From Promethearchaeota archaeon (GTDB lineage Archaea > Asgardarchaeota > Lokiarchaeia > Sigyniarchaeales > SOKP01): DNA of 64,000 nucleotides. The translations under genes were made by a program, and so were the position numbers. Positions 1-64,000 of the stretch are shown here, in pieces; within the stretch, counting starts at the first letter, position 1; each line of letters starts with the position of its first letter. The stretch covers positions 96,001 through 160,000 of the forward strand of contig JAHPZA010000003.1 in NCBI GenBank assembly GCA_019058445.1, written 5' to 3'. Below the pieces are notes generated by a model. The model had not been told where the DNA came from. It did not search any database and saw only the letters and a list, made by a program, of their open reading frames with translations.

Positions 1-1030
1 AGGGGATGAAGGCAAAATTCGAGACTATATCAGAGAAATTGTTGCACCATATTGCGATAAAATTGAGATGGATATTTTAGGAAATTTATTTTGTTTTATT
101 TTTGGAAAAGCCGCCAAAGAAGAGTCTAAATTAAAAATATTATTAGACGCTCACATGGATGAGATCGGATTCATGGTACGTTATATTGATAAAAATGGAT
201 TCATTAGATTTTCTCAAGTTGGAGGACATAACCCACGCATTCTCCCCGGTCAAAAAGTCACCATCCATTCAAGTTCTGGGGAAGAAATAATTGGTATTAT
301 TGGAGAAACCCCTATTCACCTAATAAAACAGGAAGAGAGAAAAAAACCCATCAAATTGGAGGAATTATTTATTGATGTAGGAATGGCAAATGCTGATGAG
401 GTTAAGAATAGTATATCCGTTGGGGATTATATCATTTTAAAGCAAGAATGCATAGCATTTAAGGGAAATGAGAGAATTTGCTCAAAATCATTTGATGATA
501 GAGCAGGCTGTTTCATTCTCATTAAACTCATAATGGCGCTTGCCAAGGATAAAGAACTGCTAGATAAGGATTTAATTTTCGAATTTGCGGCTCAAGAAGA
601 AATTGGCGTTAGGGGTTCAACAGTAGGTGCTTATAAAATTTTCCCAGATATTGGGATTGTAGTAGAAGTTTCTCATGCAATAGACTTTCCAGGGATAAGT
701 AAAGATAAACATCATGATTGTTCATTAGGTTCAGGAGTATCAATAAGAATTGGGCCAAATTTATATCCTAAACTTACAAAGCTATTGATTAATACTTCAA
801 AGGAAGAACAAATCCCGTTTACTTTAATCGCTGAACCTCGTCCCACACCAACTGATGCTAGGGCAATTCAAGTAACAAAATCTGGAATACCGTGTGCCTT
901 GGTTTCAGTACCTTTAAGATATATGCATACGAATGTAGAAGTCATTGAATATCAAGACTTATTACATACAGTTAGTCTACTTAAATCCTTTCTCATGAAA
1001 GATTTAAAATCTGCAATTACTAACCTTTAG
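1..1030 (+). CDS. M42 family metallopeptidase (TET/FrvX-like aminopeptidase), 5' end outside the window
   Basis: AHMDEIG, SFDDRAG, QEEIG and PLRYMHT motifs. The frame is open from position 2 (GDEGKIRDYIRE...), so the true start lies upstream. Confidence 0.92.
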   Translation, partial: GDEGKIRDYIREIVAPYCDKIEMDILGNLFCFIFGKAAKEESKLKILLDAHMDEIGFMVRYIDKNGFIRFSQVGGHNPRILPGQKVTIHSSSGEEIIGIIGETPIHLIKQEERKKPIKLEELFIDVGMANADEVKNSISVGDYIILKQECIAFKGNERICSKSFDDRAGCFILIKLIMALAKDKELLDKDLIFEFAAQEEIGVRGSTVGAYKIFPDIGIVVEVSHAIDFPGISKDKHHDCSLGSGVSIRIGPNLYPKLTKLLINTSKEEQIPFTLIAEPRPTPTDARAIQVTKSGIPCALVSVPLRYMHTNVEVIEYQDLLHTVSLLKSFLMKDLKSAITNL

Positions 1031-1041
1031 CTATTACTAGG

Positions 1042-1647
1042 TTAATCTTTCATAAATAATTCTTTAGTTTTGAGCAATTTGCCAAAATAGACTAGCGTGG
1101 GTTCAATAGAATCCTCTTCTTTTATTCCAGTTAATACGATTTTACCATTATTAAAAACTAAAAAGACGCACTTTACAGGAATTTTAGATTTATGTATAAT
1201 CGCAGGAAACACTTCTGGTTCATACATCGTATTTTCAAGTCGAATCGCTGCCAAATCCAAGTCAATTTTATCATCAAGTTCGGCCGTTGTGACTATATTC
1301 ACAATTTCTGATTTTACTGACTTTATATTAATCTTAATTTTAATTTTGGATTTAAACTCAGTTATAATACGCGAGATTATTATATCAACGTTATTAAAAG
1401 ATTTTAAACCACTCAAAATCATTTTACCGTTTCTAAATATGATAGCGACACACTTAGGATCTAACATTCTTAAAAATAATCCGGGAAATCGCTTTTTATC
1501 ATATTCTACATTGTTAAAGGTTCTTGTTATTTTTTCAAGATCAAGAGGTAGATCTGGATTTATACCTAATTCTACTTTAACTACAATGTTTTGAACAGTA
1601 TAAGTTAAGCTCCTTGTTTCTTCTTTGGATTTCTTTTTTATTTCCAT
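1042..1647 (-). CDS. tbp: TATA-box binding protein (divergent paralog)
   Basis: Two TBP repeats: QNIV..YDKKRFPGLFLR..IFRNGKMILSG and VNIV..YEPEVFPAII..VFNNGKIVLTG. ATG at 1647 preferred over GTG at 1665. Confidence 0.9.
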   Translation of the reverse strand: MEIKKKSKEETRSLTYTVQNIVVKVELGINPDLPLDLEKITRTFNNVEYDKKRFPGLFLRMLDPKCVAIIFRNGKMILSGLKSFNNVDIIISRIITEFKSKIKIKINIKSVKSEIVNIVTTAELDDKIDLDLAAIRLENTMYEPEVFPAIIHKSKIPVKCVFLVFNNGKIVLTGIKEEDSIEPTLVYFGKLLKTKELFMKD

Positions 1648-1834
1648 TGAGATGTAGTTGAACACTAATTATAACTCAGAAACTATTTCTAGTAATATTA
1701 AGATCATTTCATATTTAACATTACTTCTTGAGGTGAATTAAAATTAATATTAAATAAGAACAACACTTTTTCTATGTACACGTTTATCATTATTTAATAC
1801 TTATTTTAAATAAAAATCAATTTTAACAAGTGTC

Positions 1835-3175
1835 ATGAACCCACTTACCAAAAAGAAAATTTCCTTATGGATAATACTATCGATAAATCTAATTATCGCA
1901 TTTATTATTGGCTTGGCAATTCCTGTAATGAAATCAACTCTCTATGTTTCACTCGGAATTGTTCTAATTTTAGCACTAATGGTTTTAAACTTCCTTCTTC
2001 TAGAATTTTTACAGAATGAATATGAAACTTCAATTATTTATGAGAAAACATTGATCTGGGCATTTTTATCTCTTAATTTTTTATTTGCTTTTATAATGGG
2101 TTTTACAATTCCCTTTATGGAATCGAACGCGAAATATAACATGGGTATTGTCATGCTGCCACTTTTGGTGATTCTTAATTATATTATTGTTGATAGATTT
2201 CATTATTACCTCAAAAACGCTTCTAATTCTGATGAAATAAATAAAATTAGGGATAATGAGCAAACTCAAGAGACGATTAATATTAAAGCAAAAACGAATG
2301 GTTCCAGAGAAAAGAGAACAGTAATCGAATTTAATGGAAAAACCTATATTTTCTCAGTTAGGTCGCTTATTATATTAGCTGTTGGCGCCCCTCTATTATC
2401 ATATGGAATTTACCAATTCTTTGATATGCCAATTAATTATTGGCTCCACGAAATCGTGGTAAAACAAACAGTTTTCTTTTTAAATCTCTTATTTAATATG
2501 GGAGTAGGAACAGATTATGTTCCTGTTGGAATGCACCATTGGAGCTTTACCATCCCTAATAAAGGAAATATTTATTTTCAAACGTTTTGTACAGGAGTAC
2601 AAGCGATATGTGTCTTTGCCGGGATTATTATTTGCATACCACATTCGCAAGATCCTAAAACAAAGGAAGATATAATTTGGCGAAAAACGAAAGCATTAAT
2701 CATATCATCGGTAATATTTTATGTTGTGAATATAATAAGGATGGTGATTCAAATTTATTTATATTACATCGGATATGCGTGGGAGGATATCCACTATTCC
2801 ATCAGCGCCGCCAGTTCATTTATTGCAGCAATAATCATTCTCTTATTACATAAATGGATTCCAGAGTTCATTATTTCCATAATATATTTAGGAGCATTAG
2901 TGAATAAGAGAATTAAAGACAATCGCAAGGCTAATATTATTGAAATGGTTGAAGTTACCAATAATGTGCCTCTTAGTATAATGAGAAAAGTCTTAGTGAT
3001 GGAAAAGAAAACGTATATCAATGATATGATTCCATGGGCAGAGAAATTCGGATATATAATCGAAGGTGATTCATTAAAAATACCTGAGGATCGCACTGAA
3101 AGGTTTATAGAGATGTTAAATTGGGAGGACCCATTTGTTTCCAAAGAAACTCAGAAGAAACAAGAAAAACCGTGA
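1835..3175 (+). CDS. Archaeosortase/exosortase-family intramembrane transpeptidase (archaeosortase H-like) with extra N-terminal TM repeat and C-terminal soluble domain
   Basis: Multi-TM protein with the catalytic triad pattern FCTG (Cys), NIIR (Arg) and EDIHY (His). Confidence 0.8.
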   Translation: MNPLTKKKISLWIILSINLIIAFIIGLAIPVMKSTLYVSLGIVLILALMVLNFLLLEFLQNEYETSIIYEKTLIWAFLSLNFLFAFIMGFTIPFMESNAKYNMGIVMLPLLVILNYIIVDRFHYYLKNASNSDEINKIRDNEQTQETINIKAKTNGSREKRTVIEFNGKTYIFSVRSLIILAVGAPLLSYGIYQFFDMPINYWLHEIVVKQTVFFLNLLFNMGVGTDYVPVGMHHWSFTIPNKGNIYFQTFCTGVQAICVFAGIIICIPHSQDPKTKEDIIWRKTKALIISSVIFYVVNIIRMVIQIYLYYIGYAWEDIHYSISAASSFIAAIIILLLHKWIPEFIISIIYLGALVNKRIKDNRKANIIEMVEVTNNVPLSIMRKVLVMEKKTYINDMIPWAEKFGYIIEGDSLKIPEDRTERFIEMLNWEDPFVSKETQKKQEKP

Positions 3176-3306
3176 TGAATAAGGTTAACTAAGTTCGGTA
3201 TTCTGATTTTTCTTTATTACTTAATATTTGTTAACGACTAGACAAAAATTTTCAAAATTTTTCCATTAATCGAAATGACGCAAGAATTATCTTAATATTA
3301 GGATTT

Positions 3307-4038
3307 TTAGAATATTTTATTTGAGAATTGATCCAGATGGACAAAGTCGCTCAATTCCCTCCGGTATTTTGTTCCACTTTTCCCAAATTTTCTCTCATAT
3401 CCAAGTCGAAATATCAATAACAACCGATAATCTTTTTCGGGAATGTGTAGAATTTTTCTAATTTTACGGACGGATTCGATATTCATCAATTGACCACTTA
3501 CGAGTTGTGCGCTTATTCCGAGATTATTTGCAGCGAGCCATATATTTTGCATTACGCCGCCAATACTCATTATGCCCCATAAATGCTTTAGCGAACCAAC
3601 TCCGGGTCGTTTTTGATTGTAAAGAATAAACAATAATACTTGCGAATTTTGAATTAATGCGGAATATAAATACATTGATTTCCTCCAAAATTCGTCGTCT
3701 TCAACCAGTTTCGGATTAGTCTGTAAATCCATAACAAACTTAGGTAAAACATCGACATAAACTCCGTCTTTTTTAGTTTCAAGTTCTTCTATGGTGTGGC
3801 GAACCCAGTAGAAATGTTCATCAACTTCCTTTTTGTTGAGCCTAAAACCTACTTCAGAGAGTTGCCTTTTAACCTCCTCGTCCTTTACAACAATTATTTC
3901 AAATGGTTGCGAATTATGAGGTGTTGGCGCGAAACGGGCTGCTTCAAGAATCTTTTTCAATTCAGAATCAGGAATCGGTTTTTTTGAAAACATCCATCTC
4001 GAACTCCTCCTAAATTTAACTAACTCTTCAAATTCCAT
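3307..4038 (-). CDS. Nitroreductase family flavoprotein
   Basis: RRSSR, ARFAPTPHNSQPF and QNIWLAA..LGI motifs. Confidence 0.88.
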   Translation of the reverse strand: MEFEELVKFRRSSRWMFSKKPIPDSELKKILEAARFAPTPHNSQPFEIIVVKDEEVKRQLSEVGFRLNKKEVDEHFYWVRHTIEELETKKDGVYVDVLPKFVMDLQTNPKLVEDDEFWRKSMYLYSALIQNSQVLLFILYNQKRPGVGSLKHLWGIMSIGGVMQNIWLAANNLGISAQLVSGQLMNIESVRKIRKILHIPEKDYRLLLIFRLGYERKFGKSGTKYRRELSDFVHLDQFSNKIF

Positions 4039-4048
4039 TACGCTTCAC

Positions 4049-4100
4049 GATAGCAATATTTGAAATTATATAAGGATAGTAATATTTGAAATTATATAAG
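4049..4100. repeat. 26-bp tandem duplication containing a BRE/TATA-like element (GAAATTATATAAG) between divergent genes
   Basis: gatagcaatatttgaaattatataag (4049-4074) and gatagtaatatttgaaattatataag (4075-4100), 1 mismatch. Confidence 0.9.
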
Positions 4101-4151
4101 AAGGTTAAGAATTCAACAAATTCAATAAATAATAATAATTATTGATCCTTA

Positions 4152-5054
4152 ATGTTAGAATTTAATAAAGACCAAAAAGTAATTCAAATTGGAAAGGTAA
4201 ACATGGGCGGTCAACCCGGTGAAAATCCGACTGTAATGATCGGAACTGTGTTTTACGCGAAACATCCCGCCTTACTGGATGAGAAAACCGGCAAATTTGA
4301 TAAAAAATTAGTGGAAAATGAAGTACACGAATTTATTGAGATCGTTGAAGATACGGGTATGCAAGCAATCGTCGATGTAGTAGGGAGTTATCCAGATGCG
4401 CTTGTAAAGGAATGCGAATATATTGCGGATTTAACTGAATATCCATTTTTAGTGGATGGGTTAAATGATACTAGCAGGATTCCAGCAATGGAAGGGCTCA
4501 AAGAAATTGGATTATTAGATAGAGCTATACTAAATAGTGTTGATGAGAATACTTCGAATGAAAGTGTAAATAAACTTAAAGAAATAGGAGTTAAACATGC
4601 TGTACTTTTAACATTTGGAAATAGATATATTTTTCCTCATCAAAAGTTGCATTTATTACAAGAAAAATTGTTGGTTAATGCTGAAAAGGCTAATATCGAA
4701 AATGTGATTGTTGATACTGCCGTTTTAGATTTACCTTCTGTGGCTATAAATGTAGAAACCACTCGTTTAATAAAAGAGGAGCTAGGATTACCCACGGGAT
4801 TTGCCCCTGCTAATGCAATTTACGGATGGAATTATGTGAAAAAACATGGAGAATCCGCAAGATGTGGTGCAATTGCATCTATTATGACCTATTGTGCAGA
4901 TGCGGGAAGTGATTTTATTCTATTTGGACCCGTAAAATTTGCGAAATGTGTTGTTCCCTCAATTGCCATGATTAGTGGTATCAATGCATACTATAGAAAG
5001 AGGATATTAAGAAAACCTATATCTGATCAAACACCATTTAAAAAGATTTTCTGA
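4152..5054 (+). CDS. mtrH: MtrH-family pterin:corrinoid methyltransferase (stand-alone)
   Basis: GGQPGENPTVMIGTVFY N-terminus, RAILNS, GLPTG.APANA and DFILFGP motifs. Confidence 0.88.
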   Translation: MLEFNKDQKVIQIGKVNMGGQPGENPTVMIGTVFYAKHPALLDEKTGKFDKKLVENEVHEFIEIVEDTGMQAIVDVVGSYPDALVKECEYIADLTEYPFLVDGLNDTSRIPAMEGLKEIGLLDRAILNSVDENTSNESVNKLKEIGVKHAVLLTFGNRYIFPHQKLHLLQEKLLVNAEKANIENVIVDTAVLDLPSVAINVETTRLIKEELGLPTGFAPANAIYGWNYVKKHGESARCGAIASIMTYCADAGSDFILFGPVKFAKCVVPSIAMISGINAYYRKRILRKPISDQTPFKKIF

Positions 5055-5059
5055 GTCTT

Positions 5060-6574
5060 TTAGGAGATGTATCTTAAAAGTAAATCGCCAGTTCGATACA
5101 TAAAGTCGGGCATTAATTCATTTATCCTATCTTTTTTAATCTCATCATCCATTAAGAACAAGACAAAGAAATCATAATCTGCGATTCGTATTTTTTTAAA
5201 TAAGATTACGGAATCTGCAATTTTAAAAATAGATTCATCTTGCTTTAGAGCCCGAAATTCTGAAAAAATTTTATATAACATCGTAAATTGAGGTGCTGTA
5301 ATCTCAAAAATGTTTCTTAATTTACCATCATCAGCTTCCTCTCCAGGTGGTCGTATTTCTGATGATTTTAGCGCTTTCCATGAAAAAAAATCTGCTAATA
5401 CTAATCCCTCATTATTTAATAATAAAGATAAAGAAATATCTGCGCGGTTTGAAAATCTTTGGAGAATTAAATTAATTAATTTCCTATTAGGACTTAATTT
5501 TGAAATGCCCGAAGAAAAGGCTTGTAAAATACTAAAAATTGAAAATATACTGGTTATAAATATCTCAGGTTTCTTACTTGAGACAATCTCAATTAATTTT
5601 GCTTTTATATATTGAATATTTTCTTTAATTTCTTGGTTATTTACAATATCCTTATCTCCTTTAGAGAAAATAAATATAATAGGAGTATTCATCTTAAATT
5701 CTTTTAGCGCCACCATTATTTTTTGAAAATATTCAATACTTTCTTCAAATCGGGCTTTATTTTTAATATCAATAAAGTAAAAAAGGAGATCAGTTTCATA
5801 TAAATAAATTTGAGATTTTGTTAAATATTTTTGTCTCGAAGCTATTTGTCCACCTAAGTCCCATAAAAAAATAGAGGCTCCGAGTGCTTGTATGGATGTA
5901 ACATTAGCTCCTATAGTAGGTTTTAAACCGATTAGTTTAGAATATTTTCTATCAATAGACAATAAAAACGAGGTTTTCCCGCTGTCGTCAAGACCCGCAA
6001 AAACGACTTTAATTCTTGTTGCATGGGTAATTGGAGCGTATGGTTTTTTTTCTATTTCGATTAATTTTAAGAGTAAATCCTTAAAAAATGGTTCCATCAT
6101 TTCAGGAGATTTATACCCATTTGAAATTTCAAGATCCAATTTTAAGAGAAAGTTAAAGACCAGTGATTTAAGTTGAGTTAGATTATTATATAAAAAACTC
6201 CTCCTATTTCTATCAACCAGAATGGAAAAAGACGCGGCAGTGGGTTCCTTAGAGGTTTTAAATCTAATGAAATGAAAGATAGTCAAGGAAGTAAGATTAA
6301 AATCCGGAAACGGCAATATTGCAAAGTATGGTGCTTTATCTGGGTCCTTATGTAATTCGATATACTCTTGATCTCCAGCCATCATGCTTAGATTTTTTAT
6401 GGAAATCTGCGTATAATCTCTGTAGCTTAACTTAACTACATTTTCTAATTTTGATTGTTCTGCTTCTTCTTCAGAAACCTCTTTAGGAAACATATATATA
6501 GGTTGCGGACCAAATTTATCAAAAGCTGAAAAGAGAAGCCCTTCAATGACCGAATTTTCGATTAAATCTTCCAT
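5060..6574 (-). CDS. uDENN/longin - Rag/Arf-like small GTPase - roadblock fusion
   Basis: N-terminal FSAFDKFGPQP, G1 GLDDSGKTS, G3 WDLGGQ, atypical G4 SKGD, Rag-like TSIF..LSPN helix and C-terminal LLLNNEGLVLA. Confidence 0.8.
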   Translation of the reverse strand: MEDLIENSVIEGLLFSAFDKFGPQPIYMFPKEVSEEEAEQSKLENVVKLSYRDYTQISIKNLSMMAGDQEYIELHKDPDKAPYFAILPFPDFNLTSLTIFHFIRFKTSKEPTAASFSILVDRNRRSFLYNNLTQLKSLVFNFLLKLDLEISNGYKSPEMMEPFFKDLLLKLIEIEKKPYAPITHATRIKVVFAGLDDSGKTSFLLSIDRKYSKLIGLKPTIGANVTSIQALGASIFLWDLGGQIASRQKYLTKSQIYLYETDLLFYFIDIKNKARFEESIEYFQKIMVALKEFKMNTPIIFIFSKGDKDIVNNQEIKENIQYIKAKLIEIVSSKKPEIFITSIFSIFSILQAFSSGISKLSPNRKLINLILQRFSNRADISLSLLLNNEGLVLADFFSWKALKSSEIRPPGEEADDGKLRNIFEITAPQFTMLYKIFSEFRALKQDESIFKIADSVILFKKIRIADYDFFVLFLMDDEIKKDRINELMPDFMYRTGDLLLRYIS

Positions 6575-6665
6575 TCCTTAGAGTTATTCATATTATTTAA
6601 TTTTAAAACGCCTATAATATTTTAAAGAAAAGATAATTATAAATTGTTTTATATAAGAAATATAG

Positions 6666-7634
6666 ATGTTAGAAAAAATTGTTGAAAGTATAAGGAACAA
6701 TAAAACTATCCTTGAAAAAAAAGAACTCACACCTATTCTTACTTTTATTGAGGCAAATTCATTTAAAAATTGGGATCGTATTCACTCAGATATAGGTGAG
6801 GATTCGGCAGCTATAAAGTTTAATGAGAGTTATATTTTAATCACTACTGACAGAATTAGAACAGAATTCGTAGAAAATTTTCCATATGGTGCAGGTTTTA
6901 GCTCCATATTAGTAAGTATAGATGATATTTATGCCTGTGGTGGAGTTCCATTAGCTGCAAGTTTAATCATTTCCTATAATGACGAAGATAAGGGAAAAAA
7001 GATTTTAGAAGGAATTTGTGATGCTTCTAAGAAATTTCATGTTCCTATTGTACGAGGGCATACAAAAGTTCGGGGAAAAAATTATGAATTGAGTTCTACT
7101 ATGATAGGGGAAATTAATAAAGATGATTATATCTCTGCTCGAAATGCACAAGTGGAAGATAATATCATTTTAACAGTTGATTATGATGGAAAAGTAGGTA
7201 AAGCAAGTAAATATTACTTTGATACAGTTACCTTTAAAAGCTCAGAGCAAGTTTTAAAAAGAAGAGAAGCAATGAATATAATAGCAAAAAAACACCTTGC
7301 CCATTCTTCTAAGGATATCTCGAATAGTGGGATATTTGGTACGATTTTACAACTAATACAATATTCTGGAGTAGGAGCAAATGTTAATATTAATAAAATA
7401 AACATACCTCCTATATTAGCAGAACTAAACTATACTTTAGATATGTATATCAAAATGTATTTAACTACATCATATATTCTAACTGCTCCCAAACAAAATT
7501 GTGATGAAATAGTAGAAATTTTTGAGCATTATGGATTAACTGCAAATATTATAGGAAAAATCATAAAAACCAAAAATCTCTTAAGACTTAATGAGGGAGA
7601 TGAATCTAACTCGGTTGATGTAATCAAGTTTTAA
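6666..7634 (+). CDS. AIR synthase (PurM-like) superfamily protein, methanogenesis marker 2/sll0787-like
   Basis: IGEDSAAI, DDIYACGG.P, RGHT and KDISNSG motifs. Confidence 0.8.
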   Translation: MLEKIVESIRNNKTILEKKELTPILTFIEANSFKNWDRIHSDIGEDSAAIKFNESYILITTDRIRTEFVENFPYGAGFSSILVSIDDIYACGGVPLAASLIISYNDEDKGKKILEGICDASKKFHVPIVRGHTKVRGKNYELSSTMIGEINKDDYISARNAQVEDNIILTVDYDGKVGKASKYYFDTVTFKSSEQVLKRREAMNIIAKKHLAHSSKDISNSGIFGTILQLIQYSGVGANVNINKINIPPILAELNYTLDMYIKMYLTTSYILTAPKQNCDEIVEIFEHYGLTANIIGKIIKTKNLLRLNEGDESNSVDVIKF

Positions 7635-7682
7635 AAGAGAAATGGATAAAAATAAAATTTAAAAAAATTTAGTATAAATAAT

Positions 7683-8177
7683 ATGATATTTTTAGAGTGT
7701 TTAATACCAGACCACCCTGGAAGTTTAATAGAATTAATCAAACCTATCTCTAATAATCATGGGAATATTTATGGGATATTACATTTCCACGATAGAAAAA
7801 AAGAGAATATGATTCCAGTGAGTGTTAATTTTGAAATTCCGGAAGAATTAATCGAAGCAAGCTTAGAAAGACTTAAAAAGGAACTTACGGAAAAGAATAT
7901 TCATATTGAAAAGTTAACTATGGGAGATAAAACAAGACAAGATTTAATAGTTATATTAACGGGACATGTTTTTGACACAGATATAGTTGACACGATAAAA
8001 CGTCTTGCTGCAAAAAATATTAAAGTTCCAGAATTGCAAGCCAAATTCACGGAAATTTCTGAAATTAGTAATGTAAAACTAAAATTGGTGTACCCAGAGT
8101 CTATGACTGAACATGATTTAATACAAGAGATTTCTTCAATATGTAAGGAAAAAAATTTATTTTTAATTAGAACTTAA
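7683..8177 (+). CDS. Double ACT-domain protein (archaeal homoserine dehydrogenase-associated regulator)
   Basis: DHPGSL..PIS..GNI and GHVFDTDIVDTI; lies upstream of hom. Confidence 0.8.
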   Translation: MIFLECLIPDHPGSLIELIKPISNNHGNIYGILHFHDRKKENMIPVSVNFEIPEELIEASLERLKKELTEKNIHIEKLTMGDKTRQDLIVILTGHVFDTDIVDTIKRLAAKNIKVPELQAKFTEISEISNVKLKLVYPESMTEHDLIQEISSICKEKNLFLIRT

Positions 8178-8201
8178 CTAGAAAATAGGATTAGTTGAAA
8201 T

Positions 8202-8375
8202 ATGGCTAGCAAGAAAAAAAAGAAGGTAAAAAATAGCAAGATTCCAAGTGGTAAAATTAAATGCCCTGATTGCGAAAAGATTATTGAAGAAGGATTAACA
8301 TTCTGTCCGGAATGTGGAAATAGAATTCCTCCATGGGCCAAATTTAATCCAGATTCTACTCCTGGTATTCTTTAA
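8202..8375 (+). CDS. 57-aa basic zinc-ribbon protein (not in ORF track)
   Basis: My translation: MASKKKKKVKNSKIPSGKIKCPDCEKIIEEGLTFCPECGNRIPPWAKFNPDSTPGIL. It has CxxC-x10-FCxxCG, an ATG start and a TAA stop. Confidence 0.85.
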   Translation: MASKKKKKVKNSKIPSGKIKCPDCEKIIEEGLTFCPECGNRIPPWAKFNPDSTPGIL

Positions 8376-8559
8376 ATTTTTTATCTTGCTAATCGAATCT
8401 TATTTAAACCTCAATAATGGTAAGAAAAAGAGTTTCAATATTTATTACAAATTAATTTTTAACATAATTAATTATTTAATATTATCTATTCTTAAAATTC
8501 AAGAATACATCAAACAAAATGAATTAAAATTGTATAAATCTGATTTCACGGTGAATAGT

Positions 8560-9576
8560 ATGGAAATTAAAATTGCTTTAATAGGATATGGAAATGTTGG
8601 TGCGAGTTTACTAAAAATTTTAAAAGAAAAACGGCAATTACTTAAGAATAATTTTAATATGAATTATAAGGTAATTGCAATTTTTGAATACGATGGTGCC
8701 TTAATTAAGAAAGATGGGATTGACATTGACTCACTTTTAAAAAAGGGAGATAATTATAGAGAATTACCATTTTGGAAAGATGGTATAACTTTTACAAACG
8801 AGTTAATCTCTACAATCGGGATAAATCTCTGCATAGAGGCAACGCCTACCAATCCCGACACAGGTGAACCTGCTCTCTCACATATAAAAATCGCTCTAAA
8901 TAACGGAATAGATGTTGTTGCTTCAAATAAAGGTCCTTTTTATTTGGAATACGATAAAATCAAAAAGTTAGCAAAAGAAAATAACAGTTATGTAAATTAT
9001 GAAGCGACTGTTGCAAGTTGCGTACCAATTTTATCATTAAAGAATAATTTAATTGGAAATACGATTACTCAAATAAAAGCAATATTGAATGGTACTTGTA
9101 ATTATATACTCAGTCGAATGACTGCTGAGGGTATCCCCTTCGATATTGCTTTAAAAGAGGCGCAAGAATTAGGATTTGCAGAAGCAAATCCGAGTTTGGA
9201 TATAGATGGTTGGGATGCAGCCGGAAAATTAGTAATCTTAGCAAATGAATTACTTGGATGGTCTAAATCGATAAAAGATGTAGATGTAAGAGGAATCAGT
9301 GGAATAACTCCCCAAGCAATCGAGTTAGCTAAATCTGATGGTTATGTAATTAAACACTTAGCTATTGCGGAAAATGATAAATTGCTAGTAGAGCCTCGCT
9401 TACTTGAAAGAAATTCCCCCCTAAATATCTCAGGAACATTAAACGTTATTGAATTATTGACTGATTACGCGGGACCTATTGTATTGATGGGAAGGGGTGC
9501 AGGAGGGTTCGAGGCTGCCTCTGCAATATTAAACGGTTTGATTGATATTGCTAAAAAACGAGGATATGCGAAATAA
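8560..9576 (+). CDS. hom: Homoserine dehydrogenase
   Basis: IALIGYGNVG, SNKGP, YEATV and LNGTCNYIL..EAQELGFAEANP..DIDGWDAAGK. True start taken as ATG 8560, not 8314. Confidence 0.95.
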   Translation: MEIKIALIGYGNVGASLLKILKEKRQLLKNNFNMNYKVIAIFEYDGALIKKDGIDIDSLLKKGDNYRELPFWKDGITFTNELISTIGINLCIEATPTNPDTGEPALSHIKIALNNGIDVVASNKGPFYLEYDKIKKLAKENNSYVNYEATVASCVPILSLKNNLIGNTITQIKAILNGTCNYILSRMTAEGIPFDIALKEAQELGFAEANPSLDIDGWDAAGKLVILANELLGWSKSIKDVDVRGISGITPQAIELAKSDGYVIKHLAIAENDKLLVEPRLLERNSPLNISGTLNVIELLTDYAGPIVLMGRGAGGFEAASAILNGLIDIAKKRGYAK

Positions 9577-9688
9577 AGATCTTATTTTAATTTCATTATA
9601 GTTTTATTTAAAGGCATCATTAAAACCAAATTTATTTTTAATATCGAAAACAAATATAAAATTATTAGCAAAAAGAGGAATTCATATA

Positions 9689-10252
9689 TTGAATTTTGAT
9701 TTCAAAAAAGAGTATAATGGAATTGTATCCATCATCGGGGCTAGTGAGATAGATAAAAAGACTGAAGAATTGGCGATCGAAGTTGGAAGATTACTTGCCA
9801 AAAATAAGTATGCAATTTCATGTGGTGGGCTTACAGGTGTAATGGAAGCTGTGTGTAAAGGAGCTAAAGAAGAAGAAAATGGATTAACCATAGGTATTAT
9901 TCCATATAAAGAAAAAAATGCAGCAAATAAATATGTTGATATAGTAATTCCTGTGCCTTTCTCACAAGCAAGAAATATTGTAGTAGTACTTAGTGGTGAT
10001 GCTTGTATAGCAATAGCAGGTAAAGCAGGTACTCTATCTGAGATATGTTTTGCGTGGATATATCAAAAACCTATTGTTGCAATATCAAGTGTGAATGGGT
10101 GGTCCTCAAAACTAGCAAATCAAAAATTAGATGATAGACGATTTGATATGATTTACGGAGCAAAAACTCCTAAAGAGGCCGTTGATAAAATTATTCAACT
10201 TCTAAAAAGTAAAAATAAGCCAAAATCAATCAGTTCAGAAGAAGAAATATAA
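9689..10252 (+). CDS. LOG/SLOG-family Rossmann-fold protein (TIGR00725-like)
   Basis: CGGLTGVMEAVCKGA, ARN and GKAGTLSEI motifs. Confidence 0.88.
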   Translation: MNFDFKKEYNGIVSIIGASEIDKKTEELAIEVGRLLAKNKYAISCGGLTGVMEAVCKGAKEEENGLTIGIIPYKEKNAANKYVDIVIPVPFSQARNIVVVLSGDACIAIAGKAGTLSEICFAWIYQKPIVAISSVNGWSSKLANQKLDDRRFDMIYGAKTPKEAVDKIIQLLKSKNKPKSISSEEEI

Positions 10253-10304
10253 TTCTAAATAGATCTAAATCAAAAAAAGTCAGAAGTATTTATAAAATAG
10301 AAAA

Positions 10305-11657
10305 ATGAGTGGAGATAGTAAATTATCACATATTAAGGGATTTTTTATTTTACACCAATATTGGTTAATACGCTATTTTAATATTCTCTTTATTTCTATA
10401 ATTTTGGGTGTAGTGTGTGGGTTTTCAATGGTTCTTTTTAATTATATGTTAATATATTTTAAATCAAACATGAGCACATTTTTACCCTATTTCATCTCTC
10501 CCTTAATTGCTGGATTACTCACAAGTCTATTAGTGAAATACGGACATGCTAATAGAGTAATGGGAACAGGTGCCGATGCTTATGTTGAAGATATAAATAG
10601 ACCAGATGAGGAATATCTTGAACAATCTAAGATGGGACTTCGTAGAAAGCAAAATTTATTTAGTAAAACGTTAGCTACAGGATGGACATATGGCTCTGGA
10701 ATGGTGTGTGGTTTAGAAGGACCAGGGCTCCTTATTGGAGGAAATTTAGGATATATTTTTTCTCGGGCAGAGAAATTTCACATAGATCGTTTAGATGCGT
10801 TTTTTATAGGAGCGAGTGCATGTACTGGTGCAATACTCAAAGCTCCAATTAGCGGAGCGCTGTTTTGTGCAGAATTGCCTTACTTTAATCATATCAGATA
10901 CAAATCTTTAATCCCCAGCATCATTGCTTCAACCGTAGCCTACTTCATTTTCTGTAGTTTTTTTGAATTCACTCCACTAATTAAAATTGATACATTATCA
11001 GTTAGACCTGATCAAGTCAATTACTTATACTTATTACCTCTTTTGGTTTTTTTTGGGATTGTTTCTGGATTACTTGTATTACTCTTAATGAGTTTATTGA
11101 GAGCATTTACAAATAAATTAAAAGAGTTATTTGAAACCAAACCCGGATTATGGATATTACCATTTTTAGGTGCTGCTGGATATAGCTTATTCCTCTTGAT
11201 TGTAATTCCATTTTTACCAGAGAATTATAGAAATTTACTTATTGGCCCTGATGCTTCTTTTTTAAATTATTTAATTAGAGTGTTTAACGCCTCTACAATC
11301 AGTTGGGAGTTCCTTTTTATATTAGCAATATTATTTACCATAGCCATCTTTTTATCAATAGGTACGATGAATAGCGCAGGAATTATAATGCCCCTTATGA
11401 TTTTTGGAGCTATTATAGGGGGACTCTTTGGAGTGTTGTTTTACCCCCAAAATCCAGAATTATTTGTATTATTAGGGATTTCAGCATTCCTAGGAGCTGC
11501 GTTAAATAGCCCCATAGCAGCAATTTTTATCATAATTGAATTAACATGGATACCTTTTTTGCTGATTCCTGCAAGTATTACAACTTTAATTGCATATATT
11601 TTTAGTGGCCCAAGCTCTATAATTCCAGGTCAAAAAAATGTTATAGAAAAGAAATAA
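10305..11657 (+). CDS. ClC chloride channel/antiporter family protein
   Basis: GTG, GLEGP and KAPISGALFCAE motifs; multiple TM helices. Confidence 0.9.
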   Translation: MSGDSKLSHIKGFFILHQYWLIRYFNILFISIILGVVCGFSMVLFNYMLIYFKSNMSTFLPYFISPLIAGLLTSLLVKYGHANRVMGTGADAYVEDINRPDEEYLEQSKMGLRRKQNLFSKTLATGWTYGSGMVCGLEGPGLLIGGNLGYIFSRAEKFHIDRLDAFFIGASACTGAILKAPISGALFCAELPYFNHIRYKSLIPSIIASTVAYFIFCSFFEFTPLIKIDTLSVRPDQVNYLYLLPLLVFFGIVSGLLVLLLMSLLRAFTNKLKELFETKPGLWILPFLGAAGYSLFLLIVIPFLPENYRNLLIGPDASFLNYLIRVFNASTISWEFLFILAILFTIAIFLSIGTMNSAGIIMPLMIFGAIIGGLFGVLFYPQNPELFVLLGISAFLGAALNSPIAAIFIIIELTWIPFLLIPASITTLIAYIFSGPSSIIPGQKNVIEKK

Positions 11658-11739
11658 ATGAAAGAATATATTAATTATTGCTAATTACTTCAGTAAATTT
11701 TTATTAGATTGTAGTTTTTACGTTAATAGTGAATAAGAT

Positions 11740-13098
11740 ATGGAAATTAAATTTCATTCGACTAATTATAATACGCCTGATGTAGATTTCAAGACAGCTA
11801 TCATTAGAGGACAAGCTTTAGATAAAGGTCTATATATGTTAAATGAAATCCCTAAATTGGAAAGCACACAAATTTTTTCATTTAAAGATTTAGAATTATT
11901 TGAAATTGGGAATATTGTACTGTCTAAAATTATTGGGAAAATAATACCGGAACAAAATCTTAAAGAAATTTTAGGTACTGCTTTAAACTTTAAGGTTCCC
12001 ATCGAAAAGATTTCCAATAATGATTATATTTGTTATTTAGATAAAGGTCCTACATGTAGTTTTAAGGATTTTGGTGCAAGGACATTAGCTCGGATGATGG
12101 AATATTTTCTTGAAAGTGAAGATAAAAATGCGGTAATTTTAACAGCAACTTCAGGAGATACTGGAGGGGCGGTTGCTCAAGCCTTTTATAAAATGAGGAG
12201 AATTAAAGTTGTTGTATTATATCCGAAAGATGAAATAAGCGATTTACAGAGAAAACAAATGACTACCCTTGGTCAAAATGTGACAGCCATAGGGATAAAT
12301 GGGAAATTTGATGATTGCCAAAGACTCGTAAAAACCGCATTCGCGGATTCTGATCTTAAACATATCAATCTTTCTTCAGCAAATTCCATAAATTTTGGAC
12401 GTCTCATGCCCCAAACTTTATATTATTTTTGGAGTTATTCCAGGGTTGTAGAAAATAAGGGTGAAAAAGTTATTTTTTCTGTACCTTCTGGAAATTTCGG
12501 GAATCTTATGGGAGGATTAATTGCATTTAGAATGGGTTTACCTGTAAGAAAGTTTATATCAGCTGTAAATGAGAACGATGAATTTCCGAATTATTTGGAA
12601 ACTGGAATTTATAAAAAAGTAGAACCCTCTAAGAAATGCATATCCAACGCTATGAATGTGGGGCATCCCTCAAATCTAGCTAGATTAATCGATTTATACA
12701 GAGGTCAGATCGATGAACTTGGGATTGTTCATAAAGACCCGGATTTGAACAAAATCCACCAAGAAATTGTTTCCTATTCAATTGATGATAATTTAACAAA
12801 AAAGACAATTGCAGATTTTTATCAGAAATATAAAAAAATAATAGAACCTCACGGAGCTGTTGGTTGGGCAGCATTGCAAAAATATAGAGAAATTTATCCT
12901 GAAAATAACAATTTTAAGGCAATTAATTTAGAAACAGCAGATCCAGCAAAATTCCCTGAAGAGATTATCTCGTTGATTAATATAACACCTAAAATACCCA
13001 ATTCATTAGAAATTATTCAAAATAAGGAAGAATTTCCAAATCAAGTAGAAGTTAATGAGTATAGGGATTTTAAAAAGTTCTTAAGAGAGAATTTTTAA
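11740..13098 (+). CDS. thrC: Threonine synthase
   Basis: GPTCSFKDFG (PLP Lys), ATSGDTG, NSINFGR, VPSGNFGN and TADPAKF motifs. Confidence 0.95.
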   Translation: MEIKFHSTNYNTPDVDFKTAIIRGQALDKGLYMLNEIPKLESTQIFSFKDLELFEIGNIVLSKIIGKIIPEQNLKEILGTALNFKVPIEKISNNDYICYLDKGPTCSFKDFGARTLARMMEYFLESEDKNAVILTATSGDTGGAVAQAFYKMRRIKVVVLYPKDEISDLQRKQMTTLGQNVTAIGINGKFDDCQRLVKTAFADSDLKHINLSSANSINFGRLMPQTLYYFWSYSRVVENKGEKVIFSVPSGNFGNLMGGLIAFRMGLPVRKFISAVNENDEFPNYLETGIYKKVEPSKKCISNAMNVGHPSNLARLIDLYRGQIDELGIVHKDPDLNKIHQEIVSYSIDDNLTKKTIADFYQKYKKIIEPHGAVGWAALQKYREIYPENNNFKAINLETADPAKFPEEIISLINITPKIPNSLEIIQNKEEFPNQVEVNEYRDFKKFLRENF

Positions 13099-13212
13099 AT
13101 AAAAAATATTTTTTGCCTATTTTACTATCTGCTTTTTGAATACTTTAAAGTTAAATTTGATAAATTGATTACTAATATATTAGAGTAATTCGCAGAAATT
13201 AGGGGAAATATT

Positions 13213-15747
13213 TTGAATATTATAGTATTGAGCTATTTTGATCATATTTTTGGTCCAAAAATATTTATGAAAACACCAAAATCATTTGATGATGAGGAAA
13301 TTAATCAAATTCCTGTACTCATTGATATGTATGAAGAAGGATTTTTTATTCACATATTTGGGGGATTTAAAAGTGCTAATTATTTTTTTGAAATAAATAG
13401 TCCTATTGCGCGTGGCGGTACTGAAAGATTACTTCTATCGATCTTAACAACAGAAGGAGAACTCAATCAAGAATTGTTAAAAGAATTATTAGAAAGATTT
13501 ATTAATGAAATACAGCAAATTCCAGACATTTATAGTGCATTTTATTCCACTAAAAACTCAGAAAATAAAGCTCAAGCGAAATATACCCAGTTAGATAATC
13601 TCATGAATACATTCTATGAGCATCTACCAAAAGATGTGGCTATCATTAAACGTCGTAAAGCGAAAATTTTTATATTCGGACCCTCTAAAGCAGGAAAAAC
13701 AACGATAATAAACTGTCTTCGAAACGAATTCGATAAAACCACACTACCTACAACTAGTATGAGCATCTCAAAATTACTTATTGGAAGTCTTGAATTTTTA
13801 ACTTATGATGTTCCTGGACAAACTAAATTTCAAAAATTGTGGCTCCCCTACTTAAAAAATCAAGATGGATTGGTGTTTGTTTTTGATATCACTGATAAAG
13901 AAAGATATGAAGAGGCAAAAGAAATGTTGCATCGAGTAGTCACTATGCCTCAAACAAAAAATTTACCATTACTCATCCTATTCAATAAAGTAGATTTAGG
14001 TACTCCTGATGTCTTATCTATTGAGAAAGCAGTCGGTATTCCTGAATTAGGAAAACGACATTTCAAATGTTTTCTCACAAGTGGTTTAATTAATGAAGGT
14101 GTGGCAGAAGCATTTGATTGGTTTGCTGAAACTATCGTAAATCGATTAATGCCTTCACGATTTACTGAAGTAAATTGCATATTTGCGAAATGGGATGAAG
14201 ATGAGGGGCCCCAGATAATTTCAGAATATCCTGCACATTCTTTTGAGGATGCTGAGAACGTTGCAATAGAGAGTTTTTCTTTATCTCAATTCGTATTTGG
14301 GGGAAAGGAATTCAAAAAAACCTCCTTTATTATGCCGTTTGTTCATTTGAATTCGAGGGCATCAATGCTGTTTGATTATATTCCCGATGAAAATGTTCGA
14401 GGAGGTAGATTACCACTTCTATTAGCTATTTTTTTCAATAATACAATTCCTATGCCTATCATTGAGCAATTTAATGTTTTTATTTTTGAGAAGTTTTCAT
14501 TGATTAAAAATAACTGGTCCCATATTCAAATTGTAGAAGAAAACCTTGAAGAAATAAGAAATGAAATTATAGAAAAATTAAAGAAAATTAAACCAACAGT
14601 TCATGCGATTAGAGTTGCTGAACGACGGTATGAATCACTCTTTAAAACAGCACGAGATGGAATCATAATTATTGATAGAAGACTCGGTATCATTGTTGAT
14701 GCTAATGAACAAGCAGAAATGATGTTAAAAAGTACAAAAGAAGATCTTATTGGGGCAAATATAAGTCAAATTCAGTCTGCTGATGAAAATATTGGGCTAA
14801 TGGATAGAATTCAGGAACAGCTTAACACTCTAAATAGTCCTCCTTTTATTTACTGGATTAAAGATATAGATTTAAAGTTTATTCCTGTAGAAATAAATGC
14901 TAGCCAGATTCAAATTGGTGGACAACATTTAATTCAATGCACTTTTAGAGATATAACAAATCGATTGAAAGCAGAAGAAGCACTAAAAGCAAGTGAAGAA
15001 CGACACAGAAGAATCGTCGAATTGAATCCTTTTCCCATCATTATTTTTTCCAAAGGAAACGTAGAATATGTGAATCCGATGTTTATCGAACTTTTTGGCT
15101 ATTCATTAGAAGATATTCCTACGGGAAGAGAATGGTCCCGTAAGGCTTATCCAAATCCAGAGTATAGACATAAGGTGATTGCTGCGTTTAAAAATTATGA
15201 GGAACACCCTTATGACCCGAACCTTGGAATTGATCCCTATACTTTTGATGTAACCTGTAAGGACGGAACTATACGTAGAATCATATTTAACCCTGTATAT
15301 ATCGATAAAGACAAGCAATTTTTCATTTGTGAGGATATCACTGAACGCATTACAGCACAGAAGGCTCAAAAGGAGAGCGAGGAAAAACATAGGCGTATTG
15401 TTGAATTGAATCCATTTCCCATCATTATTTTCTCCAAAGGAAACATAGAATATGTGAATCCGAAGTTCATCGAACTTTTTGGCTATTCATTAGAAAATAT
15501 ATCAACGGGAAGAGAATGGTCCCGTAAGGCTTATCCAGATCCAGAGTATAGACATAAAGTAATCGCCGCTTTTAAAAATTATGAGGAAAATCCTTATGAT
15601 CCAAGCCTAGGTGTTGATCCATATACTTTTAAAGTTACCTGCAAGAACGGTTCTATACGTAAAATCATTTTTAATCCTGTAAATATCGATAAAGATAAGC
15701 AATTTTTCATTTGTGAAGATATCACTGAGCGAATGAAGAGCATTTAA
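13213..15747 (+). CDS. uDENN/longin - Arf-like GTPase - uDENN/longin - 3x PAS fusion protein
   Basis: YFDHIFGPK (longin 1), GPSKAGKTT / DVPGQ / NKVD (GTPase), KWDEDEGPQ (longin 2), then three PAS/PAC units ending RDIT/EDIT; no kinase domain. Confidence 0.8.
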   Translation: MNIIVLSYFDHIFGPKIFMKTPKSFDDEEINQIPVLIDMYEEGFFIHIFGGFKSANYFFEINSPIARGGTERLLLSILTTEGELNQELLKELLERFINEIQQIPDIYSAFYSTKNSENKAQAKYTQLDNLMNTFYEHLPKDVAIIKRRKAKIFIFGPSKAGKTTIINCLRNEFDKTTLPTTSMSISKLLIGSLEFLTYDVPGQTKFQKLWLPYLKNQDGLVFVFDITDKERYEEAKEMLHRVVTMPQTKNLPLLILFNKVDLGTPDVLSIEKAVGIPELGKRHFKCFLTSGLINEGVAEAFDWFAETIVNRLMPSRFTEVNCIFAKWDEDEGPQIISEYPAHSFEDAENVAIESFSLSQFVFGGKEFKKTSFIMPFVHLNSRASMLFDYIPDENVRGGRLPLLLAIFFNNTIPMPIIEQFNVFIFEKFSLIKNNWSHIQIVEENLEEIRNEIIEKLKKIKPTVHAIRVAERRYESLFKTARDGIIIIDRRLGIIVDANEQAEMMLKSTKEDLIGANISQIQSADENIGLMDRIQEQLNTLNSPPFIYWIKDIDLKFIPVEINASQIQIGGQHLIQCTFRDITNRLKAEEALKASEERHRRIVELNPFPIIIFSKGNVEYVNPMFIELFGYSLEDIPTGREWSRKAYPNPEYRHKVIAAFKNYEEHPYDPNLGIDPYTFDVTCKDGTIRRIIFNPVYIDKDKQFFICEDITERITAQKAQKESEEKHRRIVELNPFPIIIFSKGNIEYVNPKFIELFGYSLENISTGREWSRKAYPDPEYRHKVIAAFKNYEENPYDPSLGVDPYTFKVTCKNGSIRKIIFNPVNIDKDKQFFICEDITERMKSI
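14992..15732 (+). repeat. Intragenic tandem duplication of a PAS domain (14992-15348 and 15376-15732, 384-bp period)
   Basis: SEE.HRRIVELNPFP...FFICEDITER occurs twice; about 14 substitutions in 119 aa by manual comparison. Confidence 0.95.
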
Positions 15748-15902
15748 TTTTCATAATATTAAATGAGAGATTGGTAATATTAAAGGATAAATATCCTATT
15801 TACTAATTTTTTTATGATTTTTAAATTTTCATAAAATTATATATAAGAAACTATCTTATTGATCTCTTGAACTTTTTAGCAAACTTTTAGAGGTTAAGGA
15901 AG

Positions 15903-16850
15903 TTGGAGTATCTAAAAGAAGAGAAAATAATCTCAAAAAAGATTCTATTTACCGGATTGGATGATGCGGGGAAGACATCAATCATTCTCGCCCTTCAGAG
16001 AGAGTTTTCTAAAGTTGCCAATATTCAGCCAACAAGAGGGGCACAAAGACGGATATTTCAATTCTTAGGAAAGGAAATCAGTGAATGGGATCTAGGTGGG
16101 CAAACAACGTACAGAATCTCTTATTTAAAAAATCCAGACAAATTTTTTGAGGGAACAGAAATCGCAATATATGTTGTAGATATACAGAATCGCGAGAGAT
16201 TAGCTGAATCGTTAAGCTATTTAAATGATGTGATAGTTGAGTTTAAAAAATTACAAATTAATCCTCCGATTAATATCTTTTTCCATAAATATGACCCAAC
16301 TTTAATAAAAGCTACAAAAGATGAATTAGAAACCCTCATCTTAAATCTAAAAAAAAAGATTAATAACATAATTAACTATAATAAACTTTATTTCTTTGAG
16401 ACATCAGTCTATAGTTTACCATCTATTATGAATGCTATGTCTGAGATATTATTGGAATTATATCCAAAATCGAGGCTGCTCAAAAAGACCATAGAGGAGT
16501 TTGCCATAAAATTAAACTGTCAAGGAATAGTAGTTATTGATAAAAATTCTCTTATCATTGGTTCCTTTTTTAAAGATCATGAAACGGGTGAGATACTGAC
16601 CAGATCTATGCCGTATTTCTTAACGCTAAATGATAGTTTTCAGTTAGAAGGGGTTAGCCAAAAGAATCAAGACCAAATGGTGGTTCATAGATTTGGAAAA
16701 TACTTTTTATTTAAAGAAATTTTATTGAAAGAAAGTGGCGTTCCTTATTACATTCTCATAGTTAAAGGAGATAATCCTTGGGATCTTTATTTCAGTAGTA
16801 AAGATTTTCGAGCATTTATTCAGATGCTAAGAGATATAATTTATAAATAA
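15903..16850 (+). CDS. Rag-like small GTPase with C-terminal roadblock domain (copy 1)
   Basis: GLDDAGKTS, QPT, WDLGGQ, His-type G4 FHKYD and ETSVY..MSEILLELYP; C-terminal IVVIDKNSLIIG. Confidence 0.85.
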   Translation: MEYLKEEKIISKKILFTGLDDAGKTSIILALQREFSKVANIQPTRGAQRRIFQFLGKEISEWDLGGQTTYRISYLKNPDKFFEGTEIAIYVVDIQNRERLAESLSYLNDVIVEFKKLQINPPINIFFHKYDPTLIKATKDELETLILNLKKKINNIINYNKLYFFETSVYSLPSIMNAMSEILLELYPKSRLLKKTIEEFAIKLNCQGIVVIDKNSLIIGSFFKDHETGEILTRSMPYFLTLNDSFQLEGVSQKNQDQMVVHRFGKYFLFKEILLKESGVPYYILIVKGDNPWDLYFSSKDFRAFIQMLRDIIYK

Positions 16851-16993
16851 TCATTAGATCTGAAATAGGATTATTAATAATAATTAATAATCTTATGTGA
16901 TATGGATTATTCAAAAATAATTATAAAATACCATTGACTTTTAATTTTTAGAGTAATATTAATTATAGTGACATTAGACGGGATGAAATTTGC

Positions 16994-17932
16994 TTGGAAT
17001 ATTTAAGAGATGAAAAAGCAGAAACCAGTAAAATATTGTTTTCGGGTCTTGACGATGCGGGGAAGACTAGCATTATCTTAGCACTTCAAAGAGAATTTGC
17101 TAAAATTGCTAATATTGAACCTACAAAAGGTGCCCAGAGAAGGATGTTCGAATTTTTAGGTAAAAATATAAGCGAATGGGATCTTGGTGGTCAACAAACC
17201 TATAGAATTGCGTATTTGAAGAATCCAACAAAATATTTCACAGAGACGGAAGTTTTAATTTACGTAATTGATATTAAAAATAAACAAAGAATTCAAGAAT
17301 GCTTAAGTTATCTCCAAGATGTCGTAAATGAGTTTAGAAAGCTCGAAATAGAACCCCCTATATTCATTTTATTTCATAAATATGACCCTGCTTTAAGCAG
17401 AAGTATCTATGAACAAATAGATAAAACGGTGTTATATTTAAAAAATAAAATCCTTAGTATTCCAAATTATAATCAATTTTACTTCCGAAATACTTCAATA
17501 TATAATTTATCGACTATTATTAGTGCTATGTCGGAAGCATTATTAGCATTATATCCGAAAACAGATTTAGTTCAAAAAACAATTTATGAATTTGGTATTA
17601 AATCTAAGGCAGATGGAATAGCAGTAATAGATTCTAATTCATTAATTATAGGCTGGTTTTATAGGAATGAAGGTATGAAAGATATATTACTCGCATCTGC
17701 CCCTTATTTCTTAAGTTTAAATACTAGCTTCGATTATACAGAAGGCATGGAAGGTAATAATGAAAATAAAATGGTTATTCAAAGACATGGAAAATATTTT
17801 CTCTTCAGAAAATTTTCCCTAAACGAAGACCTAGAGCCATTTTATTTATTAATTTCAAAAGATACTCCTGAAATTAATAAGGATGATTTTAATGCTTTGA
17901 TAAACATTTTAACAGAGATTTTATATAAATAG
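16994..17932 (+). CDS. Rag-like small GTPase with C-terminal roadblock domain (copy 2, tandem paralog)
   Basis: Same motifs (GLDDAGKTS, WDLGGQ, FHKYD, NTSIY..MSEALLALYP); co-linear with the preceding gene. Confidence 0.85.
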   Translation: MEYLRDEKAETSKILFSGLDDAGKTSIILALQREFAKIANIEPTKGAQRRMFEFLGKNISEWDLGGQQTYRIAYLKNPTKYFTETEVLIYVIDIKNKQRIQECLSYLQDVVNEFRKLEIEPPIFILFHKYDPALSRSIYEQIDKTVLYLKNKILSIPNYNQFYFRNTSIYNLSTIISAMSEALLALYPKTDLVQKTIYEFGIKSKADGIAVIDSNSLIIGWFYRNEGMKDILLASAPYFLSLNTSFDYTEGMEGNNENKMVIQRHGKYFLFRKFSLNEDLEPFYLLISKDTPEINKDDFNALINILTEILYK

Positions 17933-18026
17933 CTCATCGGTTTTCATTCATAATTCATTATAACTAGATTAATAAAATTGAATTTCTTTATTTATAGTAT
18001 TAAGAAAAGGAATAAATCAGAATACT

Positions 18027-19118
18027 ATGATAATTTGTAGCAACTGTGGTGCTATTAATAGTGATGAAAACAGTAGATTTTGCAGAAAGTGCGGTGCCTT
18101 ACTACCTGTGATTGCTAAGCCTTCGAAAATTCGAATACCAGCCCCAGGTTCAATAAGGCAAGAGCAAAAAATTGAGACTCCTGCTGTTAAAAATACTAGC
18201 GAGAATAAGGCTAAAATTAAGAATTCTACCCAGAATATTCCTTATGTAAATAGACAAGCGGGATTCTTTACCCCAAAATTAAAAAAACAAGAAAAACCGA
18301 CTCAATTAGAATTGCAAGAAATCCCACAACCTCCAACACAACAAACTACTCCTAAACAATCTGAGATTCCCCCTAAAATTATTAACACAGAGAATCTTAA
18401 AAGTGATTTAACTCAAATTCCTATTAAGACTTCGGAGCCTATTGAAACTGGAAGAAAAGAATTACTTCGGGAAATTGCTCCAAAACCTTTCGATGGAACA
18501 ATAATGCCCTCTAAAACTATATATGGACCTCCAAAAAAAGAGATAGAAAAAAGCTTTAGCAAAAAAACGAAACCAACTGAGAAAAAAACAGACGATTCAT
18601 TTTTAAAACAAAAGCAGTTAGAAATAGATATGACAGACGTTTTAGCTGTTCTCTCAAAAAAGTTATCTATTTCAAGGGAAGAAAACTCCAAACTAAAACC
18701 TTCCAAAACTCAAGAGGTGGAAAAGGAGATTGTCCCCGCAAGTATGAGTGAGATTTTAACCCAGCTTTTAAATTTAGATAAGTTTATTGAAGCATCCGCA
18801 CTAATAAAAGCAGATGGGACAATACTTGCTTCGGCATTATCGAATAGGATTTCTGACTCTTTATTTTTAACCATTGGTCAGAATCTTACTATGATTGGAA
18901 CTGACATTATAGGAGGCCTAAGTGCTGGAAAACTAAGATCAATATCTATACGAGGTACTGAAGGAGTCTTTGATCTAGCGCCTATCGATAAAAAAATTCC
19001 AGAGTTGTCCGATATGATCCTTATGATCTTCAGTCATCCCAGAGTGAAACCGGGTATTATATCTTTTGCAGTAAATTTGGTTAAGAAACAAATTAAAGAG
19101 TATCTTGGAATTAAATAA
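18027..19118 (+). CDS. Zinc-ribbon + long P/K/E/Q-rich linker + C-terminal roadblock/LC7 domain protein
   Basis: N-terminal CSNCG..FCRKCG; C-terminal IEASALIKADGTILAS..SISIRGTEG..KPGII. Confidence 0.8.
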   Translation: MIICSNCGAINSDENSRFCRKCGALLPVIAKPSKIRIPAPGSIRQEQKIETPAVKNTSENKAKIKNSTQNIPYVNRQAGFFTPKLKKQEKPTQLELQEIPQPPTQQTTPKQSEIPPKIINTENLKSDLTQIPIKTSEPIETGRKELLREIAPKPFDGTIMPSKTIYGPPKKEIEKSFSKKTKPTEKKTDDSFLKQKQLEIDMTDVLAVLSKKLSISREENSKLKPSKTQEVEKEIVPASMSEILTQLLNLDKFIEASALIKADGTILASALSNRISDSLFLTIGQNLTMIGTDIIGGLSAGKLRSISIRGTEGVFDLAPIDKKIPELSDMILMIFSHPRVKPGIISFAVNLVKKQIKEYLGIK

Positions 19119-19219
19119 CATTTTTAACTATTAGTTTTAATTGAATTGTTTACTTTTTTTAATAATTAAAACCGATTATTATTATTGGATATAATTTGAT
19201 ACATAAAAATGGACATAAT

Positions 19220-19870
19220 ATGAGTATTCCAGATTTTATAAAAAATGAAACTACCGGATTATATAAGCATGAAAAAAGCTTTGACTCAATTCTCGGAAAG
19301 GAAAGAATAACAATATTCGTTCCTGAAAGGTTCAAAGTAAATGATTCATACTGGAACCAGTTCATACCAGATAATAAACTTCGACCAGCCTCTATTACTA
19401 AGGGAGAAAGAGAATATAAATATGTGGGTAAGGAGATTATTCACATCTCTTATGATTTAGAACCTAAGATCGAACAACGCCCTGATATTAGGAAAGTGTC
19501 TACTTGTCCCCACCCTAATTGTGTTTATTGCCTTCAAATCAAGAAATTAAAAACCCATTTTGAAAATGGAATTTATAGAACGATTAATGTTGGAGATTAT
19601 TTCTCATTTTCCGCAAACGCTAATCTAATCCAAGCTACGCTTTGGGTTGAACAAGGTAAAGCTCAAATTCATGCTTACGAGGGAAATAGAGTGTTTATGA
19701 AATCAGAGATTATAGATAAACATAATCCCGCGAGTGTTTCTTCATTTGGAAGGAGAACTTTGAGAACAATAAAGATTTACTCAATTCCAGATGAATCTGA
19801 ATTAGAAACGGATAATTTTACTCGGCTATGGGTCCATCTTAATCGCTATAATATTGAAAGTTGGCCCTAA
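19220..19870 (+). CDS. Hypothetical protein with CPHPNCVYC metal-binding motif
   Basis: Long ORF co-oriented with the cluster; no family recognised; ATG at 19220. Confidence 0.6.
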   Translation: MSIPDFIKNETTGLYKHEKSFDSILGKERITIFVPERFKVNDSYWNQFIPDNKLRPASITKGEREYKYVGKEIIHISYDLEPKIEQRPDIRKVSTCPHPNCVYCLQIKKLKTHFENGIYRTINVGDYFSFSANANLIQATLWVEQGKAQIHAYEGNRVFMKSEIIDKHNPASVSSFGRRTLRTIKIYSIPDESELETDNFTRLWVHLNRYNIESWP

Positions 19871-19888
19871 AAACAGTTATGAAACGAT

Positions 19889-20689
19889 TCACATTAATTT
19901 CTTCTGAATATTTACACTTTTTATTTTTATAATTTTATAATATTGTAGATATTTATGTAGTTCTTGTAAAAAAGTATTAAAATAATAGATAGAAACAAGA
20001 GGAACTTGATTATCATTAAGTTTATTAAAATTATCCTCTAATGTGACCATTATCGGTATAAGATTAAACGGTAAATAGTTCTTTAGATTAGGGTTTATCC
20101 CTAAAAGGCTATGGATAAGCTTAGAAAAAGCGTCGGGATTTTTTTCTAAAGCAATGATTCTCTGGTATTGCAAATTTGCTGCCTTATTCATTGAACTATA
20201 GGTATCCTTACGTTTCCATTGTTTTGCATCAATTAATAAGATAATGTTGCGATTTAGGCCTATAACATCGATTTCATATCTTTTTTGAGATGTCTTGTAT
20301 TTAAAGTTAGATTTATCTGAAAATCTGAAATTATTCAATACCTTAAAATTATTTCTAGATAAAATTTTATTAATTAATAATTCAAATCCAGTAAAATCCA
20401 GAAGTTCCGCTACCGATTTTATATCTAAATTTAAGACTTTTATAGATTCCATAACAAACAGGATTTTATTTATTGAAATGTAATTAATTTTATAATTTCC
20501 TTTTTTCATTTCTATGAAATTGAAGTTTAGTAAAAACTCAGTAAGCTCATATTTATCCAAATTATTCAAAAAACTGATTTCGGAGATTTCAAACCACACT
20601 TCAGTAGCTTTTTTGTCTGTATCTTTTAAAATTGCATAAATTTCATAAAAGAATTGTTTAATCGATACAGTAGAATATAAATTAGCCAT
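19889..20689 (-). CDS. PD-(D/E)xK nuclease-fold protein (NERD/Mrr-like)
   Basis: FELLI..L, YEIDVIG and LIDAKQW motifs. Confidence 0.75.
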   Translation of the reverse strand: MANLYSTVSIKQFFYEIYAILKDTDKKATEVWFEISEISFLNNLDKYELTEFLLNFNFIEMKKGNYKINYISINKILFVMESIKVLNLDIKSVAELLDFTGFELLINKILSRNNFKVLNNFRFSDKSNFKYKTSQKRYEIDVIGLNRNIILLIDAKQWKRKDTYSSMNKAANLQYQRIIALEKNPDAFSKLIHSLLGINPNLKNYLPFNLIPIMVTLEDNFNKLNDNQVPLVSIYYFNTFLQELHKYLQYYKIIKIKSVNIQKKLM

Positions 20690-20774
20690 ATTTAATTAGA
20701 GCTATCTTAAAACTTTAAAAAAAAAGAGAGTTCTAGAAAAGTAAAACAATAAGGTAGAATTAGGGTTATATCTC

Positions 20775-23051
20775 TTATCTACTCTTTTCGGCAAGATAGA
20801 CATCATAAAACCAATCCACTATGTATTGGAAGAAAAATCGTTCTCGAAGAACGTCATAGTGTGATTTTTGTCTTAAAGATGTCATTTTTGCGATATCCTC
20901 TGATTTCATTTCATTTTTCGAAATTAAATCCATCCGAGTCTTGAATTGATCTTCCATTTTAATTTCCCTAAGGATATTGTTCATCGCATTTGTAATATCA
21001 TCGATTAAGGTTTCAAATTCGATATTTATCTTAAGTATCTCATCTCGTTGAGTATCTTTAGAAAGAAATTCTTTTATTTTCCTTAAAATTCTATTTTTTT
21101 TATAATAATTAATAAGTTCATTCTGATCAAGAATTTCTAACAAATATTTTGTTATTTTATGAATAACATCAATATGTACTTTAAACTCTTTTAATTCTTT
21201 TTCCAATCTGACTAGAAATTGCTGTTTTAAAAATTGTTTATATTTCACAATTATAGCTTCATTCTCTTTAGCATCACTACAGATTTCAATTACTTCTCCT
21301 TTAGGTGTGGAATAAGTAAAACCATGTCCTTGGGGACCGAGCCCTCCCAACAAAACCATTGAGAGAGAATAAAACTTATAGTTATTTTTGGATAAGAACT
21401 TCTCAATATTTTTAAATATAACATCAGGTGCTACCAAGTGTTTTTTAACAATGGTGTAGGGATCTCGTTCATATTCGATATAAAAATATGCTTGATAATT
21501 ATATGAGATTGGAAATTCCATAAAATCATCCATCAATTTATCTTTATTTTTTAGATATTGCTTTCTAAACTCATTTATGAAACTTTTTACTGAGCTTAAA
21601 TATCGCACAGACAATCCATAGATGGAATATTGATTAAAGAAAATATTCTTAATATAAAACGCCAGTTGATCCCAATCTTGTATATATGATGATTGAGCTC
21701 CTATAAAGAATTGATATATTTGTTGAGGGATGATCTTTCTAATGAATAAAATAAAAGAATCAGATACTACTTCTCCAAATAAATCATGGAAGTTGCTCAT
21801 TAGGAGAGTATCTTTTTTAAGATTTTCAATAAGTTTTATATCATCTTCTTTTAAATTTCTCTCAAATAAGTTATAATCATTACAAAAACGAAGGATTTCA
21901 ATTTGTTTTCCTAAACTCGAAGTTTGATAACCTTCGCTTACTTCTCTTATACAATCTAAAATAAGGGTAGAAATTATTTCAAAACGATTCGGTATTTTTT
22001 TAACGTCAATAAAAATGTCAAAATCGATAGAAGAATCCAGCATAAGTCTAAAATTTTCAAACTTTTGTGCTCTGAGATTATGTCCAAGTCCTGTATAAAA
22101 ATTTTTCTCGATTTTTTTCTTGAATTTATTATTAGATGACAAATTTGTAATTTCAAAAAACTCATCATCTATTAGATTATCAATGGCGTATTTTATTTTA
22201 GAGATCTCCCCAGATTTTAGAGATTTGACGATTGACTCAACAATCATAAGATCGATGTCTTTAGGAATTTCACCATATTTTAAATTATAATATTTTTTAC
22301 CGATGAAAAAATCATAAAAATCTTGTCTATTTAATGATTCTTGTAAATTCTCAAGTAAAGCTGTTTGAAAATTACGCGGATCATTGGTAATTGCGTGATC
22401 TATGTCATTTTTCATTAGAATTTCATAAAGCATTACTAATGTATCCAGTGAGCCTTTATCTTTGAAAAAATCTAAGCAATCTGAAAATAGATAAAAGATA
22501 AAATCTTTATCCCTATTATTTTTAGGTTTTTCTTTGTTTAAATCTCTAATATTAAAATCTAACATCCATTTATTTAAATATATCAAAAATATAGGTAGAT
22601 ACTTAATATTTTGAAATACTTTTACGCTTCTTTGACAGTGTCGACAAAAATACACCGTTCTAGTTTCATCAAATGGACTATTAGTCTTATAAATATTAGG
22701 TGATTTGCAATTAAAGCATAATTTTTCAATAACTAATACATCTACAATGTCGTCAATGAATTTTTCAATAAAAATGTCGGTAATAGCAATTTCTTTTACT
22801 TTATTATCTTCTCGATAATGGTTTAAATATCTTAAAATAACCTTGAAAATATCTCCATATAATTCTAAGAGGTCGTAATCATTCGCAGCTTCGATTTTTT
22901 TCGTAAGTCTCTGAAATTCAGTGAGAAAATTCACATTATAACTGACTATTTCTTTAACAAGTTTTTCAAGGTCAATATCCTTTTTAGCAATTCCTTGCTT
23001 TATTTTTTGCTTTATTTCTTCAAAAAACTGATCAGCATCTGAATGTATCAT
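20775..23051 (-). CDS. Large helical hypothetical protein with internal Zn finger
   Basis: CFNCKS...FCRHCQ; conserved-looking block SMVLLGGLGPQGHGFTYSTPKGEVIEICSD. Confidence 0.65.
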   Translation of the reverse strand: MIHSDADQFFEEIKQKIKQGIAKKDIDLEKLVKEIVSYNVNFLTEFQRLTKKIEAANDYDLLELYGDIFKVILRYLNHYREDNKVKEIAITDIFIEKFIDDIVDVLVIEKLCFNCKSPNIYKTNSPFDETRTVYFCRHCQRSVKVFQNIKYLPIFLIYLNKWMLDFNIRDLNKEKPKNNRDKDFIFYLFSDCLDFFKDKGSLDTLVMLYEILMKNDIDHAITNDPRNFQTALLENLQESLNRQDFYDFFIGKKYYNLKYGEIPKDIDLMIVESIVKSLKSGEISKIKYAIDNLIDDEFFEITNLSSNNKFKKKIEKNFYTGLGHNLRAQKFENFRLMLDSSIDFDIFIDVKKIPNRFEIISTLILDCIREVSEGYQTSSLGKQIEILRFCNDYNLFERNLKEDDIKLIENLKKDTLLMSNFHDLFGEVVSDSFILFIRKIIPQQIYQFFIGAQSSYIQDWDQLAFYIKNIFFNQYSIYGLSVRYLSSVKSFINEFRKQYLKNKDKLMDDFMEFPISYNYQAYFYIEYERDPYTIVKKHLVAPDVIFKNIEKFLSKNNYKFYSLSMVLLGGLGPQGHGFTYSTPKGEVIEICSDAKENEAIIVKYKQFLKQQFLVRLEKELKEFKVHIDVIHKITKYLLEILDQNELINYYKKNRILRKIKEFLSKDTQRDEILKINIEFETLIDDITNAMNNILREIKMEDQFKTRMDLISKNEMKSEDIAKMTSLRQKSHYDVLRERFFFQYIVDWFYDVYLAEKSR

Positions 23052-23144
23052 TTAATAAGAACTTTTAAATCAAAATGAGATAATAACCTTATTGTTATAT
23101 TAGATAATATTATTTATAAATAAATTTTAAGTAGGTGCGATTAA

Positions 23145-23732
23145 TTGAATATCCAACTTCTGAAACCTAAGTTTGAAGGTGAAATGAGTCTTGAAGAAAG
23201 CATCTTCAACCGTAAGAGTATCAGGAGCTTTAAAGATAAAGAAATTGAAATCGAAAAACTTTCCCAGTTATTATGGGCCGCCCAAGGTGAAAATCTCTCC
23301 AAAAGAACTGTCCCTTCGGCAGGGGCGATTTATCCCATAGAAATATATGTTTTTTTAAAGAAAAAAGGGCTTTATCATTATCACTATAAAAAAATGCTGT
23401 TAAAAAGGGAAATAGAGGAAAATCCTAATGAAAATATTCTTAGGCAATTAGCGCAGTATTGTTTAAGTCAAAATTTCATCTATGAAGCTCCTTTAAATCT
23501 CATTATATGTGTTAATTATCCAAAAATAACTCGAGGTTATGGAGAAAGAGGAAAAAGATATGCCCTAATTGAAGTAGGACATTGTGCTCAAAATGTGCAC
23601 TTAGAAGCTGTTGCTTTGGGATTAGGTTCGGTTCCTATAGGTGCTTTTCGTGATAGAAAAATATCGCAACTTTTAAGGCTCCCTGAGGATTTAGATCCGA
23701 TATATATAATTCCTATTGGGTATGAAAAATAA
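23145..23732 (+). CDS. SagB/ThcOx-type nitroreductase-family protein
   Basis: RKSIR, LWAAQG..RTVPSAGAIYP and EVGHCAQNVHL motifs. Confidence 0.9.
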   Translation: MNIQLLKPKFEGEMSLEESIFNRKSIRSFKDKEIEIEKLSQLLWAAQGENLSKRTVPSAGAIYPIEIYVFLKKKGLYHYHYKKMLLKREIEENPNENILRQLAQYCLSQNFIYEAPLNLIICVNYPKITRGYGERGKRYALIEVGHCAQNVHLEAVALGLGSVPIGAFRDRKISQLLRLPEDLDPIYIIPIGYEK

Positions 23733-23767
23733 TTTGCTTGCGTGTAATTGTAAACAAATTCAATTAT

Positions 23768-24334
23768 TCATAGTTCAAGAGTCTTGTCTATAATTTTTCC
23801 AATTAGAATTTTATCAGTATAGATCCCGTCATTTAACAATCCAGTATATTTTTTCCTTCCTTCTACTGTATATTTCATTTTTTCAAGGTATAGAATTTCT
23901 GCACTTTTATTTCCATCATAATACTCTGCTTCGAGTTTTTTAATTCCCATCTCTTTCGCTATATTTTCAAGTAAAATCAATAATTTCACCCCTAATCCAT
24001 GATTTTGAAAATTGGGATGAATTGCAATTCCCCAAGTGCCAACATGTGATTCTTTTTCATTAAATGGATTTATCATTAAAGATGCGGATCCTATGATTTT
24101 TTTATCGTCTAAAGCTCCAATGAATATGGAAACTTTATCATTTGAAAGGATCTGATATAATTCTTTTTTATCTTTCTCTATATCCTCCTCATTAAAATCT
24201 TTAGCTAAGAATTTATTAACTTTCCTTAACCAGTTGTGTACAAATTCATAATTATTATTGTTTTCATAATCACTTTTAAATAAGCGCTTAATAATTACAA
24301 TTCGTCCGTCTTTTAATTTGAATTTTTCAATCAT
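23768..24334 (-). CDS. GNAT N-acetyltransferase
   Basis: IAIHPNFQNHGLG motif A; N..A..LY. Confidence 0.88.
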   Translation of the reverse strand: MIEKFKLKDGRIVIIKRLFKSDYENNNNYEFVHNWLRKVNKFLAKDFNEEDIEKDKKELYQILSNDKVSIFIGALDDKKIIGSASLMINPFNEKESHVGTWGIAIHPNFQNHGLGVKLLILLENIAKEMGIKKLEAEYYDGNKSAEILYLEKMKYTVEGRKKYTGLLNDGIYTDKILIGKIIDKTLEL

Positions 24335-24455
24335 TTTAAAAAATCATAATTTAAATGCTATTTCTGTAATATTACTTAATAGATTAACATCTAATTTAAT
24401 CTGTTAATAAAACTTTTTTTAAGTCATTTGGATTTTATAAAATTTGGAGAATAAA

Positions 24456-26258
24456 ATGGATTTGTTACCAAAAGTTTTTAGAACAGAAGGTGATTGGGTT
24501 GAGTTTGATCCGTCTAAGATTTTTGAGAGTATTTTAAAAGAAACCGGAATGACAGAGGAGAACGCAAAAACTATTACTGAGTTAGTAGTACGAAGAATTA
24601 TTAGTTCTGGAATAAAATTTCTTTCTGGACCTCATATTCGGGAAATTGTATGCTCCATCCTTTCAGAACAACATTTTGAGGAAGAAAGAAAATTATATAC
24701 TCGAATTGGAATGCCTTTGATGGATTATGAAGAAATTCTCGAAAAAGGCCCCAAAACTAAACGTGGAGAAGTAATTAATCCCGAAAAAATCCATCATTGG
24801 GCAGCAAATCAACTAGCAGAAGAATACACTCTCTTAAGAATTCTTAATGATGAAGAATCTAAGGCGCATTTATATGGAGATATCCATATTCATAAATTAA
24901 AATATTTTGATTTACGACCACTAAGTCAAACGTGGGATCCTCGTATGATTCTTAAAAATGGTTTACCTCCTGTGGAAAATTGGTCGCATTGCGGTAAATC
25001 TGGACCGGCAAAGGATTTGAGAAGTGCAATCCACCATTTGGTGAAATGGTTAGCAATGACTCAAGGAGAATTTAGTGGAGGACAAGGATTTAATTTTCTC
25101 AATACATTTCTTGCTCCATTTGCTCACGGTCTAAATGACCATGAAATAAAGTATAGCATCCAAGAATTAATTTATGAGATCAATCAACTTGTGGCTGTGA
25201 TTGGTCGTGACATTCCAATTACTTCAATATCATGTAGCCCTGGAATTTTAGATGCCCTATCAGAACTACCCGCAATAGGTCCATCTGGTAAAATCGTGGG
25301 TATATATAATGATTATAACGAAGAAAATAATAAACTATTTGAATTTATTACTGAAATTTTTAGTCAAGGTGATTATGAGGGAAATGACTTTAATTATCCC
25401 AAACATATTATCTACATTAAGAGTAATTGGTTAAATGAGTTTAAAAACTCTTATTCTAAAATCTGGGAAGACATTAAGTCTGGCAAAAATGTGTATATCG
25501 TCAATTTGTGCTCTAAATGGAGTATTGATGAAATTTATTCTCAATATTCTGGAGAAGAACTTCATAATTTAGGAACTCTTCAAAATATAAGTTTAAATTT
25601 ACCCAGGTATGCGTATATGAGCAATGAACAAGATAAATTTATTGAAATATTAAGAGATAAGGTAACAATGTGTACTCAAATATTTCAAAAAAAATATGAA
25701 ATCATCGAAAAACGATTAAAATCTAAGCACTTACCCTTGTGTAGTAGTTTTATTAAAGACCATGAACCATTATTTAAATTAGAAAACCAAAATTTAGCAT
25801 TTAACCTTGTCGGATTAAATGAAGCAGTTAAATTTTTGACTAATTACGAGCTTCATGAAAAAGAGGAGACATTTAATTTCGGAAAAAAGGTAATTCAAGA
25901 AATAAAAAGTCTCTGTGAGGAAATAGGGCAAAAAAATGGGAAAAAATATGTTTTACAAGAAAATCTTTCAAATAAAGTGTTATCTCGATTTAAAAGATTG
26001 GATTTAAAACACTTTCCAGAGAAAGCGAAACCGCTACTAAAGGGAGAAAGCGCACATTACACAAATTCAGTTCACTTTCGGAAAAATAGTAAAATTGATT
26101 TAGCCAAAAGAATAGGCGAACAAGGAGAATTTCATGAAATAATGAGAAATGGGCTTAACATTGAAGAATTTTCTTTACAAGAAGTCCAAAATATACTTGA
26201 AGTAACCCAAGTAATTTGTGAAAATTCAAACCTTGCATCTTTTAGATTTATTCCTTAA
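24456..26258 (+). CDS. Class III ribonucleotide reductase (NrdD)-like protein with ATP cone; lacks glycyl-radical C-terminus
   Basis: ATP cone (FDPSKI..SGPHIREIV), HLYGDIHIH, SGGQG, SLNLPR, LVGLNEAV and YTNSVH. It ends without CxxC..CxxC or RxxGY. Confidence 0.85.
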   Translation: MDLLPKVFRTEGDWVEFDPSKIFESILKETGMTEENAKTITELVVRRIISSGIKFLSGPHIREIVCSILSEQHFEEERKLYTRIGMPLMDYEEILEKGPKTKRGEVINPEKIHHWAANQLAEEYTLLRILNDEESKAHLYGDIHIHKLKYFDLRPLSQTWDPRMILKNGLPPVENWSHCGKSGPAKDLRSAIHHLVKWLAMTQGEFSGGQGFNFLNTFLAPFAHGLNDHEIKYSIQELIYEINQLVAVIGRDIPITSISCSPGILDALSELPAIGPSGKIVGIYNDYNEENNKLFEFITEIFSQGDYEGNDFNYPKHIIYIKSNWLNEFKNSYSKIWEDIKSGKNVYIVNLCSKWSIDEIYSQYSGEELHNLGTLQNISLNLPRYAYMSNEQDKFIEILRDKVTMCTQIFQKKYEIIEKRLKSKHLPLCSSFIKDHEPLFKLENQNLAFNLVGLNEAVKFLTNYELHEKEETFNFGKKVIQEIKSLCEEIGQKNGKKYVLQENLSNKVLSRFKRLDLKHFPEKAKPLLKGESAHYTNSVHFRKNSKIDLAKRIGEQGEFHEIMRNGLNIEEFSLQEVQNILEVTQVICENSNLASFRFIP

Positions 26259-26434
26259 GTACCTAATAATTTGTAGAAATGATTCTACTCTCAATAGGCA
26301 TAAGTCTTTAAATATAAATTAATATCTTTATACTAGAATAATATATATATTTATATTTTAACTGAAGATTTGCATTTAACTAAGTAAATAAATATTTGAT
26401 TTCAGAGCAAAAATGATTAGAAAATCAGTTTGAT

Positions 26435-27838
26435 ATGACAAAAAATATTATTAAATCACTAATATTAAGCATTTTCGATGATGAGGGACCTACACCGAAA
26501 ATCTTTTGGCCTGAAAATTTGGATGAGGGTGCCAGACTTTTAATCGCTACTAAAACAATTAGCCTACTTATGGGTGATGTCATTTATCAAAATGGAGATA
26601 CTATCGATGATATAAATTATTTTGGGGTCCTTCCTTTCCCAGACTTAGGATTAAAAGCATTAACTTACTTCTTTTTAATCGCAGATGAAAATGCACGTGG
26701 AAATGCTATGGCTTCGACAATAACAGTTTTAATTGATGAGGAAAAATCAACCTTCTTTTATGAGAATATGAAATATTTGAGAGTGATAATTGATAAATCT
26801 GCTACAGAGATCCAAAATTGTGAAAAGGTTGAGGAATACCAAACCATTATGAATGCTCTAAGAGAGGAATTATTTGCCTTTTGTAATGACTTAAAAGATC
26901 CTTTTTCTTCACAAAGAAAAATCAAAGTGGTACTTGTTGGATTGGATAGAGCCGGTAAGACAAGTTTTCTCTTTGGAGTTAAGAAAAAATATTCTGAAAT
27001 CATAAAAACTTTACCCACTAAGGGAGTAGAGAGATCTGAAGAGACTATTTTTGAGGAACAAAATTCTCATATTTCAATATGGGATTTAGGAGGTCAAAAA
27101 AGATATCGTGAAAAATACCTGGAACAAAGCAAACTCTATCTTTATAATATAGATTTATTATTTTATCTAATTGATATTCAAGATTTTAGGAGAATGATGG
27201 ATTCAGTAGAACTTTTTTCAAATATCATTGAATCTTTGAAGGAACTAGATGAATACCCTCCGATTGTTATATGCTTGAATAAATACGATCCTGATATTAA
27301 AGGCACTGAAGAAATTAATAAAAATGTTGAAATAATTACATCTCAAATTGAAAGAAAAGCCGAAAAATTTTTCATTAAAATTTTTAAGACTTCCATCTTT
27401 GACTATTGGTCTCTCATTTCAGCATATTCTTACGGACTTTCTCAGTTGAGTCCCAATAGAGATTTCTTTAAAAATAGATTGAAAATATTTGCTGATAATA
27501 CTGATGCTGATGCATTATTATTACTAAATGAGAATGGTATAATCTTGTCCAGCTATTCCAAGAAGGAGATTCCAAGCAAGGTTTTCGAGATTTCTGCTCC
27601 ACACTTTCAGACTCTATATAAAACATTTAAAGAATTTCAACTTTTAAAAAATGATTATATTATCTCGTCTGGTTTGAAAACAGATTCAAAAAACATTATT
27701 TTTAAAAAAATTCAAGTTAATAAATATACTTTATATTTACTATTGTTCATGGAAGAGTACCATAGCATTGAGAAAATCGAAAAATTTTTACCAAATTTTT
27801 CCAATATTCTGACAGAACTAATAAGTTCTTACATTTAA
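26435..27838 (+). CDS. uDENN/longin - Rag-like GTPase - roadblock fusion
   Basis: SIFDDEGPTP, IADENARG, GLDRAGKTS, WDLGGQ, NKYD, KTSIFDYWSL..LSPN and LLLNENGIILS. Paralog of 5060..6574. Confidence 0.85.
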   Translation: MTKNIIKSLILSIFDDEGPTPKIFWPENLDEGARLLIATKTISLLMGDVIYQNGDTIDDINYFGVLPFPDLGLKALTYFFLIADENARGNAMASTITVLIDEEKSTFFYENMKYLRVIIDKSATEIQNCEKVEEYQTIMNALREELFAFCNDLKDPFSSQRKIKVVLVGLDRAGKTSFLFGVKKKYSEIIKTLPTKGVERSEETIFEEQNSHISIWDLGGQKRYREKYLEQSKLYLYNIDLLFYLIDIQDFRRMMDSVELFSNIIESLKELDEYPPIVICLNKYDPDIKGTEEINKNVEIITSQIERKAEKFFIKIFKTSIFDYWSLISAYSYGLSQLSPNRDFFKNRLKIFADNTDADALLLLNENGIILSSYSKKEIPSKVFEISAPHFQTLYKTFKEFQLLKNDYIISSGLKTDSKNIIFKKIQVNKYTLYLLLFMEEYHSIEKIEKFLPNFSNILTELISSYI

Positions 27839-27940
27839 GAATTATAAATATTCTATTCCATTCCTTTTAAGATTCGATTCTAATGAAAAGGAGATAATGA
27901 AGAATTTTATTAACATTTATAATTAGGATACATTATTATT

Positions 27941-28621
27941 ATGTTAAAAAGTATTTTTGGAATAGTTCTAATCTTGATCTACAAAGTTTATTTAATAGAT
28001 GCTGATAATGGAATATCTTTATTGGAATTCACCTTTAAGGAATTTAAAAAATCCGTCTCAACAATACAAGATGAAATTTTGGCGGCTTTTTTTAGTGTAA
28101 TAAACAGGATGATTGATGATGTTCAAGAAGGTATGGCAAAAGGAAGAAGGGTCAATGAAATGACTCGAGTTGTTGAATCTGAGGAATCAACGATAGTTAT
28201 ATATTTTCATCCCTTATCCAGAGTACTTTTTTGCTCCATATCTGATGCTGATGATGATGTTGAGAAACTTAAGCGTTGCATCCACAAAATAGGGAACCGT
28301 TTTTGGAAGAAACATCAAAGTGATCTTAAAGTGTATAGAACAACAACCGAAAAGCATAGATTTAAGGCTTATAAGGCCGAAATTGAGAATTTAAGCCTTG
28401 GAGGGCGGATTGCAGAAGTGTTTCCTAAAGTATTAATCATGAAATCTGTGCTCGATAAAATCTTGAGTATGGGTATGATTAATGAGTTTGAACTCAAAGT
28501 TGCTTTACAATGTAACGGGGAAAACTCTCCTCTTAAAATTTCAAGGTTATTAGAAAAATCCAGAAATGAAATCAATGATGTTCTTAAAAAACTACAGGAA
28601 TTAGATATTATAAGAATGTAA
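27941..28621 (+). CDS. Longin-domain protein with C-terminal winged helix
   Basis: KVYLIDADNGISLL..EILAAFFSVI (longin-like); CNGENSPLKISRLL..VLKKLQELDII (wHTH). Start could be the TTG about 30 nt downstream. Confidence 0.65.
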   Translation: MLKSIFGIVLILIYKVYLIDADNGISLLEFTFKEFKKSVSTIQDEILAAFFSVINRMIDDVQEGMAKGRRVNEMTRVVESEESTIVIYFHPLSRVLFCSISDADDDVEKLKRCIHKIGNRFWKKHQSDLKVYRTTTEKHRFKAYKAEIENLSLGGRIAEVFPKVLIMKSVLDKILSMGMINEFELKVALQCNGENSPLKISRLLEKSRNEINDVLKKLQELDIIRM

Positions 28622-28752
28622 TTCCTATTCTCAGAATTGTAACTTTTATTGATTTTCAAAAAAAAGATTAATTCTCAGTTTGAAATTAGTAAAAATTAAA
28701 AATTTTCATTATTTATCTTAATAAATTATTCACAGATTATTTGGTATTAAAT

Positions 28753-29490
28753 ATGGAAAAAACTGAAGATACTAAAATTCAACTGCTACCAATTGTTAAA
28801 TCCCCATCAAGGGAAGCTCAATTACGAAAAGGAAGAGGATTTTCCTTAGGTGAAATAAAAGCAGCAGAAAAAACTATCCAAATGATTAGAACTTCAGGGA
28901 TAAAAATAGATTTTCTAAGAAGATCAGTTCTTCAATCAAATATAGAACAATTAAAAGAGTTAAAGGCTCCGGTTAGGAAAGGAAAGAAAAGATCACCTTT
29001 TGTTCGGAGAGAAAAGAAAGTCAGAGTAAGAACAAAGAAGGTTAAAAAGAAGAAAGTAAAACCAGTTAAAACAGCTGAACCCCTCCCGGAAAAACCAGTT
29101 GAGGCTGCTAAGATACCTAAACAAAAAGTTAAATCCACAATTAAGAAAAAGCAAATTCCAAAAGTCAAAGTAGAGGAAGAGACAATAGAAAAAGAAAAAG
29201 TAGCACCTATAGTTGAAGAAAAACCAAAAGAAAAAAAGAAATCTAAAAAGAAAGAAAAGGAGAAACCTAAGAAAGAAAAGATTAAAGAAGAAGAGAAAGG
29301 AACTCCCTTAACAGAATTATCTGGTTTAGGAAATGCGACAGTTAAGAAATTCAATGAAGTCGGTGTTAATACAATAGAAGAATTAATAAAAGAAAATCCA
29401 GAAGAATTAGCTATGATCATATCTGGGGTTTCTGAGGATAGAATAAAAAAATGGATTAATGAGAGTAAAGAGTTATTAAATCATTCTTAA
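28753..29490 (+). CDS. rpl13e: Ribosomal protein eL13 fused via Lys/Glu-rich linker to a helix-hairpin-helix domain
   Basis: PIVKSP..RKGRGFSLGEI..IDFLRRS..NIEQL (L13e); LTELSGLGNATVKKFNEVGVNTIEEL (HhH). Confidence 0.85.
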   Translation: MEKTEDTKIQLLPIVKSPSREAQLRKGRGFSLGEIKAAEKTIQMIRTSGIKIDFLRRSVLQSNIEQLKELKAPVRKGKKRSPFVRREKKVRVRTKKVKKKKVKPVKTAEPLPEKPVEAAKIPKQKVKSTIKKKQIPKVKVEEETIEKEKVAPIVEEKPKEKKKSKKKEKEKPKKEKIKEEEKGTPLTELSGLGNATVKKFNEVGVNTIEELIKENPEELAMIISGVSEDRIKKWINESKELLNHS

Positions 29491-29674
29491 AGTTTTTAAC
29501 CTAATTTTCATCTCTATTTTTTTAAACATGTATTATTGGTGTTCAGCTACCACTTACAGAACCACTCATTTTATTATAAAAAGATGAACAAAACCATAAT
29601 TTTAAATTTATGAAATATATAAATCAATAAATAAAGAGTATGAGAAAGACTACACGAGTAAAATAGAGTTCAAA

Positions 29675-30166
29675 ATGCAAAAGAATTATTATGTTTATGA
29701 AAAACCAGAACTAAATTTTATCATTTACAAATTACCTATTTGGTTTAAAGAATCTTCTTATGAAGGCGATGAGAAAAAAGGAACTATTTTTTTTAATTCT
29801 TATAATGAATTTGATGAAATTTATGGAAGTAATGCAAAAATAGAAATTAATATTTCAGAGAAAGAAAGATTAGACTTTTATCATCCAAAAGAAGTTCAGG
29901 AATCTATTAATTTATACAATGCCATTAACGTTGTTGTCACAAAAAAAGAACGAACATGGTTAAACAGCCATGAATTTACATACTGGTTCGGAAATAGAAG
30001 GAAAATGATTAGAAAAAGATATTATCAAGAAAATCATATTCATGGTCTATTTTATTGTGAATTAACTGGGAGGCAATTTGATATTCACGCTGTCGTAGTA
30101 AAAGATCATTATGAAGGCTTTAAACCATTTCTTTTAGAAGCGTATAATTCAATAAATTGTCATTAA
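29675..30166 (+). CDS. Hypothetical protein (possibly Mog1/PsbP-like fold)
   Basis: 163-aa ORF; KLPIWF near the N-terminus and a C-terminal ..NSINCH helix. Fold guess is weak. Confidence 0.55.
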   Translation: MQKNYYVYEKPELNFIIYKLPIWFKESSYEGDEKKGTIFFNSYNEFDEIYGSNAKIEINISEKERLDFYHPKEVQESINLYNAINVVVTKKERTWLNSHEFTYWFGNRRKMIRKRYYQENHIHGLFYCELTGRQFDIHAVVVKDHYEGFKPFLLEAYNSINCH

Positions 30167-30176
30167 GGCCTTGAAA

Positions 30177-30923
30177 TTACTTTTTTTTTTGAGTCAAAAT
30201 GAAAAAGTTGTCCTTATCAGTTGAGCCCCCTAAAATTTTAAACTCTTTCAATTTGAAAATTTTAATCAAATCTTTTATTTCCCACTTTGAGAAGAAGTGA
30301 TAGAAACGATTATAGGTTTTATTTTCTGCCGAAATTGTCCAAGGGACAAATTTATCTCCAAATTCAGTTAAACCTAATTCTCTCTGGCGGTTTTTATAAT
30401 TCAATTTGAAAATACGCTTCAACCAGTCTTTAATAAAATATCTTATAAGCTTCTTTTGCCATTTACGCCACACTGTCAATAAAAAATAACCATTCCTCGC
30501 TAATAAGTTATATATTTGCTGTATAGCGCTTTTTCTTTCAGTTTTATCCTTTATATGATGAATTGTGGCAATTGAAAAGATGTTATGAATCGAAGCTGCT
30601 CTAATAGGGATGTATTTTATATCTCCAAGAATTAGTTGGATATTATTTTGCTCAATTTTAGTATAATGAATAGAATTTAGTACGCCATCTCGAGCGATTT
30701 TAATAAATTTAATTGAATTATCAATACCGATTAATTTATTATTGATACCACATTTAAATAACTTAAAATTTCTTCCATTACCACACCCTAAATCGATACA
30801 AAATCCATTAAAACGATAATCCTTCTCATATAATTGATTTAAAAATAGTTCTAAAGAGTTCCATGGATAATTTCTTTTTGAACTATAATCACCAGCAATT
30901 TTATTATAATAGTAATTCTCCAT
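30177..30923 (-). CDS. Class I SAM methyltransferase, Trm9/ALKBH8-like tRNA U34 carboxymethyltransferase
   Basis: YNKIAGDYSSKR..W, DLGCGNGRN, SIATIHHI, D.FVPW and RFYHFF resemble Trm9 signature blocks. Confidence 0.75.
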   Translation of the reverse strand: MENYYYNKIAGDYSSKRNYPWNSLELFLNQLYEKDYRFNGFCIDLGCGNGRNFKLFKCGINNKLIGIDNSIKFIKIARDGVLNSIHYTKIEQNNIQLILGDIKYIPIRAASIHNIFSIATIHHIKDKTERKSAIQQIYNLLARNGYFLLTVWRKWQKKLIRYFIKDWLKRIFKLNYKNRQRELGLTEFGDKFVPWTISAENKTYNRFYHFFSKWEIKDLIKIFKLKEFKILGGSTDKDNFFILTQKKK

Positions 30924-30979
30924 GATCTTACATTGTTATTTTGGGCACCTGTCGTAAGTGCTCGATACTTTTAATTAAT

Positions 30980-31627
30980 TTAATCTGGATTGGAATCTTT
31001 TTTTTCCAAATTGAGAATAGTTAAGACAAAATTCCTTGCAGTTGGTGTTATTTTTCCTTTTTGGCTAGCCTCGTTCCATTGTTTAATAAGTATATTATTA
31101 GCACTCATCTCTTCAATAGCGATCTTGCCAACTTTAATCCACTCATCCTCATCAATGAGGGGAGCATTTTCACAAATTCCAGGACAGTATTCAATACCCT
31201 TTTCAGTATATTGCATTCTTATCTTGGCTTTATTCGCGATTTCTTTATTAAAGAAAATTCGAAAGGTAAAAGGAAATGTCCTACAAAACATCGGTCGGAT
31301 CTTATATATTAAACATTTCTTTCCTTTATCATCATAAAAATAACATTCTCCAGAGGGTTTCTTTTTCAATCCCGTAAACGCTAAGCCTCTCTCAGTTTCT
31401 ATAGGAGGAATTACCATTTTTCCAAGTTCTTCTTTCGAAGGAGATTTATCAAATATATAAAATCCGAGTATTTCAAGGATTTCCTCAATTTTTAAGTTCA
31501 AACTTTTCTTGATTCTTAGGATATCAGAATAAGTAACATTAACAAGTGTATTCTTATCAACACAACAGTTGCCACATCTTAGACATTCAAACCTAAGATC
31601 TTTAAATTCTTCTTTTTTCTGAACCAT
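30980..31627 (-). CDS. YkgJ family Zn/Fe cysteine-cluster protein
   Basis: FECLRCGNCC..CYFY..CLIYKIRPMFCRTFPF..CPGI. Confidence 0.9.
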   Translation of the reverse strand: MVQKKEEFKDLRFECLRCGNCCVDKNTLVNVTYSDILRIKKSLNLKIEEILEILGFYIFDKSPSKEELGKMVIPPIETERGLAFTGLKKKPSGECYFYDDKGKKCLIYKIRPMFCRTFPFTFRIFFNKEIANKAKIRMQYTEKGIEYCPGICENAPLIDEDEWIKVGKIAIEEMSANNILIKQWNEASQKGKITPTARNFVLTILNLEKKDSNPD

Positions 31628-31665
31628 ATATAAAATTAAGAAAAAGGGATATTATAAAATTATAA

Positions 31666-34600
31666 TTATTTGTATTTTTCGTCGGTACTTGGGATAATTA
31701 TTTTTCTTCCAATTAAGGTTTCTATAGAATCAATAATTAAATCCTTATTTTCTTCATAAACCAGTTCTAAAATCCTATCTAAGTAAAATTCACTTTTCCC
31801 TTTACCTTTTAAAAGTGAATATATTACATTTAATATACGCAATTCCATAGAATTTAATTCATCTTCTTTTCGAATTTTCGCAATGATTTCTGGTTTTGTT
31901 AATTTAACAGGCTCTTTATAAAATAGTTCAAAGTGTTCATTTAAAATCGGAGGAATATCCCTCTCAAATTCATCTAAACTTCCATCCCAAGTAGCGAATC
32001 TATCCTTTAATTTTGAATATAAATATAATGAAAATTCTTTCACTAAATTCCTTAATCTCTCAGAAGATTTTTCTCTAAGTATAAAAATTGCTCTTATATC
32101 GCCCTTATCTGCAATTAAACAATGGAAATGCTTAAAATCAATTTCGAGTACTCTTTCTTCTTTCTTGAGATCTTCTTCCTCAGAAATCACAGTTTTATTA
32201 CCTGATATTTCTTCTCCAATTGTAGTTATTGCTTGTATAAATCCGGAAAATAATTCTTTCTTTTGATGCTCAAGTATTGAATAACTCTTTAAGTATACTG
32301 GTACACCTCCTGATTTGTGAATAATCACTACTGCTTGAATATTTTGAAGGTCCTTAAATCTCTGAGTTCTGGCTAATAAATCGGATTCCTTTCTCCTCTT
32401 TCGTGGTAAAAGCACATATGATCTATAACTTAAAACAGCCAATACTCCAATTACAGCAACTAAAACTGAAACGATAATCCAAAATAAAAGCGGATCTTCT
32501 TCTGCCTCTTCCTGGGTTATATCTACTATAAAGGAAAATTCCGTTGATTTATATTCCGATCCCTCTTTTGAAATAATTAGGGTAATTTTATAGTCATCTT
32601 CCTCTATATCATCAGGAATTTCCAAATCTAATTTATAAATGCCTGAACCCTTACCATCCAAGGTTCCAACACCATATTCCCATGAATAAGAAACCACAGC
32701 TCCATCAATATATATATTGGACCCTACTTCTTTTAATTGAATTTCAATACTAATATCTTCCCCTATATAAGCATCAATCGAATCATCGAAATCAATCGTA
32801 AGAACTTCAATCGGGATTTGACCAATTATTATTTGAAATGGAAATATTGTAGTTTGATAATTATCCATACTAAATCTTATATATGCATAATTATATCCTA
32901 ATGAAAAATAAGTAGTGAGAATTTTAATAGAATTATTAAACCAATAACTACCTGATTTTGTTAAATTTACCTCGTAATCACCGCATATAAATGTTAAATT
33001 TCCTTCAGTTAAATAAATTCGATCATATTTGGCCATTGAACTAGCATTGATAGTTATTTCCTCATTAAATTTTGATTCAAATAAAGAGTTCTCTTTAATT
33101 CTCTGAGCATTAAGGAAAACTGTTAAATTTACCGATTGTTCAACAATCTCAAATTGATAAGTACGATTCTGAGATTCATATTTTCCCTTAGCAAAATCAA
33201 TGTTTAAATAAAAATAACCTACTTTAGTTCTAAAAGTTGTATTAATTTCTACACTATAAATTCCATTACCTGTATTATTGATTCTATAATAACCTTCCGA
33301 TATATTTACCTTTACAATGGCCTCATCAATACCATCATCATTAGAATCTAAATACTGAAATTTAATAGTTGTATTAGAATGAAATTCAATATAATAGTCA
33401 TATTCCAATCGCTGGAGTTTAGTGTCTTCTCCTAAATTAAGCACGAGAGTAAGATTACAATCCACAAAACCTAATTTAGAAGAATTTATTATAAATTTAT
33501 AAGTTCCTAAATCTAAGGTGTCGGTGTATATTGTTGCTTCATAAATTCCATCAACAGATTCTTCTAGATCTATTTGCTGGCCTCCTGTCCAATTATAAGT
33601 AATATATGCCTCTGACACAGGTAAATTGTTTTCTGAATCTTTTAATTCAATTTTAAGAGGAATTGCCTCACCAACATACCCCTCGGCTAACAAATCATTT
33701 ACTGCGTCAAACGGTCTGTTAAGGGTCATAGAACTATTATGTATAATTATGAAACTTGATTTTAACCCACCTAAAGCAGTCCCATTTGACCAAAATAATG
33801 TATAATTATATTGCCCTCCGGTTGTATTGTATGAACCAATTGTTATTTCTGAAAAAGTAACATTTCCAGATTCATTCGGAGATTTGGATTCCTCATACCA
33901 AATAGTCCCATTAGGATGGTAGATTTTTAAATCAACCGTTGTTGATAGCAAATTAGAAGGGATCTCACCAGAAAAATTAACTTGCGTTTTAATTCTGGTC
34001 GATTCACCCGTTTTAAAACTTGATTGTACCCATTGTCCATTCTTATACATTCGAGTATTAGATATATTAAGATAATTTGGTGAAGTTGCCTTGAAAGTCC
34101 ACCAGCCAATATAAGAATAAGATTTGTTGATCTTTAGATAATTATCACCGACTCTCCCTCCCTCAAAAGGTCTTAAATAATTAGCTTGATCTCTAGCAGA
34201 AAGAATCTCCCAATTTCTAGATTTAGATATAATAAATTCAAAATCGGAATAGTGATCAATTTTAGCAAAATCATGTAAAAATTCCCATTGAATTGTTCCA
34301 TTTTTTAATATTGTATAAGATATACCCTCATCATATTGTCTATTATATTTTGTTGTCGTATTATGGTACCCATAAAGAGTAGTATCTAGTTCAAAATAGA
34401 GTTCAGAAGCTGCTGTACTTACATTTAAAACTATTAGATTTTCATCCCAAATATTAGAACTAATAGTTTGTGATGCTTGACCCCATTCATTTCCATTATT
34501 TAAGGTTTCACCATAAATCTTTAAATCAATACCATCTTGTGTAGAATTGGCAATGGATGTCAACCCTAATGTTATATTATCAAACCATACAAGTTGTTGG

Positions 34601-35841
34601 AACCTATCTTCAAATCCCCCATACCAAGAACTAATGCCACTTTTTATCCCAATCGAAATATTTAGATTTTGATTATCCAATATATTTTCAAAAATATTTG
34701 AATTATTAACCCATAAGGGTAGATAAATTTTTCCAGTACTGTGCCATTCATTTCTTCCAGCTTCATAAATATCAAACATTCCAATAGAATATATTTTCTG
34801 ATTATTTATCTCAAAATATATAAAAATATTATTTGTCTCCATACAGTATTCAGCATTATAATCAAAGCTGATATAGGCATCAATAAGCTTACCTCGTGGA
34901 ATGGTTAAATTCTGGTAGATTTCCGTGAAATCATTTTTATTATAATATGCCCAATATGTGTCATCATCACTATCCCATTCGATATAGGGAACATATCTTA
35001 CAAACATTCCAGTGGAATTACCAGCTTCACCAGGTCCGCTTGATCCAGTACCACCAAGAATATCCTCATTTAATGTCCATGAATTAGAATTAGAAAAATA
35101 ATTAGAACTTCCATTCATAAACTCATAAGAATCAATTCTATAATCTCCTGTAGGAATTAAATCATCACTATATATATCTATATCTAATTCATCACTTTTA
35201 ATCCATGGAGAGTAAAAATCACTTTTAACTCCAGTATCAAGATATTTCATTACTGAATCATTATTTAGAATTCTTATATAATCATAATTCTCCTCAATGT
35301 TAATATAATCAAAATGCACTCTCATCGCTAGAGCTCCTGGATGAGAGATTATTGCTGAATTTTCCCAAGCTTTTGGACCTGAATTATCATAACTATAAGA
35401 AATAACATTGGTTTTATTAAACACTGTTACAGGTTTAAAACCGCTATTATTTACCCAATTTCTTGTATCTTGTACATTTTCAATTGAATTTTCTATTTTT
35501 GAAACTTTCCAATTGTGAAAATCGTCTAAATAATATGTAAGATTGATTATTTCCTCATTATTTAACGTTATTTCTTGACTATTATTGTATAAATTTCCAA
35601 CTTCTGTAATATTTAAAGGTTCTTCAGTTCCTTGAAATAATATCGAATCTGCTGCGGAATTATCTAAATTTTCATCAAAATTATTAATGTTTTGATTATC
35701 ATTGATAAGAGGAGCAGATGACGATAAAGGACCAAAATTAATAATCTGAATTAAAAATAAAATTAAAATTAATGATGATAAGAAAGAAATTTGCAAAATT
35801 CTTTTATTCTTAAGTTTCTTTTTACCTTGAACAAGATGCAT
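31666..35841 (-). CDS. Large surface glycoprotein: signal/TM, CUB-like and Ig-like domains, TM helix, cytoplasmic longin + wHTH
   Basis: MRVHFDYINIEENYDYI..YSD (CUB-like), many NxS/T sequons, G.Y repeats, TM LLFWII..LLPRKRRK and cytoplasmic VIIHKSGGVPVY..ELFSGFIQAI. Confidence 0.75.
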   Translation of the reverse strand: MHLVQGKKKLKNKRILQISFLSSLILILFLIQIINFGPLSSSAPLINDNQNINNFDENLDNSAADSILFQGTEEPLNITEVGNLYNNSQEITLNNEEIINLTYYLDDFHNWKVSKIENSIENVQDTRNWVNNSGFKPVTVFNKTNVISYSYDNSGPKAWENSAIISHPGALAMRVHFDYINIEENYDYIRILNNDSVMKYLDTGVKSDFYSPWIKSDELDIDIYSDDLIPTGDYRIDSYEFMNGSSNYFSNSNSWTLNEDILGGTGSSGPGEAGNSTGMFVRYVPYIEWDSDDDTYWAYYNKNDFTEIYQNLTIPRGKLIDAYISFDYNAEYCMETNNIFIYFEINNQKIYSIGMFDIYEAGRNEWHSTGKIYLPLWVNNSNIFENILDNQNLNISIGIKSGISSWYGGFEDRFQQLVWFDNITLGLTSIANSTQDGIDLKIYGETLNNGNEWGQASQTISSNIWDENLIVLNVSTAASELYFELDTTLYGYHNTTTKYNRQYDEGISYTILKNGTIQWEFLHDFAKIDHYSDFEFIISKSRNWEILSARDQANYLRPFEGGRVGDNYLKINKSYSYIGWWTFKATSPNYLNISNTRMYKNGQWVQSSFKTGESTRIKTQVNFSGEIPSNLLSTTVDLKIYHPNGTIWYEESKSPNESGNVTFSEITIGSYNTTGGQYNYTLFWSNGTALGGLKSSFIIIHNSSMTLNRPFDAVNDLLAEGYVGEAIPLKIELKDSENNLPVSEAYITYNWTGGQQIDLEESVDGIYEATIYTDTLDLGTYKFIINSSKLGFVDCNLTLVLNLGEDTKLQRLEYDYYIEFHSNTTIKFQYLDSNDDGIDEAIVKVNISEGYYRINNTGNGIYSVEINTTFRTKVGYFYLNIDFAKGKYESQNRTYQFEIVEQSVNLTVFLNAQRIKENSLFESKFNEEITINASSMAKYDRIYLTEGNLTFICGDYEVNLTKSGSYWFNNSIKILTTYFSLGYNYAYIRFSMDNYQTTIFPFQIIIGQIPIEVLTIDFDDSIDAYIGEDISIEIQLKEVGSNIYIDGAVVSYSWEYGVGTLDGKGSGIYKLDLEIPDDIEEDDYKITLIISKEGSEYKSTEFSFIVDITQEEAEEDPLLFWIIVSVLVAVIGVLAVLSYRSYVLLPRKRRKESDLLARTQRFKDLQNIQAVVIIHKSGGVPVYLKSYSILEHQKKELFSGFIQAITTIGEEISGNKTVISEEEDLKKEERVLEIDFKHFHCLIADKGDIRAIFILREKSSERLRNLVKEFSLYLYSKLKDRFATWDGSLDEFERDIPPILNEHFELFYKEPVKLTKPEIIAKIRKEDELNSMELRILNVIYSLLKGKGKSEFYLDRILELVYEENKDLIIDSIETLIGRKIIIPSTDEKYK

Positions 35842-36020
35842 AGTACTATCCCTAAAATGCGTACCCGTAACTCTATACTTAAAATTGTAAAATTTTGTAT
35901 ACTAACTTAATAAAAATTTAATTTTATAAATATATTTTTAAATTTTAAAGGGTATGAGATTGGGTATATATGCTAGGTGAACCATTTAAAATGAATCCTC
36001 ATATGAATGGGAGGCGAAAG

Positions 36021-37391
36021 TTAATTTTTATTTGAAGTTTTTCCATTTTTTCTTTTTATATGTAATACGAAGAATATAGTTGCCAACTCCATTATAATAA
36101 AAGAGACTAATGAATAAATTTCTTGGTAAAAATTTACCACACTAAAAACTATTAATATACTAAAAAAGCTGGCAGTCAGTATCATCCCTACTATAGGAAT
36201 AATGGCATTACTACCAGTCTCTTTCCTAACTTTAAAGTTAGTAAAGTTAATGATGAAAAAAATTTGAGCAAAAATTAAACCTGCAAGACCTGCGATTGCG
36301 AGAGCGCCACCAGTAAACAATGCTAGAATTATGCTAATAAATCCCGTAATAATAATTGAAACATATGGAACTTTATTTTTATTGATCTTGGAAATTTTTT
36401 GTGGGAGTACTTCATCCTTAGCCATCATATAAGCAAGGCGAGAAGAACCCAATATAGTTGCATTCAATGCACTCGTTGTTGATAAAAGAGCCCCGAAGAT
36501 TATTAAAAACATACCTAATATCCCTATAGAAATTAAAGCAGCTAAAGCTATAGAAACCTCAGCTTCATGCACTTCCTCTCCAATAACCCCAGATACGCCT
36601 AAGATAGCCATTGTTGTGAAACCAACCATACAATAAATGACCATAGCTACTATAAGAGCAAATTTCATCATCTTTAGGCCTCCCTCCCTATCCTCCATCT
36701 CGTGAGAACCATACGCTATTAATTGGAATCCTTCATAGGAGATGAGAATACAACTACTTCCAAGGATTATTCCCATAATATTTATATTAGTAATTGATTC
36801 GCTATCTAATCCTATATTAATTAGCATCCTATCTGTGTTTTGCATAGCAAAACCAAATCCAAGGAATATAAAAATAAGAAAAATACCAATATAAACAAAG
36901 ACAAGAATACTTTGCACTCTTGCTGACTCTTTAACGCCTTTTAAATTTAATATCGTTAAAATAGAAATTAAAAGAGTAATAATTATACCAATTATATAAA
37001 AACTGTATTCTATATTGAACATTAAAATAAAATAAACACTAAAAGTATAAGCATATAAAGCCATAGTAACAATATAACCAAAATATAATAAAATACCGAT
37101 AAATGGTCCAAGATTTTGGAGTTTGGAATTAGGAAATGCATTTTGAACACAAGTATATTCCCCGCCAGGATCACACCATTTTAAGTTAAGTTTTTGATAT
37201 GAGTATACTGTAATTAAAGCTATTACTCCAGTAATTACATATGATAAATAAGAGTATGGCCCAGTAAATGTAGATATAACGCCTAATACGCTAAAAATAC
37301 CACCTCCAATTAAACCCCCTACTCCTATCATTAAGCAACTTAATTTACTTAAGTGTTTATGAAAATCATGTTCCGGTTCTTCAAATGTTAT
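36021..37391 (-). CDS. APC family amino acid permease
   Basis: GGLIGGGIF, GGEY, SYEGFQ, SALNA..SSR..YMMAKD and VP motifs. The frame extends upstream of ATG 37331 to a probable ATA start at 37391. Confidence 0.88.
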   Translation of the reverse strand: MTFEEPEHDFHKHLSKLSCLMIGVGGLIGGGIFSVLGVISTFTGPYSYLSYVITGVIALITVYSYQKLNLKWCDPGGEYTCVQNAFPNSKLQNLGPFIGILLYFGYIVTMALYAYTFSVYFILMFNIEYSFYIIGIIITLLISILTILNLKGVKESARVQSILVFVYIGIFLIFIFLGFGFAMQNTDRMLINIGLDSESITNINIMGIILGSSCILISYEGFQLIAYGSHEMEDREGGLKMMKFALIVAMVIYCMVGFTTMAILGVSGVIGEEVHEAEVSIALAALISIGILGMFLIIFGALLSTTSALNATILGSSRLAYMMAKDEVLPQKISKINKNKVPYVSIIITGFISIILALFTGGALAIAGLAGLIFAQIFFIINFTNFKVRKETGSNAIIPIVGMILTASFFSILIVFSVVNFYQEIYSLVSFIIMELATIFFVLHIKRKNGKTSNKN

Positions 37392-37732
37392 TCCTATTCT
37401 CCCCTTTATTGATTGATAGCTTTATAATATGAAATGAAATTCTTATCTGAACTTAAAAATATAAGCGAATTTAAAAAAGTTTGTATAATAATCAATTAAA
37501 TCTTTATATAGTTTTCGAATTTATCTAAGTTCGTTATGATAGCTGATATATTTGAAGTTTTTCTGAATTATATAAAAAATTCTCAAATTTAGACTAGATT
37601 TTGAAAGCTCTTATTTTCACTAGAAAAATTTCTAGTAATTAGATAAGCAATAACACATTTTCGTATTAGGATGAATTAATTAAAAATTCGTCTTTTAAAA
37701 TAGAGATTAATCGATTTTTTTCATTTTCAGAT

Positions 37733-37781
37733 AATTCCCTAACGTCAACTCCGCTAGTATTGTAACTATCGTAAGGGAATT
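37733..37781. repeat. Inverted repeat / stem-loop in long intergenic region
   Basis: aattccctaacg (37733-44) pairs with cgtaagggaatt (37770-81), 1 mismatch. Confidence 0.6.
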
Positions 37782-37936
37782 CTATTAAATCCTTTTTTGA
37801 ATTATTGTTATTACTATTAATCGTGACCCACAACTGAAAAAATTAAAAACTTTGAGTAAAATTAATCTCTAAATGATCATATTTTTTAGTTACTTTTAAG
37901 GATTTGCCTCCTAAGTAATAGAATAAACATGAAAAC

Positions 37937-38010
37937 CATAAATTTGTGTGTAAAAAAATCCTTACGAATATTAAAATGTATAAGGGTTTTATTTCACACA
38001 AAATATTATG
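37937..38010. repeat. Long imperfect hairpin just 3' of the PfkB gene
   Basis: tttgtgtg-taaaaaaatcctta ... taagggttttattt-cacacaaa. Confidence 0.6.
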
Positions 38011-38037
38011 AAATAATTAAATGATTTCCTCAAAACA

Positions 38038-39039
38038 TCATAAAGTTTCTAATTCTGGGGGAAGATACCCATAATTTTCAAAAAACCGCTTTTTTACGTC
38101 TTTAATTTGATAAATCTGAGTCTGGGGTCCGCTTGTTTCAACAACGAAGGAACCTATCACAGAACCTAGGCGACATGAATCTAGTAAGGTCATATCTAAA
38201 GATAATCCCGTTAAAATTCCTGCTCTATATCCATCACCCGCTCCTGTTGGCTCAACCAACTTTTCTGGTTTACAAATTGGAATATCTATTTGATAAATCT
38301 TTTTTTCATCTTTGTAGATTAGTTGAGAACCTTCTTTACCCTTTGTTACGATAATTGCGTTCACTTGTTTTATAATATCTTCTACAGATGATTCCAATTT
38401 ATTTTCGATTTGCTTAATTTCAAATTCATTTCCGATTAATATAGTTGTCTTTTTAATCACTTCGGTTAATAAATCTTTAGGAAATAGTGGCGTCACTTGA
38501 CCGGGATCAAAAATTATTGGAATGTTTAAATCATATAATTGTTCCTGAAAATTCACCATTGCATCAACGCTCTGAGTGGAGTTAATTGCATAAACATAAT
38601 TCTCAGGATCCTTTATTCTTTCTCTTAAATCAATTTCTTTACATTTATCAAGTGCGCCTCCATGAAAAATGATCATCTGGTTAGCCTTAATATCATTAAC
38701 AATATAACAAGCTGCTGTAAAAAGGTCTTCTTGAATATCAACACCAAGTTCAATGTTATCAAATCGAGTGATATGCTCCTTATAGCCAAGACTCTCAAAA
38801 TCTTTTCCCACTGAACAAAATACATGGGCATTTCCTACATTCATTAAACCTAAGTTGTAACAAATATTTCCTGCTGTGCCACCAAAGTGCTGAATTCTAC
38901 TACTAGTTGTTACGGTGCTTTGATAATCTCCTTTTTCATGATCTATAGAAACAGCATTGACAAAATTCTCATCAAATCCCATAATATAGTCAAATGCAAT
39001 AGATCCAAGAACTATAACTTTCTTTTTTTTAGGATTCAT
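38038..39039 (-). CDS. PfkB family carbohydrate/nucleoside kinase (adenosine kinase-like)
   Basis: GSIAFD, FGGTAGN, FDPGQ, NEFE, VTKG and EPTGAGDGYRAG motifs. Confidence 0.92.
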   Translation of the reverse strand: MNPKKKKVIVLGSIAFDYIMGFDENFVNAVSIDHEKGDYQSTVTTSSRIQHFGGTAGNICYNLGLMNVGNAHVFCSVGKDFESLGYKEHITRFDNIELGVDIQEDLFTAACYIVNDIKANQMIIFHGGALDKCKEIDLRERIKDPENYVYAINSTQSVDAMVNFQEQLYDLNIPIIFDPGQVTPLFPKDLLTEVIKKTTILIGNEFEIKQIENKLESSVEDIIKQVNAIIVTKGKEGSQLIYKDEKKIYQIDIPICKPEKLVEPTGAGDGYRAGILTGLSLDMTLLDSCRLGSVIGSFVVETSGPQTQIYQIKDVKKRFFENYGYLPPELETL

Positions 39040-39091
39040 GCTTTATCATTCTTTTTAATAAAAGTTATGATTTGTTAAATTTATTAAACTT

Positions 39092-42000
39092 TTAAAGCTT
39101 TTTGCGCCATTCCTTTGCTTTTTCGATATTATTAATACTCTCGTATACTTCAACAATTTTCTTATAGCATCCTTTGGCCGCTGTACGATTACCTAACTTT
39201 TCATGCAATTCTCCAGCGCTAGATAGTTGATTTACCTGCGAATCATGGTTTCCCTCATCTGCATAGATTTGAGCTGCGCGTATACGTGTATCAATGGCCA
39301 TCTCGAACATCTCCTGCATTTCCTGAGAGCGTGCCAAGCTTCCAAGAGTCCACGCAACATCCGACATCGCACCACGTGATTCATTGATTTCCATTGATTT
39401 CTCAAACATAATCTTAGCTTCCGAATGGTTTCCCATCTGCCGATAAGCGGTACCAGCATTTTGATAATTGCTTGCAAGTCCCCCAACTTCATCAATCTCC
39501 CGGTTGATGTCCATTGCTGCTTTGTAATAATCAATTGCTTCTTTAAATTCCTGCAACTCATAGAATATACTTGCAATATTATTCATTGTGATCGCGACCT
39601 GTTTCATATTTCCCATCTCCCGAGAAATACCCATTGATTTCTCGAGATAATTCCTTGCTTCTTGGTATTGTTCCATGCTTTCATAAACCTCAGCAATTTT
39701 CCTATAAAGTAAATCCATATCTGCCTTGTTTCCAAGTTGTTCACAAATCGCAAAGTCCTCAAGATACCACTTGATAGCTTCTTTATGCATCCCGTTCTGC
39801 TGATACAATCCTGCAAGATCATACACAACTTTATCCTTCATTTCAATATCCCCGACTTGATCACAAATAGATATGGCTTCCGAGAAACGTGTTACTGCCA
39901 TTTTCAAATTACCTTGATCTGAATAAAACTTTCCGAGAGCGCGTGCAACTGATATTTGATTCGTACTATTACCCAATTCCTTATCAAGTTCAAAAGTCTT
40001 TTCTAAGAAATTAATTGCTTTTTTATTTTCACCTAATGCGTTGTAGCAAAGTGCAATATTCCATTGTTGGTTCCGAATCGAGGGCATATCATTAAGGATC
40101 GAATCTAATTCTATTACTCTCTCGTACCATGGGATTGCTGCTTGGAATTCTTTAGCATTATAATAGAGTTGAGCTATATCATACGCCCTATTTACTTGCA
40201 TCTTGATATCTTCTGTTTTTTCAGCAAATTTTATTGCCTTCTTATAACTCTCAACAGCATCATTTAAATTTCTAGATTTTGTATATAATTTTCCTCGGTT
40301 TAGCCAGGCAAGGGCTGTTTTTTCAAAAATCTCCTCCTTTTCTCCTACCTTAATTGCCTCCTGATTGTATTGTTGTGCTTTTTCAAGATTTCCAAGGTCC
40401 ATGTGAACCACAGTAAGGTCATTAAGGTAGTGTACTATAGATGGCAGATTTTGCTCATCACGGCCACTTTTTAGTGCTAATGAGATAAATTCGTCAGCTT
40501 TTTGCAAATCATTCGTGTTGTAATAAATATATCCTATTTCACTTTGGATATCTGATATAAGTGTAAGCAATCCCGTCTTATTAGCAAAATTCAATGCTAT
40601 TTCAAACTCCTCAATTGCTTTATCAGTGTTTCCCGCAGTTTTGTAAATCATTCCGCAACTCTTCCGAACTCTTGCCATGTTTTCGAAGCTTTTAACTTTC
40701 TCAAAAAGTTCAAAAGCAGTCTCAAAATGATAAATAGCATCATCATTTTTTTCAGCTCCGTTCAATGCTTGGGCATAGCACTTGTGGTATATCCCCAGAG
40801 ATAAATTATTTGAATTATTTTTACCCATCTCAACCGCTTTCTCAAAGAAAGGTAATGAATCCTCATAATCTTTCTTAAGGTAATAAGAATTTCCTATATC
40901 ATTATATAAATCAGCAAAATACTCCTTTATATCAACATTTTCAGCAACTTCAAGAGCTTTTTTATAGAAATCTATTGCTTTCTCATACTCCTTTTTATGA
41001 TGATATGAGATGCCAATGTTTCGATATTGTCTTGAAACAGACTCTAAATCTTCGATTTCTTTAGACAAAGTTAAAGCTTTTTCATAGGCTTCAATTGCAT
41101 CATCATTTTGCTTAAGATCTGTGTATGCTATACCCATGTTCGCATACAACCCGCTTTTTCCCACAATTCTGCCCGTTTCTTCATATAATACAAGAGCTAA
41201 TTTGAATTCTTCAATAGCTTTCTCATTTTTATCTAGATCCATGTAAAGCGATCCAATATTAGTATGTGTCACTGCCATAGCTCCTTTTTTTCCTAGTTTC
41301 TCATCGATTGCTAAGGCTTCCATATAAAGCTTCTCCGCCTCTTCAAGAATACCGAGGTTCTGTAATGCCAATCCTACATTATTCTTTGCAGTGGCGATTC
41401 CTTCAATGTCTCCAATTTCCTCGTTCATTTTTAAAGAGTCCTGGTAATATCTAAGCGCAGTTTTATAATCCTTCATATTTGTGTATACCTGGCCTATATT
41501 ATTGATCAGTGTTCCAATTTCTTTAACAAGATTTATTTCTCTCGCAAGATCAAGTGCTTCGTTGTAATATTGTAATGCTTCTTCGTTTTTATTCGTATTT
41601 CGATAAACAGATGCTACTCTTGATAAAGATATGACAATAGACCCCTTATTGTTCATCTCTCTACTCAAAGTAAGCGCCTTCTCGTATTTTTCCATGGCAT
41701 CATTGAATTTACCTAAAACAACATCATTTCCTCCAAGTGAATGAAGATACATGGGTATTCGGATTTTTTCGTCAATTTTAATGGCTATATTCAGGGCTTC
41801 TGAAAAATATTCCCGAGCCTTGGTATACTCCCCTCTTGATTCATACACATCCCCTATACTCATTAATCGGCCAGCTTTTCCTGATAAATCTTTTAATTCC
41901 TCAGAAATTTCAAGCGCTTCTTTGAAGTAATTCATAGCAAGATCTATTTCCCCAAAATTAAAAAAAAGGATGCCTAAGTTGTGAAGCGATATTCCTAACG

Positions 42001-43909
42001 AGTTTTTCTGATTTAATTCTCGATAAATATTAACTGATAACTGGAATAATTGTTTTGCTTCTTTCATCACGCCCATAGATTTCTTCGCAAGCCCCATATT
42101 ATTGTAAATATTTGCTTTAGAAAGTGGATCGTCTAGCATCTCAGCTATCGTTATAGCCTCTTTATATTTTTCAAGAGCTTTTTCAAAATCACCAGAATGC
42201 CTAAATACCTCCCCAATCGCTGATATTCTTAGTGCTTTCCATTCCATTTTGCCAAGAAGATCATCTATTTTAATGGCTTCTAAATAATACTCCCGTGCTT
42301 TTGAGAATTCCCCTTTATCAATATATACACTCGCAATGTTATTTAAAATACTGGCTTTCATAGGAAGATTACCAACATCTTCGTTCAATTCTAATGCCTC
42401 ATTATACAAGGCGAGCGCACCATCAAAATCACCTTGCAAATCATTAATCAATGCCTTATCTGTAAGCACATTTGCCATAACTGATCCCAATCCTTCTTTT
42501 TCGGCTAAGGTCCAAGCCCTTTCATAAAGTTGTTTAGCTTTTTCTAGTCTCCCAGACATCCTATGCAATCTTGCTGCGTTGAACAGAAAAGCAGGTAATC
42601 CAATAACATCGTTTATTTTTTCTGCAATTTCTGCTGCTTCTTCAAATAAATTAAGTGCTTCTTCTATTCTTCCATGTGAATCATATACTAGAGCCGTTGA
42701 ATTCATGAAATTGGCTAACGACTCTTCATTATTATATTTTTTTGCAAGAGTTATCCCAATCTCACTACACCGAAGAGCATCATCGATTGACGTGAGCGAC
42801 CAATAAATGAACCACGCAAGATGGTATTCTTTGAGATCTGTAACTGTATCAAGGATGGGTTTCATGAACTTATGCAAGTCTACATCGCACTTTTCCTCCT
42901 TTTTGATGGAAGGAGGCTCTGACTTCTTGAACATGATGGGCCACAATACATTTTCCAATAAATATGATGTATGGGTAACAACTTTGTAAAGTTTTGTTTT
43001 AATCTTCATTTTTTTGTACTCATTTGCCAGATCGACCAATATTTTATCCACTTGGGATTCTCCAGAACTGAAATCTCTGTCATCAACAGTATTATCCTCC
43101 ATTGTTAAAACTTCATAGGCATCAGTAATCGCGGGATCACGATCGAAAGCATGGTCAATCCATATGATCTCATCTAGCTCCTGCATTTCTCTTAACGTTG
43201 GACCAATATCGAAATCATCGCTTCCGGAATAACCAATAACCACGAGAGATCGTCTTGAGGTAAGTGCATTCACTACGGGAATTTTGTATGATTCTATCGC
43301 AAAAGTTTCCTCCGCAGCACGATCCTTTCCAAGCGCTGAGATAGTAGTCACCAATGAATCTGTGGTATCTTCATCTGTGACAAAGTTTTTCTTGGAACCG
43401 TGGATCTTACACAGCGGAAACTTTTTCTTTTTTCTTAAGGCTTCTATCGCCTCAAAGTTCTCATAGTCCTTTTTATTTATGATGAGCTTAATGTCATCCT
43501 TAGAATGGAGTTGTTCAGCTAATGCCATTTCAATTAAATAATCAAAATTAGTTGTGATGACATCTTCCCCAATTTGAATAGCCTTTGCTAAGAAATGGTG
43601 AATAATATTTGGCTTATCAAATAAGTCGAAAAAATTCATGAATTGTAGGGAGGGATCAATTATCCGCTGGATGCCTTCGATAATCAGTTCATATCGAAGG
43701 TTATCAAGTTGAAGGATGCGTTCCACTTCATCCTTGGGACAGCTTGATTCCACGATAACGTTTACAATGTGCTTGGCAGAAAGTAGACATGAAGGAGCGT
43801 CTATGGAAATCCCTGCGCCCACTAAAAACGTGAATTCCTTATCTGGGTTGAAGATCTCCTCCATATTTAAGTCTAATTTATTAAAATTTGCATTACTCAT
43901 TATTGACAA
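39092..43909 (-). CDS. SIR2-like (SIR2_2) domain fused to about 30 long (40-aa) TPR repeats
   Basis: FLVGAGIS, ITTNFDYLIE, KIHGS and IGYSGSDDFDI, followed by regular N.G..Y...G....A..YY..AL repeats. Confidence 0.9.
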   Translation of the reverse strand: MSIMSNANFNKLDLNMEEIFNPDKEFTFLVGAGISIDAPSCLLSAKHIVNVIVESSCPKDEVERILQLDNLRYELIIEGIQRIIDPSLQFMNFFDLFDKPNIIHHFLAKAIQIGEDVITTNFDYLIEMALAEQLHSKDDIKLIINKKDYENFEAIEALRKKKKFPLCKIHGSKKNFVTDEDTTDSLVTTISALGKDRAAEETFAIESYKIPVVNALTSRRSLVVIGYSGSDDFDIGPTLREMQELDEIIWIDHAFDRDPAITDAYEVLTMEDNTVDDRDFSSGESQVDKILVDLANEYKKMKIKTKLYKVVTHTSYLLENVLWPIMFKKSEPPSIKKEEKCDVDLHKFMKPILDTVTDLKEYHLAWFIYWSLTSIDDALRCSEIGITLAKKYNNEESLANFMNSTALVYDSHGRIEEALNLFEEAAEIAEKINDVIGLPAFLFNAARLHRMSGRLEKAKQLYERAWTLAEKEGLGSVMANVLTDKALINDLQGDFDGALALYNEALELNEDVGNLPMKASILNNIASVYIDKGEFSKAREYYLEAIKIDDLLGKMEWKALRISAIGEVFRHSGDFEKALEKYKEAITIAEMLDDPLSKANIYNNMGLAKKSMGVMKEAKQLFQLSVNIYRELNQKNSLGISLHNLGILFFNFGEIDLAMNYFKEALEISEELKDLSGKAGRLMSIGDVYESRGEYTKAREYFSEALNIAIKIDEKIRIPMYLHSLGGNDVVLGKFNDAMEKYEKALTLSREMNNKGSIVISLSRVASVYRNTNKNEEALQYYNEALDLAREINLVKEIGTLINNIGQVYTNMKDYKTALRYYQDSLKMNEEIGDIEGIATAKNNVGLALQNLGILEEAEKLYMEALAIDEKLGKKGAMAVTHTNIGSLYMDLDKNEKAIEEFKLALVLYEETGRIVGKSGLYANMGIAYTDLKQNDDAIEAYEKALTLSKEIEDLESVSRQYRNIGISYHHKKEYEKAIDFYKKALEVAENVDIKEYFADLYNDIGNSYYLKKDYEDSLPFFEKAVEMGKNNSNNLSLGIYHKCYAQALNGAEKNDDAIYHFETAFELFEKVKSFENMARVRKSCGMIYKTAGNTDKAIEEFEIALNFANKTGLLTLISDIQSEIGYIYYNTNDLQKADEFISLALKSGRDEQNLPSIVHYLNDLTVVHMDLGNLEKAQQYNQEAIKVGEKEEIFEKTALAWLNRGKLYTKSRNLNDAVESYKKAIKFAEKTEDIKMQVNRAYDIAQLYYNAKEFQAAIPWYERVIELDSILNDMPSIRNQQWNIALCYNALGENKKAINFLEKTFELDKELGNSTNQISVARALGKFYSDQGNLKMAVTRFSEAISICDQVGDIEMKDKVVYDLAGLYQQNGMHKEAIKWYLEDFAICEQLGNKADMDLLYRKIAEVYESMEQYQEARNYLEKSMGISREMGNMKQVAITMNNIASIFYELQEFKEAIDYYKAAMDINREIDEVGGLASNYQNAGTAYRQMGNHSEAKIMFEKSMEINESRGAMSDVAWTLGSLARSQEMQEMFEMAIDTRIRAAQIYADEGNHDSQVNQLSSAGELHEKLGNRTAAKGCYKKIVEVYESINNIEKAKEWRKKL

Positions 43910-44077
43910 ATCCTTTTTTTCCCTTAAGAAAGCTTAAAAAATTAGAAAATTAGAAGATTAATAAAATAGAAGACTAATAAAATTTTGCTTTAAAGCTTAA
44001 GTATTTGATCCCATCAATTATTTACTTATCCATAAAAAGAATTTCAGTTTTAAACCTTCATTCATTACTTAGTAAAA

Positions 44078-44704
44078 ATGAAAGAACTAATAGAAACCCT
44101 TGAAAATCTTAAAAATAGCGAAATAAAGAATGTAATTGATACTCGAATTAAAGAATTTGAGGAAATTAAAGGGCAGGCTATTGAAGAAATTTTCAAAGAA
44201 CTATGTTTTTGTATCATGACTGCCAATTGTGGGGCTGAGAAATGTATTGAAATTCATGAGAGCATACATGATGGATTCCTTAATCTTTCAAAAGTAAAAC
44301 TAACTGAAAAATTCAAAGAATTAGGATACAGATTCCCTAATATTCGTTCAGAATATATCATCGAAGCTAGAAAATATAAAAATGATCTAGAAAATGAAAT
44401 TAAATCTAAGGAGGAAGCAAATTCTTTGAGGGATTGGATCGTAAAAACCATAAAAGGTATTGGGTATAAGGAAGCAAGTCATTTTCTCAGAAATATTGGA
44501 TTTAAAAATTATGCAATTATAGATTTTCATATTGTAGATATTCTGGTAAAAAATAAAATAATTGAAAAACCAAAAACCATGACAAAAAAGAAATATTTAG
44601 AAATCGAAGAGATATTAAAAAATGTTGGAGCTAGACTAAACCTCAATATGGCAGAATTAGATTTGTATTTATGGTACTTGGAAACAGGAAAGATCCTAAA
44701 ATAA
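44078..44704 (+). CDS. ogg: 8-oxoguanine DNA glycosylase/AP lyase (Ogg2 type)
   Basis: ELCFCIMTAN, YRFPN.R, KGIGYKEASHFLRN, AIIDFH and LDLYLWYLETGKILK motifs. Confidence 0.93.
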   Translation: MKELIETLENLKNSEIKNVIDTRIKEFEEIKGQAIEEIFKELCFCIMTANCGAEKCIEIHESIHDGFLNLSKVKLTEKFKELGYRFPNIRSEYIIEARKYKNDLENEIKSKEEANSLRDWIVKTIKGIGYKEASHFLRNIGFKNYAIIDFHIVDILVKNKIIEKPKTMTKKKYLEIEEILKNVGARLNLNMAELDLYLWYLETGKILK

Positions 44705-44785
44705 TTTAAAATAAGTATATTATAAGATAATCTTGAAAAATAAGAAAATCATAATAAAGATGTATTTTTTAGAAATTCTCTCTCG

Positions 44786-45082
44786 TTAAAAGTCTAACTT
44801 TTTAGTTCCGTTAATCGTGAGATTTCCCATAGGTATATCTGCTTCTAATTCACAGTTTCTGAGTTTTTTCTTAATTTGTTTTGCTCCATATTCATTTAAC
44901 ATCAAATCTAAGAAATTATGATATAGTCCAATAAGATTATCTGAAGCTAACTTAAAATAGATATCATTTTGGGATATATTTATGCTTATAATTTCATAAA
45001 GTCCTTTTAAGGATTCTTTGATATTCTTAAAGTTTTTTATTGCTTGATCCGTTGAGTACATTGTTGTGTTCGGTTTAATCAT
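44786..45082 (-). CDS. 98-aa hypothetical protein, tandem copy A
   Basis: 91/98 identical to 45285..45581; aaggtat upstream of the ATG in both. Confidence 0.85.
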   Translation of the reverse strand: MIKPNTTMYSTDQAIKNFKNIKESLKGLYEIISINISQNDIYFKLASDNLIGLYHNFLDLMLNEYGAKQIKKKLRNCELEADIPMGNLTINGTKKLDF

Positions 45083-45284
45083 ATACCTTTGACCTCTTTT
45101 TTTTTATTCAACCAATTAAAGACTTTCATTCATGAATAAAAAACGGATGAGATTAAATAAATTATTTTTGGAGACCAATATTTGCAGAAAAAATCCTTAA
45201 ATAATCTCAAACAAATAAAAAATTGAAAATCTTAGAGAATAAGTAATCCTCAAAAAAGATGCTTTTTTTCAGAAATCTCTTTCA

Positions 45285-45581
45285 TTAAAAGTTTAACTTT
45301 TTTGTTCCATTGATCGTGAGATTTCCCATAGGTATATCTGCCTCTAGTTCACAATTTCTGAGTTTTTTCTTAATTTGTTTTGCTCCATTTTCATTAAGCA
45401 TCAAATCTAAGAAATTATGATAAAGTCCAATCAAGTTATCTGAAGCTAACTTAAAATAAATATCATTCTGAGAGATATTTATGCTCATAATTTCATACAA
45501 TCCCTTTAGGGATTCTTTGATATTCTCAAAGTTTTTAACTGCTTGTTCCGTTGAGTCCATAGTTGTATTCGGTTTGATCAT
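45285..45581 (-). CDS. 98-aa hypothetical protein, tandem copy B
   Basis: Near-identical to copy A, with many third-position differences consistent with coding. Confidence 0.85.
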   Translation of the reverse strand: MIKPNTTMDSTEQAVKNFENIKESLKGLYEIMSINISQNDIYFKLASDNLIGLYHNFLDLMLNENGAKQIKKKLRNCELEADIPMGNLTINGTKKLNF

Positions 45582-45839
45582 ATACCTTTAACCACCTTTT
45601 AATATTCAATTAATGAAAAAAAGTAAAACTTTATAAATTTGGAATAAATTTTGCTATTTTGTGTGGATATAACGTCCAAATTTTTGCGAATAAAAATTTT
45701 TAAATTTAAAAAATTAAACAATTAAACAATAATCAGAAATCCTATTTTAAGTCAACAAGAAATCCTATTAAAATGATATACAATATTAGTATAAGTTTAT
45801 TGACCTAATTCTCTTTAAAATATAAAATAAGTTGTAAAG

Positions 45840-46118
45840 TTAAAACATTACTTTAAATGGAAAGTCTTTTTCGGCTTCTCGCTCATCAAATTCGATTTCC
45901 CTGAGTTTTATCCTTACTTCGCGAGGAGCATTCGTCTGCTTTAAAATATTAACTATATTATTATGCATGGCTTTTAAATTATCCATGCCAATTTGACGAT
46001 AAATATCATTTTCCTGGAAATTTATATTTAAAATTTCACTTAATCCAGAAATACACTCTCTAATATTATTATAACAGCTAAACACATCATCAATATTTTT
46101 TTGTTCTTTTTTCATCAT
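45840..46118 (-). CDS. 92-aa hypothetical protein, distant paralog of the two 98-aa proteins
   Basis: Shared pattern NI.E...GL.EI..IN...NDIY.....DNL....N...............KLR..E. Confidence 0.75.
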   Translation of the reverse strand: MMKKEQKNIDDVFSCYNNIRECISGLSEILNINFQENDIYRQIGMDNLKAMHNNIVNILKQTNAPREVRIKLREIEFDEREAEKDFPFKVMF

Positions 46119-46713
46119 TTTTACGAAATCCTCAAAAAAATTTCTTTTCTATGACTAAAAAAGTAATCAACATTTATAAATCTGCACTTTTTAAGTTATA
46201 ATTCCGCAATAACACGAACTTTTCATTACTATCAAGTGACAAATTATGATTAAAATTTTGCAAAAAGGAGAAATTTTATCAAATTCAAATGATAGTATGA
46301 TCCTAAATCATTCCCAAATTATGATCAAAAAGCATAATTTATTTCTGTTTTCGTTACTTTACATTAGGATTTAGCTGAAAAACGTAAATTGCTCGTGTTG
46401 AAATAAACATTTTCGATAATTTTTATTAGATTGCTATTTATTGAGGATAGAGGGATTTTTATAGATAGGAAGTATAAATATTCTGGTAATATGAATATTC
46501 TAATTCATATTTTTCAATCCCTTATAATGATTTAAAGCATTTAGCAAAGCGCTTTTTAAACTTTCACTTATCTCTTTTCGAATTGATTCTTCTTTTAAAC
46601 CATTGTAATAATCTTCTTCTAACTATCTATAAAAATAAATTTTTAAATATAGAATAGATATTTAAAGTAGATTTTTGAAAATAATATATTCTATCAAAAA
46701 TGGTTGAATTACA

Positions 46714-47460
46714 ATGAAATACGCATTAATGTTTAATGTGTTAAAAGATGGGGAAATAGAGCCAATTAAATGGAACAAAGATGTTTTTATTCCCGATCGA
46801 TCGATAATTATGTTAGAAGAATTAACACCTGCTGTATGGTTATGGCATGGTGTGAAACGTAGTTTGGTGGATCGAAGAATTGCAAGCAGGCAAGCGGAAA
46901 GTCTTAAAGGATATGGTTATAAAGCAAGAGATACCATTATAGGAAGTAGGACAAGAATTATAAAAGAAATAGACCAGAGAAAAGTTGGAAAAGACACTGA
47001 AACAGATCAATTTAATCAAGAATTTCAGGAAATTCTAAACAATGAGTTCACTCCTATTGATGAGATTATCGTTGATCTTCAAATGGATGATAATGAAGTT
47101 GCTAAATTGAAATTAACGCCCACAGCTGTTCCTGAGACCATAGCAGAGCAAGCATCTAAACTTATTACAGATCCTAAAACCGAAATAAAACCAAAAAAAT
47201 CACAGGAACATATAGTTGAAGCTACTACTCCCGAAACAAAGCCAAAACCAGAAATCAAACCTTCCAAAACAACGCGAATTTCAATGCCCACTAAACCGAT
47301 CAAAAAACCAGAATTCAGATTTGAAGAACAAGTGAAAGAAATTGGATCAAATACCAATGAAATAATTAAAAATGTTTTGGAACGAATTGAAATAATGGAA
47401 GCTAAATTAGATACACTTTTACAAGAATTTAAAGAATTCAAAGCGTCATTACAAAAATAA
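46714..47460 (+). CDS. Gelsolin-like domain + P/T/K-rich linker + C-terminal coiled coil
   Basis: IIMLEE..AVWLWHG...SLVDRRIASRQAESL matches the gelsolin repeat strand-helix pattern. Confidence 0.55.
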   Translation: MKYALMFNVLKDGEIEPIKWNKDVFIPDRSIIMLEELTPAVWLWHGVKRSLVDRRIASRQAESLKGYGYKARDTIIGSRTRIIKEIDQRKVGKDTETDQFNQEFQEILNNEFTPIDEIIVDLQMDDNEVAKLKLTPTAVPETIAEQASKLITDPKTEIKPKKSQEHIVEATTPETKPKPEIKPSKTTRISMPTKPIKKPEFRFEEQVKEIGSNTNEIIKNVLERIEIMEAKLDTLLQEFKEFKASLQK

Positions 47461-47567
47461 TAAAATCGATTTTCTCCTTTCTATTATTCTAGCAAATATC
47501 TATTTTTATTTTAATTAAAATTATTAAACCTTTTTAGTTGTTAAAATTAGAAATTAGAAAAACCTAT

Positions 47568-48632
47568 TTATTTTAAGAGAATTTCCCAATTAATTCCATC
47601 TTCTACTAACTGTTGAACTAATGCTATCTCATCTTCTTGTATTCCAGGCTTCAACCTCATCATATTTCTTATAGTCGTATAAGTATCAGAAGGGCTTAAG
47701 ATTAACGGGATGTTTCTTTCATTAGCCGCTGCTATAAGTTTAATATCCGGCTGAATAAATCCTGTTAGGATTAAGCATGACACATCCTCATTCAATGCCG
47801 CTAATGCTAAGTCAGTTCGATCCCCACCAGTTATCACCGCTCCTCGTCTAATCTGCCGTAAATATTTCAACGCAGCTTGAGCGCTCATAGCTCCAATAAT
47901 ATATGTTTCTACTCTATTGTTTAGACCCGATGATGATGCTTCATTAATTAACTCACCACCAATTGCTTCCAATACTTCAGAAACTCTAGGTGAAAATAAT
48001 TCTATGCTTTTTTCAATAATACCCACAACAGGGATGTTAAACCTTTTAATGTGATTTGCTTCCAGTTCTTTTATTCTCGCGACATAATCATAATCTATAC
48101 TATTGAATATAACTCCTTTAAAATCGACTTTTCTGAAATCAAAATATTTCTTAGTAAAAAATAGATTATCTATGCATTTATCAGACGATTCTTTCTCTAT
48201 ATATATTAGATCTCTAATTCCAAGAGCTTGGGCAATACTAATATCATCCAATCCGACTCTAATAAATTTTCTTATACTTGGAGAGCCCTCTATTATTATA
48301 TAATCCATCTCTTTCGAAATATCTTCATAGCCTGATTTTATTTTAGCTAAATATTCATCTTTTTTAATCGCATCAATTAAATCAACATAATAACAGTCTG
48401 GTATTGATACTGGTGACACAATATCGTATGGTTTGGAAGTTGTAAAAATTGTACTTAAGATAAAGCCTACATCCGGGTCGGCTTTTTGTGTAAACGCAGA
48501 TTTCGAGATGCCAACTGGTTTAAAATAAGCGACACTTTTACCGTCATTTTGTAATTTTTGCATAATTCCTAAGCTGATGAGGCTTTTTCCAACTCGTTCT
48601 CGTAAAGAACATAAATATAATGGTTTAACCAT
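47568..48632 (-). CDS. Phosphotransacetylase N-terminal-like protein (BioD-like P-loop + DRTGG)
   Basis: VGKSLISLG, YFKPVG, IIIEG, ITGGDRTD and CLILTG motifs. Confidence 0.88.
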   Translation of the reverse strand: MVKPLYLCSLRERVGKSLISLGIMQKLQNDGKSVAYFKPVGISKSAFTQKADPDVGFILSTIFTTSKPYDIVSPVSIPDCYYVDLIDAIKKDEYLAKIKSGYEDISKEMDYIIIEGSPSIRKFIRVGLDDISIAQALGIRDLIYIEKESSDKCIDNLFFTKKYFDFRKVDFKGVIFNSIDYDYVARIKELEANHIKRFNIPVVGIIEKSIELFSPRVSEVLEAIGGELINEASSSGLNNRVETYIIGAMSAQAALKYLRQIRRGAVITGGDRTDLALAALNEDVSCLILTGFIQPDIKLIAAANERNIPLILSPSDTYTTIRNMMRLKPGIQEDEIALVQQLVEDGINWEILLK

Positions 48633-48713
48633 ATTTACATCATTTATTTATTTATATTTTTCAAATTTAATTTTATTTGTTTATTTTTTAAATTATATTT
48701 TTTTTTGCGTTTT

Positions 48714-50894
48714 TCAACGCGCAATTGTTATTTTTATATCCACTGCACTATAACCTTTGATAAATGATAAGAGCGGATTAATATCAAGCTCAACTATCTC
48801 AGGAAAATCGTTAACCAACTGAGAAAGCCTTAATAATACATCGATAATCGCATCTATATCGGATCTGCTTTCTCCTCTAACTCCCTCGAGAAGACTGTAA
48901 ATTTTAGTGTTCTGGAGCATTTTCTTTGCATCTTCCTCTGTAAATTTATATGCTAATGCAAAAGATACATCTTTCAAAAAATTGGCATAAATTCCTCCGC
49001 TCCCGATCATTAACATGGGACCAAACTGAGGATCTCTTGACATTCCTATAATTAACTCGTTCACTTTCTCTTCTGCTTTAAAATCAATCATTTCTTGAAT
49101 CTCTACTCCATAGATTTTCGCAAGTCCACTACCATATTTCTTCACACTATCTATGATCTGGATATACGCCTCAAAGGCGTCTTGAGGTGTAATAACATTT
49201 AAAATAATCCCTCCGACATCTGTTTTATGAATGATTTGAGGGCTAACAATTTTCATTACCGTTTTTCCTGTCTTTTTTGCAACTTCTTCTTGTAATAGCA
49301 TTGCTTCTCTCGGAGTTCGGGCCAATTTTGATTTTGGAGATTTTATACCGTAATAATCAAAAATCTCACTTGTTTCATGACTCAGAAGGACAGTTCTCCC
49401 ATCCTCTCTTACACTTTGAAATAACTCTCTTACTTTCCCTTTATCTACATTAAACACAGGAATTTTTAAATCTTCTAATGGTTCTCTCTGTAAAAACTCA
49501 TGATGACTAATGAGAGTTTTAAGACAGTGAGCCGCCCTATCTGGAAAATGATAGCATGGAATATGATTGTCTTTTAAGAATTTACTTCCCTCTGCGATTG
49601 ATTTTCCTCCAATAAATGAACATACAACTGGTTTATCAGTCAAATATTCAGAAGAAATCTTATATATTAACTTAGCAACTTCGGTTGGTTTAGTTTGAGC
49701 TTGAGGAGTAACTATAATTAACGCTCCTTGGCTATTGATTTGATCTTCTTCTGTAGTTGTATCTGTTTTAGAGGAATTCAAGCCAAATATGGTTTTTATG
49801 GTAAATTCATATCGTGCTGGTGGTGCATCACCAACTATATCTACAGGATTAAAAATTGATGCTTCTAAAGGCAAATTATCTCTTAGTGCATGTAGCATTT
49901 TTTCATTAAATTGAGCAAATTTTAGATTTTCTCTTTCAAAGGCATCAGTAGCCACAATTCCTGGACCTCCTGCATTGGTAATTATAGCAAATGAATTTTC
50001 TTTGGGAATGGGTTGATAAAGAAATGTTTCACCAAAATCAAATAGATCTTCTATGGTTTTGGCTCTAATCACTCCACATTTTTCAAATGCTAAATCATAT
50101 GCAATATCTGAGCCTGCTAAAGCTCCAGTATGGCTTGAAGCTGCTCTTGCACCAGCTTCACTGACACCAGATTTAATAATTACCACAGGTTTCTTTCTAG
50201 TTGCTTTAGATGCAACTTCTAAAAATCTGTCTCCATCCTTTATGCTTTCTAAATAGCATAATATAACCTTAGTGTTGTCATCATTTGCAAGATATTCAAT
50301 AAAATCGGTTGCTCCAAGATCAGCCTTATTGCCTAAACTCACATTAACAGAAAAGCCAAATGCTTGATCCATAGAATAATCCATCATTCCAGTAAGCATT
50401 GCTCCTGATTGTGATATCATAGCTATATGCCCCTTCTTAGGGGTATCAACGGCAAAAGATCCATTGTAATTCAGACAAATAATCCCTAAACAATTCGGAC
50501 CAAGAATCCTCATACTATATTTCTGGCTAATTTTTATTAATTCTTCTTCTCTTTTGATTCCCTCTCCTCCAATCTCCTTGAAACCCGCTGAAATTACAAT
50601 TAAACCTCTCACTCCTTTTTTACCACATTCTTCTGCTATAGGTATTACAAATTTACTAGGAATAACAAAGATAGCAACATCAATCGGATCTGGTACACTT
50701 AATACAGATTCATATGCTGTTAAACCTAAGATAATTCCCCCCTTTGGATTGATTGGATAGATCTCTCCATTATAACCGGATGCTATGATATTATTTAAAA
50801 CAGTATTACCAACCTTTCCAACTGTGGAACTTGCGCCTATGATTGCTATACTTTTAGGATTAAAATAAAAGGAGATACCTTGTTTATCTTGCAT
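48714..50894 (-). CDS. acd: Acetate--CoA ligase (ADP-forming), fused alpha-beta
   Basis: PKSIAIIGAS, GPNCLG, SQSGA, ASSHTG (phospho-His), NPVD, HKTDVGG and ELDINP motifs. Confidence 0.93.
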   Translation of the reverse strand: MQDKQGISFYFNPKSIAIIGASSTVGKVGNTVLNNIIASGYNGEIYPINPKGGIILGLTAYESVLSVPDPIDVAIFVIPSKFVIPIAEECGKKGVRGLIVISAGFKEIGGEGIKREEELIKISQKYSMRILGPNCLGIICLNYNGSFAVDTPKKGHIAMISQSGAMLTGMMDYSMDQAFGFSVNVSLGNKADLGATDFIEYLANDDNTKVILCYLESIKDGDRFLEVASKATRKKPVVIIKSGVSEAGARAASSHTGALAGSDIAYDLAFEKCGVIRAKTIEDLFDFGETFLYQPIPKENSFAIITNAGGPGIVATDAFERENLKFAQFNEKMLHALRDNLPLEASIFNPVDIVGDAPPARYEFTIKTIFGLNSSKTDTTTEEDQINSQGALIIVTPQAQTKPTEVAKLIYKISSEYLTDKPVVCSFIGGKSIAEGSKFLKDNHIPCYHFPDRAAHCLKTLISHHEFLQREPLEDLKIPVFNVDKGKVRELFQSVREDGRTVLLSHETSEIFDYYGIKSPKSKLARTPREAMLLQEEVAKKTGKTVMKIVSPQIIHKTDVGGIILNVITPQDAFEAYIQIIDSVKKYGSGLAKIYGVEIQEMIDFKAEEKVNELIIGMSRDPQFGPMLMIGSGGIYANFLKDVSFALAYKFTEEDAKKMLQNTKIYSLLEGVRGESRSDIDAIIDVLLRLSQLVNDFPEIVELDINPLLSFIKGYSAVDIKITIAR

Positions 50895-51115
50895 AGTGGA
50901 ATTATGATATTTTTGAAATCAATATTAATATTTATTATTTAATAATTTTAAACTTTCATTCAATATTTAATTAGTTTCTTAGAGAATATTGATACTAAAT
51001 TGTTTGTTTTTAAATGTATAGGAAAAGTATTATAAATTTTGTTGATTTTCCTTTATTCATTGGAAATTTATGAAGTTCTAAAACTTTATAAGTATAATCT
51101 TTTTTTTTAATAAAA

Positions 51116-52801
51116 ATGGATAAGGATATTTTTGAAAAATTTGTCGAGAATATAAATGAAGGCTATTTATTAGTTGATAATCAACAAAATATACTTTATT
51201 CCAATAGTTTTACTGTAGAGTTGATTGGATATAAAAGCGATGAATTAAAGAAAATACGTTTTAGGGAAATTATCCATCCAAATAATTGGAAGGAAATGAA
51301 TGAAGCATTTAAAGAATCAAAAGAAAATATAGGAGCAACCACAAAATTCAAATCCTTTTTAATTAAAAAAAATAATATAAACCTTCCAATCGAGCTAAAT
51401 ATAAAATATCTATCTTGGAAAGGAACATATTATTATCTAATTATTTTACGAGATATAAGTAGAGATAGTTCAATAGAAAATAATAAAATTATTTCTCCCA
51501 AATTTGAACTATCCGATGAAGATATTGGGAGTTTAATAAATAAATCGGTATTGCAAGGATTTTTGGATGATTTTCATAAATTAACAAATATAGGAGTAGG
51601 AATAATGGATATGAATGGGAATATTCTTGCGGTAACTAACTGGCAAACCATTTGTATCAAATTTCATAGAGTACATCCAGAAATAATGAAGAATTGCACT
51701 GAAAGTGATACTATTCTCATAAAGGGACTCACTCCTGGAAAATATTCAATCTATAAATGTAAAAATAATATGTGGGATATAGCCACACCTATAATGTTAG
51801 GAAAAAAACGTATAGGTACGCTATTTATTGGACAATTTTTTTTTAAGGAAGAAGAAATAGATTATGAATGTTTCGAAAAGCAAGCAGAGAAATATGGTTT
51901 CAATAAAAAATTATATTTAAAGGCTTTAGATGAAGTACCTCGATTTAATAAACAAAAAATTGATATTGCTATAGACTTTTTAACTAAATTTGCTTCTCTG
52001 ATCTCCGAATTAAGCTATAGCAATTTAAGACTAAATTATTTGCTGCAAGAAAAGGCACAAATTGAAATTTCATTACTTAAACAAAAAAAAAAATTAATGA
52101 ATGCTCTTGAAAGTTCAGAATTTTACAAAGATTTACTGGTTCACGACATAGCGAATATACTTCATATTTTCCAAATGTCCTTGAGCTTAGTAGAAATGGA
52201 GAAAAATGAAGAGCTAAAAAATAAACGTTTTCAGGAATTAACTGAGATAATAAAAACAAATATAAATAAAGGTACTTCATTAGTTTCCAGAGTACGCCAA
52301 TTAATAAAACTTAACGAGGAAGATTATTCTAATAAAAAAGTAGATGTTAAAGAAATAATTACTAAAGCAATATTAAATATTAAGGCACAATTCAAAAATG
52401 AAAATATAAAGATTTTAAAAGAATTTCCTAAGGAAGATATAAGAGTTAGAGGGGGAAGTTTATTACTTGAAGCATTTGAAAATATTATGAAAAATGCTAT
52501 AATCCATAATGAAAATGAAGTTAAAAAAATATGGATAAGGATATCAAAAACACACTATAAAGATTATTCTTGTTTAAAACTCGAATTTGTGGATAATGGA
52601 AAAGGTATAGAAAATAATAAAAAAAATCTGATTTTCGAAAGAAGAGTTACTCAAGATATTAGTATTAAAGGAATGGGAATAGGACTTTCCCTTGTAAAAA
52701 GAATTATTGAGGAATATGGAGGAATAATTAAAGTTCAAGATCGAATAAAAGGAAAATATACAGAAGGATCAAATTTTATTCTACTACTTAGACAGTCCTA
52801 A
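51116..52801 (+). CDS. Soluble PAS-PocR histidine kinase
   Basis: PAS; PocR WQTICIKFHR..CTESD..YKCKNNMWD; H-box HDIAN, N-box ENIMKNAI, DNGKG and GMGIGL. Confidence 0.9.
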   Translation: MDKDIFEKFVENINEGYLLVDNQQNILYSNSFTVELIGYKSDELKKIRFREIIHPNNWKEMNEAFKESKENIGATTKFKSFLIKKNNINLPIELNIKYLSWKGTYYYLIILRDISRDSSIENNKIISPKFELSDEDIGSLINKSVLQGFLDDFHKLTNIGVGIMDMNGNILAVTNWQTICIKFHRVHPEIMKNCTESDTILIKGLTPGKYSIYKCKNNMWDIATPIMLGKKRIGTLFIGQFFFKEEEIDYECFEKQAEKYGFNKKLYLKALDEVPRFNKQKIDIAIDFLTKFASLISELSYSNLRLNYLLQEKAQIEISLLKQKKKLMNALESSEFYKDLLVHDIANILHIFQMSLSLVEMEKNEELKNKRFQELTEIIKTNINKGTSLVSRVRQLIKLNEEDYSNKKVDVKEIITKAILNIKAQFKNENIKILKEFPKEDIRVRGGSLLLEAFENIMKNAIIHNENEVKKIWIRISKTHYKDYSCLKLEFVDNGKGIENNKKNLIFERRVTQDISIKGMGIGLSLVKRIIEEYGGIIKVQDRIKGKYTEGSNFILLLRQS

Positions 52802-52883
52802 ACCCAGTTATAAAGGAAAAAATCAACGTAGTTAATAATATAATTAAATAAAATTTTTATTGAAAAAATCTACAATAGAATAT

Positions 52884-53360
52884 ATGACAAATATTACATT
52901 AATAACAAACAAAGGGAATATTAATATAAGACTATTTGATGAGGACGCGCCAATGACAGTTGCGAGCTTTTTATTTTTAGCGAACCAAGGATTTTATAGT
53001 GGAATTATCTTTCATAGGGTTATAGATAATTTTATGATACAAGGAGGAGACCCTACAGGTACCGGACGAGGTGGACCTAAACAGAAAGGAATAACTTCTT
53101 TTCCATATAAAGGGCAACAGATAAGTTATCCATTTCCTGATGAATTTCAGAGTGGAAGAGTATTTGATAAACCAGGGCTTTTGGCTATGGCTAATGCTGG
53201 ACCGAATACAAATGGATCTCAATTTTTTATTACTCATATAATTACAGATTGGCTTAATAATGCACATACTATTTTTGGAGAAGTCATAAGTGATTCTGAT
53301 CAAGCAGTAGTAAATTCAATTCGACAGGGAGATCAAATTCAAGAAATCAAGGTTCTTTAG
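52884..53360 (+). CDS. Cyclophilin-type peptidyl-prolyl isomerase
   Basis: FHRVIDNFMIQGGDP, LAMANAGPNTNGSQFFI and HTIFG motifs. Confidence 0.95.
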   Translation: MTNITLITNKGNINIRLFDEDAPMTVASFLFLANQGFYSGIIFHRVIDNFMIQGGDPTGTGRGGPKQKGITSFPYKGQQISYPFPDEFQSGRVFDKPGLLAMANAGPNTNGSQFFITHIITDWLNNAHTIFGEVISDSDQAVVNSIRQGDQIQEIKVL

Positions 53361-53514
53361 AAATCAAAAGCATAGATCTCAACATCTTTTTCCTAACTAT
53401 TTTCAATTAAATTTATAAAAGCGTTTCTTTATATCCTAATTAGAGCATTACAAATCAATAGAATTTAATTTTGTAAACTAGAATAAGATTTCTAATTAAA
53501 AGTTATTAGCAAAG

Positions 53515-54927
53515 ATGTCTCGAGACTTAAAAGATTTAATTGATGCTTTAGAAGAAAAAAATCAAGAACAAACAGAATTTGAAGTAAATGTTCGAGATCT
53601 TAAAGAAGAAATCGAAAGGTTGAAATTTACAAATAAAGAGCAAAAAAGATTAATTCAAGAGCAAAAGGAAAATCTTTCAAAAAGATTGGAAGTACCTGAA
53701 GATATTCAACTTTTAAAAGATGTAATTGTTTCACAGAGACAAGAAATAAAGAAAAAGGAACGAGATATTGAAATTTTAGAACAAAAATTAGAGGATATAG
53801 AAGTAAATAATGAGATCTCTAATCCTTCTCAAGAGAATGACGATTTAATTGATGCACAAAAATTAATCATTCAATTAACTGAAGAAAATGAAATGTATCA
53901 GTTAAATGAATCTAGTGCTAAAAAACTAATTAAGGAATTAACGGAATTAAATGATAAGTACCTTTATGATATCAAGAAGTTAAAACGCAAACTTGAAAAA
54001 ATAAAAACCGATACTTCTAAACCTGATGTAAACAATAAACAATTCTCTGAGACTGAACCTTATTCTTCTCAAGAAGTTGATAAATTAAAAAAGTATATAG
54101 AAGATTTAGAAGATGAGAATGAACGAATAAGGAAAAGAATAGAATCTGCTGATATTACCCATAATAATCTACTAGAGGAAATTGAGGTTATCTCGAAACA
54201 GAAATCAGATTTAAATCAAGAAATTAGTGAAAAAAATATTAAGATTGACGTATTAAACGAAAAGATTGAAACTTTAAAGCGTCAAAATAATGAATTGAAA
54301 GAAAATATTGCGTTTAATCAAAACCTAGAAAATATCTCTAAAGAAAAAGCAGAAATTGAAGATTTTACTGACATAAATAATTCTGAAATAGTAAAAAGCT
54401 TGAAACAAGAAAATCTTGAATTAAAAAACTCCATTAATAAATTATCAGAAAGTAGATTAAGTATTGAAAATTTGAAAGCAGACAATTTAAACCTTAATAA
54501 TGTAATCTCAGAACTAATTCTAAATCAATCTCAGGTAGTTAATCATGATATAGCCACGAATCAGTTTTTACCTAAATTCTATCAAGCTAATCTTTTCATG
54601 AGAATTTTTAACATTTTAGACAGTCCTAAAAAAGATCTCTTGATCAAAATTTTAATTCAAGATTTAATGACGACTCAGAATGATGACATTAAAAGAAGCA
54701 TCATCAATCTCTTAAGCTCTATAAAGGATAAGAGAATATATGATGTTCTAATAAAAATGATAAATGATGATGATTGGCTGACAAAGTTATATGTTATAAA
54801 ATCTCTCTATAACTTTGACGATAATGATATAAAAAATAACTTTGCCGAAGCGTTAAAAAAACTATTAAAAGATAAAGATTCGGATGTACGAGAAGCAGCT
54901 TCTTCTCTATTATCTAAAATATCATGA
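53515..54927 (+). CDS. Long coiled-coil protein with C-terminal HEAT repeats
   Basis: Heptad-rich N-terminal ~340 aa; DDDWLTK..IKSL and LLKDKDSDVREAA. Confidence 0.75.
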   Translation: MSRDLKDLIDALEEKNQEQTEFEVNVRDLKEEIERLKFTNKEQKRLIQEQKENLSKRLEVPEDIQLLKDVIVSQRQEIKKKERDIEILEQKLEDIEVNNEISNPSQENDDLIDAQKLIIQLTEENEMYQLNESSAKKLIKELTELNDKYLYDIKKLKRKLEKIKTDTSKPDVNNKQFSETEPYSSQEVDKLKKYIEDLEDENERIRKRIESADITHNNLLEEIEVISKQKSDLNQEISEKNIKIDVLNEKIETLKRQNNELKENIAFNQNLENISKEKAEIEDFTDINNSEIVKSLKQENLELKNSINKLSESRLSIENLKADNLNLNNVISELILNQSQVVNHDIATNQFLPKFYQANLFMRIFNILDSPKKDLLIKILIQDLMTTQNDDIKRSIINLLSSIKDKRIYDVLIKMINDDDWLTKLYVIKSLYNFDDNDIKNNFAEALKKLLKDKDSDVREAASSLLSKIS

Positions 54928-55097
54928 AAAAAAGATTTTAAATGATATCGCTTTTACTTTTATAAATTATCATTAATATTACATGAAAATAAATAAAAAA
55001 AGTAACTATTATTTAAATAAGAAAAATAGTACATTCTTCTTACAACTGAAAATAGTTGTATTAAAAATTTTACACACATTTTATTGAGAACAGCACC

Positions 55098-55358
55098 TTG
55101 AGAAAGTATACACTAGATAGATGGAACTGGAGTGAACGTTCAGGGAAATGGGTCTATGTCACAAAGAAGAAGGATGGTAAAAGAGAATATACTTATCAAC
55201 TTGAACCTCCAGCTGAATTCATAGAGCTTACAATGCAAATTAAGAAAATCAATGACAAATTGATAAAGATAAAAGATCCCGATGAAAATAAAAGACTTTT
55301 TTTACAATTAATCGATATTTCTAAGAAAATGCAGAACATGCATCGGGAAGAGGAATAG
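55098..55358 (+). CDS. 86-aa hypothetical protein, paralog pair copy 1
   Basis: Shares RK.T..RWNWS....KW......DGK..Y.Y.L.PP.EFIELTM with the next gene. Confidence 0.8.
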   Translation: MRKYTLDRWNWSERSGKWVYVTKKKDGKREYTYQLEPPAEFIELTMQIKKINDKLIKIKDPDENKRLFLQLIDISKKMQNMHREEE

Positions 55359-55608
55359 ACTGATATTTTTTGTCTTTTTTATGGTTTATTTTTTCTTTAC
55401 TGAAATTTCATATAATTTTGGGAAAAAGAACAAGTTTTCTGCTTATAAACGGATTAAAAGTTCAAGTATTAAGATTAAAATTCAAATTTTTATAGTAATA
55501 CGTTAATAACTTTCTAAAGAAAAAATATAAGCAGTTTCACATAAACTTTAAATTAAAAAGAACGATTTTCATAATTTTCTTTTTAGTAGTCTTTTAGGTA
55601 TTCGAGAT

Positions 55609-55863
55609 ATGTCAAGAAAATTGACACCAAATAGGTGGAATTGGAGTCAAAAAGATGAAAAATGGATTTTTATACAGCAAAACGACGATGGCAAAGAACT
55701 ATATTACTATAGACTAGATCCCCCTAAAGAATTTATAGAGCTTACGATGGAATTAAAAGAATTAAATGACGTTTTAATAATTACAAAGAATCCAGAAGAA
55801 AACGCCAAACTTTTTAACGAGATGATGAAAATTTCTAAAAGATTGCAAAATATGAAAATATGA
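55609..55863 (+). CDS. 84-aa hypothetical protein, paralog pair copy 2
   Basis: Co-linear with 55098..55358. Confidence 0.8.
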   Translation: MSRKLTPNRWNWSQKDEKWIFIQQNDDGKELYYYRLDPPKEFIELTMELKELNDVLIITKNPEENAKLFNEMMKISKRLQNMKI

Positions 55864-55888
55864 AATATGAAAAAACGCTATGAAATCT

Positions 55889-56620
55889 TTAATTAGTTCT
55901 TTTTCTTGATTGAATAAAATTATTTAAATCAATATTTAATTGACTAAATAAATTGAAATCCATCTTTAAGAATAATTTTAACGCAGATACTAAAGAGATA
56001 TTGTTCCCTATGGAAATATAAATAAATTTCTTAGAATATGGTTTAGGGATGGCATATCCAATTAAAGTTTCCTGAGAATAAACACCTTTTATATCCGGAA
56101 ATTGCTCAATTATTCTAAGATCTCCAAATAATAATTTCTTAGTATATCCAATAACGGGAACTTTTACATTTAAGCCAAAATCGCAAGCAGAACCGTATAA
56201 ATATGGATGAATTTGGCCACTTGAGTTTAAAATATAACAATCTGGTGTTAGATCTAACCCATTTATTAGTTCTAAATATATTTTAGTTTGATTAAGAAAT
56301 AGGATGGAAGGAAAATATCTAGTAAAGATAGGCTTGTATGATTTGAATTTAGTTAATAACGTCTTATTTTCTTTAATATTGTATATTAATATGCCAGAAT
56401 ATGAGAGTTCATCAATAAATTTCAATTTCATTATTCCAATGATGGCATATTTTTTGCGAATATCTATTTTATGAACTTTTTTAGCATTTTTTTTTTGATA
56501 TTCTCGAACCTCTGCTAATTTTGAAAAGCGAGTTTTTTTTAAATATGGTTTTACACATTCAGGGCAAACATAGTTATAAGTTATATCATGTTCTTTACAA
56601 ATTTTCGAATTGATCACCAA
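55889..56620 (-). CDS. Endonuclease V-fold protein, apparently catalytically degenerate, with N-terminal Zn finger
   Basis: YFPSILF (cf. PYIPGLLAFRE), NSSGQIHP..YGSACDFG (cf. DGNG.LHPR..G.A.H.G), PVIGYTKKLL and IYISIGN. Confidence 0.7.
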   Translation of the reverse strand: MVINSKICKEHDITYNYVCPECVKPYLKKTRFSKLAEVREYQKKNAKKVHKIDIRKKYAIIGIMKLKFIDELSYSGILIYNIKENKTLLTKFKSYKPIFTRYFPSILFLNQTKIYLELINGLDLTPDCYILNSSGQIHPYLYGSACDFGLNVKVPVIGYTKKLLFGDLRIIEQFPDIKGVYSQETLIGYAIPKPYSKKFIYISIGNNISLVSALKLFLKMDFNLFSQLNIDLNNFIQSRKRTN

Positions 56621-56826
56621 ACCTCCTTTTAATTAAGCACTATTTTTTATATTTAATAAGAACAACTGATTTCAAGTTAATTTATTATGCAATTAACTAA
56701 AGAAGCTTAATATTCCATAATAAAAAATTATATAAATTGAATATTCAATAATTACTTAAAATATTGATAAAAATAGAATCCTATTCGATTTTTACTTATC
56801 AAGTTAACTAAAAAAAGGTAATTAGT

Positions 56827-57630
56827 TTGAAGATAGCAGTTTCCGGAAAAGGTGGTGTTGGTAAAACTTTAATTGCAGGTACATTAGCAAGATTGTTTGC
56901 TAAAGATGGTTATAACGTTCTGGCTATTGATAATGATTCTGCGATGAATTTAAGTTATACATTAGGAATTGAGGAAAATATTAAAGCTAATATTGTACCA
57001 ATTTCAGAAATGAAAAAACTTATTGATGAGCGCACTACTGTGGCAGGGAAAGGATCGGGGATATATAATATTAATCCGGAAGTAGCCGATATCCCAGATA
57101 GATTCAAAGTAACAGGCCCAGATGGATTGCAACTTTTAGTATTAGGAACTGTTCAAAAACCAGCTTCTGGATGTCTTTGTCCTGAAAACGCCATGATTAA
57201 ATCTTTGGTGTATAATTTATTAGTTAAACGAGATGAAGTTATTATTGTTGATTTTGAGGCAGGTTTAGAACATCTTGGACGAGGTACAGCTAAAGGAATA
57301 GATGTTATGTTAGTAATAACCGAACCATCTCAAAAATCATTAGATCTTTGTTCAAAAATTATAAAACTTTCAAAAAGATTAGGTGTCATTAACGTGTACT
57401 TGGTTGCCAACAAAGTGTATGATGATTCTCAGCTGGACGTAATATATAAAACAATTAAAAGTTGGGAAGTTCCATTGTATCACACTATTCCTTATGACCC
57501 AGAAATAATTAATGCTGATCTAAATGGAAAATCTCCAATAGATTTTAATTCTAATTCTAAGGCTATTACCTCAATAAAGAGTTTATATGAAAAATTGAAG
57601 AAGTTAAAGGAAGAACTCTTTGATATTTAA
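56827..57630 (+). CDS. cooC: CooC-type nickel-insertion ATPase
   Basis: SGKGGVGKT, SGCLCPEN and DFEAGLEHLGRGT motifs. Confidence 0.9.
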   Translation: MKIAVSGKGGVGKTLIAGTLARLFAKDGYNVLAIDNDSAMNLSYTLGIEENIKANIVPISEMKKLIDERTTVAGKGSGIYNINPEVADIPDRFKVTGPDGLQLLVLGTVQKPASGCLCPENAMIKSLVYNLLVKRDEVIIVDFEAGLEHLGRGTAKGIDVMLVITEPSQKSLDLCSKIIKLSKRLGVINVYLVANKVYDDSQLDVIYKTIKSWEVPLYHTIPYDPEIINADLNGKSPIDFNSNSKAITSIKSLYEKLKKLKEELFDI

Positions 57631-57706
57631 CATATCATACTTCTTAAGCATTTTAAATCTAAAATATATTTTAGATTTTTTTTATTAAGTTTTACCTATA
57701 TTTGAG

Positions 57707-57949
57707 TTATAGCATATCGAGCATATCGAGGTCTTGATCTTCAGCAATTTCTTTCCATTGATTTATTGCGTCCATAGCTTCTTCTTCATTAATTTGCTCA
57801 ATTGCATATCCCGCATGGACAATCACATACTTTCCAATTTCAGGATTTTGAATTAAAGCAATAATTACTTTTTGTTTAATCCCATCAAAATCCACTAAAG
57901 CAGAATTCCCATCAATATTGATAATTTTACCTGGTATAGCAAGACACAT
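57707..57949 (-). CDS. hypC: Hydrogenase maturation chaperone HypC
   Basis: MCLAIPG and YVIVHAGYAI motifs. Confidence 0.95.
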   Translation of the reverse strand: MCLAIPGKIINIDGNSALVDFDGIKQKVIIALIQNPEIGKYVIVHAGYAIEQINEEEAMDAINQWKEIAEDQDLDMLDML

Positions 57950-58161
57950 AATAAACAGTTAAAAATAATTAATCTCTATCTAAATTGCATAATTTAACGA
58001 GCTAAAAAAAACTAATGATTATAAAATTAAATTATAGGATTTTATTTAACGAAATTTAAAAAATATTCCTTAAATAATAAAAATTTAAAATTTCAAAGGA
58101 ATAAATAAATCTAATAAAATTAATTATAGAACTACTATAAAATTCAAAGAGAAGATGTAAA

Positions 58162-58713
58162 ATGTTTTTAGATAAATTAATAGATTTTCCAAAAAATAAA
58201 TTTATTGTATTAATTATAATAGTAGCCTTTATTTTAGGAGTTTTTATAAGTCAGTATTTTATGGCACCAATTGAAGCGGAATTGAAAAGTTCGACGGGAT
58301 ATGGTGTCATAGAGTTTGAATTTGCATGGACTTCAGAACAAATAAATAGAATTTTTATAGCATGGGGATCAGAGGGAAAGAAAAAAGAAGCATTTGTAAC
58401 ATATATAGATTTTATTTTTATACCCTGCTATAGTCTATTTATGGCAGGATCTATTTTACTGGTAATACGTAATCTAGAGGGAAGAGTTCAAGAAATTGGA
58501 TTAGTTATGACTATATTACCATTCATAGCTGGAATATTCGATGTTATTGAAAATATAAATCTGTTATTAATGTTAAGTGATGATGGTTTCATATGGTCAT
58601 TAAGTCCATTTATCGCTTCACTATGTGCGACGATTAAGTTTAGCTTAATATTTATTGCAATAATATTCTTTATCGTGGCGCTCATAATTGGAATTATTAA
58701 GAAATTTAAATAA
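58162..58713 (+). CDS. Hypothetical 4-TM membrane protein
   Basis: Hydrophobic segments; EFAW, DFIFI..Y and FDVIEN motifs. Confidence 0.7.
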   Translation: MFLDKLIDFPKNKFIVLIIIVAFILGVFISQYFMAPIEAELKSSTGYGVIEFEFAWTSEQINRIFIAWGSEGKKKEAFVTYIDFIFIPCYSLFMAGSILLVIRNLEGRVQEIGLVMTILPFIAGIFDVIENINLLLMLSDDGFIWSLSPFIASLCATIKFSLIFIAIIFFIVALIIGIIKKFK

Positions 58714-58818
58714 GCTCTTTTTTATGTTTTTTTTTCAAACCTAAATACAAAGCTAATTAGCATTTTGTATACCGGAAAAAACAATAAGAAAATTTAAAAA
58801 AAAAAATAAAGATTATAA

Positions 58819-59685
58819 TTAGAGATTTTCTATAGCAGTATTTCGTCTAACGCGATGATTCTTCATCCCAATCTCTTCAGAGCTTACTCCCATAGCAAGA
58901 GCGATTAATTCGGTTAAATAAAGTACCGGAATATTATACTCTGCTTCAAATTTCTTTGAGAGGTCTCTTTGGGATGTATCAAATCGCTGGAAGCAGGCGG
59001 GACAGTTAACAACGATAACATTAGCACCTGCTTTTTTAATAGAGTCCATTTTCTGTTTTAGAATTGCATCGCCGTGTTCTGGATAAGGTCCAGCCACAGC
59101 ATTCCCGCAACAAAGTGCCAACTCATCATAATCAATTACGTTAGCACCAGTGGCAGCAACAATCTCTTTTAAATTTTTAGGACGCATTGGATCATCAGAT
59201 TCCATCCACTCGGCAGGACGCATGTAATGGCAACCAGGATGACAAGCAACTTTTAGATCACTCATTTGCTTCGTAATTCCCGCTTTAACTTTATCTAAAT
59301 TCTCCTTTAGAACGTCGACAAAGTGTACAACATCAATGGTACCCTTGAATTCTTTTCCAATTTTTGCTAATTCAGCATTAACTTTTTCTTTTTTCAAGGA
59401 ATCATGTTTTAATTGATGTTGAACTCCTCTTAAGGTGTTTGTGCAACCATTACATAGCGAAATAATAGGTTTACCCTCCGCTTCTGCTAAACATAAGTTT
59501 CGAGCACCTAGAGCAAGCCACGCCATATTATCAAAGCTTTTCACTCCAGTAGGATCTGGACAACAAGTAAAAGGAGCTTGTGATGTTTGGACTCCAATTT
59601 TGTCAAGAACCTTTCTGGAAGATGCCTCTATAAAAGGAATTCTATTACCAATCGTACAACCCTCAAACATTTTATATTCTGTCAT
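58819..59685 (-). CDS. hdrB: Heterodisulfide reductase subunit B
   Basis: Two CCG domains: GC, TCCP, CNGC, HPGCH, LCCG and CPAC. Confidence 0.93.
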   Translation of the reverse strand: MTEYKMFEGCTIGNRIPFIEASSRKVLDKIGVQTSQAPFTCCPDPTGVKSFDNMAWLALGARNLCLAEAEGKPIISLCNGCTNTLRGVQHQLKHDSLKKEKVNAELAKIGKEFKGTIDVVHFVDVLKENLDKVKAGITKQMSDLKVACHPGCHYMRPAEWMESDDPMRPKNLKEIVAATGANVIDYDELALCCGNAVAGPYPEHGDAILKQKMDSIKKAGANVIVVNCPACFQRFDTSQRDLSKKFEAEYNIPVLYLTELIALAMGVSSEEIGMKNHRVRRNTAIENL

Positions 59686-59700
59686 TTTCTTACCCTCCGT

Positions 59701-60234
59701 TTATAATTTTTTATCAACACCTATATTTTTTAATAAAGTTTGCACTTCATTAACATCTGGTGCAGCTACGGCTGGTAAGCCCAATTGTTCTCGTCTTCTC
59801 TCGATTGCGGGTTGAGATGGAATAGCTTTAGCACTTTCAAAAACTGCTTTGGCTTGAGCTACGACATTATCTGGTGCTAATCCTGCTCCAGTAGTAACAT
59901 TTTTAGCTAAAGTAATAATTTCAGTCACTTCAATTGCTTGTGGACAAACAGTATCACATGTATCACACACGGTACAACCCCAAGGTATAAGAGCTGATTT
60001 TGAGCCTGCTAAGGCCATGACAATATCTTTATAGCCTAGTAGTGTCCCTAATACAATCAATCTTGGATCAAACCAATTCGTAACCTCTCTATAAAAGGGA
60101 TTCGCTACATTAGCGACAGGACAATTGTCAGTGCATCGATTACATTGATAACAGTATTTTATCTTATCAGATCCAATATGTACATCCATTATAAGTTTCC
60201 TAAATTCAAAATCTATACCTAATGGTAATGTCAT
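59701..60234 (-). CDS. hdrC: Heterodisulfide reductase subunit C
   Basis: CYQCNRCTDNCP and WGCTVCDTCDTVCP 2x[4Fe-4S] motifs; adjacent to hdrB. Confidence 0.92.
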   Translation of the reverse strand: MTLPLGIDFEFRKLIMDVHIGSDKIKYCYQCNRCTDNCPVANVANPFYREVTNWFDPRLIVLGTLLGYKDIVMALAGSKSALIPWGCTVCDTCDTVCPQAIEVTEIITLAKNVTTGAGLAPDNVVAQAKAVFESAKAIPSQPAIERRREQLGLPAVAAPDVNEVQTLLKNIGVDKKL

Positions 60235-60304
60235 TTTTTTCACTTTTTTTTTGAGTTTTTTTCCAATTCATTTTTTTTCATATTTGTTGGTTTTAACCCA
60301 TGCA

Positions 60305-60356
60305 AGGGCAGTCATATCCAATCTATAATTTTTATTGGATATTTCATCCTAAACCA
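60305..60356 (-). promoter_or_regulatory. Eukaryote-like (Loki-type) SECIS element
   Basis: Minus strand: AUGA-A-AUAUCCAAU-AAAAAUUAUAG-AUUGGAUAU-GA-C, i.e. an AUGA/GA core, a 9-bp helix and an A-rich apical loop, immediately 3' of a Sec-containing ORF. Confidence 0.7.
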
Positions 60357-60493
60357 ACGTGTAATTCACGAGAGTAAATTTCTTTACCATCCTCATCAAC
60401 TACAGTGATGTGAGCGGCACACGATAGTCAGCAATCAAAACAGCGGACAATCATTTCTAAGACATTTACTACTCCTTCTGGTATATCACTCAT
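60344..60493 (-). CDS. vhuU: F420-non-reducing hydrogenase small Ni-binding subunit VhuU, selenoprotein (UGA22 = Sec); not in ORF track
   Basis: My translation: MSDIPEGVVNVLEMIVRCFDC-U-LSCAAHITVVDEDGKEIYSRELHVGLG. In-frame TGA at 60428-60430 sits at the Ni-ligand position; MvhA upstream lacks this C-terminal motif. Confidence 0.92.
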
Positions 60494-60530
60494 TTTTTTT
60501 ATTCACACTCTATATTAATTTTGATTTAGT

Positions 60531-61835
60531 TTATTTTATCCATGGATCTGGTAATTTAAGTCCTTCTAACGCTTTATCTTCAAACACTTGTTTAGCTACA
60601 TGCATTAATGTCTTCTCAATTCCTGCAATGTTGTGATTGGTTGCAACCAAGAGGTTTGCTTTCTTACAAATGCCCTCAGCATCTGACCACAAATTATATA
60701 ACAAAAGCCCTCTTGGAGCCTCTACTACGCCTACACCTTCTCCTTCTCTTGGCTGAACGTCCAATGTTTTGCAGTCAGGATTTACAATATCCGGATCTTC
60801 TAATAATTTTGCCATCATTTCAATAGATTCGACTAATTCAATTAATCTGGCCCAGTGATAAGCAAACGTGAAATGAGGTGTATTACCAATTTTAGCTCTC
60901 ATTGCTTGTAGCGCTTCATCTGCTAAAGGTGTTGCCATTTTATCAGCACAATTCGTCATTGCCAAACAATTTGCTCTATAAATTCCTTCAGGATATCCAG
61001 CAGGTTTGTAGTACATGTGTGTTGCATAAGAATGTTTAGGAATATGTTCTCCCAATGCTTCTAAGTAATTTTGAGGAGCATAATCAAATTTTTCTCCATC
61101 TGGAGATACAATTCTAATATCTCCCTCATAAATATCATGAACGCCATTATTTGTCATCCCAACATAATAGGTAGGAACATTACCTACATTAGCAACGACA
61201 TCCCAATAATCTTCTACCACTTTAACTCCGATTTCTACAGTCTTCTTTGACCATTCTACTTGATTTTCAATCTCTTTTAAGAATTTATCTCTTACATCCT
61301 CATCTAATGCTTTCTTCATTCCACCAGGAATACATACAATAGGGTGAATTGCTTTACCTCCGACAGCAGCACACATTTTTTGACCGAAATCCATCATTTT
61401 CAATGCCATTGCGCCAACATCAGGCATTTTATTGATGACATGCACTACATTTCTTAAAGCAGGATCCGCAAAAGGTCCTAATAAGAAATCAGGTGCCGCT
61501 AGTGCAAAGAAATGTATTGCGTGGGAACTATACTGCTTGGCATTAATTAAGAGTTGTCTTAATTTTCTAGCGGGTTCAGGAATCTGAACACCCCAAGCAT
61601 CTTCAACTGCCTTAGTTGGTGCGATATGATGAGGAATTGGACAAATTCCGCAGATTCTAGGGGTAATTCTTGGAACATGCTCCATATAACGTCCTTCAAC
61701 GAATTTTTCAAAAAATCGTGTTGATTGGATATTAAATTGAACATCTTGTACTTTTCCATCATCTCCTAGAACTAACCTTAATCCACCATGCCCCTCTAAT
61801 CGAGTTACGGGTTCTACTTCTATTTCTTTCACCAT
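60531..61835 (-). CDS. mvhA: Group 3c [NiFe(Se)] hydrogenase large subunit (MvhA/VhuA), C-terminal Ni motif split off
   Basis: PVTRLEGHG, RICGICPIPH and VEAPRG..ANLLVATNHN; no DPCxxC at the C-terminus. Confidence 0.93.
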   Translation of the reverse strand: MVKEIEVEPVTRLEGHGGLRLVLGDDGKVQDVQFNIQSTRFFEKFVEGRYMEHVPRITPRICGICPIPHHIAPTKAVEDAWGVQIPEPARKLRQLLINAKQYSSHAIHFFALAAPDFLLGPFADPALRNVVHVINKMPDVGAMALKMMDFGQKMCAAVGGKAIHPIVCIPGGMKKALDEDVRDKFLKEIENQVEWSKKTVEIGVKVVEDYWDVVANVGNVPTYYVGMTNNGVHDIYEGDIRIVSPDGEKFDYAPQNYLEALGEHIPKHSYATHMYYKPAGYPEGIYRANCLAMTNCADKMATPLADEALQAMRAKIGNTPHFTFAYHWARLIELVESIEMMAKLLEDPDIVNPDCKTLDVQPREGEGVGVVEAPRGLLLYNLWSDAEGICKKANLLVATNHNIAGIEKTLMHVAKQVFEDKALEGLKLPDPWIK

Positions 61836-61839
61836 TTTT

Positions 61840-63147
61840 TTAGCCTCCTTTTCTTGATGCTAGTGTAAATTTCTCAAATGTACCAATAGGATCTTTAACT
61901 TGGGCAAGCAACTCCTCCTTTGATATGCTTACGTTAAAGCCTTTAAGTACCGTATCAGCAAACCTATTTGCTTGATTAACACCCCATTCTGTTTGACCAT
62001 AACAACCTGTACATGGAGCATTAACTCGAATGCATAAGCCACCGCAGCCAGCTTTAGTAACAGGACCTAAACAAATATAGCCTTGTTCAATTAAACAATC
62101 CTCCATATTTGGTAGCCCTTCATAATCTCTCTTAACTTTAGTCATTGTTGATTTACTACCAATAACCCTATCACAAGTATCACAAACCGTTGAGATATCG
62201 GTGAAATCCCGGTTATCTCTTAAATATGCTAATACATTAGAAGCAATAGCTTCAGTATCAGATGGTAAGTTTGCTAAAGGAGTTTCTGGTGCGCCCCTTT
62301 TCTTCACTTGTTTTAGAATATCTGCTGCTAAATCAAAACCAGCCATTAATGGCACGTTTAAAAATAGCGATAGAAATTCATAGGTAGTCTTCTTATCACC
62401 GGAACTTACTGAACCAAGATTCTTAGTCATATCGTTTAACTTTGACGCACGGGCAGAGACAGTTTTTGCAGGTCCCATACATCCAACACAAGGATTTCCA
62501 GCATCAGGACATTTCATCGTACAACCTACGCTGGTAATAGGACCAAAGCATAATTTACCCTCATCCAATAGACATCCAGATTGATTTAATGAACACTCAT
62601 TACAAAAAGCAAGATCATTCATAGGGAATGGTTTTTGACCAAGTAAAAAACCTATCGCACTGAAAATTTGTTCTGATTTTGGAGGGCATCCTGCTATATA
62701 GGCATCAACCTTAATGATTTCGTCAACATTGACGATTTTTGGTTCAAACCCAGGAACATGTTCTGTAGGCTCTCCACCTCCTGAAACCTTACTTTCTACT
62801 GTATTATATTTTCTGTCGATACATTCACTAATATCCCATTGATTTGCTAATCCGTGTACATTTCCATAGCAAGCACAAGATCCAAAGGCAATAATAATTT
62901 GGCATTTTTCACGCATAACTTTTACGCCTTCTTTATCTTGCTTAGTTCTAACACTTCCTTCAATGAAACCAACGACAATTTCTCCAGGCTCTCTAGCGAC
63001 CAATGAATCATATTTGAAATCAACTACAGCTGGCCAATAGACAATCTCTAAAGCTGGAAGTACCGGTAAGAGGCTTAAATGCAAATCTATTAAGCTCTGA
63101 TGGCACCCCCAACAATCAGAATTTTGCCAGAATGCTACTTTGACCAT
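61840..63147 (-). CDS. mvhG: Hydrogenase small subunit MvhG/VhuG with duplicated C-terminal Fe-S module
   Basis: DCWGC, EGSV, FGSCACYG and GCPP, then two CxxC...C...CxGP.T..GC...C.....PCxGCxG blocks. Confidence 0.92.
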   Translation of the reverse strand: MVKVAFWQNSDCWGCHQSLIDLHLSLLPVLPALEIVYWPAVVDFKYDSLVAREPGEIVVGFIEGSVRTKQDKEGVKVMREKCQIIIAFGSCACYGNVHGLANQWDISECIDRKYNTVESKVSGGGEPTEHVPGFEPKIVNVDEIIKVDAYIAGCPPKSEQIFSAIGFLLGQKPFPMNDLAFCNECSLNQSGCLLDEGKLCFGPITSVGCTMKCPDAGNPCVGCMGPAKTVSARASKLNDMTKNLGSVSSGDKKTTYEFLSLFLNVPLMAGFDLAADILKQVKKRGAPETPLANLPSDTEAIASNVLAYLRDNRDFTDISTVCDTCDRVIGSKSTMTKVKRDYEGLPNMEDCLIEQGYICLGPVTKAGCGGLCIRVNAPCTGCYGQTEWGVNQANRFADTVLKGFNVSISKEELLAQVKDPIGTFEKFTLASRKGG

Positions 63148-63285
63148 TTCATTCACTCTTTGATTTTTTGTTTTGTTTTTTTCTTTTTATTTTTATAAAT
63201 ACGTATTTATCTTAATAAAATAAGATGTTTTAATGTATTCACAAAATTATTAAAAACTTCTTCTTTTGAACTGATGATTGTGAAT

Positions 63286-63518
63286 TTAAAAGATTATGAA
63301 TAAATATTCAATAAATGTTCGCACTTCTTTTTTCAATTCTTCTAAGAATTTTTTAGCTTTTAGATCAATTGGGTCAATTGCATGACTTTTTTCCACCTTT
63401 TCAATTGCTTGATCAATATCACCCCGATCTATCGCTTTTAAAAAATTGCCTAATTCCGCAAAATTATAACCCCATTTTTCCTATTCTTCAAAATTTTTTC
63501 TTTCTAATCTTCAGACAT
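63286..63518 (-). pseudogene. Degraded TPR-protein remnant
   Basis: ATG just after the hypD stop, two TAG stops and a frameshift, then EKWGYNFAELGNFLKAI..GDIDQAIEKVEKSHAIDPIDLKAKKFLEELKK (TPR-like). Confidence 0.55.
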
Positions 63519-63521
63519 TAT

Positions 63522-64000
63522 TTATCCTTCTTCTTTATGATACTTATAATAAATACTGCATGTTCCTTCCATTGAAACCATGCATGGTCCAATAGGATTA
63601 AGTGGAGTGCATTTTTTCCTAAAGAGGCTACATTCATAGGGATATAACTTACCTACCATAACTAAATGACAAGAACAACCTGGAGGAATGTCTTGAGATT
63701 TTTCAATTGTAATGTTGAATTTTTCATCAGCATCAAAATCTTGGTATTTCTCTTTTATAGCTAATCCTCCTTCAGAAACCCTTCCTATACCTCTCCAGGG
63801 TGATGAGACTGATTCAAAAACATCGGCAATTATTTTTTGGGCCATTAAATTTCCTTCTGGTTTAACGACTCTGGAATATTCATTCAAAGTATCAAACCTT
63901 TTATCTCTAACTTGTTTCAACAACATTAATATAGAAAGTAACACATCATTTGGTTCAAATCCCGCGATGACGTTTGGAATTCGGTATCCTTGAGAAAAGA
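63522..64000 (-). CDS. hypD: Hydrogenase maturation protein HypD (3' part; start outside the window)
   Basis: GFEP.D, NEYSRVV, WRGIG and GCSC..C..F.KKCTPLNPIGPCMVSMEGTC. Confidence 0.95.
   Translation of the reverse strand, partial: FSQGYRIPNVIAGFEPNDVLLSILMLLKQVRDKRFDTLNEYSRVVKPEGNLMAQKIIADVFESVSSPWRGIGRVSEGGLAIKEKYQDFDADEKFNITIEKSQDIPPGCSCHLVMVGKLYPYECSLFRKKCTPLNPIGPCMVSMEGTCSIYYKYHKEEG

Follow-up and report, generated by a model that had tools for sequence, protein, structure and literature searches.

A Kinase-Less Longin–Arf-Like GTPase–Longin–PAS Protein of an Asgard Archaeon, Compared with the Eukaryotic Longin GAP Complexes

Introduction

The longin GAP complexes of eukaryotes include C9orf72-SMCR8, a GAP for Arf1; FLCN-FNIP2/Lst7-Lst4, a GAP for RagC/Gtr2; and NPRL2-NPRL3 of GATOR1, a GAP for RagA/Gtr1. 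A Gly-Pro (GP) signature combined with an arginine (SMCR8 R147, FLCN R164, NPRL2 R78) has been reported as specific to GAP-type longins, both eukaryotic and Asgard, and absent from the longins of TRAPP, adaptins and DENND proteins (PMC12290439). The Asgard GAP-type longins with GP and an arginine finger were described in the same study, which posed their client GTPases as a question.

Multidomain GTPases are also found in this group of archaea. Those of MK-D1 are Rag/Arf-like and occur as longin-G, G-roadblock and longin-G-roadblock forms (Tran et al. 2024, PMC10933270), and Arfs that bear a longin have been described from Asgard archaea (Zhu et al. 2025, PMC11914678). The native GAPs and GEFs of Asgard Arf-like GTPases were reported as unknown, and a structure-based search for C9orf72-SMCR8-like proteins was empty (PMC11914678). 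Longin/roadblock pairs serve for the most part as platforms or as exchange factors (PMC10933270). Liu et al. mention, in general terms, a family of NPRL2-like longins fused to two-component domains. The gene examined here, P0001, is a kinase-less variant of an Asgard-wide family that has been partly described before.

Results

Gene and Domain Organisation

Gene P0001 (13213..15747, + strand) is a single ORF of 844 aa with a TTG start and a TAA stop, and its start residue is that of its homologues in the alignment. The product would be a soluble signalling protein of a Loki/Promethearchaeota-type Asgard archaeon, with the domain order longin-Arf-longin-PAS-PAS-PAS. All features given below lie on the + strand. 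Longin domain 1 (aa 1-146; 13213..13650) is followed by an Arf-family GTPase domain (aa 147-312; 13651..14148) and by longin domain 2 (aa 313-450; 14149..14562). The PAS domains are at aa ~469-591 (14617..14985), ~596-716 (14998..15360) and ~724-844 (15382..15744). Linkers are short, the G domain being set off by ~10 residues from domain 1 and by ~7 from domain 2, and a conserved helical linker connects domain 2 to PAS 1. Judged from the alignments, longin-Arf-like GTPase-longin-PAS is the conserved core of the family. Rfam and tRNA scans of the window, i.e., the whole 64 kb stretch of DNA that was analysed, gave no matches.

The GTPase Domain

Pfam Arf matches residues 146-307 (E 1.6e-33) with 116 bits, compared with 57 for Ras and 29.7 for Gtr1_RagA; the latter is above its cut-off of 22 bits and far under Arf. 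The G motifs are complete: G1 GPSKAGKT (156-163), the switch-I PTT (179-181), G3 DVPGQ (199-203, with Gln203), G4 NKVD (258-261) and G5 TSG (289-291), and G1 to G5 are invariant or nearly so among family members. Pfam, TIGR00229 and motif positions thus agree with the initial annotation in joining three PAS domains to an Arf-like GTPase with intact G1, G3 and G4. Among the 85 small-GTPase loci of the genome, this G domain ranks second for its match to Arf. A Foldseek search with the model of residues 1-450 gave Arf6, Arf1, Arl3 and GerdArfR1 as best matches (TM ~0.9 by target); the list was filled by Arf-family matches and is uninformative on the longins. In the model, no amphipathic N-terminal helix directly precedes strand 1 of the G domain, the place being taken by the longin and a long helix, and therefore a membrane switch of the Arf type is not expected.

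Both Flanking Domains Have a Longin Fold

In an AlphaFold2 model of residues 1-450, both flanks show the order strand-strand-helix-strand-strand-strand-helix-helix, which is longin topology. The elements of domain 1 are E2-10, E14-21, H28-39, E44-49, E52-62, E70-79, H86-101 and H114-136. Modelled alone, domain 2 gave a pLDDT of 87.9 and a pTM of 0.85, and its closest solved structure by VIA was a Lokiarchaeal longin (8yqg, Z 14.4). The longins of GAP complexes followed at Z 9.8-11.5, in the order Lst4, FNIP2/FLCN, NPRL2, Npr2/3 and C9orf72-SMCR8 (Lst4 and 6nzd_H 11.5; NPRL2, 8fw5_B, 10.8; 7o2w_A 9.8). Generic longins and roadblocks came lower (Z 8-9), and Mon1-Ccz1, CPLANE and DENND1 were also among the fold matches (Z 8-10). 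Foldseek on domain 2 agreed with the VIA ranking. In the Atlas, domain 2 matched eukaryotic SMCR8 (TM 0.78), NPR2 clusters (0.69-0.71) and a Heimdall cluster (0.79), 23% of whose members carry Pfam Folliculin. By its modelled structure, domain 2 has an FLCN/SMCR8/NPRL2-type longin fold. A roadblock, as in the layout of a Rag-like G domain followed by a roadblock, was considered for domain 2 and rejected: roadblocks score Z 8-9 against 10-14 for longins, and the N-terminal helix is missing.

The wider-family profile of domain 1 picks up every one of the 38 domain-2 sequences, at best with E 1.8e-8, and hhalign pairs GP with GP and RGG with RGG. These profile comparisons indicate that domains 1 and 2 are homologous to each other and, together with the model topology, that domain 1 is a longin. 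The flanks had been annotated as two uDENN domains. A longin fold on both sides is borne out, domain 2 alone scoring Z 10-14 to solved longins, whereas the uDENN label is not: Pfam finds no DENN or dDENN after either longin, domain 1 leading into the G domain and domain 2 into PAS 1, and 'FLCN/SMCR8/NPRL2-type longin' is for this reason the better name.

The proposed link to FLCN-FNIP, NPRL2-NPRL3 and C9orf72-SMCR8 holds at the level of the fold and of the GP and Arg signature described below, but sequence similarity is not significant. Neither flank has a significant Pfam match, including to Folliculin, NPR2 and C9orf72-like, and when each sequence in the domain alignments was scanned against Pfam, no family was common to more than four of them; Folliculin matches isolated family members at E 0.003-0.2. 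Profile searches of PDB sequences with domain 2, domain 1, the wide family and the strand core returned non-significant or spurious matches only (designed coiled coils, FliG, NPRL2). NPRL2 chains matched the wide family or strand core at E ~0.3, which is not significant, over the stretch from strand 1 through GP to strand 2. A paralogous longin is encoded at 26435-27838, with a Pfam Folliculin match (5.8e-4) short of the cut-off.

Conserved Gly-Pro and Arg-Gly Signatures

Both longins carry a Gly-Pro turn before strand 2, within F9-x4-G14-P15 in domain 1 and W327-D328-x3-G332-P333 in domain 2. The spacing of the latter WDxxxGP motif equals that reported for C9orf72 (W33-D34...G38-P39). The Arg-Gly loops SPIARGG (R67-G68) and DENVRGG (R396-G397-G398) are present where the initial annotation had placed them, and the models put both in the strand 4-5 loop of their longin. 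The Arg67 codon lies at 13411..13413 and, on conservation, Arg67 is a candidate arginine finger; the Arg396 codon is at 14398..14400.

The profile of domain 1 finds 514 cluster representatives. Among 103 diverse relatives, the Arg-Gly is near-invariant, GP is at least 90% conserved, and F, GP and RG occur together in 87. In domain 2, W327 and G332 are invariant across the family and conservation is 90% or higher at D328, R396 and G397; only the Gly of its GP is invariant.

Arg67 and the catalytic Gln are both lost in about half of the family. The Gln of switch II is kept in 35 homologues, every one of which also keeps Arg67, and Arg67 is invariant in the 22 members that retain both GP and this Gln. 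A clade with switch II PGK has K, N, G or T at the Arg67 position. Loss of Gln is confined to lineages with a degraded longin signature, either GP or Arg-Gly of domain 1 or, in P0082, which has lost Gln and retained Arg67, the Arg-Gly-Gly of domain 2. On the tree, this co-variation of Arg67 and Gln203 comes down to ~4 changes of Gln and is not significant (sign test p 0.25-1). Arg396 is Arg in 80 of 82 homologues, regardless of the state of the G domain.

The PAS Array and the Absence of a Kinase Module

TIGR00229 matches three stretches of the protein with 141.9 bits, above its curated cut-off, and PAS_9, PAS_8 and PAS match three stretches each. PAS 1 is covered by TIGR00229 (469-591) and PAS_9 (482-582), PAS 2 by PAS_3 (619-689) and PAS 3 by PAS_8 (724-773). 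PAS 2 and PAS 3 are the first and second copies of a tandem duplication, seen as a direct repeat (14950-15249 and 15334-15633) with 82% nucleotide identity and a period of 384 nt. Between the copies, dS is 0.79 and dN/dS 0.11.

As the initial annotation had noted, the protein stops after the last PAC (EDITERMKSI*) and no HisKA gene follows. The stop comes two residues past the last PAS core, and the next gene encodes a Rag-like GTPase. Pfam and pattern searches of the protein found no HisKA, HATPase_c, H-box, N-box or G1-box. An orthologue, P0003, on contig L001 from another metagenome, is 86% identical and likewise ends after its last PAS; it has a single copy of the duplicated PAS. Between the two, dN/dS is 0.085 overall and 0.05-0.17 for single domains, the last PAS that both possess having 0.05; these values indicate that the kinase-less form is under purifying selection. 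The like end point of the orthologue and the low dN/dS also argue that P0001 is not truncated, and the situation named by the initial annotation as a sign of truncation, with every close homologue running on into a histidine kinase, is not what is seen.

About 80 more distant homologues occur across Asgard lineages, with 37-49% identity over residues 1-445. The domain-architecture search shows that most of them carry a kinase-like module, a feature missing from the earlier picture, while the close orthologue does not. In most kinase-bearing members the phospho-His is replaced by Asn. One such member is P0019 (967 aa), a paralogue on the same contig ~550 kb from P0001, which combines the same core with a kinase-like module whose H-box (FANDMS) has Asn for His; its linker and PAS 1 are 45% identical to those of P0001. 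Forms of 483-499 aa show GTPase-type Pfam families only, without PAS or kinase. Within the family, a kinase output can be dispensed with.

Neighbouring Genes

Two Rag-like GTPase genes lie downstream on the same strand. The product of the first (15903..16850, 315 aa), a possible partner or target, matches Pfam Gtr1_RagA (7e-25) and PDB 8yl2 (E 3.5e-87), and that of the second (16994..17932, 312 aa) is 58% identical to it. The first begins 155 nt downstream of P0001, and the order is kept in L001. An operon joining P0001 to the Rag-like genes was weighed but not adopted. The intergenic spacers are 94-155 nt long, with 143-155 nt among P0001 and the Rag-like pair, and the T-runs and TATA-like boxes that they contain suggest that the genes are transcribed separately. 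The sequencing runs listed are of sediment and soil metagenome DNA, with none of RNA.

Elsewhere in the family, P0019 and another Gtr1/RagA-like gene are arranged head-to-head, an Arf/Rag-like gene lies 73 nt upstream of P0027, and a roadblock gene adjoins P0037. A separate GTPase is adjacent at three of ten independent family loci, compared with small GTPases making up ~2% of genes (85 loci in 4.6 Mb). Small-GTPase genes are clustered in the P0001 genome, so the chance baseline for such a neighbour is above 2%. No GTPase neighbour was found at the loci of P0013, P0016, P0079, P0015 and P0022.

Discussion

It is quite possible, though short of probable, that the two longins serve the fused Arf-like GTPase as its built-in regulator, most likely a GAP platform, which is set by the PAS domains and has nucleotide state as its output. 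By analogy with SMCR8-C9orf72, FLCN-FNIP or NPRL2-NPRL3, the pair would form a GTPase-activating platform in which Arg67 of domain 1 and Gln203 together complete the active site. The WD/Arg-Gly-Gly face of domain 2 would hold the switch region, in one chain or across a dimer, and the short inter-domain linkers may favour action across a dimer over action in cis. The PAS domains would tune how readily GTPase activation occurs, and partner proteins, for which the two adjacent Rag-like GTPases are candidates, would read the nucleotide state, with no phosphotransfer output. The description of the protein as a one-component system is a loose fit, and signalling between PAS and GTPase may run either way. 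The three-domain model has a pTM of 0.46 and its relative domain placement is unreliable, which leaves the intramolecular longin dimer of the initial annotation, and an Arg67 or Arg396 close to the nucleotide, as hypotheses; a complex prediction of domain 1 with domain 2 from alignments scored 0.01, without controls, and counts neither way. It also speaks against a GAP role that longin pairs act more commonly as exchange factors.

Since Arg396 is kept where the G domain has no Gln, domain 2 may do something other than catalyse hydrolysis by the central G domain. This persistence of Arg396, and of the WD motif, would suit a longin pair that acts in trans, as a GAP or other regulator of separate GTPases, chiefly the two downstream Rag-like ones, with the internal Arf-like domain as a regulatory or docking subunit. 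FLCN-FNIP and GATOR1 by analogy act on the Rag heterodimer, and the tandem Rag-like genes here and in L001, the GTPase neighbours of P0019 and P0027 and the roadblock gene beside P0037 point the same way. We nevertheless consider action in trans unlikely: synteny is not conserved, five loci having no GTPase neighbour; clustering of small-GTPase genes raises the baseline; the spacers suggest separate transcription; and where a G domain is permanently fused between two regulators, the simplest reading is that they act on it. Arg396 would equally persist if the longins were a non-catalytic platform that places the G domain, whether by dimerising, as a scaffold or through a surface resembling that of exchange factors (Mon1-Ccz1, TRAPP, DENN), and if their Arg-Gly loops were structural. 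Longin/roadblock pairs are mostly of such kinds (PMC10933270), 8yqg, which comes closest among solved structures, is a homodimer of a longin, and Mon1-Ccz1, CPLANE and DENND1 are among the fold matches. This is distinctly doubtful, given that the GP and Arg signature is reported as specific to GAP longins and not found in those of TRAPP, adaptins or DENND (PMC12290439), that GAP-complex longins are the best fold matches, and that near-invariance of a surface-loop Arg-Gly among 103 relatives exceeds the usual need of a scaffold.

The kinase-bearing relatives allow two further explanations. PAS domains commonly dimerise, and P0001 might pair through linker-PAS 1 or the longins with P0019, which is on the same contig and adds a kinase-like module to the shared core, and so tune or block signalling by P0019. 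The 45% identity of linker and PAS 1 is in line with this, but such identity is no predictor of hetero-pairing, the genes are ~550 kb apart, and P0019 has Asn for the phospho-His and may therefore have no phosphorelay to modulate; the idea is improbable. That P0001 is an artefact of assembly, or what is left of a longin-Arf-longin-PAS-kinase gene after truncation and decay, is hardly credible and largely refuted. Most homologues with 37-49% identity do continue into a kinase-like module; however, the independent metagenome assembly shows the same end point, the ORF is intact with merely 155 nt of non-coding DNA before the next gene, and dN/dS is low overall, in the last shared PAS and between the PAS copies.

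If the longins do regulate their fused GTPase by the GAP mechanism set out above, then control of the FLCN/GATOR1/C9orf72 type would predate eukaryogenesis and would have been linked to prokaryote-style PAS sensing. With two GAP-type longins fused around an Arf-like GTPase, the sequence names a candidate regulator and its putative client at once. Residues 1-450 offer a compact soluble construct for testing arginine-finger catalysis by longins, and P0001 is the better family member for such a test because it keeps every catalytic residue, unlike the 1123-aa relatives. A more specific proposal, and not a very likely one, is that P0001 represents a forerunner, in a single chain, of the longin GAP complexes of eukaryotes, in which an SMCR8/FLCN/NPRL2-like longin gives Arg67 and a C9orf72-like longin the WD/GP face, both acting on the fused Arf-like GTPase under PAS control and signalling to the adjoining Rag-like pair. 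If so, the pairing of GAP longins with an Arf/Rag GTPase, used in environmental or nutrient sensing, would have arisen before eukaryotes, and an as yet missing native regulator would be at hand for the Arf-family GTPases of Asgard archaea.

Comparison with Known Systems

The kinase-bearing relatives, i.e., Asgard longin-Arf-longin-PAS-(GAF)-histidine-kinase-like proteins, are the closest to P0001. Their first 445 residues align with it end to end, with the same motifs, and the linker and PAS 1 are also conserved. P0001 and its orthologue differ in having no kinase-like module at all and a different second PAS, which is duplicated in P0001. The common class of 1103-1125 aa has lost Arg67 and Gln203, whereas P0001 retains GP, Arg67 and Gln203.

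The G domain superposes on the Asgard ArfR GTPase GerdArfR1 (8oum; Vargova et al.) with a TM of 0.89 by target and 33% identity, and the G motifs are intact in both; the ArfR GTPases differ in that P0001 has a longin domain in place of the N-terminal amphipathic helix. As in P0001, the Arf/Rag-like G domain of the MK-D1 GTPases and the longin-bearing Asgard Arfs is preceded by a longin and followed by a domain from the roadblock/longin superfamily. In P0001, unlike in the MK-D1 proteins, the C-terminal domain is a longin, lacking the N-terminal helix, with two C-terminal helices, and is paralogous to the N-terminal longin, and a PAS array of this type is not discussed in PMC10933270 or PMC11914678. 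The stand-alone 'FLCN/SMCR8-type' longins of Asgard archaea (Traffic 2025, PMC12290439) carry the same GP and Arg signature, and the domain 1 family (at least 514 cluster representatives) includes many stand-alone forms of 140-200 aa; the P0001 longins differ in being fused on either side of an Arf-like GTPase, with PAS sensors added.

With the eukaryotic longin GAP complexes, P0001 shares the longin fold (its best structural matches), the Gly-Pro turn before strand 2, the Arg in the strand 4-5 loop and the presence of two different longins alongside one Arf/Rag-type GTPase; the WDxxxGP of domain 2 is shared with C9orf72. Similarity in sequence is not significant, and GAP activity is something we infer for P0001. 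P0001 differs from these complexes in carrying both longins and the GTPase in one polypeptide; DENN domains are absent from it, as are partners such as WDR41, DEPDC5 and Ragulator. Both longins of P0001 have the Arg, whereas in each eukaryotic pair a single subunit is catalytic.

Gene and Domain Content

The region 13213–15747 (+) is a single ORF of 844 codons with a TTG start, which is correctly placed because homologues start at the equivalent residue. The DNA of the window (G+C ~30%) is found in sediment metagenomes, and the genome carrying it is 4.6 Mb in 10 contigs. All relatives found of the encoded protein, P0001, come from Asgard archaea (source names include Promethearchaeota, Lokiarchaeota, Thor-, Hod-, Odin-, Heimdall-, Hermod- and Sigynarchaeota).

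The initial annotation described a GTPase with intact G1, G3 and G4 motifs, joined to three PAS domains with no kinase output, and database scans agree. An Arf-family GTPase is recognised at residues 146–307 (Pfam/NCBIfam, E 1.6e-33) and carries the complete set of motifs (GPSKAGKT, PTT, DVPGQ, NKVD and TSG). The PAS domains lie at residues ~469–591, ~596–716 and ~724–844 (Pfam/NCBIfam), and no kinase-like domain was detected by Pfam and NCBIfam scans of the whole protein. The modelled G domain (AlphaFold2) overlays Arf6, Arf1, Arl3 and GerdArfR1 (TM ~0.9, normalised by target), and it shares 33% identity with the structure of the Asgard protein GerdArfR1 (8oum). Of the 85 small-GTPase loci in the genome, P0001 (120 bits) and its paralogue P0019 (140 bits) match Arf far better than the rest, which reach 88 bits at most. 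P0019 (967 aa; G000:C3:660837-663108) is encoded on the same contig, ~550 kb from P0001, and joins a P0001-type core to a pseudo-kinase tail.

The Domains Flanking the GTPase

Residues 1–146 (domain 1) and 313–450 (domain 2) gave no significant Pfam match. Both are predicted by AlphaFold2 to fold as two strands, a helix, three strands and two helices, which is the order of a longin, with the leading helix absent from both. Domain 2 folded alone gave a confident model (pLDDT 87.9, pTM 0.85), and this was compared with ~48,000 solved chains. The best match is the longin part of a Lokiarchaeal roadblock-longin protein (8yqg; Z 14.4 over 126 residues, rmsd 2.5), followed by Lst4 (Z 11.5), the FLCN-FNIP2 complex (6nzd_H, Z 11.5; 6ulg_N, Z 10.9), NPRL2 (Z 10.8), a chain of the yeast SEA complex (8adl_S, Z 10.3) and C9orf72-SMCR8 (Z 9.8), while generic longins and roadblocks rank lower (Z 8–9). 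The Foldseek ranking agrees. In the ESM-Atlas, domain 2 matches a Heimdall cluster at TM 0.79 (Pfam Folliculin is found in 23% of its members), a eukaryotic SMCR8 cluster at TM 0.78 and NPR2 clusters at TM 0.69–0.71.

The two flanks were aligned by hhalign over 108 columns, placing GP over GP and Arg-Gly-Gly over Arg-Gly-Gly, and a profile of domain-1 relatives matched all 38 of 38 domain-2 sequences (best E 1.8e-8). Judged by these alignments, domain 1 is homologous to domain 2. The earlier proposal that the flanks are longin folds is upheld by the element order in the model, the solved matches of domain 2 and this homology, and both flanks are identified, from model and motifs, as putative longins of the GAP type.

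According to a 2025 survey (PMC12290439), a Gly-Pro before strand 2 and an adjacent arginine finger are common to a class of Asgard longins and to the catalytic longins of C9orf72-SMCR8, FLCN and NPRL2, and C9orf72 requires W33-D34, just upstream of G38-P39. The corresponding motifs of P0001 are F9-x4-G14-P15 and R67-G68 in domain 1, and W327-D328-x3-G332-P333 and R396-G397-G398 in domain 2; an Arg-Gly loop is thus located in each flank, as had been noted from the sequence. Sequence comparison gives no significant link to the eukaryotic families: NPRL2 reaches E ~0.3 over the strand 1-GP-strand 2 stretch, and Pfam Folliculin matches within the domain alignments are sporadic and sub-threshold.

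Profile searches (E ≤ 1e-3) place domain 1 in a family of 514 cluster representatives, whose members are stand-alone longins, longin-GTPase fusions or giants (up to 2317 aa); F, GP and RG occur together in 87 of 103 diverse members. A GP/Arg-Gly longin of the domain-1 type opens giant proteins of 1772–2317 aa and is also found at the C-terminus of proteins of 460–610 aa (P0086, P0110, P0114, P0178, P0184, P0201, P0204, P0210, P0221 and P0223, giant and C-terminal types together), and is thus a mobile module with many partners.

Absence of a Kinase Module

About 80 proteins align with residues 1–445 of P0001 at 37–49% identity, and the orthologue P0003 does so at 88%. The majority (830–1125 residues) continue into PAS-PAS-(GAF) and a HATPase_c or kinase-like tail, and homologues of 483–499 aa match GTPase-type Pfam families only, lacking both PAS and kinase. 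The H-box of the kinase-like tails (P0009, P0013, P0019 and P0021–P0076 were among those compared) reads YKELFxHDIN in some members, such as P0010, P0012 and P0016. In most it reads LFxNDIN, with Asn replacing the phospho-accepting His; these include P0019 and the entire class of 1103–1125 aa. In the minority that retains the His, it is accompanied by an N-box, a DNGIGI G1 box or both (as in P0010 and P0012). From P0001 the kinase-like module is wholly absent.

Such an ending might reflect a truncation artefact. This explanation is ruled out by P0003, found in another metagenome with the gene order conserved; it is 86% identical to P0001 and likewise stops two to three residues past its last PAS. 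Selection gives further support: across the gene pair dN/dS is 0.085 overall, with values of 0.13, 0.05 and 0.05 in the domains of the core and of 0.17 and 0.05 in the two PAS domains they have in common. The kinase-less end had been read as genuine from the start, and the orthologue bears this out. PAS2 and PAS3 of P0001 are a tandem duplication (14950–15633; 384-nt period, 82% nucleotide identity over 300 nt), and the second copy is missing from P0003, which has one. Purifying selection acts on each of the P0001 copies (dS 0.79, dN/dS 0.11).

Possible Covariation of Arg67 with the GTPase Active Site

The states of GP, Arg67, the switch-II Gln (Gln203) and Arg396 were scored in 82 homologues. 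The Gln is kept in 35 of these, and Arg67 is kept in all 35. In ~40 sequences, those of the 1103–1125-aa class, Pro-Pro replaces Gly-Pro, Lys, Asn, Gly or Thr replaces Arg67, and Lys replaces the catalytic Gln. In lineages of intermediate state, GP or the Gly that follows Arg67 is gone and Gln is retained; the divergent P0082 retains Arg67 with both Gln and the domain-2 Arg gone. Arg396 and the domain-2 WD...G motif are kept in 80/82, irrespective of the state of the G domain. The class that has lost the H-box His is mostly, not wholly, the class that has lost Gln (in P0017, P0022 and P0040 the His remains and the Gln is gone). A tree inferred with the scored columns left out implies only ~4 Gln changes, so the association between Arg67 and Gln is not statistically significant, and the pattern is no more than suggestive of the GP/Arg surface of domain 1 and the GTPase active site working together.

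Such action could occur within one chain or across a dimer. The three-domain model of the core has a pTM of 0.46, and its domain placement is unreliable, so an intramolecular longin pair and an arginine close to the nucleotide are proposed features only. The linker between domain 1 and the G domain is ~10 residues (pLDDT < 50 at 143–146), and that to domain 2 is ~7 residues past the last G-domain helix. With linkers this short, a mechanism in cis and one that works across a dimer are equally plausible.

Neighbouring GTPase Genes

Downstream of P0001 are two tandem genes for Rag-like GTPases of 315 aa (15903–16850, +) and 312 aa (16994–17932, +), which are 58% identical to each other. They match the solved 'GTP-binding protein' 8yl2 (E 3.5e-87 and 6.7e-80, respectively) and LokiRagM (8zla/9m28, titled Lokiarchaeal Rag-like GTPase in the fold-search listing; E 1e-30 and 3e-27), and look like a candidate Rag-type heterodimer pair. 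Next come genes for a 363-aa protein that has a zinc ribbon at its N-terminus (18027–19118, +) and a 224-aa protein of no family (19196–19870, +); Pfam and the longin profiles reveal no roadblock scaffold in either. The order of the Rag-like pair is conserved on the orthologous contig L001, as is that of the latter two genes (363 and 216 aa).

Elsewhere, the P0019 gene and a Gtr1/RagA-like GTPase gene are arranged head-to-head, an Arf-like gene lies 73 nt upstream of P0027, P0037 adjoins a roadblock gene and P0010 follows a tandem paralogue; five further family loci inspected had no such neighbour. A separate GTPase neighbour is thus present at 3/10 independent loci, compared to ~4% expected from gene frequency, an expectation qualified by the clustering of GTPase genes in the genome of P0001. 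The intergenic spacers at the P0001 locus resemble separate promoters. A functional tie of P0001 to the pair is a lead, not a finding. In the tandem of another Lokiarchaeal MAG (L007:861-6916), P0083 (957 aa) neighbours P0010 (971 aa) and has lost the domain-2 Arg-Gly-Gly.

The window also encodes a 467-aa protein (26435–27838, +) with an N-terminal longin and a Gtr1/RagA-like G domain. Both domain profiles match this paralogous longin (E 1e-5 to 2e-7), as does Pfam Folliculin below cut-off (E 5.8e-4); the protein encoded next (226 aa; 27941–28621, +) has a weak winged-helix tail. A 504-aa protein (5060–6574, −) has a Gtr1/RagA-like G domain (Pfam, 6.9e-21), and the domain-1 profiles match its first 40 residues only, and weakly.

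Relationship to Described Systems

What regulates the Arf- and Rag-like GTPases of Asgard archaea is a long-standing question, and gives P0001 its practical value. The protein keeps every candidate catalytic residue in a compact soluble core, so regulation can be tested on it directly. The literature search found no paper combining Asgard, small GTPase, histidine kinase and longin, and no description, in paper texts as opposed to figures, of two GAP-type longins flanking an Arf-like GTPase. Longin-G, G-roadblock and longin-G-roadblock architectures have been catalogued in MK-D1 (Tran et al. 2024, PMC10933270), and some Asgard Arfs are reported to have longin N-termini, with a native Arf GAP not found (Zhu et al. 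2025, PMC11914678). Fusions of NPRL2-like longins with two-component domains were noted by Liu et al., who proposed that growth control in Asgard archaea links eukaryote-like regulators with two-component systems. Set beside these systems, the kinase-less P0001 is a new form within a partly described family.

Follow-up and report, generated by a model that had tools for sequence, protein, structure and literature searches.

Here, we report that a 49-codon reading frame with an in-frame UGA codon, found on the minus strand of 64,000 nucleotides of a Promethearchaeota archaeon genome (the window, i.e., the whole stretch analyzed; positions 96001-160000 of contig C3 in a 4.6-Mb assembly with about 31% G+C and 92.6% completeness), is with high probability vhuU, the gene for the small selenocysteine (Sec) subunit of a split group-3c (Mvh/Vhu-type) [NiFeSe] hydrogenase in a Lokiarchaeial Asgard archaeon; taken as a whole, this is the best explanation of our data. 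The frame is a separate short ORF that follows a large subunit gene without the C-terminal Ni motif, its product aligns in register with the missing part, its UGA is conserved, and the genome has the genes for Sec synthesis and insertion. Translation of positions 60344-60493 on the minus strand bore out the original prediction of a hidden 49-codon ORF with an in-frame TGA that encodes R-C-F-D-C-U-L-S-C-A-A-H. Gene annotation that omits this ORF makes the main cytosolic hydrogenase look broken, and the same applies to a paralogous cluster on the same contig. The features of the frame are as follows.

60347-60493, minus strand: vhuU coding sequence, 49 codons, based on translation, alignment to the MvhA C-terminus and to 9sfi_M, homologues with one TGA, and variation of the coding type before and after the TGA
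60428-60430, minus strand: UGA codon 22 of vhuU, aligned with the first C-terminal Ni-ligand Cys/Sec
60410-60445, minus strand: L2 Ni-binding motif R17-C-F-D-C21-U22-L-S-C25-A-A-H28, based on translation and comparison with homologues
60344-60346, minus strand: terminal TGA of vhuU, based on translation

The N-terminal 28 residues of the product read M-S-D-I-P-E-G-V-V-N-V-L-E-M-I-V-R-C-F-D-C-U-L-S-C-A-A-H and are followed by a 21-residue tail. Using phmmer against solved chains, the frame aligned to residues 425-452 of MvhA and to the 27-aa VhuU chain 9sfi_M; the matches were 7t2r_D, 5odc_F, 9sw2_F, and 9sfi_M, with (U/C)-x-x-C-x-x-H in register. The column of UGA-22 holds the Cys of D-P-C in the solved MvhA and FrhA chains and the X (Sec) of 9sfi_M. 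The 50-aa vhuU peptide had no match in Pfam.

The frame starts 37 nt downstream from the end of the large subunit gene vhuA on the same strand, and the gene order of the cluster is mvhG-like, vhuA, vhuU, hdrC-like, and hdrB-like, with hypC and hypD nearby; neither mvhD/vhuD nor hdrA is present in this cluster.

61840-63156, minus strand: mvhG/vhuG-like small subunit, 438 aa (PF01058 at 83 bits)
60531-61835, minus strand: vhuA, [NiFe(Se)] large subunit, 434 aa, truncated before the L2 motif (PF00374; 9sfi_g at 417 bits; 5odc_F at 353 bits)
59701-60243, minus strand: hdrC-like ferredoxin subunit with 2x[4Fe-4S], encoded on the strand of vhuU and downstream of it (Fer4 family matches)
58819-59685, minus strand: hdrB-like subunit with two CCG domains (PF02754 at 96 bits in two stretches)

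VhuA has the N-terminal RxCGxC motif (R-I-C-G-I-C), while inspection of its 434 residues for the C-terminal D-x-C-x-x-C-x-x-H revealed no such motif. The protein aligns to residues 4-418 of the 418-aa split VhuA 9sfi_g with 417 bits and to residues 3-416 of the 473-aa MvhA 5odc_F with 353 bits. The original proposal that an MvhA-type large subunit without its C-terminal Ni ligands is completed by a VhuU-type selenopeptide thus fits the alignments to 9sfi and 5odc. Judged from these alignments, VhuA and VhuU jointly represent one complete large subunit that covers full-length MvhA, in which VhuA would provide the first Ni-binding Cys pair and VhuU the second pair, Sec22 and Cys25, as well as His28. 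The hydrogenase probably hands its electrons to the adjacently encoded HdrC- and HdrB-like proteins. As side observations, Cys155 of VhuA (in Q-K-M-C-A-A-V-G-G) is present in 93 of 100 Asgard VhuA proteins and Cys390 (in E-G-I-C-K-K-A-N) in 78 of 100, and the solved methanogen enzymes have Val or Ile at these positions; moreover, the first motif continues as C-G-I-C-P in Asgard VhuA and with Q or D after the second Cys in methanogens. MvhG-like small subunits usually comprise about 300 aa, and the length of 438 aa is well above this value; the corresponding protein of the paralogous cluster has 462 aa. This second cluster, mvhG-vhuA-hdrC-hdrB-vhuU, is located on the plus strand of the same contig (C3:237886-242277; L301:1887-6277) and encodes a VhuA that is 83% identical to the one described here. 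In this cluster, vhuU comes last, following hdrB, instead of separating vhuA from hdrC; the motif R-C-F-D-C-U and its TGA are unchanged.

A homologue with one TGA at the matching column was identified in 36 of 41 related genomes and in all 17 of those of good quality, with E-values down to 1e-28, arguing that the vhuU frame has not arisen by chance. Moreover, the Sec codon is TGA in all 118 distinct homologous sequences. Over these 118 sequences, the mean entropies at codon positions 1, 2, and 3 are 0.63, 0.35, and 1.35 after the TGA compared with 0.51, 0.16, and 1.13 before it; this coding-like pattern argues that translation goes on beyond the TGA under purifying selection. A different explanation is that the TGA is a true stop codon or a sequencing error and the frame a decayed remnant, in which case the hydrogenase would be inactive or completed by another gene. 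As far as sequence comparison goes, the TGA invariance and the entropies across homologues exclude a sequencing error better than reads could, and the motif that is conserved after the TGA, together with the second copy in the same genome with the same TGA, argues against a remnant. We note that the vhuU match in one genome (G010:C57:8682-8856; L308) is split into two adjacent pieces in which a motif search found no intact frame, possibly due to a frameshift or an assembly error. We also note that typical Asgard vhuU sequences are present on contigs of MAGs labeled Deferrimicrobium, Nanopelagicaceae, and Bathyarchaeota (L056, L069, and L315); these contigs are probably mis-binned and of Asgard origin.

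Immediately downstream, overlapping the end of vhuU, lies a candidate element for the recoding of the UGA.

60312-60347, minus strand: Loki-type SECIS, based on its sequence, its fit to the lokiSECIS description in PMC4989117, and covariation

The AUGA of the element is at 60347-60344 and its UGA is the stop codon of vhuU; one extra A, a 9-bp stem (60334-60342 paired with 60314-60322) enclosing an 11-nt A-rich loop AAAAAUUAUAG that ends in AG (60323-60333), and a GA (60312-60313) complete the element. In the published lokiSECIS, an AUGA precedes a 9-bp stem whose 11-nt loop opens with five A and closes with a G; the stem is followed by GA, or by AA in the case of VhuU (PMC4989117). The element described here has the same layout and differs by the extra A between the AUGA and the stem and by having GA instead of the AA of VhuU. 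Double compensatory changes were seen at all eight predicted pairs in an alignment of 71 downstream regions taken from other genomes, and this covariation is a further argument against a decayed remnant. The hairpin pattern matched in 94 of 123 distinct sequences, and at 130 of 141 loci the stop codon follows the Sec codon at a distance of 28 codons. The AUGA core includes the stop codon of vhuU itself, at a fixed position 28 codons 3' of the Sec codon. At gathering scores, Rfam gave no SECIS family in the window, and the Loki type is not matched by its library.

The original prediction also called for the Sec machinery, and all of its components (tRNA-Sec, EFSec, SepSecS, PSTK, and SelD) were found. 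The genome has genes for SepSecS (380 bits), for EFSec (242.3 bits, barely above the cut-off), and for SelD (189 bits; C10:463853-464689, minus strand; L003). The latter has one in-frame TGA, suggesting that SelD itself is a selenoprotein, in line with published Lokiarchaeota. The PSTK-like match is below the NCBIfam cut-off of 290.5 bits with 149 bits, yet it is full length. A scan of the whole genome with Rfam gave no match for tRNA-Sec, which is the observation that favors the remnant explanation. However, a low-stringency scan of the interval between the SepSecS and EFSec genes, followed by manual removal of two inserts, located a 158-nt tRNA-Sec gene (C6:1059760-1059917, minus strand; L020:7761-7918) that had been missed by both the Rfam scan and aragorn. 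Its acceptor stem is 9 bp long, the discriminator is a G, the CCA is encoded, and the anticodon loop reads CUUCAAA; inserts of 34 nt (D arm) and 31 nt (T loop) interrupt the gene. Minus the inserts, the remaining 93 nt have a minimum-free-energy cloverleaf at −48.4 kcal/mol with a UCA anticodon, a 9-bp acceptor, a 7-bp D stem with a 4-nt loop, a 6-bp anticodon stem, and a long variable arm. Of the two inserts, only the 31-nt one in the T loop has been reported, as an intron of Lokiarchaeota tRNA-Sec (PMC4989117). The two inserts carry the complementary 8-mers CCAACGAU and AUCGUUGG. An aragorn hit labeled tRNA-SeC(tca) at C1:27020-27126 (L019:221-326) was rejected; it is of the 7/5 type, its variable arm is long, its anticodon loop contains an intron, and it is most simply explained as tRNA-Ser(UGA). 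With intron search included, aragorn found only 23 tRNAs in the 4.6 Mb, suggesting that the majority of the tRNAs are probably intron-laden or unassembled. With the machinery complete, the explanation that the TGA is a stop or an error in a decayed frame has practically no chance of being correct. Rather, UGA-22 is very probably read as Sec; based on the genes and the element described, the recoding would be accomplished by EFSec and Sec-tRNA directed by the eukaryote-like SECIS hairpin.

The C-terminal part of the product following the Ni-binding motif resembles the extensions of unsplit large subunits.

60347-60409, minus strand: 21-residue tail of VhuU after His28 (residues 29-49), aligned to the FrhA extension (3zfs_A 388-402)

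Deposited FrhA and MvhA chains carry a C-terminal extension to which this tail is homologous; the tail also fixes the spacing of 28 codons between the Sec-UGA and the SECIS. C-terminal extensions of such large subunits are cleaved during maturation, and VhuU of M. voltae is reportedly cleaved at a defined position. The genome has a gene for a HycI-family endopeptidase (31.5 bits; cut-off 23). By analogy, it is reasonable to suggest that the 21-residue tail is cut off after His28, probably by the HycI-family protease and after metal insertion.

In all solved group-3 homologues, the start of the L2 motif reads R-A-Y-D-P-C, and in the Methanococcus VhuU chain it reads R-A-Y-D-P-(Sec). The sequence described here departs from the canonical L2 signature D-P-C/U-x-x-C-x-x-H by a Cys at the position of the Pro. 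The original prediction considered this Cys and the one after the Arg as unusual; compared with the solved homologues, both are real departures, but R-C-(F/Y)-D-C-U-L-S-C-A-A-H is the standard sequence of vhuU throughout the order. We counted motifs by DNA-pattern scans in one genome per GTDB species. D-C-U-x-S-C-A-(A/T)-H was present in at least 119 stretches and, among the matches listed, almost all were from Asgard archaea, including Promethearchaeota, Hel-, Thor-, and Hodarchaeota, Atabeyarchaeum, and the cultured P. syntrophicum MK-D1. Among the matches listed, non-Asgard genomes account for three (two Poribacteria and one Testudinibacter); the two of these that were translated lack a hydrogenase context, for which reason we attribute them to chance. 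D-P-U was present in at least 120 stretches and, among the matches listed, almost all were from unsplit Desulfobacterota enzymes, plus one from an Asgard archaeon. D-C-C was present in 10 stretches, of which only two are real; both are Asgard and one of them is a fused large subunit. Of the 118 distinct sequences, 64 use TGC for Cys21 and 52 use TGT, and this mix argues that the residue is kept at the amino acid level. From these sequences, a Cys at the canonical Pro position appears as the ordinary state of Asgard VhuU.

The close homologues also include variants of both cysteines. The position of Cys18 is occupied by Asn in Helarchaeota and by Ile in others. A Cys after the Arg is also found together with the canonical Pro in some Desulfobacterota (R-C-Y-D-P-U); we therefore rejected this residue as an Asgard novelty. 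Cys18 is not clade-wide, and it is less likely to matter than Cys21. Immediately before the Sec, one Loki genus has Pro (D-P-U); a Sigynarchaeum-type paralogue and one Loki genome have Phe (D-F-U), as R-I-Y-D-F-U and, in L312, R-C-F-D-F-U; and the Methanopyri-type split VhuU has Ile (D-I-U in R-S-Y-D-I-U). The loci of the Phe and Ile variants are the following.

L305, L306, L307, L310, L312, L314, and L315: Asgard
L309, L311, L313, and L316: Methanopyri/Methanobacteriota MAGs

In Sigynarchaeum springense, an R-C-Y-D-C-C peptide (L292) occurs together with one that reads R-I-Y-D-F-U (L314). The question of whether positions 18 and 21 vary among homologues is thereby answered in the affirmative. 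The original description of four chalcogen residues in eight positions is correct for the sequence described here; however, it does not extend to the whole clade, as indicated by the Asn of Helarchaeota and the Ile that follows the Arg in one Asgard sequence.

What is the role of Cys21? Asgard VhuU has a Cys where nearly all [NiFe] hydrogenases have a Pro, right beside the catalytic Sec, and the original prediction proposed an additional selenenylsulfide or an altered Ni coordination. Our new data on the variants, i.e., that Phe, Ile, and Pro are also accepted before the Sec among close homologues and that the Cys after the Arg is not clade-wide, argue against building much on a chalcogen-rich motif. 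Phe, Ile, and Pro are incapable of thiol chemistry, and this weakens the proposals of a selenenylsulfide and of an altered Ni coordination and makes both less likely. The four residues that occur before the Sec (Pro, Cys, Phe, and Ile) share hydrophobicity and not chemistry, and this is the main argument against a selenenylsulfide being obligatory or a fifth Ni ligand being present. We slightly favor the idea that Cys21 is a replacement fixed by lineage, placed in a second-sphere pocket that is tolerant and largely hydrophobic. Mere packing is, however, not easily reconciled with the observation that Cys21 is kept over deep Asgard lineages despite the free turnover between TGC and TGT and persists in both D-C-C revertants. 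This conservation and persistence look like selection for Cys itself and, as read from the sequences, leave room for a thiol that would be useful yet dispensable.

Alternatively, Cys21 could be a redox partner of Sec22 that forms a selenenylsulfide when Sec is oxidized or before Ni is inserted, and that in this way shields Sec from over-oxidation in a form that can be re-reduced, as in thioredoxin reductase. In solved [NiFeSe] enzymes, oxidative modification takes place at the Sec, the Cys and the Sec of VhuU are vicinal, Cys21 is maintained with synonymous codon turnover in the Asgard stretches counted above, and D-C-C is far rarer than D-C-U, all of which speak for such a function. However, a Phe, Ile, or Pro at this position suffices in close homologues, and the D-C-U sequences are all from one clade and, therefore, their number does not count independent origins. 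Also, in mammalian thioredoxin reductase, the Gly-Cys-Sec-Gly sequence is part of a flexible C-terminal tail and cycles between the selenenylsulfide and the selenolthiol, while Sec22 would be a Ni ligand in a buried site. Finally, the literature searched yielded no mention of a Cys-Sec pair or bond, of a selenenylsulfide, or of a VhuU structure paper. By analogy with thioredoxin reductase, a partnership of Cys21 and Sec22 is conceivable, and we regard it as unlikely. In a stronger version that we consider rather improbable, the Asgard Cys before the Sec would be a built-in resolving thiol that traps oxidized Sec as a selenenylsulfide after exposure to O2 or another oxidant and allows rapid reductive reactivation. 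If true, this would be a mechanism of protection undescribed for any [NiFeSe] hydrogenase, and it could bear on the oxidant tolerance of H2-dependent Asgard archaea.

A further alternative is that the extra cysteines (Cys18-x-x-Cys21 beside Sec22-x-x-Cys25) serve in metal handling, by binding Ni transiently during its HypA/HypB-dependent insertion into the free 49-residue peptide or by providing a fifth ligand that alters the Ni coordination. The two overlapping C/U-x-x-C spacings fit with such a function, as do the fact that VhuU, as a separate peptide, must be assembled with VhuA and the presence in Asgard VhuA of Cys155 and Cys390, which are absent from the methanogen enzymes. By contrast, the replacement of Cys18 by Asn or Ile, its occurrence together with the canonical Pro in Desulfobacterota, and the assembly of the split Methanococcus VhuU with R-A-Y-D-P-U all speak against it. 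We also searched VhuA for a cysteine that co-varies with Cys18 or Cys21 of VhuU and found that Cys155 and Cys390 are Asgard-typical without being strictly coupled to the VhuU motif. Altogether, we consider a function of the extra cysteines in metal handling to be very unlikely and maintain our slight preference for Cys21 as a replacement fixed by lineage in a hydrophobic pocket.

We conclude that the vhuU gene described here is one more genome's copy of a published gene family, with a clade-typical motif that is undiscussed in the literature searched. That VhuU is a known selenoprotein of Lokiarchaeota, as the original prediction stated, is supported by its description as one of five selenoprotein families in Lokiarchaeota (Mariotti et al. 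2016, PMC4989117) and by its presence in 68% of the Sec-using Asgard genomes (Huang et al. 2024, PMC11227280). Reviews give the VhuU motif as UxxC, and the main texts searched, PMC4989117 and PMC11227280, likewise show UxxC alone, with no remark on the Cys that precedes the Sec.

Among known systems, thioredoxin reductase shares with VhuU the vicinal Cys-Sec pair, by sequence adjacency alone. The unsplit methanogen MvhA (5odc and 9sw2) and the Sec-containing MvhA-like proteins of Desulfobacterota have the same group-3 fold, the L2 pattern ...LN.(I/V)EM.(I/V)R.YD.(C/U).SCA.H, and the C-terminal extension; however, each is one polypeptide in which a Pro precedes the Cys or Sec, and only a few of the Desulfobacterota proteins have R-C-Y-D-P-U. 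Split VhuA/VhuU [NiFeSe] hydrogenases occur in Methanococcales, as originally stated, and the Methanococcus pair is the best solved match. This F420-non-reducing enzyme (PDB 9sfi/9t1s; chain g of 418 aa and chain M of 27 aa) has the same split site and the same Sec-x-x-Cys-x-x-His, while its peptide reads R-A-Y-D-P-U-Y-S-C-A-A-H instead of R-C-F-D-C-U-L-S-C-A-A-H, its SECIS is archaeal instead of eukaryote-like (PMC4989117), and the neighbors in the genome described here are hdrC and hdrB, with no vhuD or hdrA in the cluster. The vhuU genes of other Asgard archaea (Loki/Thor) are the closest: they share the ORF of ∼50 codons with a single Sec that adjoins VhuA and VhuG, the SECIS near the end of the coding sequence, and the tRNA-Sec with a 31-nt T-loop intron near EFSec, and Promethearchaeum syntrophicum MK-D1 (L127) has the same type of peptide. 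Nothing essential sets the gene described here apart from these, and the genome adds to the shared features a second insert in tRNA-Sec, i.e., the 34 nt in the D arm.
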